This document shows, piece after piece, positions 1 to 64,000 of a stretch of DNA of 64,000 bases. The notes beneath the pieces were generated by a model. It was not told the origin of the DNA and ran no database searches. It saw only the letters and a list, made by a program, of their open reading frames with translations. Position 1 is the stretch's first letter; each line of letters begins with the position of its first letter. The stretch covers positions 99,696,001-99,760,000 of the forward strand of contig OX597814.1 of NCBI GenBank assembly GCA_951406725.2, in the 5' to 3' direction. The position numbers and the translations under genes were made by a program. Origin of the DNA: Octopus vulgaris. Lineage: Eukaryota.

Positions 1-51
<51 letters not shown>

Positions 52-190
52 ATATGAGTGTGTATGTGTGCGCGCGTGCGTGTCTGTGTGTGTATGTGTG
101 TGTGTGTGCGTGCATATGTGTGTATGGAAAGGCATCTATTTATACATGTTTCCGTTGGTAATTATGCGTGCGTGCGTGTGTGTATATGCA
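1..190. repeat. (TA)n/(TG)n microsatellite tract
   Basis: Direct dinucleotide runs. ORF 32..229 is only their translation. Confidence 0.95.
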
Positions 191-1035
191 CATGGCTTAG
201 GAACTGACATCTTATGGCTAAATAGGTGACAGTAATGAAACGTACAGGAACCTACAAGATTATAGTTGTAAACACCCGACAGCTCCGCTTAAAGGCAAGA
301 TTGAAAACTATATAAAACCCTTTCAAACAGCCGCTGAAGCAGTATCAATATTAGTTCTATCAAATACCTATTTATGTTCATGCTCCTTTGCTCTTTGACA
401 TGCCACTATGGATATTCTGCGTATTCCAGGCTTTAGTATGTGTATAAGGTTGCGAACACACGTTTTTGTATGTGAGTGTTAAACACAGAAGGCTATGTAA
501 TAGCGTATGCCTCACAGTTATTTTTTTTTTTATTACCGACTACATAGTTTATTAGTTAAAATTTTTGCAAGATCATGCCCATAATCTCATAATGTTTGTT
601 CTTATCAGCTTAAGCTTGAAACTAGATTAACGTTTGTGATAGCTGACAGTTTCGTTTGCAGGCAGAAATACAAAAACAATAATAACAACTCATTTTAAAT
701 ACAGAAGTTCATTTTTAAACATAGCCAAACGTGGCAACATGCATTAATCCTAAGATCTGATAGACTTGGGTTGTCCAAAAAAATATAACTAGAATAATTT
801 CCATCCGAATAAAAGCAACAGCAAGATAAAATACAAAGCAAACAGTTTATAGTTAATTGAAAACGTTATTACAAGTAATATTAATTGTCACACGTTAAAT
901 AATTGGCTCTGTTTAGTAGTATCAATTGTTACATGTTGATTAAATTTCTGCTAATTAAGATGTAAGAGTTTTCAGTACATATTTCAATACATATACATGC
1001 ATTTGGGTATATAAAAGAGAAAGAATGCATATCTA

Positions 1036-1096
<61 letters not shown>

Positions 1097-1098
1097 AT

Positions 1099-1139
<41 letters not shown>

Positions 1140-1141
<2 letters not shown>

Positions 1142-2035
1142 AATAATCGTATTTTATAAGCTTAAAGCGTATACTTGATCACCGTGCAATGAATAAAGTA
1201 AGTCTAATAATGGGGCAAATAAGCCCACAACGGAAAAAAATCAGGTTTTCACGTGCGCGTGGAAAACTTACGGTTGTTCGGTAGTGTAAGATGGTTAGCA
1301 CACTTGTGAAAACAAAGGAATGTGGGCTCGTGTCTCAGACGTACGGGAAAATCTACATTTTCCCGTCGACGTGGCTTACCAAAAACCATCGCAGTATATA
1401 TAAAAACTTACTTGGGAATGGGTGCGTGGCGTTCAATTAAATAAATATAATGTAAATAATATATATGCATATATGGGTAAAGGACGTCACTAACTGTGTA
1501 TACCACACAAAATACGAAAACAAATGCGTTAAATACGCAAACAACAAGAGAGGAAAATGGAAAACTCAGAGCACGACCCTCCAGCAGTTATCGGCTGTCT
1601 ATCTACTCCTCATTTCGAGGATTCAACGACAATGAGACTTCAAAGAAAGACGCTCCCATAAATTCTAAACTAAAATTTAGGATTTATGGAGGGTCGAATT
1701 TGGGAGCAAAACATGACAGTGCAGATATACAAGAAAACCGACCGAAAATAAACATGGCGGGTCGTTAGACCAGAACAGCAGGAAAATATGAACGGTTGGA
1801 GAAATATTTTCTTTGAAAAGAGTAAAGATAGAAGAGAGAGAAAGAAAAAGGCCAGTCTTTTGAACGTCTGTGCAAAAAAAGAAGGATGGACGATGGTCAC
1901 ATGTAAGCAACGAAAGAGAGTAAAAGACAAAGAGGGGAGATAGAGATAGATAGAAAACGATGAAAGTGGGAGGGGGAAAAAAGGAATTAGAGAAGGACAG
2001 AGGAAGAAAACAGTATAGAGTCGCATCAAAAAGGT
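1140..2035 (-). mobile_element. PLE-derived terminal-repeat element next to (TA)n
   Basis: 1405-1800 is homologous to 2835-3175, 2043-2520 and 60920-61320 (shared 'cttactt..gaa...gcgttc', 'tatgggtacaggac' and 'aatacgaaaacaaa'). It has a polypurine tract at 1810-2030 like the 3' region of the PLE at 60.2 kb and abuts the (TA)n run at 1108-1138. Confidence 0.55.
1272..1345 (+). other. Degenerate tRNA-like sequence
   Basis: D-arm GTGT..GCAC with A-box-like TAGTGTAAGATGGTTAGCA, stem CTTG/CAAAG, T-arm TGGG-CTCGTGT-CTCA. The acceptor stem is poor, so this is not a functional tRNA. Confidence 0.45.
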
Positions 2036-2042
2036 TAAGGTA

Positions 2043-2755
2043 TAATTACTTGGAAATTAATACGTTGCGTTCAATTAAGTAAGTATAAATAAATAATATA
2101 TGTATATATGTATATATGTATAGTGTAATGAATAAAATATATGCATACATACAAACATATATGTACGTACCTACATCTACATGTATATATACATGCATAT
2201 ATAAATATATATACGTGTGTACAGGACACCACAAATAGACGTAGAACTCAACGAGAAACGAAAAAGTAAAAACAGCATGGAACGGACCATATTTTTAACA
2301 ACAAAAAAACAGAGTACAAGACAACTACACAAGGAAAAATCCCCTTCATCAGCTGTCCCTAGTTCAACTCCAGCGTGTTTCGAAGGTGAGGACAGAACAC
2401 GTCTCGTCGAACTAATCCTTCCTACGAAAGAATTAAATTCCTTTGCAGAGGGGTAAAAACAAGGAAAAAAATGTGACAAAAACAGGACGTGAAAACAATA
2501 CAATTAAAAACAAATACAAAATAAAAATAAAATTACAAAAAATACAGTACAAGAAGGAATAGAAACAAGACAGGAAAACAAATAATGAGGGCCTATAAGC
2601 CTAGACGACGAAAAAATTTTCACGAGCGCAGGAAGAAACATATTTACTTGAAGAAGGCCGCCAGCGAAAGGAAGTTCGTCGACCCGGCTGTGAGAAAGAT
2701 GAGGAGGAGTGAGAGAGAGGGAGAGATAGAGAGGAAGGAAGCCAAAAAGGGTGAT
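2043..2755 (-). mobile_element. PLE-derived terminal-repeat element (same family as 60920-62262)
   Basis: Shares 'atatgtacgtaccta..tctacatgtatatat', 'ggaaaa.tccccttc.tcag' and 'tttcgaaggt' with 61000-61280. Ends at (TA)n. Confidence 0.6.
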
Positions 2756-2834
2756 ATATATATATATATATATGTATACAAATGCATATATACACACACA
2801 TGTACATACATGGACATACATGTGTATATATATA

Positions 2835-3173
2835 GGTATGCATATATGGGTACAGGACGTCAGCAACTGTGTAACCGACATGGAATACGAAAACAAACGA
2901 GTTAAATAAGCTGTCCTGTGGTTGTTTCTAACTTTGACCGTCCATAAATCCTAAATTCTATTTTAGAATTTATGGGAGTCTTTGAAGACTCATATTGCCG
3001 TTCAGTGCTTGAAATGAGGAGTAGATAGACAGCCGACAACTGATGTAGGGCCGTTTTCTGTGTTTACTTGTCCTGTTTTCTATATGTTTCTCTCGTTATT
3101 TGCGTATTTAACTCGTTTGTTTTCGTATTTCATATGGTTTACCCTGTTGGTGGCGTCATGTACCCAAATATGC

Positions 3174-3178
<5 letters not shown>
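2835..3178 (+). mobile_element. PLE-derived terminus with short inverted arm
   Basis: 2843-2907 is the reverse complement of ~3105-3170. 2935-3130 is the reverse complement of ~1510-1700. Followed by (TA)n. Confidence 0.6.
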
Positions 3179-3267
<89 letters not shown>

Positions 3268-3269
<2 letters not shown>

Positions 3270-3451
3270 CCTCGTGAGCACCGCCAGCAATTTTTTTCCT
3301 CTGTCTTCCCTTCTCGGGATCTTTCCTTCTCCTTTGTTTCCGACGAAGAGCTCCGCTCGAAACGTTAGACCCTCCTTCCCTTCTTTCCTGAGCGTCCAAT
3401 AATACTTTATTTGTTCCACGTCCTCGCGTTGCTGTGTTTTCTTGTTTGGAT

Positions 3452-3456
<5 letters not shown>
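3268..3456 (+). mobile_element. ~190-bp PLE 3'-terminus derivative with a hammerhead motif, between (TG)n and (TA)n
   Basis: Similar to the 3' end of the PLE at 60700-60895 (GAAGAGC..GCTCGAAACGTTA, TTTCCTGAGCG, AATAC). Confidence 0.65.
3336..3370 (+). ncRNA. Minimal type I hammerhead ribozyme motif
   Basis: GTTT-CCGACGA-A-GAGC tcc GCTC-GAAA-CGTT-AGAC: stem I, core variant (CCGA), stem II, GAAA, and palindromic AACGTT stem III. Confidence 0.6.
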
Positions 3457-3538
<82 letters not shown>

Positions 3539-4085
3539 GTGGGGAGCATATTACATAATTCGATGGTTCCACGGTTGTGTGAATTACATATACATTAAAC
3601 TATTATTTAGTACTATGAATATCAAAAACCAAGTTTGCATAACTCAGTAACCAGAATTTCTCATTCCCAGTCATTAAGTAACTGGCACTGTAGATTCTGA
3701 GGCTTTCTCATTATACACCATAAATGGCTGAAAGAGCTCCGGTACGGTGACACTGAAAAAACAACTTAATGACAACCTACTGACAGTTGATCCTGTGTGG
3801 GAGGTAAATATAGAAGAACAGAATATTTTCAGGATTATAAATGAAATTCATTAGAATTCTGCCGAAAGTACAATGATATTATTGTTTTGGACTTGCGTTG
3901 TGATTAATTATGTTAGCAAATTTACGTGAATGGAATTTTCCTGGGTGGTAAAATTAGTAGTTCTACGGGTAATAAGATTAGCATTAGTTAATATTTATGG
4001 TGCGAAATTTTTGTTTACGAAATTTTGTGGGTGCTAAATATAGTATATAATGATGCTTTCGATCAGATAATATTCACAATAGGAA

Positions 4086-4575
4086 GGCGGCGAGCTGGCA
4101 GACACGTTAGCACGCCGGGCGAAATGCGTAGCAGTATTTAATCTGCCGTTACGTTCTGAGTTCAAATTCCGCCGAGATCAACTTTGCCTTTCATCCCTTC
4201 AAGGTCGGTAAATTAAGTACCAGTTACACACTGGGGTCTATGTAATCGACTTAATCCGTTTGTCTGTCCTTGTTTGTCCCCTCTGTGTTTAGCCACTTGT
4301 GGGCAGTAAGGAAATAGGTATTTCGCTTGTTTTACGTTCTGAGTTCAAATTTCGCCGAGGTCGAACTTGCCTTTCATCCTTTCGGGATCGATTAAATAAG
4401 TACCAGTTACGCACTGGAGTCAACATAATCGACTTAATCCGTTTGTCTGTCCTTGTTTGTCCCCTCTTTGTGTAGCCCCTTGTGGGCAGTAAAGAAATAT
4501 ACAAAGAAATATATATACCATTTCGTACTGGGGTCGATTTAATCGACTGGTCCCCTCCCCACAAAATTTCGTGCC
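4086..4575 (+). mobile_element. tRNA-derived SINE with Meta/MESC-like domain, tandemly repeated body
   Basis: Head GGCGGCGAGCTGGCAGA..GTTAGC, B-box GAGTTCAAATTC, central GCCTTTCATCC.TTC..GGTCG.TAAA..AAGTACCAG. The body repeats at ~4318, with a partial third unit at ~4515. Confidence 0.85.
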
Positions 4576-4599
4576 TATTGTAGAAATGAATATATTATT

Positions 4600-4606
4600 A
4601 TATGTA

Positions 4607-4637
<31 letters not shown>

Positions 4638-4643
4638 TTTATG

Positions 4644-4733
<90 letters not shown>
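4600..4733. repeat. (ATT)n microsatellite
   Basis: Direct trinucleotide run. Confidence 0.95.
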
Positions 4734-4735
<2 letters not shown>

Positions 4736-4915
4736 GGAAGCAAGCTTGCAGAACCGTTATCACGCTGAGAAAAATGCTTGATTATATGCCGTCCGTCTTT
4801 ACGCTATGAGTTCAAATTCCGCCGAGGTCGATTTTGCCTTTTATCATTTCATTGTCGATAAAATAAGTACCAGATGCGTACTGAGGTCGTTGTAATTTCA
4901 GGCCATTTGCCTATA
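4736..4915 (+). mobile_element. Diverged Meta-domain SINE copy
   Basis: GAGTTCAAATTCCGCCGAGGTCGA..GCCTTT..GTCGATAAAATAAGTACCAG matches the 4086 family. Confidence 0.75.
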
Positions 4916-4968
4916 GTTGCAAATATTGTTAATATTGTTATTATTAATATTGATATCATTGCTTCTGT

Positions 4969-5033
<65 letters not shown>

Positions 5034-5272
5034 TCGCTGCTGCAGCTGCTGCTACGTCAGTGGTCTTTTTGTTGATTCTGTAAACAAAATAAGTAAAGTG
5101 AGGTTAAATATGTGAGCTGTCAATGTGGTAATGTATTAAGTTACAAATGTAAAATGTGCATCTTCAAAATTCCACTGAAAAACGGAGAATGACATAGTGA
5201 TATATAACTGTATTTATTACATTTGAAAACAAAGTATCATATTTAAAACTTTTGTAATATATATATATATAT

Positions 5273-5316
<44 letters not shown>

Positions 5317-5432
5317 TTGTGTGTGTGTGTGTGTGTGCGTGTGTGTACATTTTGTTTTATTCATTTACTATGTTTGTTGAAAATTTTAGTTGCTCGTATA
5401 GAATTAAAAAAAGAGTTTCGGCTATCATTATG

Positions 5433-5492
<60 letters not shown>

Positions 5493-6130
5493 ATTATTAT
5501 TATTATTATCATTATTATTTTCAAATTTGAAGATCATTTTCCTTCTCTATGTGAAGTGTATTGACTTCAGAAATGCTTGTCAGAGCGTCTTGTAAAAAGG
5601 AATTAAATATCATTGAAAGAAAATATTGAATAAGTTAGACATACAGATAGATTGATAGATAGATAGAGAGAGAGAGAAAAAGAGAGAGAGAGGGGGGAGA
5701 TCTGTAGTTATATATTCATTAAAACATGTCTAAAGAAAGATGTCAAACATCCGTCTCAATCTATAGGTAATCAATGGAAACCAAACACAAACGTACAACT
5801 TTACAAAAACGTCTACTACAGTATTGTATAGACAAGATATATTTCAGTAACTTTTGGGAAAATAAGTAAAAGCTATTCGAAAAGAATTGACATCCCAGTA
5901 TTTTTTTTCAAAGATAATCAGAGATGCAAATATTTCCTCTCAATAGGAAAATGATAATGCTATTCTATATTGTATCTGAAAATGTTTTACTTATAAACTG
6001 TTTTTTTCTCTTTCTCTCTCCCCCTTCCCATTTCTCTCCCTTTCCAGACACTCATACATAAATATAGAAACATGTGTGTGTGTGTGTGTGTGTGTGTGAG
6101 TGTGTGTGTGTGTGTGTCTATGCGTATATA

Positions 6131-6320
6131 TCTTATATATATAAAAGGCAATTTTTGTCTGTTGATCTCACTGTTACCATCTGGCTACCTACACCTGAGA
6201 ACCAATCTTGGTGAAACTTTGCATACATGTTACACTAACATCCAGTTGAAATATAGGAGGCTAATTGCATTTCAATACAAAATTATAACGGGCCCCCTAG
6301 CGGGGCTGGGCTATCGTTTG
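6131..6320 (+). mobile_element. Putative non-autonomous Helitron-like element
   Basis: 5' TCTTATATATATAAA, internal ACCAATCTTGGTGAAACTTTG, and GC-rich subterminal hairpin GCCCC-ctagc-GGGGC (6292-6306). The canonical CTRR end is not clear. Confidence 0.45.
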
Positions 6321-6494
6321 ACAAAATGAGAAGAGTGCAAAGATTGTTAGAGTGAGGAACATGTGGTGGCATAGTGAATGTGGCTGATATCAGGCAAGGG
6401 AAGAACAGTGTTGTGTGAGCGACAAATATGGAGTGGCAGTGAGGTGTAACGTTAATACAGCTGTTATTCACAGATATACGTAGATGCATGCATA

Positions 6495-6557
<63 letters not shown>

Positions 6558-7469
6558 TACACGCATGCATATACACATAACTAACTTTTAAAATGCAGAG
6601 GAAGAGAAAGAAAAATGGATGTGAGGAATACGTAGCTTTATGGAGAGTGGAGATAGGTGGCTTTTCTGTTGTCAATCGCAAAAAAAAAACACTCACATAC
6701 AGACATATGCACATACATATATATACGTACGTACTTACGTACAAGCATACATACACACATACATATACCTACTATACACCATTTTAAACTCGTGTTTACC
6801 GGTGTGTACATATGTAAATGTGTGTGCGTGTATTTCAATGTGTGTGTGTGTGTGTGTGTGTGAGTGTGTGTGTGTCTGTGTGTGTATATCACGTCCTATA
6901 ATTGTCTGTCTCTCTACTTTTGTGGGGTTTTCCCTGTTACTGTCATATATCGTGAAATTTTTAAATTTCGTCGAAATTTTCAAATTTGCTATATTGAAAT
7001 GATTTTCCTCACTAAATTCGATTTTGTTATTTATTTGTTCTACAAAAATTGCAGAAAAATGTTACTGAGGTTTAAAGTTTAATTGACTTTACCTTATCAG
7101 GAAACAGGATTTGGATGCGGGCATTTTCTGCATGAGAGCTCTCTATCACATAATGAAAGTAAAATCAATACGAGGAGGAATTCTTATTAAAGCAACGGAA
7201 GCAAAGCATTACAACGACCAAAGTTGTAAGAACTTTTGAAATTTCAATAAGTTTTAATGAATAAAGTTATATGAAAGGGTCAAACAGTCATGTTAATAAT
7301 TTAAAAATTGAAAAAAAACCCAAAAAAACTTCAACGAAGTCTTTTGCGAAAAGCTGCACAAATCCTGATCAAGAGGCGTATCTATCAGGGAAGGCATGTA
7401 CTGACATAGAACGAAGAAAAAAATTCTAAGGCATTCTATGGTGAAAATTGCCTGGCAAGTACGTGCTAT

Positions 7470-7541
<72 letters not shown>

Positions 7542-7597
7542 GTAATGAGATGAAAAAACCAAGGCTGTGTAGATTTTAGAACATTTATAGACAGAAG

Positions 7598-7645
7598 GTC
7601 TTACAGCTGTTTCCAGGATATTTATTATATCCCTTTATCGGAGAC
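7598..7645 (-). ncRNA. Mirror hammerhead motif with mutated core (CCGATAA)
   Basis: Reverse complement reads GTCTCCGATAAAGGGATATAATAAATATCCTGGAAACAGCTGTAAGAC. Confidence 0.6.
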
Positions 7646-7864
7646 GGTGTGAGAGGATGGTTAAATAATAGTTAATTTAGATAAGATACAAAATAGGGAG
7701 TGCGGTGGAGGAAAGAAAATAGATGTGAGATGTGTAGGGATATTCTATTTGTAAATACATTTTGGATCTATAAATACAATATCCCTACACATCTCACATC
7801 TCCACCTCACTCCCTATTTTGTATCTTATCTAAATTAACTATTATTTAACCATCCTCTTACACC

Positions 7865-7912
7865 GTCTCCGATGAAGTGATATAATAAATATCCTGGAAA
7901 CAGCTGTAAGAC
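7865..7912 (+). ncRNA. Type I hammerhead ribozyme motif with palindromic stem III
   Basis: GTCT-CCGATGA-AG(T)GATAT aataa ATATCCTG-GAAA-CAGCTG-TA-AGAC: stem I GTCT/AGAC, GUA cleavage triplet, ACAGCTGT palindrome. Confidence 0.75.
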
Positions 7913-8132
7913 CTTCTGTCTATAAATATTCTAAAATCTACACAGCCTTGGTTTTTTTTATCTCATTACGAAAAAAATATTTACATACACACGCTGACAT
8001 ATGACCAACGTTGAACTCCTTATTCGCATAATCACAAAACCTGGAACTTAACTATGGTCTATCTATACCACTTGTTCAGCATTACCTGACACCTTTGGGT
8101 CTCAATGACGCCATTACTTCTCATAACTTCCC

Positions 8133-8164
<32 letters not shown>

Positions 8165-8514
8165 AATATAAGTGTGGGAATATATATATAATATGTGTGT
8201 ATTATAAACGCATATTATATATAAGGTAAATAAACACGGTTGCGCTTAACGCGTTTATTCATACGCCATTAAAATCACGAACACATTAGTTGTGAATATG
8301 TTTATTATTTAAGTTATGTCCATCTATGAACAGCTGCCAAGATAACGCCCTATTGTAACGTGTATTCTGTTCTTCATGCAGAATATGTTTCAAATCTAAC
8401 TCTGTTCATATACCTTACTGCCAAAATAAAAGCTTGCTGATGATTTCTCTTTTGACGAACTTTACGCGAAGAAGCTGGAGTTTAAATTGATGAGTAATTG
8501 AACACCACTGTCGG

Positions 8515-8576
<62 letters not shown>

Positions 8577-8617
8577 ATATATTCTTCTTTTTCTTGCAGC
8601 CATGCTGGAGCACCATG

Positions 8618-9048
8618 CAAAGTTTCTTTAGCCAAAATGTCTGTGACATTTCAACTGCTAAAAGACAAATTCACTGCAGTTACTGTAAAGAAAATCTTCT
8701 TTAATGGTAAAAAGGTGTAAAAACACCATAGTCGTTCAGTGGCGCCATCTATCAGGATTCTTAGATATCCTTAGCTTTTATCAATGGGAAATACCAAACA
8801 GAGCCAATTCTGAATAGATCTTATAAAGCTTTAGTTTTATCTGAAATACAAGTATTTTCCATTGATAAAAGCTAAGGAGCTAGAATCCTCGATGTCTGGT
8901 AATCCTGATAGATGGCGACGCTGAGGAGATATAAGGATTTTACACTTTTTTTTTACCAGATGAGAAAAATTTTTCTACGGTAACTACAGTTAATTTGTCT
9001 TTTAGCAGTTGAACTATGTCACAAACAAATTTTAACTAACATAAACTT
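8618..9048. mobile_element. Long imperfect inverted-repeat element (MITE/foldback-like)
   Basis: Arms ~8618-8793 and ~8851-9048: CAACTGCTAAAAGACAAATT / AATTTGTCTTTTAGCAGTTG, CGCCATCTATCAGGATT / AATCCTGATAGATGGCG, CCTTAGCTTTTATCAATGG / CCATTGATAAAAGCTAAGG. Confidence 0.75.
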
Positions 9049-9256
9049 TACTTATGCCTAAACACTGCTTGACGCTAATATTTCGGCAATTTCCACAATC
9101 TGGCAGTCCACTGACGCAAATCAGTCAACGTTTTTGACTGTATTTTTAGATAAAACTATAGCTTTATAAGATCGGTACAGAGTTGCCTCCCATTCACACA
9201 CACACACACACACACACATATACATATATATACATACACATATATATATATATACC

Positions 9257-9361
<105 letters not shown>

Positions 9362-9845
9362 ACATAACTCTGCTAAACAGACAACTCTCCTTTACAGCCA
9401 AATGATTTACAGAACTATAACAACACAGGTTGTTATGGTTTCTAAGCATTTCTTTCAAAGTATTTTAATCTTACTTGGTTAAAGTGAATATGAGAAAAAC
9501 ATGCATAGGCTATAAAGAAAATATTTCGTGTGTCAGTTGTCAGTCATGTCAAGAAATAGGCAAAGCAAAATATACCAGATTTGTTGAAGTAAGGACTCGA
9601 AATTCTGTATCCTCCATATGGTTTTAGGAAATCTCGGTAACGTAACTGAAGTGAAATTAAAATTGTAACAAGTAAGAAATAGTAACCGCACTAGAAATGT
9701 TATTTTCGCCAGGAACTTATTTTTAAACAATTGCAGCAAATGAAGCTTTATCTTTTTATTGTCTATAACTGTTCGGCTACTATTTAGCTTCTTCATTTCG
9801 GTTCCTTAATTTCTGTCATTATGTGCGTGTATAAATACACACACA

Positions 9846-9897
<52 letters not shown>

Positions 9898-9945
9898 TGA
9901 ATATATATATATATGCGTATACACATACATACACATATATATATA

Positions 9946-10640
9946 TCCTCCAGAACATTCCCCTACTAAAAAGAAATGAAATGAATTCTCCAAACGCACA
10001 CAATCATAAAGAGCAAAAGGCAGCCCAAATCTATGAAAGGTCTCCTAACACAAGCTCAAATACGCTCGACAATAACATTGAAGCCGTTAGTAAAAAAAAT
10101 GCAGAAGACTTAACTGTGGTATATGCGTCAACCTAATTGAGGGCTCGGAGTTCTCTTTCAAATAGGGTCAATGGGAAAAGCAACTTCATACGTGCTTCGG
10201 AGAACCTGATATATGTATTAACTTGTTCTGGGTGTCGAGAGCAATACATAGGCCAAAACAAGATCAGTCTATGTCAAAGGATGGCTCTACATAGATCTGG
10301 GATCTATGTAGAGCTTCAGTGTTATTGTGAGCGTTCTTGAGCTTGTGTTAGGAAACTTTTCATAGATTTGGGCTATCTTTTGCTCTTTATGATGGTGTGC
10401 GTTTGAAGAATTAAATTAATTCCTTTTTAGTAAGGGAGTGTTCTGGGGGATATATATTCGGAAATACTGAAAAATAACATCCAGCGAACACATCGACATT
10501 TGCGCCAATAACAAACAACACAGCCTCAGAATTGTTCCCACCTATCAATTCAGGGACGATTCAACCGGGAGTCAGCGCATTAGTAAAGAGTTATATTTAA
10601 TCACAAAATATAAACCTCTTTTGAATGCGTCCAACACAAA
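9946..10640 (+). mobile_element. Decayed PLE fragment (linker + GIY-YIG) with internal inverted duplication
   Basis: ORF 10137 contains NLIYVLTCSGCREQYIGQ (GIY-YIG). ~10300-10450 is the reverse complement of ~9946-10075. Confidence 0.7.
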
Positions 10641-10811
10641 TTACACTATCACAAGGGCCTTAGAGTAATACCAACGCAAATATTAAAAACGATATATTCA
10701 GAACTGGCACAACCCATGAATTTATTCAGAACAATTCCAATCACTACTATTACAACCACAACGGATAACTTTTAGGTCCCTTGACCATTTAAGAGGATAC
10801 CACTCCAGCAT

Positions 10812-10903
10812 TCTTCTTCTTCTTCTTCTTCTTCTTCTTCTTCTTCTTCTTCTTCTTCTTCTTCTTCTTCTTCTTCTTCTTCTTCTTCTTCTTCTTCTTC
10901 TTC
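10812..10903. repeat. (CTT)n microsatellite
   Basis: Direct trinucleotide run. Confidence 0.95.
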
Positions 10904-11453
10904 TCGTGTGATCTACTTGTCTTATCGAGAGAAGAAAATTCCAACTTATTTTTTTCATATCTGCTCTCACCCCGCGCTAACGGCCATCCCTGGCTTGCTC
11001 AAGTTACTGAACAATTGTGTTGTTAATTTGCCAAAATTACCTTTACGTTCAAGGAACAGTTGTTAGAAGTATACGGCGATTTTTTTTGTATTTTGCCCTA
11101 TATTTTACCGTTTGCTCTTGCTTAATTTTTCTTCTATTTATTCTCTTGGTTTGAGATTTTGTGTATCCTGAGTAAATTATTGGTATTGATTTCATGCAAA
11201 TCTTGAGAGACATAAATTTAGCACCGCAGGGTTTTTAATACACCTATATATGAAATATGAAATAATATGTTTAATCTGGCACACCAGTAGTTCTGTCGGT
11301 ATAACAAAAAATATATATGAAAAGATGAATGAGCAACAAAACTAAGACTGTAAGCTGAAAAGTGTTAAAGATAAATAAAAATTTCAGAACTATAATTATC
11401 TTATCAAAACAGTCATTATAGGGCAGGTGTCTCTCTTCCCCATCTCTATCTCA

Positions 11454-11510
<57 letters not shown>

Positions 11511-11524
11511 TATATATATATATT

Positions 11525-11572
<48 letters not shown>

Positions 11573-12469
11573 TATATGAATATATAGGTATGCATAAATT
11601 TACATATACATACATACGTACATACATGCATGCACAACCCTCTCCCTACATATATATATACATATATACATACATATGTATATATACATATATATCTATA
11701 TATACATACATATACATTTATGCATATATATATATCTATATATACATACATATATATATATGTGTGTGTGTGTGTGTATGTGTGTGTGTTTATGCGTGTT
11801 AGTATGCAAGCTAAGGGAGAAAAAAATTATTTCAAATATGTCTAGCGAAGGACAATTGATTTCGACATCTCAAATATGACAGTAGAAAATAGTTTTTTTT
11901 CTTCGTATTTTTCTCATATTTTTAGTACGTGATACGAGACGTTGTTGTTTGGCCGGTGTTGATTTAGGAATCAGCCTCTCATATGTCTACCGCTTTTAAA
12001 TTTATTCCAGAAACTTCAGAAAAAATCGACCAAATATCTAAACAATAAATCAATGAAAGAACAAATTATGAAGAATAGTGTTAACATTTGTGACAATTTG
12101 GAAAATTTTAAAAGATGACTTTGACATAGCAATTTTTTTCTATTTTCGTATATAAATGATGAAAATCACTCAATAAAAATAAAAATATAGATAATAGAAA
12201 ATTTAGTAGAATACATTGAATTCCGTGAGTGTATGCAAAGGAAAAGAAGCAGACAATGTAAATATTTTAGAATACGAAAGAAAAAAAAAGCATCTTACTA
12301 AAAGAGTTTTGATTTTATGATACGCAACAAAGAATTAAGAAATCTTAGACGTTATACTTATGTGATATGGGAGGTAAGATACGGATAGAAAAAATCGTCA
12401 ACATTATGAATTAGGCATGTAATAGAAAATTATATTAATAATAATGCTTTCTACTATAGGCATACATCT

Positions 12470-12575
12470 ACCCCGGTATTTCACTGTTACTTAAATTATC
12501 AAGCCCTAAAGGATGAAAGACAGAGTTAACCTCGGCATAATTTGCACGGAGAACGTAAAGACGGACGAAATACCC
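12470..12575 (-). mobile_element. Meta-domain SINE fragment
   Basis: Reverse complement of GTATTTCGTCCGTCTTTACGTTCT..CCGAGGT..ACT..TCTTTCATCCTTT. Confidence 0.6.
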
Positions 12576-12594
12576 ATAATAATAATAATAATAA

Positions 12595-13033
12595 TACACA
12601 CAGATAGAGAAATTAAGGCCAACAGACCAGATATAGTTGTCAGAGATCATAAAGAAAAAATGCTTTCTAATTGATGTATCAATACCGGCAGATGACAATG
12701 TGTCTCTAAAAGAAATGGAGAAACTCTCAAAATACAAAGACCTGGAAATAGAGGTAACCAGAATGTGGAATCTAAAAACAGAAACAATTCCTATCATAGT
12801 AGGAGCATTAGGCATGATAAAAAAATATTCAGACAAATACATAACAAAAACACCAGGACTTACAAACACATATAACATACAGAAAATTGCACTACTAGGC
12901 ACTGCACACATCCTACGCAGAACACTTTCCATACAATAACCATCAGAGCATCACAACAAATCACAGCACATACCCAAGGCACACAGAGCTGCGCTCGGTA
13001 GTGAAGTGAAAGCACGCTATAAAAATAAAACTA

Positions 13034-13036
<3 letters not shown>
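12595..13036 (+). mobile_element. 5'-truncated R4/Dong-type non-LTR retrotransposon (REL endonuclease end + 3'UTR)
   Basis: Near-identical to 14800-15247. Encodes RPDIVV..IDVSIP..EKLSKYKDL..IPIIVGALG and is flanked by (AAT)n on both sides. Confidence 0.9.
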
Positions 13037-13132
<96 letters not shown>

Positions 13133-13168
13133 AAGAAGAAGAAGAAGAAGAAAAAGAAGAAGAAGAAG
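13037..13168. repeat. Compound (AAT)n(AAG)n tract
   Basis: Direct runs between two LINE copies. Confidence 0.95.
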
Positions 13169-15372
<2,204 letters not shown>

Positions 15373-15373
15373 G

Positions 15374-17085
15374 GTCACACGGACAAAAAATCTTATCAAG
15401 GCTGCTAGTAGGATTGTTGCGGAAAGGATGCGATTGAGAACTACTGAGAACAGAACAGGGATGGATAGAAGAGGAAATAAACAACCTTGGTGGAAAAGGA
15501 GACTTTCAGAAGATATAAACACTTTGAACAGTGTAGTGTCAATACTTTCAGGAAAAGAAATGGTGAACTTAAGAGGGAATGGAAATTTGAAAAAGGAAGA
15601 AGTATGGTGTAGATACAAAAGGCCCTGAAATGTTGTAAGTCAAGAATTGAAGCAGCACGTACTTGCAAATAAAGCAGAGCCAACTATGTTTGAACAACGG
15701 ATTAAGCAAAACCGGCGAAACAAATGTTTAGAACCGACCAAAAAATATTTTATGAAGAGATTGATGATGATAAAAACAGGAAAAATTAGTTCCTGATGCT
15801 AATGAAAGTCGGTTTTTCTGGGATAAGGTATGGAGTAAGCAAGAACGGCATAATATTACTGCTGAATGGCTTTGCAGCCTGAAGCAAACAGTTTCTTGTC
15901 CCCAGCAAGAGACTTTCCACTTCAGAGAGGACAGTATCAGAAATATGAGTAAAAAGATAAGCAATTGGAAAGCAGCAGGTCCTGATGGTGCACAGGGATT
16001 TTCGATAATCATGTGCTGTAGTTGCCATGCATTGAACGCAGAGCAATTTAATTCATTGATGAATGGAGAAGTAAAACCCGGACTGGTTGACAAAAGGACA
16101 AATAGAGTAGTGTCTGAAGGATGCATCAAAATGAAATGTTGCTAACACTTACAGACTAATTTCTTGCCTGCCATTAATGTGGAAATTACTGTCAGGAGGA
16201 ATAGTAGAAGAACGGTACAAATTTCTTGATGAGAACAATATTTTACCGACGGAACAAAAAGGCCGTAGAATGAGATGCAGGGTTACCAAAGATCATTTAT
16301 TGATAGACAACATGGTAAAGTAAGATTGTAAACGACGAACACATTTGGGAATGACCAGGATTGACTATCGCGAAGCTTATGATATGATTCCACATTCGTG
16401 GATCATCGAGTGCTTAGATCTGTTTGGAATTACGCGGAATGTGACGTGTTTCCTGAAGAGAAGTATGGTGGGGTGGATAACTGAACAAACATCATACGGA
16501 AAAAAACTTGGAAACTCCGGGTATCAAAAGAGGGCTTTTCCAGAGAGATAGCTTATCCTCGTTGATTTATGTTCTCTGCATGATGCCCCGAACCTTGGTA
16601 CTTAGGAAAATGAAACTGGGGTACCAACTAAAGAAAAAATCCCAAAGTATCAACCACCGAAAATGAGTCACCGAAAATGAGAATTGCAAAATTCTGTGGG
16701 ATGCAATGATCCAGTGCGATCACCCGACCAGACATCGGAAGCCGGATATTGTTGTGGTGAATAAAACAGAAAGAACATGCATGATAATCAACATAGCATT
16801 CCACAGTAACAACAGGATCAATGTGAAAGAAGAAAAAATAAACAACTATGATGATCTGCAGTGGGAAATACGAATGATGTGGTCAATGAAGAGAATAGAC
16901 GTGATACCAATAGTAATTGGTGCACTTGGAAGCATCAGCACTTAACTACCAATATGGAACTGCAAGAATTCTTCGCAGGGTTTTTGAAGAATAATCAGTA
17001 AACAAGTGTTACCTTAGTCTGCTGGCTGTGGACAGCTGACACTTTCCATCATACCCAGCAAAATAAACTGTGAATTTTAATCACA
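15374..17085 (+). mobile_element. Older, degraded R4/Dong-type element of a different subfamily, with internal deletion
   Basis: Scattered motifs NWKAAGPDG, YRLISCLPLMWKLL, EQKG, IDYREAYDMIPHSWI, RKPDIVVV, IPIVIGALG. Many stops. The sequence jumps from RT to REL at the direct repeat CACCGAAAATGAG (~16655-16681). Ends in (AAC)/(AAT)n. Confidence 0.85.
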
Positions 17086-17122
17086 TGATAATAACAACAA
17101 CAACGACAACAACAACAACAAC

Positions 17123-17213
<91 letters not shown>

Positions 17214-17454
17214 GTAATAATAATAATAATAATTGCTTAACGAAAGCATAAAATATAAACAGAGTACAAATTATAGTTTTTCGATATGTAGACATGAGGA
17301 ACCACGAAGGTGATAGAGAAATGTATATATGTATGGGAATTTTCCATTCTTGGTATCTGCAGTTATAGGCTGTGGCGAGTTATTTAAATTCTAGCCGAGA
17401 CTTTAAATAATTTGGTTTCTTGTTCACTTTTTGACATTTGAATACTTGGATCAC

Positions 17455-17594
17455 TATGTATGTATGTATGTATGTATGTATGTATGTATGTATGTATGTA
17501 TGTATGTATGTATGTATGTATGTATGCATACATGCATGTATGTTTGTATGTATGTATGTATGTATGTATGTATGTATGTATGTATGTATGTATG
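17455..17594. repeat. (TATG)n microsatellite
   Basis: Direct tetranucleotide run. Confidence 0.95.
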
Positions 17595-17789
17595 CCATTA
17601 TACAATCTTATTTCAAAATTTCTTGGAAATAGAGAGAAAGAGCTGGTTTCTAACCTAGATCCAAACCTCTCCATTCGAATTTCGATAACATCAACAGAAT
17701 ATTTTTGCATGTATGTATATGTGAAGTATTAGAGTCAGTGCATGTGCAGATTTGTATATCTTGTTTATATATTTATTCTCATACATATA

Positions 17790-18075
17790 GTTGCATGTCT
17801 AGACATGCTCATATATACCTCAATGATAAACTTCTGAAACGTTTTACAGACCTTTTACAGTTCCAGTGATGATATAGATCTGTAGTCTTCGAATAAGCTT
17901 TCTTCTTTCTGATTTTGAGAAGCCTAATTTCTCAAGATAAGTACTTAGACAGTGTGTTGTATATCCCAGTGCCTCCAGAATGACAAGTAATAATCCTGAA
18001 CTTGTAATTTGGATAGAGTAACCCTAGATTTCTCAATATTTCAGCGTAGGTATTTTATTTTTCGTTCAGTTTATG
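17790..18075 (-). mobile_element. C-terminal fragment of another REL-endonuclease non-LTR element
   Basis: Manual translation EK*NTYAEILRNLGLLYPNYKFRII../VILEALGY resembles the K-x2-Y...PvviGalG end of REL domains. Confidence 0.5.
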
Positions 18076-18979
18076 ATATGTTCTTTATTTAGAGGCAGTT
18101 TTGGTTAAGTGAGCTGTTATTAAAGAATATTTGAGATTGAGAATTCCCTTTCGGTTGATATTGACGAGTATAAGAATACTTGTTTCTGTGTATCGAAATC
18201 TTATGCCCAACTGCATTTAAGAAGGGACAATTCAGATTTCTGTTCTCACATATTTAGGCGAAGTTTGAAGGAGCGCTTGAAGAAAGTTTGCAACTACGTA
18301 TGGACACAGTCATTGAGTTGCGAGCGGGTAGGTTCTTAGAATTAATTGGAGATAGACGGAAAATGACTGAAGGAGAGTCAAAGAAAACGAAGAGTAAGTG
18401 AAGAATGAATGTAATGATACGGAGAAAAAAGAAAATGCTGTAAAGGGAAGAGTAAACTCGTAACTACACAGTTACGGGCTCGATTTAACAGCGTAGAATC
18501 TTCGGTAAGTATCTCTAACCTTATCCTTGAGACTACCGATCTCTTTTAAGTGACATTTCGTAGCTTGACTTATTCAGTTGCTTGGTTTAACACCGCCTTA
18601 TGTCGACTGAATGCAATTTACTCCTAATATTTGGGTCGCGATCCTGGTCTATATATAATATCCACCAGACCCCAGCATGCTAAAGAGGGCCGCATAAGGC
18701 GCCCTATGTTATGTGAATAATGACAAATGAAATTAAGATCAAGGAGTTCAGGTTAAATAAAGAGAAGATACTGAATAGGTGAGATAATATTCATTCATTA
18801 AAGATTAACCATCTGCTAAGAGGAAGATTAGTGAACATATACATGTTAAAAAAATAATGAAGTGCGTGAGTAAGACGTAGGAAAATGAAATAAGGGGATG
18901 GAATATAGATACTATGTGTGTGCTATAAAGTAACAGGTACTTCTCTGGGTGGGTAATGGCCGAAACTGAATATCAGGCT

Positions 18980-19307
18980 GATAATAATGATGATAATGAT
19001 GGTGATAATGATAACGGTGATGATCATGATGATGATGACGGCGACATGGACGACGATGAGAAGGAAGCGATGCAGAATGAAGATGAGGATATGGATGCTG
19101 TTTTGGTTCATGATGATTTGTATGCCTAAGAAAATAAAGGGCATCGTAATAAAGAAGACGAAAGTGCGAAGGAAAGGAATTGTAAAATAATGGACGAAGT
19201 AGAGAGGGCGTGTTAATATCATCATTTTCAGCATCATAATCTTCGTTGTCACTAGCATCCTCCTCCTCCTCCTCCTCATCATCATCATCATCGTCATCTT
19301 CATCATC

Positions 19308-19368
<61 letters not shown>

Positions 19369-19793
19369 CCATCGTAGTCGTCGTCGTCGTCAACATTGTT
19401 CTGAGCGTTATCATCATCATTGTCGTTGTCATTATCAGCATCATCGGCATGAGGGCTGCATCAGGATCATGATGATCATGACGGCAGCAGCCACCACGAC
19501 GAAAGAGAATATTAGAATTGTGCATACATGGGAGAACAACAATCAACTACAAAATCATCAACACACACACACACACACAACAGAAGAAAAATGGCAAGAA
19601 TTACAGCATTACAGCAACAAACGTTAAGAAGAAGAAAAAAAACGAAAACAAAATATAAAGACACACAAAGTTGAACAGCAAGAACAAGAAGAAGAAGAAA
19701 ATAAAACATGCAAAAAAAACAAAAAAACAAAAGAAAAACAAAACGGAAGAATAACAGAGACTAATATTTTAAAACAACGAGTAACCACATGCA

Positions 19794-19824
<31 letters not shown>

Positions 19825-19830
19825 GCAATA
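18980..19830. repeat. Degenerate trinucleotide mosaic (ATG/CAT/CCT/CAG)
   Basis: Low-complexity triplets that give poly-M/H/Q pseudo-ORFs. Confidence 0.8.
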
Positions 19831-20434
19831 GCAGCAGGTTTTTTTGTCACTCTCCTGTATAGATTCAAGAATGATATTTTCTATGTTTGTTTATTTATTT
19901 ATCAACATTTTTCTAATTGGTGTGGGTTGTTAAAAATTCCAGCTGCAAGCATAAATATCTCAACTGCAATGACACTGGGAACTGCTAACTTCGCATTAGT
20001 GTCAAACAGCATCTCTCTATTTGTCTCTGAAAGTTGTGATTAAGCTATACTTTTCATCGCTAGTTAATGTCTGCAGACGCATTGTCGAGCTACACACATT
20101 TGATCTGAACAATACAATACAATACATAAATAAATAAATGAATACATAAATAAATGAATAAAAAGTCGACAAAAAATACACCACAAGCCCAAAAAACATA
20201 TATATATATATAAATATATATATAAAATATTCGCATTTGATGCATAGGTTTCGTAGGAAGGGAGACATTTTGTTTGTGTTAATTTCGGTTTACCTCGTAC
20301 ATACATGTATGTGTGCGCATGTGCTATATACATATATACGTACGCATGTATACATACAAACATACATACATACATATATACATACACACATACATACATA
20401 CATGCATACATACATACATACATACATACATACA

Positions 20435-20468
<34 letters not shown>

Positions 20469-21559
20469 CGTACATACATACATTTTTATATATATATATA
20501 TACATATGCATGCTACTTTTGTTGCTTCGCTATGTTATTATCAAAACTAGTAGTAGCAGTAGTAGTAGCAGCATTAGTATTGGTAGTATTGTTATTGTGG
20601 CTATGATTTTTTTTCTTTTTGTTATTCTGTATGGCAATACATGATGCAATAAAAAATAACTTGATTCTAACTCGTATTTTTTCTATGGAAGTTTTCTGTT
20701 TTTTTCGGACGTTATTGTCTTCCACATTAGAACTTCATCAATCTCTTTTTTTTTTCTGTACACTTTAGCTTTATCTCTCTTCCTTTCTTGCCCTTTTCCT
20801 TCTCCCTCTACCTCCTCTTACTTTCTATCAAAATATTGCCGGTTAATTTTACCTTCCGGCCTTCCTAGGCTAATAAAATAAAGTGTCATTGAAATACTGA
20901 TTTTGATTTCATCGGTTATACCTTCCTCTCCCCCAAAGAGGCCTTGCCACATGCCAATGTGAGAAATACATATATTACCGATAATTATATACGTATATTA
21001 CTTATAATACCAATTTCAACTTTTCACGTTTCAACCATATACACATGATGACACGTGGTACAAGATAACTATAATTCTACGATTTATATCCTATGACAGT
21101 TGTCCCCGTCAAACTATGTTTGTATGCATAAGAGCATGGTTGAGGAATGCATTTAAAAAGTTTACTTCGTAAGATTGTAGTTCCAAGAAAAATCTGCTGC
21201 AAGTTATGAACTGCAAGTGTTTTCCAATATAGCTTCGAGTTGACCAATACCATGTGAATGAAATTTAGAAAATGAAAGCATTCTAGAAGAAATTTGAGCG
21301 CGTATGAGTGTCTGTGTGTGTGTGTAGTGAACGTGTTTTGTGTATATGAATGTATGAATATACATGCATAGATACATACATACTTACAAACACACATATG
21401 TATGCGCGTGTCCTTCCCTTATCTTTTATTGTTTCTTTCAGTTATTGAACTGCAGTCACGCTGGGCCACCGCCATTAAATAGATTTAGCCGGAGACATTG
21501 AGACCAGTACTTCTTTTTTTGTAGTAGAATGTACTGGCACCTTTGGAAAGTGTATTCTG

Positions 21560-21646
21560 CTATAGTCTCCGGCAAACCAAAGTGCGTGGATTCGGTAGAC
21601 GGCAATTGAAATTAACCTGTCGTATATATGTGTGTGAGCGTGTGTG

Positions 21647-21686
<40 letters not shown>

Positions 21687-21845
21687 TCTTTCTGGTTCTG
21701 CCTCCCCTACTGCTTGACAACCTGCGTTGGTGTGTTTACGCCCCCATAAATTAGCAGCTTGGCAAATAAGAATGATAAAATAAGTATCAGGCTTTACAAA
21801 AATAAATAAATAATAAGTAATGGGGTCAATTCGTTGGACTAAAAT
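21560..21845 (+). mobile_element. Diverged SINE of the microsatellite-containing family (see 35853)
   Basis: GGTAGACGG..A.TGAA..(TG)n..GCTTGACAAC..GGTGTGTTTACG..TAAGTA..AGGCTT. Confidence 0.65.
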
Positions 21846-21989
21846 TTACCTCAAATGAGAAAGAACAATGTCAAATTCAGCGGAGTTTGAGCTCAGAATG
21901 TAAAAAAACTGAAAGAAAGGCCACTGAGTCGAAAGTCATACGCACTCTTGTTTTTTTAATTATTTTATTTCAAGAAAAGCAGGAATTGA

Positions 21990-22990
21990 ATGATTATGTT
22001 ATTTTTCGACATAGCTTTTTGCTTTTCGATCGTTTTCTTTTTCAGAGTTACTCAAGCTTCCTTATTCCATCGAAAAGAAGGTTTTCAGCCCGTCACACAG
22101 CCGTTTCTGCACCTCTTCCTGTGCTTCTTTCGCCATAGCAAATCGACGATCTTATAAAGAATGGTTATCCAAAAAGATGATAATCGGAAAGGACGAGATC
22201 TGCAACAATTCGAATCCTAATTTTTCAATGGTCTCGATAGTGTGGACGGCAAGGTGTGGGTGTGCATTGTCATGATTTAACAAGAGACCTCAGCGTTTGG
22301 TGCGAATTGCTGGTTTCAGTTTGTTGGTTAGCATATTACTGTAGACCCCTTTCCCAAATAATATTCTAGTTTAGGCACTTTTGCGTATACCAAAACAGTT
22401 AGCATTAATTTTTTTTTTTTCTGCGGGAGGTTGAGTATTGAATTTCTTTTTCGCTGGCGATACCGATTGTTTCGACTCCATGTTCTGCCTTTTGTTTTTG
22501 GCTCAAAAAGATGGACTCACGCCTCCTCTCCTGCAACCAATCTATCCAAAAACCTTCATGATTGCTCTTATGCACCTTGGTAAGCCCTCTTGGTACCCAT
22601 TTTACACTTTCGTATAAAACCATAACTAATTTGCAGAGAACATGACACCTTAACGATGGTCACTCGTTGGTTTACGAGAACCATCTCTCGAACTTGTTGA
22701 ATCTTCACGTCAGTAGTGGAGATCAATGGGTCTCCGGCCAAACCTCGTGATTCCTGCTTGTCCGGCCATTTAAAAAATTCTCGATCCATTCATAGACACT
22801 TCCACGTGGAAGAGCACTGTTACCTATTCCATTGAAAGTCTGCGATGAATGCCAGCCTCTGCCACACCGTAAGACCAATTAAATCGAATGACTGATATCT
22901 GCCCTTCCTTGGTACTCAACACGTAAAAGAAAACTGGAGCGATCAGGATGAAACCTCGGATACGTAACCAGAGGAGTAACACCATCTTCA
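21990..22990 (-). mobile_element. Degraded Tc1/mariner transposase relic
   Basis: IQQVREMVLVNQRVTI..LQISYG (HTH region) and KWVPRGLT (WVPxxL motif), broken by frameshifts. Confidence 0.75.
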
Positions 22991-24114
22991 ACGCTAGTGA
23001 CTATATATTGTCGTTATACCTTTACATTTCAAGTGCATACGCTAAATGACACTTAGTAAAAGTACACATGTATAGTGTATATAAACTGAGACATTGAGAA
23101 CTCACGTTTAATATGATTTTATATCTAACACGAAAACTGCATTATCCAGTCATGATGTGAATCACTTTGTAGTTAAATAGGTTATCAGTTCTGTCAGTTA
23201 CAAATGTGTCATAATAACCTTAAGCTGTTTTCCTTCATTATCGTTCAAATTTTAGTTTTTACAATATTTTAGTATTTTCCTGCATTCTTATAGTTAAAAA
23301 TGTGATTCACCTTTTCCTACATTTTATACAGTTAAGTCAAATAGTAAATGGTAGTACCCATGATGCATCACATTGTTTTGAGACGCTGAGACTGGAGGGA
23401 GAAAGAGAGAAAATTGTCTTGAAATAAGAACCATGTCCAGTTGCTTACGAAGGTGAAACTCCTCCAGTAGCACACAAGGATCAGCTGGCGGTACTGAAGT
23501 AAGTTTCAAATTAAGTCTCCAACCGTCACACCAAAAAAGTAAATAAACGTAAAAAAATACTGCGAACCGTCCTGTTCGATTCTTACAATTCCGTCAATCC
23601 CTCGCGCTGCAATGATACTTGAATTTTTCGACTCTCTGCAAGAATTAACAACCAAAGATAATCTCAGCCATATTTGAACTCAGAATGTAGTGAATCGGGA
23701 TACCTACAATGAATTTTAGTCACGTATTTCAAAGTCTGTATACGAATTAACACTATCGTAATTTTACATGAACTAGCATTGAAACTGAAATAAAAAGCGA
23801 TTTAATTTCAAAAGCTAAACTCATCCAACTCTAAATAAGTAACACACAATGCACTTCACCCTGTTCCAGGAATCAGGAACACTTGATAATGGATTCATTA
23901 TTACATTACTGAATTGAAATACTGCAGAAACTATTAAAACATTGAAAACTGGACGTAGGAAATTACTGGTCGATATTAATTTCTTTCCAATAGATGAAAT
24001 ACCTTGTTAACAACCGAGGAATTTTAAGTCAAAATCTAGATGAACGAGACAACCTAGGATCATATATTTGCAGCACACAATCAAGTAGAATCAGTATTAC
24101 CAAAATCTGAAATC

Positions 24115-24470
<356 letters not shown>

Positions 24471-24815
24471 GACACTGTGGAGTATTTTTGAAACAATCAA
24501 TCAATCAAAATCAAAGTTGATAACGCATTTCAAGACCGTTTTACCATCTGGAATATTCCATCCGCTACCAAACTAATAGTATTGACCTAAATCTATCATT
24601 GAAGTTTTATTTTCTTTTACATTCTCATATTTATGTTTTTCAAAGGTTTTCGGATTAATCATGCCTACAGGTTTAAACAGTATTACGATAGCTGGCTTAA
24701 TGTGACTTTTCTGTTTACTTTAAGAATTTTGTCTAAATATCGCACTTCATCCCTGTCTAAACATAGCCGGGATTTGAGACACACACACACACTCACACAC
24801 ACATACATCTACGTG

Positions 24816-24872
<57 letters not shown>

Positions 24873-24955
24873 TTACATATATATATGTATGTATATGCAT
24901 TTGTGTGTGTATATGTACATATATATATGTCTATACAAATATATATGTGTATATA

Positions 24956-25021
<66 letters not shown>

Positions 25022-25390
25022 TTTGCATTGTTTGTGTGCATGTATGCAAGCGTTTGTGTACGCACGTGTGTCTGTCACAGTTGTGCATTCAAATGCTTGC
25101 TTGAATGTATGTGTTTGAAATATATTTAAGTGCCATAATTCAGAGAAAAAAGTTGTCAGAATATTAGAAAGAATTTAGAATTTCTATCATTACCGAAAAA
25201 AAAAAAAAAAGAAGAAGGCGATTTCTTGTTTATTTCTGAATCCGGTTAACTAATTCTCTATCCTTATTAATTAGGTATCAGCGTCCGACTTATTGATAAC
25301 ACTACTTTTCGACTAGGCTAAGGGATTAGACGTATCACTGACTTTATAGCACTAGACTGAATTAATTACGGTATATATCTTTGTCTCGAA

Positions 25391-25710
25391 GGCGTGTGGC
25401 TTAGAGGTTAGGGTATTCGCCTCACGATCGTATGTTTGTGAGTTCAATTCCAGGCGACATGTTGTGTCCTTGAGCAAGACACTTTATTTCATGTTGCTCC
25501 TGTCTACTAACCTGGTACAAATGAATAATACCTGTATTTCAAAGGAGTCAGTATTGTCATTCCGTTTCACACTGAATCTTCTTCAGAACAACGTTTAGGA
25601 TACACGTGTCTGTGGAGTACTCAGCCATTTGCACGTTAATTTCACGAGCAAGCTGTTCCGTTGATTGGGTCAATCGGAGTCCTCGTCGTCGTAACCGACG
25701 GAATGCCAGT
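25391..25710 (+). mobile_element. tRNA-derived SINE with CORE-like domain
   Basis: A-box TGGCTTAGAGG, B-box GAGTTCAATTCC, CORE-like GTGTCCTTGAGCAAGACACTT. The tail is shared with 48080-48290 on the opposite strand. Confidence 0.8.
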
Positions 25711-26190
25711 TATAGTTTTGTCGTTCTTTTTTGCTGAGTAATTAAAAAGCATTTGCACTCCCGTTTCTTCAAGGTCACAATAAAATCTATCAGCGGCACC
25801 ATAATGTTCCTACAATTTAAATGAGGAACCGTGTGTATGTTTGTTCGGTATAACAGAAATAACAGTTTAACTGCCATCGGGTCACATATTCAAAAGGAAT
25901 GTTATATGACATGGTCTTTCGTATCCTTAAAATGATGTTATAAGCAGGGATCGTTCGGCTTTTGTTTGGTTGATTGCAGATGACCTGGACCTCAACATTT
26001 GGACCAATAGTATCTATTGATACTAACCAATCCCATCAAAATTAATGGCCTTGTGTTTGTGTGTGTGCATGCATGCATGCATACACACACACACATGAAA
26101 AAACACACAGACACACACACACGCACAAACGCACGTGCGCAGACACGCAGACACAGACACAGATACAGACACACACACACACATACACAC

Positions 26191-26540
26191 ACACAAGGTG
26201 CATTTTAGAAGTTTTGAAACTTTTTTTCCGGGGAGTCAGTTATTAATTTCAAACAAGTACAAAAGCCTAGTTTCCTTCAAAGTAGGATCCTTCTACTTCA
26301 ACGCACTCTTTGTAGAACCCCATCCGCTTCGTAAGAATCCCGTGCCAGTTTTCTAATGCTTGGGTGTCCAAAACCCTTGTCATTGCCTCCTTCAGCATCT
26401 TCAACTTGCAGAACCACCTCAAGTGGCAAGCAGCAAGGTTTGGATGTAGGGCTGGTGAAGGACAGCTTTGTTGTTCATCTGTGTCAAGTAGATGGCTACC
26501 AGGATGGAATTCTGGATATGTGCATTGCCCTGGTGTACAA
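26191..26540 (-). mobile_element. Mariner 3' fragment with terminal inverted repeat
   Basis: Encodes ..FYKECVEVEGSYFEG (mariner C-terminus). The end ACAAGGTGCATTTTAGAAGTTTTGAAA matches the reverse complement of ~51555-51582. Confidence 0.65.
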
Positions 26541-26657
26541 TCCTGAACTCCCTGAAAGCCTCTTTTATATATATAAAAAATTAAATATACATATATAAAC
26601 ATGCACATATGTTAATATATATATGCATATATATACATATACAGGTATGTACATATA

Positions 26658-26695
<38 letters not shown>

Positions 26696-28419
26696 TACAC
26701 ACACACTGAGATACACACATAAATACATATAGAAATTTTCCATATTAAACTTTTCATGAACTTATCTTTAGAATGAATTCGATCTCAGATGCTTCGTTAC
26801 TAAATAACATTTCATTATTTCCCCTCGTTTGCTCATCGTCTGACCGCATCTTTCTTATTCCATGCGTGTTCATACTGTTTAAAACCACACCTCAGGTCCA
26901 TTTGATAATTCAGAGCAAATTAATACATTTGGTCTTTATTGATCTTTTAATTGTCCATGATCTTTTATTTCTGCACGCCAGAAATATCATACACATCCTT
27001 CTCTTGTCCGCCATTGAGGTTTATTCTTTTCCATATTCACTCAACGCTTATGTGATCTTGTATACATATCATGTTGGCCCAAGGAGCAATATACTCCAAC
27101 CTTCATAAAATAAATATACCCTTCATCCTATCAATAAATGCCAATGATTTATTTCTTTATTTCTTTTATTTATTCCTTTCGGTTTCTTTCGGTTTCTTTT
27201 GGTCACTGAAAGTTTTTCGCTGCCTTTTTTTTATATTTGTTTTTCTCGATAGCATAGGCTTAATACCTACTTTACACTTAAGTAGCTCTTAACCCATCCT
27301 CAAGTCAAAAATTCAACTGACCATGGTGTTTATGCTGCTGCATAAAAATAAGAAAGCAATCCTTAGCAAGACCGCTTACATTTTTGACCATTTACCCATT
27401 AAAGCCGCTCGACTGCTTCATTTATTTACTACCTACCTCTAACAGCAAAGCATCAAGTCCTTAAGCATTACCATTTAATATCTCCAACACTTCTAAATGT
27501 CCATCACTTAATGTCCCTTATTTTCACATCTAACAGTTTATTTTTTGTTTCTTTTATTTCATTCACTCTTAGTTTACTCATAAACTGGCATTCTTTTTGT
27601 TGTTTCGTCTTTCTCATCCCCTTTTTCTTTTCGCCCTTACTACAGATATTTCCTTTATATATATATATATATATATGTTTGTATTTGTTAATCCTCATTC
27701 TTCCTAGGATCAAACAGCTTTGTCCTTTCAACCGTGAAACCTTGTAGTATTTGATTCGGATAATCTAACTTCCCTATCATCAATGTGGTATTCGTGAGGA
27801 GGCATGTTTTGCATATATTCCGCATGGCTACATCCTCACATATATTTACTGAAACAAGCGTTCTAGGACGCCGCTTCTCCGCATTTTTGTATTTATTTAC
27901 TCAGTTACTTATTCTTTATCCCGATATCATTTCTCCATTCATGAATTCATTTATATTTATATATTTATATATATTCATATATATTTATATTTATATACAT
28001 TGATATGTGAAAAATATCTTGTACTGGCAAATATTTATTTTCAAAATATACAATGTATTTATTGTATGGATTATGTTTTCAATAATTAGCATATATATTA
28101 CATGAAGATAATACAGATATCATTACAAGTAAGGTAGCTTTTCAGGCAACTTTTGCCATCTAAAACGTATTTTTCAATCCAACATTTACATGCCGTTATT
28201 CATAGTTTATATATATATTTTGAGATTCAATTTCCAATAATAATGATAATGATATACATATAAGTATATGTATGCATACACACAAATACACACACACGCA
28301 CACACACGCACACACATACGCATGCATGCATATATATGTGTATGTGTATGTATGTATGTATGTATCTATGTATGTATATATATATGTATGTGTGTGTGTG
28401 AGATGTGTGTGTGTGTGTA

Positions 28420-29645
28420 TTGGGTCGTCCCATCAATAATGGTTTTTTTGTACTTCGATTTTTCAAAATTAAGATAAACAAAGTTCTTTTTTAATCTAAA
28501 ATATACTCTTCTTCATTTCAACAATGCTTTTCCATCTATCTGGTAGACTTGGAAGGCCTCTCTTCCAAAATTCATTTGTCCGAGACCAAAAATACTCCTC
28601 CAGTACTGTTGTGACCTCGTCTACAGAACGCTTATTGTTTCATCGAAACAATTTTGAAGACTGCAGAATAAATGATTATCTGATGGGGCAAATATGTTGT
28701 GTGGGGCATCGTTTTCCATTCAGACTGTATGTCGCTGAGCATTATCCTGATAGACGAGCATCTTTCGTTTTGAAACCATTGAAACCAATGGTCGTTTTTC
28801 TGCTCGCATTAGCCCTCCTTCGTTATCGCTTGATTTATTTGGGGTTTAAAAGTTCAAAGCGAACTAAACCGTTGATATCCCATCAAACATATAACAGTTA
28901 TGTAGGTGAAGACCTTCGTTAGCTTGGGGTACCAGTGTTTCTCCTTTCCCTACCCACTGTCTTCGGCGCCCCACATTTTCATAGAGAACACCTTTCTCGT
29001 CACCAGTCACTATTCGGTCCAAAAGAGGTTCATTCGTGAGAAACGACAGCAAAGAAGAGCACACATACAGTCTCTGCTCGCGATTTGACTCGGAAATTTT
29101 GTGAGGAATCCATTGGCCTAATTTGCTGACTTTTCCAATGGCATGCATGTGTCGATGAATGGCTGAATGACCGAATTCAAGCTTCTTTGCTAGTTCCTCA
29201 ACACTTACGATGGGATTTTGTTCCACCAGAGTCGTCCTGCAGGACATCCTCATCGAACGCTAAAGATCTTCCAGGACAAGTCTCGTCTTCTATGCTGTCG
29301 TCTCTGGCTCTGAATTTCTGGAACCACCGTTGACACTGGCTTACACTTATTGTCGGATCTTCATATAGTGCATTAATATTCCCCGCACATTCCATTGCGT
29401 TGTTGCTTTTATTGAACTCATAAAGCAAAATATTCCGAATATGTTCCTTTGTCGCCTTCATTACCGCTTTGAATAAACAACTGTTAAAATCGAACTGCAC
29501 TCTTCAAAAGTTGCACTAAGAATAAGTGTAAGAAATAGATAAAATTACTACCTGCTTTTATAGGCAATTTATGCTGGTAGTTTATCCCGCCCCCCTCCGA
29601 CTTTTAGTTCATGCAAGTGAACAAACCGCATTATTTATTTATGAT

Positions 29646-29649
<4 letters not shown>
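28420..29649 (-). mobile_element. Near full-length decayed mariner transposon
   Basis: HIRNILLYEF..CQRWFQKFR..DETCPGR (HTH), WIPHKI, RIVTGDEK. Imperfect TIRs TTGGGTCGTCCCATCAATAATG / CATTATTTATTTATGATCCTA with TA flanks. Contains frameshifts and a deletion. Confidence 0.88.
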
Positions 29650-29729
<80 letters not shown>

Positions 29730-29730
<1 letters not shown>

Positions 29731-30146
29731 TTGAAATTTACAGAAAAAGAAAAACGAAGTCAGACCTATAAACAACAAGGTGTATTACTTTGACGTTCGG
29801 GAAGGTGAGAAAATCTTTAACATTTCGAGCCTGCGCACTTCAATAGAAAGGAACACGAGCAAATAAACAGAGAGAGAATAAAAACTTTTGGAGTTAGCGG
29901 TCAATCATGGCGACTATCTGGACAAAGGTAGTAAGAGTGGAGAGCTAGGAAGAAGGGGAGACAATAAAGTATTGGTGATCCCCAAAACGAAGGTGCGTGA
30001 GCGTGTGTGCATGTGTGTGTGTCTGGATAGGGGCTGGTTACTTTGACGTGTGGATGTGTGCGTATATAAGTGGGTGCGTTTGTAATGTTTGGATGTGTGG
30101 GGATGTGAGGGTGGGTGTAGGTTTGAGGTGAGGATGTAGGGGTAAT

Positions 30147-30150
<4 letters not shown>
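29730..30150 (-). mobile_element. PLE 3'-terminus derivative between two (TA)n runs, with degenerate hammerhead at 29814-29851
   Basis: Reverse complement CTTTCTATTGAAGTGCGCAGGCTCGAAATGTTAAAGA aligns to 60764-60801. Confidence 0.65.
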
Positions 30151-30214
<64 letters not shown>

Positions 30215-30217
<3 letters not shown>

Positions 30218-30420
30218 ATACAAAATGGGACAAGAACGCAAAACATCCGGACAGCTAGGTGATACAAAAAGGGACAACAAAACATCCAGATCTATGAAAT
30301 TGCAAATGAAATTGAACTCCATCTTCAATTCCCCAGCAAGATTTCAACCGATCTTATACGCTATATGTAGGACTTTTCTATTACTTGGTTAGGACGTCTA
30401 TCTGTTCCCTCGCAGTAAGA
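30215..30420 (-). mobile_element. Repeat terminus (probable PLE derivative) abutting (TA)n
   Basis: AAAATGGGACAAGAACGCAA..TGATAC.AAAAGGGACAA is shared with 56305-56390. Confidence 0.5.
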
Positions 30421-30584
30421 ATGGATACTGGGAGAAATATTTAATCTGTAGACAAACGAATAGTAAGTTATGCCAAATGTCACACTCTACAAGAAAGAAA
30501 CTTACAACAATGAAGATATGAAAATAATAGTAATTTTTTGTGTTATAAGAGCAAGAACTGAAGCCTCATTAACGGATTCATATT

Positions 30585-30845
30585 TTATTTTAACGACCCC
30601 GAAATGATGGAAGCCAAAGAGGGCATCGGCTGGATTTGAACTCCTAACGTAAAAATAATGGTTTTTAAATGTTAGAAATTTCAAGAGGAAGGAAATTGTC
30701 AATTACATCGACACCAGTACTTGAACCCGAAAAGATGAAAAGACAAGTTGATCGCAGCAGAATTTGAACTCAGACCGTAGAGGGCCAGATTTAAATGGCG
30801 CTAGATTTTCTTCCCGACATGCTTACACATCTACCAGCTCACCAG
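30585..30845 (-). mobile_element. Diverged Meta-domain SINE pieces
   Basis: GAATTTGAACTCAG and CCCGAAAAGATGAAA, reverse complement of the family consensus. Confidence 0.6.
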
Positions 30846-31327
30846 AAAAGAAATATGTTACTGCAGAACGAAATTAAAAGAAAAATAATATAAACATACT
30901 AAATATATAAAAACCTGATGTTGAATTATATTTTCCTAACCAGTTCTACAATAATTATATGAACACTTAAAAACCAGTGATATATAATGACTTGCATCAT
31001 TAGCAAATTTCATAGGGCTGTTCCTCTATTAATGCCTGTTACTGGTTATGATTTGTCGAGGTTGAAACTTGATCAGCAGATAACAGGCGGGTGAGCTAAG
31101 GTAGTATATACTTGTGCATGCGTTGCGATGAAAATTTATGAATCATGAAGGATTCACTACTAATCTTAATCTCTAACTTGTAACAAAATCGCATTCGCTT
31201 CCTCACAAGCATTACACGCAGACGCGTACAAACATCCCAATATACACACAACCAAATTCAGATTTAAATACATGGATACATGTGTATGTATGTGTGTGTA
31301 TGCATGTGAGAATTTAAGCACGCATCA

Positions 31328-31404
<77 letters not shown>

Positions 31405-32259
31405 TACATATATATATGTGTGTGTGTGTGTGTGTCTATGGGGAGAAAAGGAGAGAGAGAGGTATATGTATACATATACATGTACGTTAGTGTGGGTGTA
31501 TATATATATATATATATATATATATCCATACACAAGCATGGGTGTGCATATATAGGCGTGTATTATCAGCCCCATACACCTGTGTATATAAGGATATATT
31601 TTCGCATATGAGTATTTGTGATCTTGCGTCGATGCGTATGAACGCGTGTATTTCTTTTGTTCTGCGTACCCCTATTCCTCGTACCTACAGTATAAAAGGT
31701 GTCTTTCATGTCATCTGATGATTGATGGGGTTATCATTATTATGCTACGACACAGCAGAAACCTGTGCTGTACACTCGCCTTTATTTCAATCCAGATCTT
31801 TAATCCTATAAAGCAATGCTGATCAGATTTAATCTCTGCATGCCTCTCAACACCACAAACATCTTATTACCCGCAACCTCCTAGAATTACCCTATTTAAG
31901 AAGAAAAGTGTAAAAAGGAGGAGAAAGAAAAGTGAGGCATAAATACGGAATAATATAAGTTCGGCGTGGATAGATTGATGGAAGAAAGAGGAAGAATAAA
32001 ATACCGTGTTTAGATCAAGCACAGCTGCATTCCCTAAATTTATTAAACAGAAAAGGATTTGATTTAAGGTTCACACATGTATACTCGTTTTAATGCACGT
32101 ACACACGGTCTCTTTCCCACTCTGTGTATACATACATACATACATACATACATGAATGCATGCATTCATGCATACATACTTACATGCATGTATATGTACA
32201 TACATACAGACAGACATACGCATATAGATCCAATATACATGCAAACACATGCATTTATG

Positions 32260-32291
32260 CTTCTACCTATATATGTATGTGTGTGTCTGTG

Positions 32292-32334
<43 letters not shown>

Positions 32335-32394
32335 ATGTATGCATGTATATATGGATATGTATGTATGTATCTATCTATGTATCTACCTATCTAT

Positions 32395-32458
<64 letters not shown>

Positions 32459-32498
32459 TATATATATCTATTTATCTATCTCTCTATCTATCTCTCTA

Positions 32499-32547
<49 letters not shown>

Positions 32548-32600
32548 CTATCCATCCTATCTATCTATCTATCTATCTCTCTGTCTACCTATCTATTTCT

Positions 32601-32680
<80 letters not shown>
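32260..32680. repeat. (TA)/(TG)/(TATC)/(TC) compound microsatellite
   Basis: Direct runs that explain ORFs 32077-32793. Confidence 0.95.
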
Positions 32681-32682
<2 letters not shown>

Positions 32683-33038
32683 ACTTTTAATATAATCTGG
32701 GTAAAGAAATCTTGTAGTGTTCTTTCCAAATCTCTTCAACCGAATACTATCATGCAGAAGGGATTCTCCTGTCAGTGGATATACATCCTTTAATTTCATA
32801 CAAAAATAACAAGCGAAGATCGATTGGGCACGCTTTATTACATAACACTAAAATCGTTGCTACATATGACTACACATGACTATCTGCTTCACATTGCTGA
32901 ATAATATACATATTATAAACAATAGACTGTGCTAAAATGCTATTTAATTCTAGTAGGTGCATTTTGTTAGGTGAGAATTGTAATTGTAGTAATGAACACA
33001 GTGTGTTGCTTATAATAGAAGAAAAAAAAATTCAGTAA

Positions 33039-33440
33039 GGCGTTGCCCTAGCAGAACCGTTTGCACGCCTGTCAAAATGCTTAGCGGTATTTCGTCTGCC
33101 GTTACGTTCTGAGTTCAAATTCCGCCGAGGTCGACTTTGCCTTTCATCCTTTCGGGGTCGATAAATTAAGGACCAGTTACGCACTGGGGTCGATATAATC
33201 GACTTAATCTGTTTGTCTGTCCTTGTTTGTCCTCTCTGTGTTTAGCCCCTTGTGGGTAGTAAAGAAATAGAAATAGTTATTTCGTCCGTCTTTCCGTTCT
33301 GGGTTTATATTTCCGCTGAAGTCGACTTTGTAAGTTATTTTATGGGAACGATAAATTAATTATCAGTTGAATACTGGGGTCGACGTATTCCACTAACTCC
33401 GTCCCACAAAATTGTTGACCTCACTCCGAAATTTGAAACT
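33039..33440 (+). mobile_element. Meta-domain SINE with a second tandem body
   Basis: High similarity to the copies at 4086 and 34117. Confidence 0.85.
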
Positions 33441-33441
33441 A

Positions 33442-33486
<45 letters not shown>

Positions 33487-33993
33487 TTTTATCAACAAAT
33501 GAAACTATTAGTAGCGCTTTAATACATGTATTGTGACCTTTAAATAAATAATATGTGTGCGTGTGTGTGTATGTATGTATATATGAATGAATATATGTAT
33601 GTATATATGTATGTATGTGTGTGTGAGTGAGTGTGTGTATGTGCTTGTTTCTATGTGTATATATGCGTGCATTATCAATAATAAGAATATAGAGTAAAAT
33701 TAATTAATTAATTAATTAATTAATAATTAATAATTTTACCAAGTAGTTCGGTATGTTAAAAGAACCATTATCGGTAAACTTATACATAAAATTTTATAAT
33801 TATGAGTATAATTATAATTAGGGTTCAGCAAAAATTTGTTTCACCACATACCGAAATTTAGAAATAACAGTTAAAACAAACTACCATAAGAAAATCTGAG
33901 CAGGTGTGGTCACCCTTTAACCTCACAGTCATTCGTCTGTGTATCGTCCTCTGTTTTGTGTTCGGCCCTGGTGGCCAATAAAGAAAGTATCAA

Positions 33994-34116
<123 letters not shown>

Positions 34117-34695
34117 GGCGGCGAGCTGGCAGAATCATTAGCACGCCGGGCGAAATGCGTAGCCGTATTTCGTCTGCCGTTACATTCTGAGTTCAAATTC
34201 CGCCGAGGTCGACTTTGCCTTCCATCCTTTCGGGGTCGATAAATCAAGTACCAATTAATCACTGGGATCGGTATAATCGACTTAATCTGTTTGTCTATAC
34301 TTGTTTGTCCTCTCTGTGTTTTGCCTCTTATGGGTAGTTAAGAAATAGGTATTTCATCTGCCGCTACGTTCTGAGTTCAAATTCCGCCGAGGTCGATTTT
34401 GCCTTTCATTCTTTCGGGATCAATTAAATAAGTACCAGTTACGCACTGAGGTCGATATAGTCGACTTAATCCGTTTGTCTGTCCTTGTTTGTCCTCTCTG
34501 TGTTTAGCCCCTTGGGGGCAGTAAAGAAATAGGTATTTCATTTGTCTTTACGTTCTGAGTTCAAATTCCGCCAAGGTCGACTTTTCCTTTCATCCATTCG
34601 GTATCACTGAATTAAGTGAAACACACTCGGGCCGATGTAATCAACTAGTGCCCCTCCGCCAAACTTCCAGGATTTGTGTCTTTCGTAGGAAGTAT
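34117..34695 (+). mobile_element. Meta-domain SINE with three tandem bodies, after (ATT)n
   Basis: Head GGCGGCGAGCTGGCAGAATC. Bodies restart at GTATTTC ~34350 and ~34532. Confidence 0.88.
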
Positions 34696-34714
34696 TATTA
34701 TTATTATTTTACCG

Positions 34715-35585
34715 TTCATCACAAGTTTTGTCGGAGTTCCTGGGGTCTTGCATGCGTAGCAGGCTTACTACCTGCAATCTACGGTACCATGGTATTCGTT
34801 CTTTTCAGCTAATACTTTCCTGATTATTCTGGCCGTGACAAAGAGGCAAATCTTTTATTACAGCTCTACTGTGCCCTCTATTCCAATTTCCTTTTTATTC
34901 CTCTTAATGCCTTCTGATACTGTACCCAGGACCCAACAATAATTGGTACTATCTTCACCTCCATTTTCATTGGCCGGTTTATTTCGTATTTAAGAGTGTT
35001 GTATCTATCTACCTTTTGCCTTCCTTCTTGAGTATTCGTGGATCAAAGGAGCATATAACATCAGCTATTTCGCATATGTGGTGTACCTTGTTCACCACCA
35101 CTAAGTCCGGTCTCTTATGCTCTAGCACGTGATCTTTTTGGATTGGGAAATCCTAGAGGATGTTGCTAGTCTCCGACTCTCTGAAGTTTGTGCTCATACA
35201 ACGTCTAGCCTCTCTCTAGCCTCCGCTTTTCGCACAATTCCCAATGTAACACTTTCGCTACATAGTCGTCCCGTCACAGCCTGTAGTGGTTTTGAGCAAG
35301 TCTAGGGCATTCGTTTGTGATATGGGCAATGGTTTCACCCACTCTATTGCAGATACGGCACAACGGAGACACTTGTTCATTCCTCATCCCTCCAGTTCTT
35401 GACCAAAGTTTGATCCTGCGCTGCCAGTATAGTGCTCTTGGTTTCTTTTTTTAGGGTTCCTTTCATCAGCCAATTCCACCAACTTCTTTTGTGACTACTT
35501 TGAATGGATTGTGTAGTCCCTTCTTGCGTAATTCTTCTTCGTGTCCTTTTTGTACTTCTTCCCTTATTTTCCCTTACTCCTCTGC
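34715..35585 (-). mobile_element. Degraded 5'-truncated R4/Dong-type element
   Basis: LKKETKSTILAAQDQ, CRICx7HITNEC, LHWELC and KRPDLVVV on the minus strand. Its 5' flank is an (AAT)n(AAG)n tract and its 3' flank is (AAT)n. Confidence 0.82.
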
Positions 35586-35587
35586 TC

Positions 35588-35719
35588 ATTATTATTATTA
35601 TTATTGTTCTTCTTCTTTTTCTTCTTCTTCTTCTTTTTCTTCTTCTTCTTCTTCTTCTTCTTCTTCTTCTTCTTCTTCTTCTTCTTCTTCTTCTTCTTCT
35701 TCTTCTTCTTCTCATTATT

Positions 35720-35787
<68 letters not shown>

Positions 35788-35850
35788 CATCATCATCATC
35801 ATCATCATCATTATTATTATTATTACTATTATTATTAGTAGTAGTATTAT
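35588..35850. repeat. (CTT)n/(ATT)n/(CAT)n compound tract
   Basis: Direct trinucleotide runs. Confidence 0.95.
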
Positions 35851-35852
35851 TA

Positions 35853-36268
35853 GTGGCTATGTGGTAAGTAGCTTGCTTACCAACCAGATAGTTCCGCGTT
35901 CAGTCCCACTGCGTGGCATCTTGGGCAAGTGTCTTCTACTATAGCCTCGGGACGGCCAAGGCCTTGTGAGTGGATTTGGCAGACGGAAACTGAAAGAAAC
36001 CCGTCGTATATATGTATATATGTGTGTGTGTGTGTGTGTGCGTGTGCGTACGTGTGTGTGTATGTTTGTGTGTCTGAGTTTGTTACCACAACATCGCTTG
36101 ACAACTGCCACTGCTGTATTTACCTCCCCGTAACTTAGCGGTTCGGCAAAAGATCCGATAAAATAAGTACTAGGCTTACAAAGAATAAGTCCTGGGGTCG
36201 ATTTGCTCGACTAAAGCCGGTGCTCCAGCATGGCCGCAGTCAAATGACTGTAACATGTAAGAAGAGAG

Positions 36269-36270
<2 letters not shown>
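35853..36270 (+). mobile_element. tRNA-derived SINE with CORE-like segment and internal (TA)/(TG) microsatellite
   Basis: TGGCTATGTGGTAAG head, GTTCAGTCCC B-box, TTGGGCAAGTGTCTT, internal (TG)n, and tail GGTGCTCCAGCATGGCCGCAGTCAAATGACTG. Confidence 0.88.
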
Positions 36271-36345
<75 letters not shown>

Positions 36346-36444
36346 TCCTTCATGCAGTAATCTGTCTCGAAGCATGTTCAGGCTTCATGTGTCCGGTAGT
36401 ATTTTGAGGCCGTTAACGTCGACAATATTTACTGTTAAATACAA

Positions 36445-36620
36445 CACGACAAAATGCTTAGCGACATTTCATCTGTCTTTGTGTTCTGAGTACAAATTCT
36501 ACCGAGGTTGACTTTGCCTTCTATCCTTTCGTGGTTAATAACATGGGTACTAGTTGATCACTGGCCTCAATGTAATCGATTTATCTCCTCTCTCTTAATT
36601 AGCGGCCTTGTACCATTATT
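36445..36620 (+). mobile_element. Diverged Meta-domain SINE
   Basis: AAATGCTTAGCG..TTCTGAG..CCGAGGTTGACTTTGCCTT. Confidence 0.65.
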
Positions 36621-38185
36621 TACTGTTACATATTGGTGAACGAAAATCGTTGTAGAGTGTCTAAGGCGATAAGAACTAAATTCAGTACTCTTTAGCTGAC
36701 CTATATCGCAGCCTAAATATCATCTCCAGATTTGAATTTAGCTCTTGTCTCTTTGGCGTCGATAAAACGCCATATATCCATCACCTAGATATGTTAGTAC
36801 AACAACTTGTTCTCGATTGAAGCTGACTTAAGTAAAGGTTTTTCCTTTTCTTAAACTAATATATATTTTGCTTAGAATCGGTATCATAGCGACTGAATTT
36901 TGTGAAAGGCGTGGTTATTGCTAGTAAGTAACATGCATATTAATCTAAATGATATTTATTTGAAAAATAGCAATTTAATTCTATGAACTATTTTAAAACT
37001 TTCTAATTTGTAAGCGTTATTTACTTTAATAATTCTCCAATAATTTCCCTGTGCCAAGGGACAAGATCACTTTCTATTAGGTTTACTGGTTATTATGTTG
37101 CTTTCTTAATTAATGAAATTGAATTCTAGTGCAATGAACCGTTTGTCTGATGCTGCTGTTCGAAAGAGATAGCATGTGTTTGCTTGAAATATTTTCATGA
37201 TCGAAGTCACTAATGGAAATATAATATGAACGATTAAACGTAAACGAATCAGAAAAAAAAAAAACAACAGAAAACAGAGAAATAAATAAATCCTCAACGA
37301 TGATGCATGATACATACATTATAACTAAGCTTAGGTGTATACTGAATCAGAATTCTAAGGCTTAACTTTCCGTTAAGTCTTCAGTCAGTGTATGTGGCCA
37401 TTTCTGAGAGAACGCAGGATATATCTACTACATAAAATTGCACTAAGACGTATATCTCTCATAAAATTATCAAACGAATGCAGTTTATTGTAATGTAACA
37501 AACGCTATTTTTCCTTCTTTTTTTTATGTAAAAAATTACTGAAGGATTGGCAGTCACTCGAAACGGAAAAGAAATGCTTCTGTATACTGCACATTGTAAA
37601 CGCATGAGCATGAATTAATATGTGAGATATTGTTGTTTTACTGAGTAACAGAGTCTACCAAATTTACGGTAGACATCATTCTTGCGCATCATTGCTTCCC
37701 AACCAGCTTATATGATGTTTAAAGCATATATCTGAATTTTTAGGTGGTTTGTAATAAATGAGTTATAGGTTGAAGGTGGTCAATGCCTGAGAGTTTACTT
37801 CCGCTTCCAAATTCTATGTGGCAACAGAGTTTCTTTGTGTTTCGTATTTTCATTCCGTCATGCAAGTACGTTTGGAATATCCTGCAGAAAAGCTATTGAA
37901 ACACCGTTTAAGAAGTGTGTTGTTTATGGCTGAGCTGTTGTATTTAAAGAGTGTATATAAAATACGTATAGCGTGTACTACAATCATCTTCAAAGTAAAT
38001 GCATATAAGTAGTAGCATTGCTATACATTCTATATTTCAGTAAGTACTAAGATTCAAATATGCATTGACTTAATGCATATTATACTCTATACCATGCTAA
38101 TGTTTATTCAGTGAAACAATCCTCTGATATAAAATATGAGAGCACATATCATTTAAAGTATGTATAATGATAAACATGTAGTCCT

Positions 38186-38223
<38 letters not shown>

Positions 38224-40383
38224 GAAAGTAATTTCCAATATCTCTTAGAATATTACACATATTTCCATTTAACTACTTCTTCGATAAAGCGATTAAAGCA
38301 AGAATCATGAAAATCTTCCGGCATATGTGTGGATGTCCGTGTGAAACTAATACAGCCGCTTTTAGCACTAAACTAGCGAGAATATATATTAAAAAGAAAA
38401 AAATTCTTCTGGCATATAACACATACCAGCACAAAATAATTTTCGCAAAATGAAAAATACCTAGAACTTCGATTAAGCATTTCAGGAGTGCATATGTGAT
38501 ATCCAAGAATTCTTTTTGATTCAAGAGGTATTTCATTTCGCTTATACAGCAAATATCATTGAGAATGACATGAATATTACATCTCTCCAATCGTCTTTTC
38601 TATGGGCTGCTATGAGAAATTAATACTGCCGAGTGGGATTTGTATGTGAAACAGGTTACTTAATGGTAGTTTCGTTTTGTTGAAGATTGAAAGTAGTATA
38701 CAAAATAAATAAACAAATGTATGCGTATAATGTCGTTCGAAATGTCACCTCACGAATGATATTGGTTTTAAAATTGTTTGGTTATTGTCAAGATGGACGA
38801 TGTGATTAAGAATAATTCAACCAAAATGAAATGGAAAAAAAATTTAATAAAGAAAAGAAGGTCAGATATAGTGTATAAAGAAATAGAAAGTAGGGTTAAT
38901 GCTAGAGGGCATATGTTTACCTTTACGTTGACCGGCAGAAAATATCTTAAAAATTAATTAATTTTCATTGACAACAATATAATCTTGATGTATCGATGTT
39001 TCTGCCTGTAAAGTTATCAGAGCTTAAACAAAACGCTGCCATGAATACAAATTTGGTAAAGAAGTAATGGGAAAGAATGCGAGAAAAAATAACAAAAGCA
39101 AAACAAGCCAAAATCTTGTTACCATATATATTTTGCGAATCAGTCACATTACGTAGCTATATCTAGAGAGTATATTGAGACCGGATAATAGAACCATAAT
39201 CGATATTACCGTGAGAATGTTTAGTATGGCTTCTTCGGAAAATCAGGTTTGATATAGGCATAAACACACTCTTCCTACATATATAGTAAACGCAAACATA
39301 TATATTTAAACTCACATATTTTCGAACGTGGTCACCCATATATACTGATCTATATATACACATGTAAACATCAACAGAGATTTCTTTTTAAGCTCTTCTA
39401 TTTCACGTTCATTATATTTTCTGGAGGGGAGGGGAGGTAGAAGCCATGAAGAGTAAAATTAGAAGAAAAATAATGAAAACGGTAAAAAGAATATAAAAAG
39501 AAAACGCAGAAGCAACCGTATTAACAACTACAACAATAAAGTTGCATTCGATTATATACAACAGTAATAGTATAAAAAGAAACAAAATGAAAGTAAAATC
39601 ACACAAATAATATAAAAATCAAAAACGAAAATCACTTAAATGTAGGAGGCTAGAATACAAAGAAGCGAAAGTGGTAGTTCTACAACAAAAGACTCTAAGT
39701 ATGATGAAAAATCATTTGTGACCTACGAATAAGCTGAGGAACACATCTATAAACATCTATAGAACTCTTATATCCTTCTTTTAAATTTCTTTATGACAGT
39801 TCGGTCTTTTTTTTTGTTGCTTTTTTGTAATTTTCTTCTTTAGTTATTATGGTTGTTTCCTTGTGTAACAATGTATAGAGCAAAGTATTTCACCGGAACT
39901 ATTCTTCTCTTATTTTTCTTCTTTGAAACGTTCATATTTCTTCCATTTAGTTTATAAGTGACACACTTCATCTTTCTGTCCCTCAGCTTACCTCCCTAAC
40001 TACCTGAGCATCTAACTAGTAATAGCTTGGCTAACTGTCATTTGAACACATATTCTCTCCCAACTCACTCTCTTGTTTTCCTTCTCTCCCCCCTCTCTCT
40101 CTCATATTTGTATGTGTCTGTGTGTATGTATATATTCATGTATGTATATACACGTCTATAATATCGTCATCTTTTCTCTACACACTGACGTACACTTAGG
40201 TACCAGCATACATACATACACACACATGCACACAAATACATATGCATACATACCTATATACATATATATATATATATATATATAAGTATGTATATGTGTA
40301 TGCTTGTGTGTATGTATATATATATTACTTCTATAGATACATATGTGTATATATATGTGTGTGTGTGTGTGTGCATACACACA

Positions 40384-40414
<31 letters not shown>

Positions 40415-41167
40415 AGACACAAACACACATACACACATATTCAAGAGCGTGTGCTTGTTCGTATGTAAATATTCGAGAGAGTTTAGTTTGGTAGCTACCA
40501 ATCGCCTTGTTGGACATGAACCTGCTTTTTCTTATATTAATGAACAATAGAATCTAAAGTTGTTTGCAATGGTGTCTTCGAATCTTTTATATTATAATTA
40601 TTTCCACATTTATTGTATAGGCAATTGTATCACTTAACCTCTTTACCAGCCTTCTTCATCTAATTGTTCTCATACTTTCAAATGTATACAAGGTGCTGCA
40701 TAGCTGTGTCGTTTCAGTAGTTCACGTTACAAGTGCGTGGTTCGGAGCTTTCTCTAAATCGGTGGCGCACTGGGTGAGTTTTTTTCTACTATAACCTTAT
40801 ATTGCCCAGTGATTTGTAAGTGGAATTAGGTTGACGGAAATTTTGGGCTGAAACTCCAAGTCAGCAATTGTAGGAGAGTGTTTAGCCGGAGAGAACTTCA
40901 AAAGGCCCTCATTGTGGGAAGGATGGGCTAGACAACGTGATTAGTTCAGAGCGCTAATAGGTATTGATAGAACATACTCGAGTATGAAGGGAAGGCCTTA
41001 TAATGAAGAGGAGATGACATAATAGTAACAGTAGAAAAAAGCAGTAAGAGTAGACTGAGCGCCTATTGGGCGGAAAATGAGGTATGTTTATAAGTGAATC
41101 TATATCAACCGCACCGGTTACTCTTTTCTGCATATAGGACCGGATGACTATGTGAGAACAATAGTCC

Positions 41168-41360
41168 AGCTGGCAGAATCGTTAGCACTCTGAGTAAAAT
41201 GCTTAGCGGCCTTTCGTCCGTCTTTACGTTCTGAGTTCAAATTCCGAGGTCTGATTTTGCCTTCTATACTTTCGGGGGCAATAAAATAAATACCAGTTAT
41301 ACTCTGAGCTCGATGCACTCGAAATACCCACCTCTTCAGAAGTTGCCGGCCAAATCTGAA
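41168..41360 (+). mobile_element. Diverged Meta-domain SINE
   Basis: AGCTGGCAGAATCGTTAGCAC..TTACGTTCTGAGTTCAAATTCCG. Confidence 0.75.
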
Positions 41361-41402
41361 TGCCGATAATACATTGCATGCCTCACCTCTTCTTCCTCTC
41401 TT

Positions 41403-41447
<45 letters not shown>

Positions 41448-41486
41448 ATTTCTATCTCCCATTCTCTCTTTATATATATGTGTATG

Positions 41487-41534
<48 letters not shown>

Positions 41535-42194
41535 TACATACTTACACATATAGCTAGTTAGCTAGAAAGAGAAATAAGCAGATATGTAGATAGATAGATA
41601 GATAGAGAGAGAGTTGGAGAGTTGGAGGTATACGTCTATTGGAGGTATACGTCTATTATCTATCTGCTCACAACACATCCACATACCTACCTACCTACAT
41701 ACATATATACATACAGGCATACCAAATTTATGGATCATAGAAATAGCGTCTAATGTCAAAATTGATAAATATAGAGAGAGAGACATACGTTTGTTTGAGT
41801 CAATGTTTGTAGGATGTTAACCTTACTTCATAAGTCTCTTTATATACAACCTGTCGATGCTGAGTGCGTCCAGTTTCAACAATAGCAGCTCACCAGTTTC
41901 TTTAGAAAATAATAATGCATCAATAGACTTACACATGGTTGCTCCACTGTGATTGATGGACCTGGTAAAGTGTATATCATGGGCTCCGGTATTTATACAG
42001 AAGTGGCTAGAGTTGAAAAGCCGGGCATGTCAAGTGGGTCTGGCTGGAAATGGTATATGTTAGCTATTTCAAAGAAACAAACGTGTGGCGGGTGTAGTAG
42101 AGGACAAATTTAAGTGACAAGGCAACTTCGAGGGAAAAGTTCTTTTGAGGATGAATTTTAAAGAGGGTTTTTTATGAATGACAGTAATAACGAT

Positions 42195-42405
42195 TTCAAA
42201 ATTTGGTACAAGGCCAGCAGTTTTTAGGGAGGGGATGACTCGATTACATTAACCCCAGTGCTTAACTGCTATATACTTTGTCGACTCCCGAAGAATAAAA
42301 AGCAAAAAGTCGACCTGGACGGAACTTGAATTCAGAGAGTAAATAGTCCATATAGCGCTGAGCATTTTACCAGTTGTGCCATCGATTCTGCCAGCTCACT
42401 GCCCT
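42195..42405 (-). mobile_element. Diverged Meta-domain SINE
   Basis: GATTCTGCCAGCTCAC is the reverse complement of the family head. Confidence 0.65.
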
Positions 42406-42599
42406 TATTATTTGCAGTAATAATATCCAGTGTGCTTAATACTAATCTTGTTGATACTTGAGAATAATTAATTATGGTGTCATTAATTACTTGATTTATG
42501 AATGTATGCATTTATATTACAATTACGCAATTATGAAACATTGCAATTATTAATTTTTAATTATGCAACTATTGCTTTTTGTGTTTGTGTATATCTTTT

Positions 42600-42856
42600 C
42601 TCTTTTACTTATTTCAGCCATTTGACTGCGGCTATACGGGAGCAAACCCTTCTTGGGTATTAGTCGAATGAATTGACCCCTGTACGTCCGACTTTTAAAA
42701 GCTAGTGCAGATTCTACTGGACTCCTATAGAGATCCGCTATGTTACAGGGATGTAAACAAGCCTACATCGTTTGTCAGGCAGTGGGAATGGATAAACAAA
42801 CACAAAGACACGCACGCATGCGCGCGCGCACACACACACACACGCACGAACACACA

Positions 42857-42904
<48 letters not shown>

Positions 42905-43040
42905 TACACATGCACACAATGGATTCCAAAGGTTTCTGTCAACCAAATCTACTAACAAAGCTTTGGTCTCCACGGGGTTATTGTAGGGGACACTTGCCTA
43001 ACAAGTTACACAGTGGGATTAAATCCAGAGCTATGGGGCT
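42600..43040 (-). mobile_element. Microsatellite-containing SINE (35853 family)
   Basis: TTTCAG.CATTTGACTGCGGC tail, internal (CA)n, ACCAAATCTACT.ACAA.GCTTTGGTC. Confidence 0.75.
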
Positions 43041-44569
43041 GGGAAACAAATTGACCATAATTTACAGTTCACTCGGAATACTTGTACTCTTATACGAATA
43101 TAAATCTTATTCTTAGGTAATTCTTCTTACTGGATAGTAATTATGCATCGACAGAGTTGTGCTGGAACTAGGTACCTAAAAAAGGCTGAAATGAAGAAAC
43201 CAATATGTAACGTATCTAAGACCTACTCGTATTTGAATGTTCTTTTAGTGTATTTTCCTTCAGTATTATTAATTTCTGACCCCACTATTAAATGGAAATC
43301 AAATATAACTGTCCTTTATCGAATATTCTGTCCCCAAAATAGTATCTATTAATTTTTCCAGCAAATGTGCCCATCTATGTGTACTTAGACCATTATCGTG
43401 TCTAAACTAATTCTTGGTGTTTCTTTAACGACTTTGAAAGAGAGCAGCAGCCATAAGCCTCCTACAGTATCTTCACAGACTGTATGAAGGATAGGCGAAC
43501 GTTATTCTTATCTCAGCGACGTGGCCTGAATAATTGAAGGTAAAGGAACCCCTGGGCTATTTGTTAAACTGAGTAAATGTAATAACTTGTACATTGGCAG
43601 TGAGCTTTTTGCATATACTGTACATTTGCATCAACGCACGGTGGCTATTTGTAGCCACATAGTTGAAGTAATGAATGCTAATTCTTTTGTCCGCACTAAC
43701 ACCTATATCTAACGGGGCAGAATTTTTCAATCATTCAGCCTGTAGTCTGGTGACATTTAGAATCGGTATCTGTAATAGTGTAGGAATGTATGGAAAATGT
43801 AAGGGAGTATAAGATATTAAGTTAAATATGATTTTTAAAAAAGATATTCGAACAAATATTAGTTTATCATTCGTAGCTATATCAACTATAACAATAATAA
43901 TTAATAGCGACAGAAGCCGTATTAATACTAAAAAGTAATATTTAACCCCGATTAAGAGTGGATGTTGTTTTGGTACAGAGACTACTCCTATAGTTACAAT
44001 AAGAAAAACTTTCACATTGGTTTTAGTGCATAGAAGCACTCTTGTTTGCATCGCTAGCGTTGAGATATATCACCCGCCATCGTCATTGCTGAGACCTGAT
44101 TTCGGCCTTCTCTAGCCTTGTCAACAACAGATGCTCGAACGCTGGAGATAACAGCGATATCTCGTCTATCAATATACATAAACTGTCAATTGATTAACAA
44201 GAGGTTTGCACCCATCGTATTAGGAATAGCAGTTATAATTACATGTGCGACAACAGATTCTCGATGCGCATGTCACTCATCGTTTGTGTTAGATGATCTG
44301 TTAGTGATTGATTATCAAGTAGAATATTTAATTTGTATGTACTCTGCTTTCGATTGGAGTAATTTCATTAATTTCTCTCAAAATTTTAGCATGTGTGACT
44401 GCATATTACTTTCATTATTCACAATTCGGTATTGAACATGCCACTTATATATACATATATACTAAGTTGTGTTCAATCCAAAATACTCCCATGGCGTAAA
44501 TAGCAAGCACATATACAAGTAAATACTAAGAGAAGATAATTATTTCTGATATATAAAGGTGACTTGGTG

Positions 44570-44750
44570 GCAAGCTGACAGATTCGTCAGATGAAATGCT
44601 TTGTGATATTTTTTGCGACTATTTAAGGTCTGCGTCAAACCACCGAGGTTTAACTTTGCATTTTATTCCTCCTAGGCCGATAAAATAAGATACCAGAAAA
44701 GTACTGGTGTCAATGTAATCTATTAAAGCTCTCTCCTCAAAACTGCCCAT
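44570..44750 (+). mobile_element. Diverged Meta-domain SINE
   Basis: GAAATGCTT..CCGAGGT..ACTTTGC..CGATAAAATAAG.TACCAG. Confidence 0.55.
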
Positions 44751-44869
44751 GCACCAGAAATCAATGTAGCGATGGACGTAATATCACACAAGTGAGAGGA
44801 TGGGTACAGGCGATTAAATTATCCTCATTTTATCTCTGGTATTTTATCTAACCTCGGCTGTCTAAAGGT

Positions 44870-45182
44870 GGAGGCGCAATGGCCCAGTGGTTAGGGCAGC
44901 GGAGTTGCGGTCGGAGGATCATGGTTTCGATTCCCAGACCGGGCGTTGTGTGTGTTTATTGAGCGAAAACACCTAAAGCTCCACGAGACTCCAGCAGGGA
45001 GTGGTGGCGACCCCTATTGTACTCTTTCGTCCCAACTTTCTCTCACTCTCTCTTCCTGTTTCTTTAGTAAAGTTGCGATGGACTGGCGTCCCGTCCAGCT
45101 GTGTGTGTGTGGGGGGGGGGGGGGGCACATACGCCACAGAAATCGGGAAACCGGGCCCATGAGCCTGGCTAGGCTTGAAAAA
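44870..45182 (+). mobile_element. tRNA-derived SINE with V-domain-like segment
   Basis: A-box TGGCCCAGTGG, B-box GGTTTCGATTCC, V-SINE-like TGCGATGGACTGGCGTCCCGTCCAG, tail GAAACCGGGCCCATGAGCC. Confidence 0.8.
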
Positions 45183-46467
45183 CCACTGTGTAAATAAAAG
45201 ATTTAAAGAAAAAACAAAATCAGCGCTGGTGGAATCTGAACGTAGAACATAACGGGATGCCTCTAAATAACAATGGATTTCATCTGACACTTTACTGATT
45301 CGGCCATTCACCGTCTCTAAGGGGAAAAAAAAGTAAGAGGGTCAAGTGCAATAATGATAATGGCAGCATAAACAGCGATAATAATATCAATAAGAACAAC
45401 GACAGCATAAAAATAAATAACAAATAAAAACATAAACAAAAACAAGATCATCATCACCACCAACACCAGTTTATGCTAACAACAAAACTACCAGTAAGAA
45501 CAACAAATATAATACGTACAAAAACAACAAAAATAACGAACCCACCAATAATAACAAATATCTACAATAACGGCAATGGCAACAATAATAACAACAGCAA
45601 CGACAAATATAGTAAGATATGTATAAAAGAAAAGCAATGTTAACATAACAATACAGTAGTAATATGAAGACCCGCTACAACGAATAAAAAAAAAATCTAA
45701 GTGCAGCAACAGCGGCAAAAACAACATTAACAATAACAACAACGACGAGGAGGAGGAGGAGGAGGAGGAGGAGGAGAAGAAAAAGGATGATGATGATGAT
45801 GAGGAGGAGGAGGAGGAGGAGGAGGAGGAGGAGGACTGCAACAAATGCAACAACAGCTACAGACACAATGGCTGCAATAACAAATACTCAAGAAAAAAAG
45901 GTTTTATAAAGATGGCGGAGTGGTTTAATTCTTACTTTATTAAAGGCTATCAATATAATTAGCTGAGTGCAAGATGACAGTAGTAGAAAATGTGGTGGTG
46001 GTGTTGTTGGTGGTGGAGGTGGAGGTGATGGTGATGGCCTATGACGGCAATTCGCAGTGGTGTAAATGGTGGTGGTGGTGGTGGTGGTGGTTGTGGTGGT
46101 GTGTCGCGATGTTTGGATAGGTGAGTACGTGATCTGTTTTGTTTAGGGAAGATGGAAACCATTGAAAGCCGGAATAAATTGGTTAAATGACGGAGAAAAG
46201 GCCGGAATAAAGAAAGGGGAGAGAGAAAGAGAAAGAGAATGAGAGAGCGAGAGAAAGTGAGAGAAATGGGGAGAGAGTAAGAAGAAATTAGTGGGGGAAT
46301 TTTAAAGAGTAAGACATAGAAGAAAAAAAGCAAAAAGAAACAATAAATTATAAAAAAAAAACATGATGGCTTCCACTGCCAGTGGACTATGGATGACAAG
46401 GGCGGGAGTATTAAATATTGAGAATTAAATCCGCATAAAATGGTATGCTTAAGCATCCTTTGCGGAG

Positions 46468-46534
46468 ATCCAGTGATGAGAAAGGCATTATACATTGGCC
46501 ATAGCAATGGTTATAATTGGATCATGCTGAGGAT
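46468..46534 (+). ncRNA. Candidate box C/D snoRNA-like motif
   Basis: ATCC-a-GTGATGA ... CTGA-GGAT (C box 46473-46479, D box 46527-46530, 4-bp terminal stem). No target or C'/D' boxes identified. Confidence 0.25.
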
Positions 46535-46931
46535 AAAGGTTGGTTTTTTTATTTGCGATGGTGGTGGTGAGGGTGGTTGTAGGTATTGCTTTTGTTGTTG
46601 CTGTCGTGGCGTTGGTGGTTATAGTTTTAGTTATTGTTGTTGTTGCTGTAGTTTAGGCTCTAATTCAGATTTGATCGAAAAAGACGTATGATCAAAAACA
46701 TTCCAGCGGTTACCATTTCATCGTTTTATTTCCTACATGTAACGAAACCAGGACCACATTATCCAACATATTCTCCATCTCGACCTTTTCTCTCCCTATC
46801 TCTCTCCTTCTTTCTCTCCCCCCTCTCTCTTTATGATTATAAGGATGTGGTTTGATAGTGATGTGATTACTATATCTAGAAGATCGAGCGATCATGAGGA
46901 GAGGTGTCTCAACGTCTATAATGAAGGTTAA

Positions 46932-47158
46932 GGCGGCGAGCTGGCAGAAACGTTAGCACGCCGGGCGAAATGCGTAGCCGTATTTCGTCTGTCGTTACGT
47001 TCCGAGTTCAAATTCCGCCGAGGTCGACTTTGCCTTTCATCCTTTCGGGGTCGATAAATTAAGTAGCAGTTACGCACTGGGGTCGATGTAATCGACTTAA
47101 TCCCTTTGTCTGTCCTTGTTTGTCTCCTCTGTGTTTAGCCCCTTGTGGGTAGTAAATA
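46932..47158 (+). mobile_element. Young single-unit Meta-domain SINE with target-site duplication
   Basis: Full head and body. Flanks TATAATGAAGGTTAA (46917-46931) and TATAATGAAGGCTGA (47159-47173). Confidence 0.9.
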
Positions 47159-47428
47159 TATAATGAAGGCTGAGGATAATGTACCCCCTAATGTTGATGG
47201 TTGTCGTGTTTGATGATGATTCTGCCGATGATGATAACCTTTGTGGAGTTGGTTATTTTATTAGTTGGATTGTGATGACGGTAAATATACTAATTGTCTT
47301 GGTCTTGGTTTTGCCGGTGTGGCTGGTGGTGGCGGCGACGATGATGTAATCATTGATTGTGGTGCTAACATTGCGATGGTAGTGATCGTGAAAATGATGG
47401 TGTCACTGGCATTGTCGTTGGTGGTGTA

Positions 47429-47840
47429 GGCGTGGCTGTGTGGTAAGAAGTTTGCTTCCCAACCACATGGTTCTAGGTTCAGTCCTATTATGTGGCATAT
47501 TGGGCATGTGTCTTCTACTATAGTTTCGGGCCGACCAAATCCTTGTGAGTTGATTTTGTAAACGGAAACTGAAAGAAACCCTTTGATATATATATGTATA
47601 TATATGTGTGTGTATGTATATATTTATGTGTGTCTGTTTTTGTCTCCACACCATCGTTTGAGAACCGATATTGGTGTGTTTACGTCCCCGTAACTTAGCG
47701 GTTCGGCAAAATACACCGATAGAATAGGTACTAGGCTTACAAAGAATAAGTGCTAGGATAGATTTCTCGACTAAAACCCTTTAAGGCGGTGCTCCAGTAT
47801 GGCCACGGTCAAATGAGTGAAACAAGTAAGAATAAAAGGA
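47429..47840 (+). mobile_element. Microsatellite-containing SINE (35853 family)
   Basis: Full head, internal TA/TG tract and tail. Confidence 0.88.
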
Positions 47841-48079
47841 CATATACGCTACGGAAACCAGGAAGCCGGCCCTGATGAGTCCATAGGGCACGAGACGGAT
47901 GCGTTATGCTTATACTTACTAATAGGGATTATTGTTAGATGATGTAATTGTCATTGTTCATGTGCTGGTGGTGATGTTGGTGTTGGCGGTTGTAGTGGTG
48001 AGAAGCATTACTACTATATTACGATGGGATGGTTGACTGCGCAATTTTTGCATCAACTGAAATATCAATAACAATAACT

Positions 48080-48292
48080 GTCACTCTGTCGGTTACGACG
48101 ACGACGAAGGAGTCCAGTCGATCCGATCAACGAAACAACCTGCTCGTGAAATTAACATGCATGTGGCAGAGCAGTCGACAGACAAGCGCCCCCTTAACGT
48201 AGATCTCAGGGAGATTGAGTGTGACACAGAATGGGACATCGCTGGCCCTTTGAGTTACAGGTACGACTCATGTTTGCCAGCAGAGTGGACAA
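48080..48292 (-). mobile_element. 3' part of CORE-like SINE (25391 family)
   Basis: GTCGGTTACGACGACGA..TGCTCGTGAAATTAAC is the reverse complement of 25635-25700. Confidence 0.75.
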
Positions 48293-48384
48293 CTGAAATG
48301 GTAACACTGAAAACTGTATGTGTTGATTAGTGTTGCAATTTGTATCTACAATCGTTTATGGTTTTGGCGACGCAGTTTTTCTTT

Positions 48385-48585
48385 TCTTTTATTCTTTTAC
48401 TTGTTTCAGTTATTTGACTGCGGCCATGCTGGAGCACCGCTTTTAGTCGAGCAAAGCGACCTTAGAGCTTATTGTTTGTAAACCTAGTACTTATTCTATC
48501 GGTCTCTTTCACCGAACCGCTAAGTTACAGGAACATAAACACACCAGCATCCGTTGTCATGCGATGTTGGGGGAGGGGCATACAA

Positions 48586-48629
<44 letters not shown>

Positions 48630-48805
48630 TTATACATATTCGACGAGTTTCTTCCAGTTTCCGTCTACCAAATCTACTCACAAGGCTTTGGTCGGCCCGA
48701 GGTTTTAGTAGAAGACACTTGTCCAAGGTGCCACGCAGTGGGACTGAATTCCTGACCGTGTAGTTGGTAAGCAAGCTACTTACCACACAGCCACCCCTGT
48801 GCCTA
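48385..48805 (-). mobile_element. Microsatellite-containing SINE (35853 family)
   Basis: Full-length reverse-complement copy. Confidence 0.88.
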
Positions 48806-49592
48806 TATGATGATACTTTTCATAAAACTAGTGTTGGCGTTGTTCTGCATTAGAGTTCAACGCGTTGTTGTTGTTTTTCTGATTGTTGTAGTTATTACGC
48901 ATGCTATTGTTGCAGCCAATGTTTAGTTTAGCCAAACGGTCAACGTTGATCAAACTGAATTATAGTGAAGGATATTCGAGATCAGATTATTTTACTTCTA
49001 GGTTGAGCGCACTGATCATTACATTCTCAGATGTAGTGTTTGATTTGAAGAAATTTGTCTGCTATCTCTTGTAGATGCTATTACCTCATAGAGGTTCCTC
49101 TCTTTCGCAGCTTTGACGGTAGAGATTGACAAATACGTGGTTGATATAATGAAGGAAAGCATGGACGCCTGTAATTGTTACGATGGTAATGGTAAGAGTG
49201 GAAGATTTAGCCGGTTGTATTGGTGATGGTGGAAGCGATTGCTGTGGCTATTGTGTTTTTTTTTCTTTTGTCATCGTCACCGCCGTTGTGGTTGGGAGGT
49301 CGACAGTAATAGATGTGGTCATAATGCTGACGTTAGTGGCGGAATTGAGAAAGAAAGAGAAAAAGAGTGAAAGGGTGTGCGAGAAAGGGAGAGAGAGAGC
49401 GAAAGGGAATGAGTAAACGAGTGAGTGAATGAACGCGTGTTTGTCTGTGTGTGTGTGAGTGTTTGTATGTGTATGTGTGTGTTAATGTGTGCCTGGAATG
49501 ACTAGAGATTTTGTGGGGATTAGACGATGATTTTGATTGGAGCATGTAGCAAAAGAGAAAGAGAATGAGGCGGTGACGAAAGAGAAATAAAT

Positions 49593-49678
<86 letters not shown>

Positions 49679-50046
49679 GAGTAAGAGAAGAAAGAAAATA
49701 GACTGCATTATAACATGTGATTGTGAAGGATGTTACAAGGCATGACCTAAGCATTTGTGTAAGTGTTGTGTGGTTGAAAGAAGCACTGTACAAAATGAAT
49801 TGGAGATTATCTAGAGAAGAGCCAGTGTGCATAGCGGGGTTGGCATGAAATGGCAACGAATGCACGGCGGTCAACAGAAACAGATAAACAATGAATCAGA
49901 GAAAGAATTAAGTAGAAATAAAATGTTACATATTGTAGAATAGAGTGAATCAAATACAGCGGAAAGAGTTCATAATATATGTAAATAGATAGCTGGTTGC
50001 GGATTATCGAATGAGGCGAATGTTATTTTAGTAGTAGTAGTAGTAA

Positions 50047-50080
<34 letters not shown>

Positions 50081-50194
50081 TGCTGTTGTGTTGTTGTTGC
50101 TATTGCTGTTTCAGGCCTCCTTGATATGATTGCTGTAGCTCATTTCCAGACATGTTGCACAGTTTTCTTTGCTCATCGTTGATTGCTTTCTTTC

Positions 50195-50212
50195 TGGCTT
50201 TCTTTCCCTTTT

Positions 50213-50284
<72 letters not shown>

Positions 50285-50405
50285 TCCTGCTTTCTTTTTC
50301 TTTCTTTCTGTCTTTCTACATCTTTTTCTTCCCCTCATTCCTTCTTTCTCATTCCTTCTTTCTCTCTCTCTTTTCTTCTTTCTCTTTTTCCTTTCTTTCT
50401 TCTTT
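50195..50405. repeat. (TTTC)n and polypyrimidine tract
   Basis: Direct tetranucleotide run. Confidence 0.92.
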
Positions 50406-50434
50406 TAATTCGATCCCAATGCTAAACTGGTATA

Positions 50435-50954
50435 CCGTACATCCTCGATTATAGTCCGCCCTTGAGTATAATACCCAGGGGATTTTAAGGGGCTGTACTT
50501 CTGAAAAACCTAAACCTTGTGTATGATACGCACCCCATCTCTAACTTGAGTCGTGCGTAATTAAGCCAGCAGCACCTAGCCGAACAAACACTTCCGTGCA
50601 TGCGTAATACAATAATGGTGATATTTTTAACTGTTATATAAGAATGTAAATATGTTTGCAAATTCTTTTTGTTACAGGTTATTCTGTGATCTGAATACTT
50701 TTATTTTAATAAATGTTGCTTACTGCAAGTTATGGATGATTCTTTTATGACTTCCTTGCTTTCAGGCTTAGCTTAAGGTATTTTCGCATCCGACATTACA
50801 AAATGCGTCTGAATAAACATTGCCGGGCAGCAAAATAGAGACTCGGACATTGCTTAGAAAATATTTTTCATTTTTAACCTCGTATATAGTACGCACTAGA
50901 GATTTTGACCTTTAAATTTTGGGAAAAGTGCGGATTATACTCGAAGATTTACGG
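50435..50954. mobile_element. Non-autonomous DNA transposon (pogo/Tc2-like MITE) with TA duplication
   Basis: TA|CCGTACATCCTCGATTATAGTCCGC ... GCGGATTATACTCGAAGATTTACGG|TA. Subterminal repeats of GTAT.ATACGCAC type. Confidence 0.82.
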
Positions 50955-51289
50955 TATATGTTATCGACTCTCAAAAAATGAGAAGCAGAATCGGCCTTGT
51001 CAGTATTAGAACTCAGAACCTAAAAGAGCCGAGGTAAATGCAGCTAAGAGTTTTTTTTAGTCCGACGAGATACAATCTTTGCTATCTTGCTGTCTAAAAA
51101 ACTATAAAAGGCATCATCTCTATCCACTTGGCTCCCTCTAGCCAGACAGTCGACAGGGAGTACTTTGTCAAGATTTGAAGGTAGTTTGGGGAGATATATC
51201 GTCGTAAAAGGCTAGAGCTTTTCCATTCGGTTTTATGGCACTCGCACCAACACAAGGTACCAGACCATAAATCCAACCACATGATCACC

Positions 51290-51582
51290 TACTTGACAAA
51301 GATGGGAATTAAAATTGTCTATCATCCTCCATATAGTCCAAATCTTGCTCTCTGTAACTTTTCATTATTCCACAAACTGAAGAAGATGAAGGAGGCTGTA
51401 ACAAGGGCCCTGGATAACTTTCAAGGACTGCTATAGAACCTTCATGAACTGGTTGGAGCACTACAAAAAGTGCATTGAAGTCAGAGGATTTTACTTTGAA
51501 CGAAATCAAAGCTTTGTACTTCCTTGAAATTAATAAACATCTCGCCTAAAAATTTTTCAAAACGTCTGGAATGTACCTTGTA
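51290..51582 (+). mobile_element. Mariner 3' fragment with TIR (family of 26191)
   Basis: HPPYSPNLA and WLEHYKKCIEVRGFYFE readable on the plus strand. Ends TGGAATGTACCTTGTA. Confidence 0.72.
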
Positions 51583-51591
51583 TACATGCAC

Positions 51592-51661
<70 letters not shown>

Positions 51662-51669
<8 letters not shown>

Positions 51670-51960
51670 GAATCCGTTCTGTCTGTCTGTCTGTCTGTCT
51701 TCTAGGATCTCGGGCATCCTCCATCCGATTGCGCTCAAATTTGATATGTAGATACCGACGGTATCAGGGCGTGTATAAGTCTTGAAAAAATTACAAAAAT
51801 CGATTCCAGGTGAGAATGCGATCGATAAAGCTGTGGCAACGTGCATTTGTACGCGCAAGTATATCAACTGTTGCCATCGATACCTTGCGTACGCGAGAAA
51901 AATGCACGTGCAGTTTGCGCAAAAAAAGCAGGCTGGCTTGAAATAATGCCACAAAATGCA
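51662..51960 (+). mobile_element. Helitron/Helentron (DINE-1-like) non-autonomous element
   Basis: TTATATAG start, (TCTG)n, CCGATTGCGCTCAAATTTG, and internal nested palindromes at 51835-51910. Confidence 0.55.
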
Positions 51961-53559
51961 GTATATTTAAGAGACCAAAAATGTAAGATGAAAAAGAGAT
52001 ATTTTCTTCAAAATTGGCATGAAAGAAGGAAAGACTATTTGGTTTCTCAAGAAGTTTTTTTTTTGCCTTAACTTCGTTTAACAAAGCACATTCATGCGTA
52101 GGTACACATATATGTGTAGAAGGAAAACAGAAAACGAAATACCACCTGCAACTGTAACGTAGACATAAATATATCTCAAAATTGAAGTACAAGTTCTGAG
52201 ATGCAAAAGATATGAAAGATCAAAGCATCCCCAAATCTTCACCTAATGTACTCATGCAAGTGGTCAGCTCCGGCGATGCTGGATCACCACCTTCAACTAA
52301 TTCAAGAAATACGAATTCTTGGCTCAGTAATGAATTAGGGTTCAAAGACCATAATGCAAACTATTTAAATGTTAATTTCTAAATCAACTGAACTTCTGTG
52401 TGGCCGTTCAAGTTGCTAGAAATAGCAGTCAAATATTACTCGGGTCATACCTTTAAAAAAATGAAACAAACGATGTAAAATATAATCCTAGATACTCTAT
52501 GAACTGAAGGAAACAGGTAATCACAGATGGACAACCTATGATCATGTCTTCCCTATCAAATCTGACCTGGATCTGGATAAGCAGAATAACTGTAATAAAC
52601 TGATTCCAGTGGGGAAAACATGTTGACCGTTCGAAAACGCACAAAACCTTTTAGCATCACTTAAACATTTACTGCTTGCAATATGGAGTAGAAATTTTCG
52701 TTACTCGAAACTGTGACAAGAGGTATTGTGTTTGTGTTAGAAATCAATATTACAGGCATATTCCTTGATTACATTTCCGGAATGAATAAAACTATAATAT
52801 TAATAAGACATGCTGATAGTACAGAAAAAATATCTGCATTAGAAACCGGATATGAAATCAAATAATTTGCCAAAAATGCATGGAAGTTATGTAACGAAAA
52901 TGATAACTATAGACGCAAGAACCGAATAAATGAAAGGAAAAAAAATAACATAAAGAAAAAATGAATGAAACTTAATTTGGAACCCCAAAAATTGAAACAG
53001 GATACTAATAATTAAATTTATGCAAACAAAATAAAAAAATTCTAAACAATAATTAAAATATATCCATAGAAAGGTGAAAGATAGCAAGCACATAAAATTA
53101 TAATATGCACGAGGAAAATACTTCCAAATTAAGCAACATTCACAGAATAGGAAGAAAGCGTAACCATAAGAATTATAGTAGCAGTTGTTAACAAATATAT
53201 ACCTAACTGGAAGAACAGCATTGCAAGAAAGATTACTTCTAAATTAGAAAGGAAATATAATGCAAGTAAAAACGAAAATGTAATATATCTTCCTCTGATG
53301 AACTGCGGGTTCATCTAAAGACGAATATCTATTGAAATAATAAAGACAGAATAATTTGAGAATCTAAAATTAGGCTGCCCATATCCAATGTATTCAGAGA
53401 TTTGGAAAACATCACCCTTTCTTTTATTAGCGCGTATTTGCTTTCATCCAATGTGATTCAGTTTAGAAATATATTTTTAATAGGATAAGTTTGAAGAAGA
53501 CAAATGTTATGAAGGGAGAGAATATGGATGGCGTGTATGTACAGCAACAAGAATAAGAT

Positions 53560-53932
53560 CTGCCGGTGTGGTGAAGAAATTTGCGTGGCAACTATGTGGT
53601 TTCGCGTTCAGTCCCACTGCATGGTATCTTAAGAAACGCCATGTAAATGGTGGACAGAAACTGTGCGGAAGCCCGACATACACATATATGTATGTGTATG
53701 TATATGCATGTGTGTATGTGTATGCTTGCCTTTGTATTTGTGCTGTTCCCCGCTCCGTGTTAGTTTTGTTACGTCCCCATAACTTAGAGGTCCGCAATAA
53801 GAGCCTAACAGAATAAGTGCCAGACTTGAAAATTAATTAGTACTAAGTTAAATTTGTTCGACCAAACTCTCCAAGGTGAAGTCAGAGCATGGCCGTAGTC
53901 CAATGATTGAATCAGGTAAAGGATGAAAGATA
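53560..53932 (+). mobile_element. Diverged microsatellite-containing SINE (35853 family)
   Basis: GTTCAGTCCCACTGC, TTACGTCCCC.TAACTTAG, GCATGGCCG.AGTC.AATGA.TGAA. Confidence 0.75.
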
Positions 53933-55654
53933 AATTCATATGTATTTCACATAGTATGTATAGTCCTCCAATTTCATCTTGCGGTATAAATCGACCTACC
54001 ATTTTTGGTTGCAGTTTTTGACAACAAGAATTCGACTTGTATGCCAGAAAATACTGTAAAATTGATAGTATTATTGTGGAAATGTAGTAACGAAGTATGC
54101 CCGAATATTTAAAAAAAAGTTTCTCTTAAAATTGAGAGGGCCTAAGGTTGAGCCAATGCATGGAATCAAGGACAGTGTCATGCCGATTCAATCTGTGGTG
54201 TACTCGGCCACTTACACGGTATTTCAATGAGCCAGGTAATTCAGTCGATCGAACGACTAAAACGTTCGATCCTGTTCCATTTTGCATTAATAGAATATGT
54301 AAAAGAAAAATAAAGCAATTTTCGAATTTAATTCTACAATTTTCGCGTTTCGACATGTGTATTTAAACAACTTATATCGATGCACAATAGCACTAACAAG
54401 GCTGAAGAAGTCTAACGTGAGAGAGAGATAATATAGACCAGGGCAGATGGAGGAAACATGCATTTTTAAATATCTGTAATAGTTAATCTAGAATATATAG
54501 AGACACTCTCACACACACACACACACAACGCCCTCACAGACACATATGCTTGTATATATATGCACGCAGTTCATTATAACAAGCTGGTAATATTGCATAA
54601 CTTTGCAACAGAGATATCTTAACGTTCTTTAAGATATTAAGAAATTTTGTATGGTTGTATTTATCTATGTATGTGATTCATGTACATGTATGTATGTATG
54701 TATGTACGTATGTATGCATATACGTATGTATGCATGTATGTATGTGTGTATGTATATGTGTGTATCTATGTATGTAAGTGTATATATATATATGTATGCA
54801 TGTATGTACGTGTGCGTATGTATGCGATTATGTACGTATGCATATATATTATATACATATATGTAGTAGCACGTTTGTAAAAAAGTGTGTCTGTATGTTC
54901 ACACGCATTACCTAAACACAATATAGATATGTTTACAGGCTTTTCATTATTAAATATTAAAATAACAAACCAAAAAATAGGCGACTATGTGTTTGTGGTT
55001 TTTGCAAATTGGCGAATGTAATTATGCAGTTTTCATAATACGAGGAAAATGAACGAATAAAACTTATATCCTGACAAATTGGACACGCCATTATGGTTGA
55101 CAGCCGTAGATTTTCGCCCTGAGAAGATATTTCATTCTGTCATCAGCTACAAGATGGACACTAATTGTTCTTTCCCCTTAATTCTTTGTATGATATCTTC
55201 CATTTTGAAGCAAGTTAACTTATTATACGTCTTTACACGACTTTGTTTCTAATTCCTTGGGGATATTATTCTTAAAAACATTCTTACAACTACAATTGGA
55301 GACGAGTTAAACATTAATTACTATTAGCAAGTTTGTCATTGACGAAACTCTGTAGATGTGAATGAATTGCTTAGTTTTCAATAACAAATAGACAATGCTT
55401 CCTTTCTCTCCTGTATAAGTGATAACCTGATAATTTATATGCAATCGTCGGTACTGTGTAGTCAATGTTCCCTTGCTCCGAATACTAAAATTTGCTCACA
55501 ACTAATACAACATATATATATAAGAAAAATATCGTTAGTTAATTGTCGTAGCTGTTTTAGTCATATTTCTTAAATATTTAGATCTACGACTACAGCAGAA
55601 ATGCCACCGCTTCCTTCATTTTCATTTCAGTGCATTCCTCTGACCCTGGTGAGG

Positions 55655-56240
55655 CCAATCTTTCGTCAGTCGAGTTCCAGATTATCTTTGCAGTTTCAGC
55701 TGGTTATACTTGAGACTACTCCAATCTGCCCAGCTCCAAGGAAAATCTCAGCTAAGAGCACTTGGAAGAAAGCAGCGAATGTATACGAAAACAAGGAGGG
55801 AACAAAACGGAGAAATGGTATACAAATACAAAGGCAAACAACAGGACATTAACAACAGGTGTCTTTCGACTAAGGACGAATTAAATTAAGCTGGCGTGTG
55901 TGGAAGTGAAGCCTTACGACAGAGACATAAGAGATGACAGGCATCGGAAGGAATATAGATGTTGCACGGATGGTAGTCGAACCAAGAAAGAAAGATCAGG
56001 CTTGGCCGAACACTGGTCATGTGGAAGGAGAGGAGAGAGTTAGAGACAGAGGGATAGAAGAATTAGGGAGGGACGAGAGAGACAGAGTGAAGTGAAAGAG
56101 CAGGGAAGGTGAGAATGAAGGGAAGGCTAGGAAATGTGAGAGAGGGGGAGCGAAACAAAAAAGAGTGGAAAGAACGAAGTAAGTGTGAAGGGGCTGAAAG
56201 AGAGAAAGAAAGGATAAAAGAATAAGAAAGTCGTACAAAA
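55655..56240 (-). mobile_element. Probable PLE 3' region (terminal repeat + polypurine tract)
   Basis: 55660-55735 repeats at 56410-56470 (GTCGAGTTCCAGATTATCTTTGCAGTTTC.GCTGGT). The purine tract resembles the reverse complement of a PLE 3'UTR. Confidence 0.5.
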
Positions 56241-56297
56241 TTTAGATATATATGTACTTAAAAGAGACCAAAGTGTATGTACACCGCTTTATGTATA

Positions 56298-56475
56298 TTA
56301 AGAAAAATACAAAAAAATGGGACAAGAACGCAATAGGCGAGAAAAATCAACCAGACGGTTAGATGATACGAAAAGGGACAAGAAAAAACAAGGACGGGTC
56401 ATTCGGAGTTTTCTTTCGTCCGTCGAGTTCCAGATTATCTTTGCAGTTTCGGCTGGTGCCCCAATCTGGCCACGT
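56298..56475 (-). mobile_element. Second copy of the same terminal repeat
   Basis: Homologous to both 55660-55735 and 30215-30290. Confidence 0.55.
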
Positions 56476-57099
56476 ATATATTTCGATCGAATCCCCAAAG
56501 GGGATCTCCTAACGATAATGTAAACTTCATACAATCAATGTATCCTTAGCCTAAAAAATAACTTGCGATCTACCCCACATTTGGATAACTTGGTATTTCC
56601 GAGGTTCCGCTCGCTATAAAACATACGTAGCCTAGATCTTATCTAGTCCATTCAGCTAGTTTTTGGACACGCATACACACACACACACGCGCAGGCACAT
56701 ACACACACACACACACACACACGCAGGCACATACACACACGCACACACACAATTGAAGAAATTGAAGTCAACAAGAAGGAGTACGGTTCGACAGTTATCT
56801 TTTCATCACTACAATTCTTTCCACACAACTTGGTTCTCCAAAATTACAGGTACGGTAATCCTTCGACTATTGCCGGTATTACGTTCCAAAAACCCTCGCG
56901 ATACGTGAAGATCTGCAAAGTAGAAAGAGTACTGTACTGTATATTTTTAAAATTACATTTAAAATTTGTATAAATTTATTTTATTATAATGCAAAACACA
57001 CCACGGAGGAATCTACGCAAACTTAAATAATAAACCGCAGTAGGTGATATGGCGTGGGATAACTGTATTTGATTATGTTTTTTTTTGTTGTTGTTGTTG

Positions 57100-57660
57100 T
57101 TGTTCATAACGACATCCACTTGTGTTTCCTCTGGTGACATTCAAGGGCTGTCTCCGTTAGTTTAAAATCTTCGACTTCAAGGTCATCCCATCCGTCCGTC
57201 TTTGTTTGAATTAATTATCTGTGTATTTATTATGTTTGCAGGATCCACTATCGTCATATGTTGTGGTGTGCGCTATTGCTCCATTCTAGTTTTCTATTCA
57301 GGCTAGGTTTATTTTCTATTATATGTGTAGCTTCTGTAATTTGTCTAAATGTTGCATCTGTTCTATGTGTGGACAATATCTTAATCTCTATGTTATTGAT
57401 TGATCCCCCCGTGTTCTTGTTCAGCGTGTTGGTACAGAATCGATGAGCTTTTACCTTCCTTGAGTTGTCTCCAATGTTCATTCACCCGCTCACCAATGCT
57501 TCTTGCTGTTTCCCCTACGTATGTTACTGTCTTGTTACTGCATCGTCCCTCTATACATCTTATACTATAGACCACATTTCTGGCTTTACAGTTTGTTTGT
57601 GGGCTAAATCTACATACAGTGCAATAGTTATCCGTACAGAGAATTCTACTAAAGGGATAA
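57100..57660 (-). mobile_element. PLE 3' fragment: GIY-YIG endonuclease of a second PLE lineage
   Basis: CxxxxCxxC..CKARNVVYSIRC..YVGETARSIGERVNEH..HAEQEH..RQITEATHI..PSLNRKLEW, with one frameshift at the G/C run at ~57406-57411. Confidence 0.82.
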
Positions 57661-58211
57661 TAAATACACAGATAATTAAAGAAATAGAAATGAATAACTA
57701 TATATATGTATATGTGTATGTATATGTGTATATGTGTGTGTATGTGTGTATATATATGTGTATGTATATGTATATGTGTGTGTATGTGTATATATATGTA
57801 TATGTATGTATGTATATATGTATATGTATATATATATGTATATGTATGTATATGTATGTGTATATATATATATTTTTTTTTTCTTTTTTTTTTTCAATTA
57901 GATTTATTATTATTATTACTAATTTTGTTGTTATACATACATACAAGCATATGTAATGATAATAATAGGTGGATGTAAACACATGAACAAAATTAGAACA
58001 AAAGCAACAACAACAAAAACAAAATACAAATTACAAGAATGTATATAACCAGAAGATACAAATATTACAGGCATCCCCCTCACACACACACTAAATAAAC
58101 ATAGACGCACATAGAGATATAAGCATGCGCAAATGAAGACATACAATAGAAATACAAAATGGCTGACGGTTAGTAAGGAGAGACACAAGTAAGTGAGAAG
58201 AAAACAAAGGA

Positions 58212-58251
58212 CCACTGATGCGGTCACAGGAGTGTGACGAAAGAACTTTGG
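58212..58251 (+). ncRNA. Minimal hammerhead-like motif
   Basis: CCA-CTGATGC-G-GTCACA ggag TGTGAC-GAAA-GAACTT-TGG: stem I CCA/TGG, 6-bp stem II, core with A9>C. Confidence 0.55.
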
Positions 58252-58428
58252 CCGAAATAAGATTAAGATTAATGTAAAAAATAAATATCACTGAAGCAAA
58301 ATAACACCAAATATATAGTGCGTGTGTTTTTATTGGCTAAACTGGCAATATGACCATTCCGAAATATAACAATATCTGTTTCAACACACGACTTCACATA
58401 AAAAATCTTGCACAACAAATATTTAAAC

Positions 58429-58478
<50 letters not shown>

Positions 58479-58480
<2 letters not shown>

Positions 58481-60221
58481 CGCCGAGGCATTCCGCCAAC
58501 TCAATGACACCTCCTTCTATTCCCCTCTGCCCTCTAACCCCACACGTAGCTACCAACAGACGGTATCCTCTACTGTCCGCGACCTCATCTCGTCCTCCCG
58601 TCTCCCCCGCACCGCATCCAACCTAATTGTGCGAACCCCACGTACCCCCACCATTTACTTCCTCCCCCAAATCCACAAACCCAACAACCCTGGCCGCCCC
58701 ATCGTCTCCGCCTGTAACTGCCCCACGGAGCTCATCTCTAAATACCTCGACCGTGTCCTTGCCCCCCTAGTGGCATCTCTTCCCTCCCACATCCACGATA
58801 CCAACCATGCTCTCCGGCTTTTCAACTCTTTCTCCTTTCCTCCCGGCTCCTCCAAAATCCTTTTTACTATGGACATCCAAAGCCTCTATACTATTATCCC
58901 TCACCACGAAGGACTGCAGGCCCTTCGACACTTTCTTGACCTCCGCTCTAACCCTGTACCTGACACCTCCACACTCATTCGTCTGGCCGAACTTGTCCTT
59001 ACTCTGAACTGCTTCTCGTTCGCGGGCGAGTTCTACCATCAGTTCTCGGGAGTGGCCATGGGAACGCGAATGGGCCCCAACTATGCGAACCTGTTCGTTG
59101 GCTATGTTGAGGCCCAAATATTCTCTAATTTCACTGGTCCCACTCCTGAACTATATGGTCGTTACATTGACGACATTATCGGTGCCACCTCACTCTCCCG
59201 TGAACATCTAGATTCCTTCCTCTCTTTCGTCCAATCTTTCCATCCAGCCCTCCACTTCACTTCCACTATCTCCAACACCTCTGTCTCCTTCCTCGACATT
59301 TCGGTTAGCATTCTTCACTCCACTCTTACCACCTCCATTCACTACAAACACACAGACTCATACTCATACCTCAACTTCTCTTCCTCCCACCCAGAACACA
59401 CCAAGCTTTCCATCCCCTATTCCCAATTCCTCCGTCTACGTAGGCTCTGTATTGACGACCATGACTTTGAGACTAAGTCTCAACGTATGGCTCACCACTT
59501 CACCCTACGTGGATACCCCCTCACCACTATCCACACCGCCCTTGCCAGAGCACGGTCCGTGGACCGTGTATCTGCTCTCTCTCCCCGAACCTGCCCTGTA
59601 GTCTCCCGCCTCCCTTTTCCCCTCACTTACCACCCCACGACCCTACGTCTCCAACGCACCATTCTTCGAGCTTTCCGTCATCTCCAGTCCGACCCGTCCA
59701 CTTCACACCTCTTCCCTAACCGACCCCTCCCCTCTTTCAAACGAGCCCACAACCTTCGAGACCTTTTGGTCCATAGCTCCTTCCCTGACCCTACCTCCCA
59801 ACCCGGCTCGTTCCCCTGCTCCCGCCCACGTTGCCGCACTTGCCCTTACCTCTCCAACACCACCCGCCTCACTAGCACCCACCATCGACCCTATCCCATC
59901 ATCCACTCCTTCACCTGCACCTCCAGCAATATTATCTATTGCGTCTCTTGCTCTCTCTGCAATTCCTTGTACATCGGACAAACGGGACGCCGCTTGGCTG
60001 ACCGGTTCGCGGAACACCTTCGTGACATCCACCTTGCGAACGACACACCGGTCTCACGCCATTTCCGCTCCACTGGTCACTCCTTGCAACACCTATCTGT
60101 GTTCGGTTTGTCCTTACACAGAGGCCATCCGGATTCCCGTTTGCGCCGTGAACAGGATTTAATCTTCTCTCTTCGCTCTTATACGCCATTTGGTCTCAAC
60201 TCTCCCCACCTCCTCATCTAA
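58479..60221 (+). CDS. PLE reverse transcriptase-GIY-YIG polyprotein (partial, no start codon)
   Basis: YFLPQIHK..GRPIVS, MDIQSLYT, GVAMGTRMGPNYANLF, RYIDD, FLDI, HYKHTD..SSSHP; CSRPRCRTC; NIIYCVSCSLC..YIGQTGR..RFAEH..HF..H..LN. About 580 codons without a stop. Confidence 0.9.
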
Positions 60222-60763
60222 CCCCCCTCTCCCCCCTCCTCATCTATCCTTCATCCTTTCACCCCTACTCCCCTTCCCTTCTTCCCTCTTTCTCCCTCCC
60301 TCCTTCCCTCTTCCTTCTGCTCCCTCACTCCCCTTCTCTCTCCCCCTCCCCCTCTCTCCCCCTCTTTCCCCCTCCCCTCCTCCTCCCCTTCCTTCTCCCC
60401 TCCTCTCTCTCTCTCCCCATCCTCTCCTCTTTCCCCTCTCCTCCCCTCTTATTCCCCTCACCTTCTCTCACCCCCCCTCTTCTCCCCCTCCCCCTCTTCT
60501 CACTACACCACACGACTTTACACATCACATCATATATGATGTGCCATACTAATACATACACCAACCCCATACATACGCCTGTCCAGACCTATCCTAGGGT
60601 CATTCAACCCTATTATCAACCCTATTATATCCCCTTATTTCGCTCTCGCGTCTCATGTTTGATCTTTGACCTCTGGCCGAAATCAGATCGCCATGTTGAT
60701 TCGTTAGTTACTGCACGCATTTTTTTTCTCTCCTTCTTTCTGTGTTTTTTTTCTCTCTGTGTA

Positions 60764-60801
60764 TCTTTCTGTTGAAGAGCGTAGGCTCGAAACGTTAAAG
60801 A
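60764..60801 (+). ncRNA. Minimal hammerhead motif in the PLE terminal repeat (core variant CUGUUGA)
   Basis: TCTTT-CTGTTGA-A-GAGC gtag GCTC-GAAA-CGTT-AAAGA. Confidence 0.6.
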
Positions 60802-60917
60802 CTTGTTTTATTTATATTTCCTGAGCGCCATACTAATACAATTGTTTGTTTTCCACCTGCCTTCGTCTTTTGTCTATTTTCATAAAGCTTCCCGTTATAT
60901 ATATATATATATATATA

Positions 60918-62257
60918 TATTAAGAACAATCTTACTTAGAAAGGGATGCGTGCGTTCTGTCATATAAAAATTTAATAAATAAATAAAATATATGCATTTA
61001 TACATACATATATGTACGTACCTACCTCTACATGTATATATTCATGCATATATGGGTACAAGACACCAAAAAAACGTCGAACACAATGAGAAACGAAAAC
61101 ATAAACACAAAACCAAGGAAATGGACTTTTTTTAAAAACAACGAAAAAATAGAGTACAGGACATACAAAACAAGGAAAATTCCCCTTCTTCAGTCGCCTT
61201 AATTTCATCTACTCCACATTTCGAAGGTCAAGGCGATACATGTCTTTAATGAAATTTTCCTTCCCGCGAAAATCAAAAAAACGTCGAACACAATGAGAAA
61301 TGAAAACATAAACACAAAGTCCTGTACCCATATATGCATGTATATATATACATGTAGAGGTAGGTACGTACATATATGTATGTATATATGCATATATTTT
61401 ATCTATTTATTAATTTTTTTATATGACAGAACGCACGCATCCCTTTCTAAGTAAGATTGTTCTTAATATTAATTGATGCGCACTCTTAAACTTTCTCTCC
61501 CCTCCCTTTCCCAGCCTTCATTATTTGGGCTTTCCTTTTCTTCCACTTACTGTCTCTCTCCCTCCCTCCCTCTCTCTCTCATTCTTCACTCTTTTCTTTT
61601 TCTCTACCACCATTCCCCTTCTTTTCTCTCTTTTCCCTCTTCTTTTCTCTCCCCTTCTCTTACTCCTCCTCCTCCTCCTCCTCCTCCTCCTCCCTCCCGT
61701 CGCGGTCACGTGATGAGACGGCTATTTCTATCTTTTCTTTTTTGAACTCCGTCAAGTAGAGACGTTAACCTGTTCTCTCTCGCGTCTCAAACAATAGCGT
61801 TCGTAAAAATTTTTTATCTCGTTTGGCTTAACAGCCCTTCTCGTTTGTGCTACTGTTATTCTCCGTGTCCTGTCTTTTACCGTTTATATTTTGTACTGTC
61901 GTTACTATCCTGTTTTTGTTACCATTTTTACCCCCCGCAAAAAAACCTCAAATTTTATTTAATTTGATTTTCGCGGGAAGGAAAATTTCATTGAAGAGAT
62001 GTATCGCCTTGACCTTCGAAACGTTGAGTAGATGAAATTAATCGACTGAAGAAGGGGAATTTTCCTTGTTTTGTATGTCCTGTACTCTATTTTTTCGTTG
62101 TTTTAAAAAAATGTCCATTTTCTTGGTTTTGTGTTTATGTTTTCGTTTCTCATTGTGTTCGACGTTTTTTTGGTGTCCTGTACCCATATATGCATGTATA
62201 TATACATGTAGAGGTAGGTACGTACATATATGTATGTATATATGCATATATTTTATT

Positions 62258-62262
<5 letters not shown>
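60918..62262. mobile_element. Non-coding PLE-derived element with nested inverted repeats, between (TA)n runs
   Basis: 60918-61062 is the reverse complement of 61319-61470. ~60975-61280 is the reverse complement of ~61960-62260. Internal polypyrimidine tract at 61490-61700. Confidence 0.75.
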
Positions 62263-62309
<47 letters not shown>

Positions 62310-62314
<5 letters not shown>

Positions 62315-62535
62315 TGTGTGTTTGTGTGTCTGTGTTTGTCCCCCCAACATCGCTTGACAACCGATGCTGGTGTGCTTACGCCCCCGTAACTTAGCGGTTC
62401 GGCATGAGAGACCGATAAAATAAGTACTAGGCTTCCAAAGAATAATTCCTGGGAGTTGATTTCCTCGACTAATGGCGGTACTCCAGCATGGCCGCAGTCA
62501 AATGACTGAAACAAGTAAAAGAGTAAAAGAGAGAG
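62310..62535 (+). mobile_element. 3' half of microsatellite-containing SINE
   Basis: Near-consensus tail GTTTGTCCCCCCAACATCGCTTGACAACCGATGCTGG..GAAACAAGTAAAAGAG. Confidence 0.85.
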
Positions 62536-62909
62536 TCTGATAAAATTTTTTTAGTCGATGGACATTTATTTTAGTTTATTTTTACCGGTACTTTTTGAAG
62601 TTTTAGCCGTTTGTATTTAACTTTTTGATGGGCCGTTCTATTTGCATTTTATTCTATTATATATATTTACCCACTATGATTTTATGCATATGTATTATTT
62701 TTTATGTGTTTGGGAACCATGGTGATTTTTTTAATATATGATCAAATGTTTGAGGGGAGATGTTTTATGTAAAGTCGTTGACACAAATTTAATGTTTTTT
62801 CTATAACCAATGCTTCTTTATCTTCTTCTCATCTATATTTGAGCACTTCTTTTGCAGTCCGATAAACACATTTGTTTCTATAAAAAGTGACAAATATTAT
62901 TTTTCTTGT

Positions 62910-62976
<67 letters not shown>

Positions 62977-62979
62977 ATT

Positions 62980-63118
62980 TATGTGTCTGTGTTTGTCCCT
63001 CCCCAACATCGTTTGGCAACCGATGCTGGCGTATTCACGTCCCCGTAACTTAGCGGTTCAGCAATAGACACCGATAGAATAAGTATTAGGCTTACAATCT
63101 TGGGGTTGAATTCCTCCC
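62980..63118 (+). mobile_element. Partial 3' half of microsatellite-containing SINE
   Basis: Same tail, truncated at (TA)n. Confidence 0.78.
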
Positions 63119-63151
<33 letters not shown>

Positions 63152-63159
63152 TATATACA

Positions 63160-63360
63160 CTCAATCCAAACAAGAAGAAGCTAGAAAAACAACAACACGA
63201 ATACGTTGTACAAGTTGTGTTATTGAACGCTCAGTAAAGCCAAGAAAAGAGAGAGGATTTCGCGTTTCGAACGGAACTCTTCATCAGAAATATAAAATAA
63301 GTCCAAAGACGGGAAGACGGAGAAAGAAAATCACCAACGATACACATGCGGTTACATATT
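63160..63360 (-). mobile_element. PLE 3'-terminus derivative (family of 3268) with hammerhead motif at 63257-63291
   Basis: Reverse complement ATTT-CTGATGA-A-GAGT tcc GTTC-GAAA-CGCG-AAAT: canonical CUGAUGA core, cleavage triplet lost. Abuts (TA)n. Confidence 0.65.
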
Positions 63361-63364
63361 ATCA

Positions 63365-64000
63365 CTCCCATATATGTATATATACATACCTACACAGCCA
63401 TACCTTCACTCATACATACATACATACCTACACACACGAACACTCACAGACACACACCCATACATACATACACCTATACACACACGCCTATGCACACACA
63501 CACATACATACATACACCCACACACATACACCCACACACATACACACACACATGCACACACACATACATACATACACCCACACACATACACATACACATA
63601 CGTACATACTCCTATACGCACATACATACACACAGACATACACACATACACACTCACACATACATACACACACACATACTTACACACACACTCGCCTGCC
63701 ACGCGCACACACATGCATGACTAACACCCATACACTCACACTCACATACACACACACCACACATATACACGCACACGCACACATACACGCACACACACAC
63801 CTACACTCCCACACACATACATACGCACCTACATACACACACACACGCATACACACGCACACACACGCATACATACATATATTACACACGTACACACACA
63901 CCTACATACACATGCATACACACACACAAACACACACGAACACACCCATACATACATACATACACCTATACACACACGCCCACACACCTACATACACACT
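63365..64000. repeat. CA/CATA-rich low-complexity tract
   Basis: Degenerate dinucleotide and tetranucleotide repeats. Confidence 0.9.

Follow-up and report, generated by a model that had tools for sequence, protein, structure and literature searches.

A predicted hammerhead fold with an interrupted core block in the 3' tails of Naiad-type retroelements of Octopus vulgaris

Several sites in a 64,000-nt stretch of Octopus vulgaris DNA (positions 99696001-99760000 of its contig, hereafter the window) probably encode, judging from their sequences and those of their relatives in this microsatellite-rich 2.8 Gb genome, a hammerhead ribozyme that is competent as a monomer and doubly pseudoknotted, and in which the RNA chain would enter and leave the core between A9 and G10.1. 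A preliminary description of the window had named nine CUGA-type heptamers as instances of one recurrent layout, a hammerhead followed by a second CUGA. All nine are present, each at no more than 7 nt from the place given for it (Table 1), but they fall into three unlike groups. In group A (3388, 60821 and 63234), the heptamer is part of a downstream TTCC-Y-GAGCG element behind a complete minimal type-I hammerhead. In group B (62046, 61193, 2352, 3040 and 55669), each site forms a single predicted permuted hammerhead fold in which CUGANGA is the sole core strand. Group C (58291) is a CTGAAGC that follows a type-I-like motif having a C at position 9. The suggestion that a downstream CUGANGA serves as the working core of a permuted hammerhead agrees with the fold predicted for several families, but not with the focal family, A1.

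Table 1. Positions of the heptamers, folds and elements in the window
Feature	Position	Strand	Remarks
CUGA-type heptamers	3388, 60821, 62046, 3040, 58291	+	
CUGA-type heptamers	63234, 61193, 2352, 55669	-	63234 given as ca. 63227 in the preliminary description
Minimal type-I hammerhead, family A1 (focal)	60764..60801	+	predicted cut 60796/60797
Focal stem I	60764-60768/60797-60801	+	TCTTT/AAAGA
Focal core CTGTTGA	60769-60775	+	U at position 6; extra A at 60776
Focal stem II	60777-60780/60785-60788	+	GAGC/GCTC
Downstream TTCC-Y-GAGCG, family A	60817..60827	+	conserved, not catalytic core
Minimal type-I hammerhead, family A2, plus CTGAGCG at 3388	3340..3397	+	
Minimal type-I hammerhead, family A3 (decayed), plus CTGAGCG at 63234	63225..63287	-	
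Truncated (5') canonical PLE ORF	58491..60221	+	RT (RVT_1, E 3.7e-8), Cys linker, C-terminal GIY-YIG-like region
Split-core fold, family B2, intact	2346..2421	-	II5' 2421-2417; P4 5' 2414-2406
B2 copy, stem III strand	2401-2397	-	U16.1=2397; H17=2396; predicted cut 2396/2395
B2 copy, stem I, II3' and GAAA	2395-2390; 2386-2382; 2381-2378	-	
B2 copy, P4 3', stem I' and CUGAUGA	2368-2360; 2358-2353; 2352-2346	-	
Split-core fold, family B1, in inverted truncated copy	61187..61263	-	predicted cut 61237/61236; one G-U change in stem III
Split-core fold, family B1, main copy	61977..62052	+	II5' 61977-61981; U16.1=62002; H17=62003
B1 main copy, II3', GAAA and CUGAAGA	62013-62017; 62018-62021; 62046-62052	+	
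Damaged split-core copy, family B3	2974..3046	+	A9 changed, II5' partly deleted
Damaged split-core copy, family B4	55663..55735	-	ends just after core
Decayed B3 copy	1558..1680	-	absent from the preliminary description
B4-type copy	56380..56507	-	absent from the preliminary description
Non-coding B1 element of ca. 1 kb	61319..62280	+	begins with repeat of own 3' end, ends in (TA)n
Inverted 5'-truncated B1 copy	60917..61277	-	arrangement typical of PLEs
Type-I-like motif with C at position 9, plus CTGAAGC at 58291	58212..58297	+	read by eye

The strands of the fold found in the B families and in family N follow the order II5'-P4 5'-[III,U,H,I]-linker of 1-5 nt-[II3',GAAA,III]-P4 3'-[I',CUGANGA], with helices II and I each crossing P4 and III, which gives two pseudoknots. 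Covariation was assessed over 10 families of 1-43 copies represented by their commonest letters, leaving out B1b (2 copies), and cross-family counts were anchored on motifs because the families were not alignable together by MAFFT. When drawn with the strand that lies upstream, stem II is paired at 49/50 positions, the one miss being a register error in B7, and stems I and III are paired at 50/50 positions each. Swapping strands between families gave means of 30-32 for the three stems and reached the observed values in 0/20000 swaps each, a comparison that overstates independence since the families are related; collapsed to 6 lineages, the counts are 29/30 for stem II, 30/30 for stem III and 30/30 for stem I, and each ranks 1 of 720 permutations. 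In aligned copies, the stem II strand located before GAAA changes together with the strand upstream of the site block, the variants being GAAGG/CCTTC, GAGCA/TGCTC, GGCTG/CAGCC, GCGCC/GGCGC and GACAC/GTGTC. Compensation also occurs within families, in stem III of B4 (p=2.3e-7) and, by eye, in stem II of B7 copies (GGACA/TGTCC vs GGGCA/TGCCC). A separate count, made on 16 copies from 4 families with 5 B8 rows standing one column out of register in stem II, found 91.8% of cells paired (91% for P4) and 56 double changes, with 0/500 shuffles doing as well and slid controls at 12-52%.

Pairing of stem II with the bases after CUGANGA amounts to 19/50 or 26/50, against null means of 19.9 and 25.2. Since the stem II partner lies upstream and downstream pairing is at the null level, A9 is not linked to G10.1. 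These sites were first read as plain SGC, a reading given up when copies of B3 and B4 proved to have their stem II partner upstream. If C11.1 bulges, AGG on the downstream side can form 4 base pairs with CCTT in B1 and B2, as would suit an ordinary type-SGC hammerhead whose stem II is built from the bases right after CUGANGA, but this pairing falls to 0-2 bp in B4 and B5 copies and the counts over the 10 families make such a hammerhead extremely improbable.

The nucleotides C3, U4, G5, A6, G8, A9, G12-A15.1, U16.1, G10.1 and C11.1 are invariant in 10/10 families, and H17 is A, C or U but never G; family N was selected in part by a pattern in which the site and GAAA are included. Within families, the core columns vary less than the non-core ones (57/2259 vs 1271/19645), a contrast that CpG decay of the non-core columns inflates. 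The B and N families have the core bases of a hammerhead and covarying helices I-III abutting this core, while the link from A9 to G10.1, whether direct or via 1-2 bases, is lacking. The loop between stem III and P4 consists of a 3-nt bulge plus GA/GA in 7/10 families, with a variant in B1, B1c and B3, and resembles a kink-turn, whose consensus has tandem G-A/A-G pairs after a 3-nt bulge, next to a canonical stem. TTGAAGA, formerly taken for a degenerate first core strand in group B, is one strand of this internal loop between two helices, and the group B sites are without a first core strand.

These four helices are very probably real, and the B-type fold probably self-cleaves after H17. Nested minimum-free-energy folds of 5 natural copies, computed by a program that cannot fold pseudoknots, kept P4 and stem III in 2 cases and favoured rival hairpins in 3, the II5' strand of B1 pairing with a downstream 3' segment. 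With queries that started at the predicted cut, 3/29 B2 copies began exactly there and 3/29 B1 copies within about 4 nt, and with queries that started 15 nt later, 0/29 B3 and 0/29 B4 copies began at the cut. Because starts clustered near the new query edge, the signal was taken as a boundary effect, and copy 5' ends were discarded as a trace of cleavage, the B1/B2 signal not being reproduced in B3/B4. These copy ends without a cut signature, the rival nested folds and the open A9/G10.1 link would all suit a four-helix fold that derives from a hammerhead but acts as a non-cutting structural signal, for RT or protein binding or for end definition. The kink-turn-like loop could likewise bind a protein, and for a Poseidon element hammerhead cutting has been reported, in the available part of PMC11167929, as dispensable for insertion in vitro, with no read ends seen at the site. 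Such a signal is nevertheless unlikely given that the catalytic bases, the A15.1-U16.1 pair and the 'not G' at H17 have been kept in 10/10 families while the helices were rewritten.

A site-GAAA-CUGANGA descriptor with stems I and III gave 2 matches in 664 kb, i.e. the window plus 600 kb that were not motif-selected, both of them in the window; none of 20 shuffles gave any. When all six permutations were searched, the 664 kb returned 2 SGC-order matches (2352 and 61193) and 2 CGS matches, with none in 3 shuffles, and the type-II (GSC) order had 0 matches in the same sequence. The earlier proposal that the downstream strand completes a circular type II ribozyme does not fit the group B sites, in which the order is site-GAAA-core and the fold is non-circular and doubly pseudoknotted. 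The four-block descriptor found 0/120 among viral loci preselected for GGCCGAAA...CUGANGA. In Rfam, a search that had also been advised, no hammerhead was matched for 60700-60890 or 2290-2480 at E<=10, nor for the whole window among the 150 of 265 matches listed, mostly matches of microsatellites to miRNA models. The topology of the split-core fold would explain why descriptor and Rfam searches miss it.

In the accessible text of Eckert et al. 2023 (PMC10085705), Block C, which comprises the stem I strand, CUGAnGA and the stem II strand, is taken as unbreakable, leading to six orders, of which type SGC is reported from metatranscriptomes only, outside the genomes of known organisms, and type CSG from only a few soil-metagenome sequences. 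With these two types the B/N fold shares a site block that precedes the GAAA block and then CUGANGA, a short linker between stems I and II, a helix joining the far sides of both stems (P4 here, marked 'I' by these authors), two pseudoknots and a full core; it departs from them, and from type SGC in particular, in that Block C is broken at A9/G10.1. The term 'type-SGC' was found only in that paper. Neither a split Block C nor a Naiad hammerhead fold was encountered in the literature searched, including the accessible parts of PMC13725137, bioRxiv 2026.07.22.740005, PMC11167929 and PMC6155905 and excluding most subscription papers and bioRxiv supplements. No tested precedent for an open A9/G10.1 link was found in this search either, and such an opening might disable the core. 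PLE hammerheads commonly conserve one additional base that separates positions 9 and 10.1 (PMC4209133, available part), which makes an exit point there plausible without constituting proof.

The open link would also be accounted for if the genomic order were that of a precursor, in which splicing, back-splicing or a tandem junction brings A9 near G10.1 to yield a CSG-type ribozyme. By eye, GTATGT, located 5 nt after A9 in family N, resembles a donor and TTTTAG, 7 nt before II5', an acceptor, in B2 the II5' strand is immediately preceded by CAG, and Penelope pseudo-LTR introns are described as ending at the hammerhead (PMC4209133, available part), yet no donor-like site is seen by eye near A9 in B4, B7 and B8 and a precursor of this kind is highly improbable.

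The split-core fold, read as it stands in the genome, is present as 7 B-type copies in the window and as 5 more in 600 kb taken from elsewhere, i.e. ca. 8 per Mb, which extrapolates to a genome total near 23,000 within broad limits (about 8,000-54,000); genome searches returned about 2,000-3,500 first-look candidates for each of B1-B4, which are not copy numbers. Intact copies, having the core and at least 14/15 pairs, represent 33/36 of those in B2, 28/34 in B1, 18/31 in B3 and 17/37 in B4. In the main B1 copy, stem I has been shortened by a small deletion. In the same copy, 61977-61987 (II5' and the start of P4) can pair over ca. 10 bp with 62059-62068, located after the core, a possible off state. 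Between 60897 and 62290, the B1 element is nested in the (TA)n tail of the pseudo-LTR of a canonical element, one PLE type inside another, and the arrangement of its inverted 5'-truncated copy is one described for PLEs in the legend to Fig. 2 of PMC8557442 (available part). A non-LTR retrotransposon has also left a broken ORF in the window, at 13010-14873 on the + strand, in which an RVT_1 domain is recognized (E 4e-22).

Elements of the B1-B4 families are short and lack coding sequence. Their 3' end is fixed, the extent of 5' truncation differs between copies, and some copies are inverted; the shared sequence of the B elements ends within about 700 nt upstream of the fold. A TA-type repeat, common in this genome, lies at most 520 nt after GAAA in 27/28 (B1), 26/29 (B2), 21/24 (B3), 24/27 (B4), 12/12 (N), 7/10 (B7) and 6/11 (B8) copies, counts that carry no background control. 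The traits of Naiad insertion, namely a position next to (TA)n, 5' truncation of variable extent and the occurrence of inverted copies, are seen in both B and N. A search with Naiad coding residues found no Naiad ORF of their own upstream of the fold in the B1-B8 loci, and candidate coding partners were rejected since the matches come from a SINE inside the query. The B1-B8 elements are likely non-autonomous passengers, and a Naiad-type protein is somewhat favoured as the agent that moves the B elements. Intact ORFs ca. 30% identical to the Naiad RT were set aside: they belong to C-terminal-endonuclease elements, in which 700 nt of 3' UTR showed no fold of this kind. Loci L238-L241 (C18, C12, C7, C3) represent a Penelope-like family that is young, its open frames of 750-780 aa encoding an RT plus a GIY-YIG-like region at the C-terminus, and no hammerhead was seen by eye in 700 nt of their 3' UTR.

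The link to Naiads comes from family N. A 23-nt motif of Naiad_Ovul has 151 exact matches in this genome and 0 for a control, and the split-core fold lies 1.0-2.1 kb downstream of a Naiad RT, on the same strand, in 12/20 loci (10 picked for having the motif). One locus (L412) displays N-terminal GIY-YIG, CxC, DKA and YIDD motifs in the Naiad order, a match made by motif in broken copies, and another (L419) has CxC, DKA and RT together with part of the fold motif; by motif, family N has the N-terminal GIY-YIG, CxC, DKA and C-terminal RT of Naiad PLEs. In the available portion of Craig et al. 2021 (PMC8557442), Naiads are reported as being without a canonical hammerhead, and eight of them, Naiad_Ovul included, are marked 'HHR_half_core'. 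The 'HHR_core' and 'HHR_half_core' marks of that source concern the same elements and the same place, with CUGANGA in the 3' UTR and GAAA 35-50 nt to either side, but the portion available proposes no fold, whereas here helices are assigned and covariation-tested. The consensi of that source, 54 in total, were read by eye around CTGATGA (60/62 places), CTGAAGA (43/43), CTGACGA (20/23) and CTGAGGA (20/25), a reading that was not computed and that misses motifs split by a line end. The four-block form was recognized in 11 places, in Naiad_Amil, _Aacu, _Anas, _Obim and _Ovul and at six further places, one of the 11 having a stem I of 2-3 bp and one a weak stem II. Six nematode Naiad 3' motifs, including those of Naiad-1, -2 and -3_Nbra, read by eye as type CSG and carry the helix closing Block C. 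The fold was not seen by eye in the bivalve, hemichordate or fish parts of the consensi. In arthropod Naiads, CCCC-CUGANGA occurs by eye in other arrangements, and one of these runs from a site block through a stem II hairpin and GAAA to stem I and the core, which may be a further split-core order.

The focal site is a known dimer-type minimal hammerhead of a canonical PLE and is separate from the split-core fold. Minimal type-I PLE hammerheads have a short stem I, an extra base between positions 9 and 10.1, G10.1-C11.1, a palindromic stem III and a location in pseudo-LTRs, and family A corresponds to this motif of Cervera and de la Pena in all these features as listed in the available part of PMC4209133; A1 differs from it by U6, and the B families by a full stem III and another strand order. 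At the focal site, the strand order, the extra base after A9, G10.1-C11.1 and the palindromic stem III (ACGU) are all present, with GAAA and H17=U also found 3' of stem II, and the A expected at core position 6 is replaced. The site lies ca. 540 nt 3' of the RT ORF, inside the 3' pseudo-LTR of the element, and in a copy 97% identical to the window element (L045) the focal pseudo-LTR repeat flanks both sides; together, the window ORF and the L045/L044 copy place it in both pseudo-LTRs of an element with RT and C-terminal endonuclease, the GIY-YIG-like region of the ORF having been called by motif with no Pfam match. After the focal site, 60831-60887 (+) contains a branch-point-like TACTAAT, a pyrimidine tract and AAG, which could be the end of a pseudo-LTR intron.

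Family A copies were taken from loci already collected from this genome, not from a genome search with the focal stretch, and comprise 68 matches, 58 of which were parsed, 49 with the downstream element and 9 without a match to it. In subfamily A1, U occupies core position 6 in 24/26 copies while A2 and A3 have A: this U is a trait of A1, not decay, and may lower or abolish hammerhead activity. A2 often has C at core position 4 (12/20 copies). Stem II is identical in all three subfamilies, across which TTCC-Y-GAGCG is spaced at 19-40 nt and is less variable than its flanks, a comparison biased by the anchor regex, which itself favours conservation. In this element, the equivalent of G8 is C in 46/49 copies, that of A9 is G in 44/49 and the U of CUGA is C in 11/49. 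As C and G stand where G8 and A9 are needed, GAGCG is not a core strand, and the idea that the focal CUGAGCG supplies the core of a type-II or intermolecular hammerhead was abandoned. Y-GAGC is complementary to GCTC-G, which together with its retention in three subfamilies would also agree with a decoy for stem II, but RNAfold gives this pairing a probability of only 1-9% and the element is absent from another type-I family (5 copies). As an explanation of the focal family, core completion or decoy is very improbable, and a decoy role assigned to the string by itself is doubtful. At the group C site, position 9 of the motif at 58212-58251 is C throughout the 4 copies found, and a relative (L231) carries A9. 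No partner strands were seen by eye for the CTGAAGC at 58291, which is not a core. A second GAAA occurs in the motif (58212-58260), and the TGGCC upstream of it offers the stem II 5' strand another possible partner.

For the split-core fold, the arrangement proposed here would be a circularly permuted CSG/SGC cycle; with its three outer links all closed, the chain ends would have to lie in the core. The ribozyme would likely cut at a single site of the 3' tail, in RNAs of both Naiad-type retroelements and their short non-coding passengers, the kink-turn-like loop bending stem III into P4. No dimer would be needed, since stem III is a full 5-bp, non-palindromic helix. After cutting, stems II, III and P4 would keep the 5' piece bound, which may make the cut a regulated nick. 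By analogy with pseudo-LTR hammerheads, its role could be the processing of tandem or read-through transcripts, here without a dimer; processing of tandem precursors has been proposed for other PLE hammerheads (PMC4209133, available part).

Taken together, these data moderately favour a seventh natural hammerhead topology, with chain ends exiting from the core, that would be active and would represent the missing ribozyme of many Naiads across animal phyla, nematode Naiads having kept the CSG form, the tandem pseudo-LTR duplication of which would have led to the split-core form. If so, non-circular hammerheads would be abundant in animal genomes, with roughly ten thousand or more copies here, and would move from uncultured metatranscriptome RNAs into these genomes. 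The split-core fold contradicts the stated assumption of an uninterruptible CUGANGA block, enlarges the set of possible hammerhead topologies and is a candidate answer to why Naiads seemed to be without the ribozyme of other PLEs. The occurrence of CSG and split-core forms in one retroelement clade would provide a natural series for the evolution of RNA permutation.
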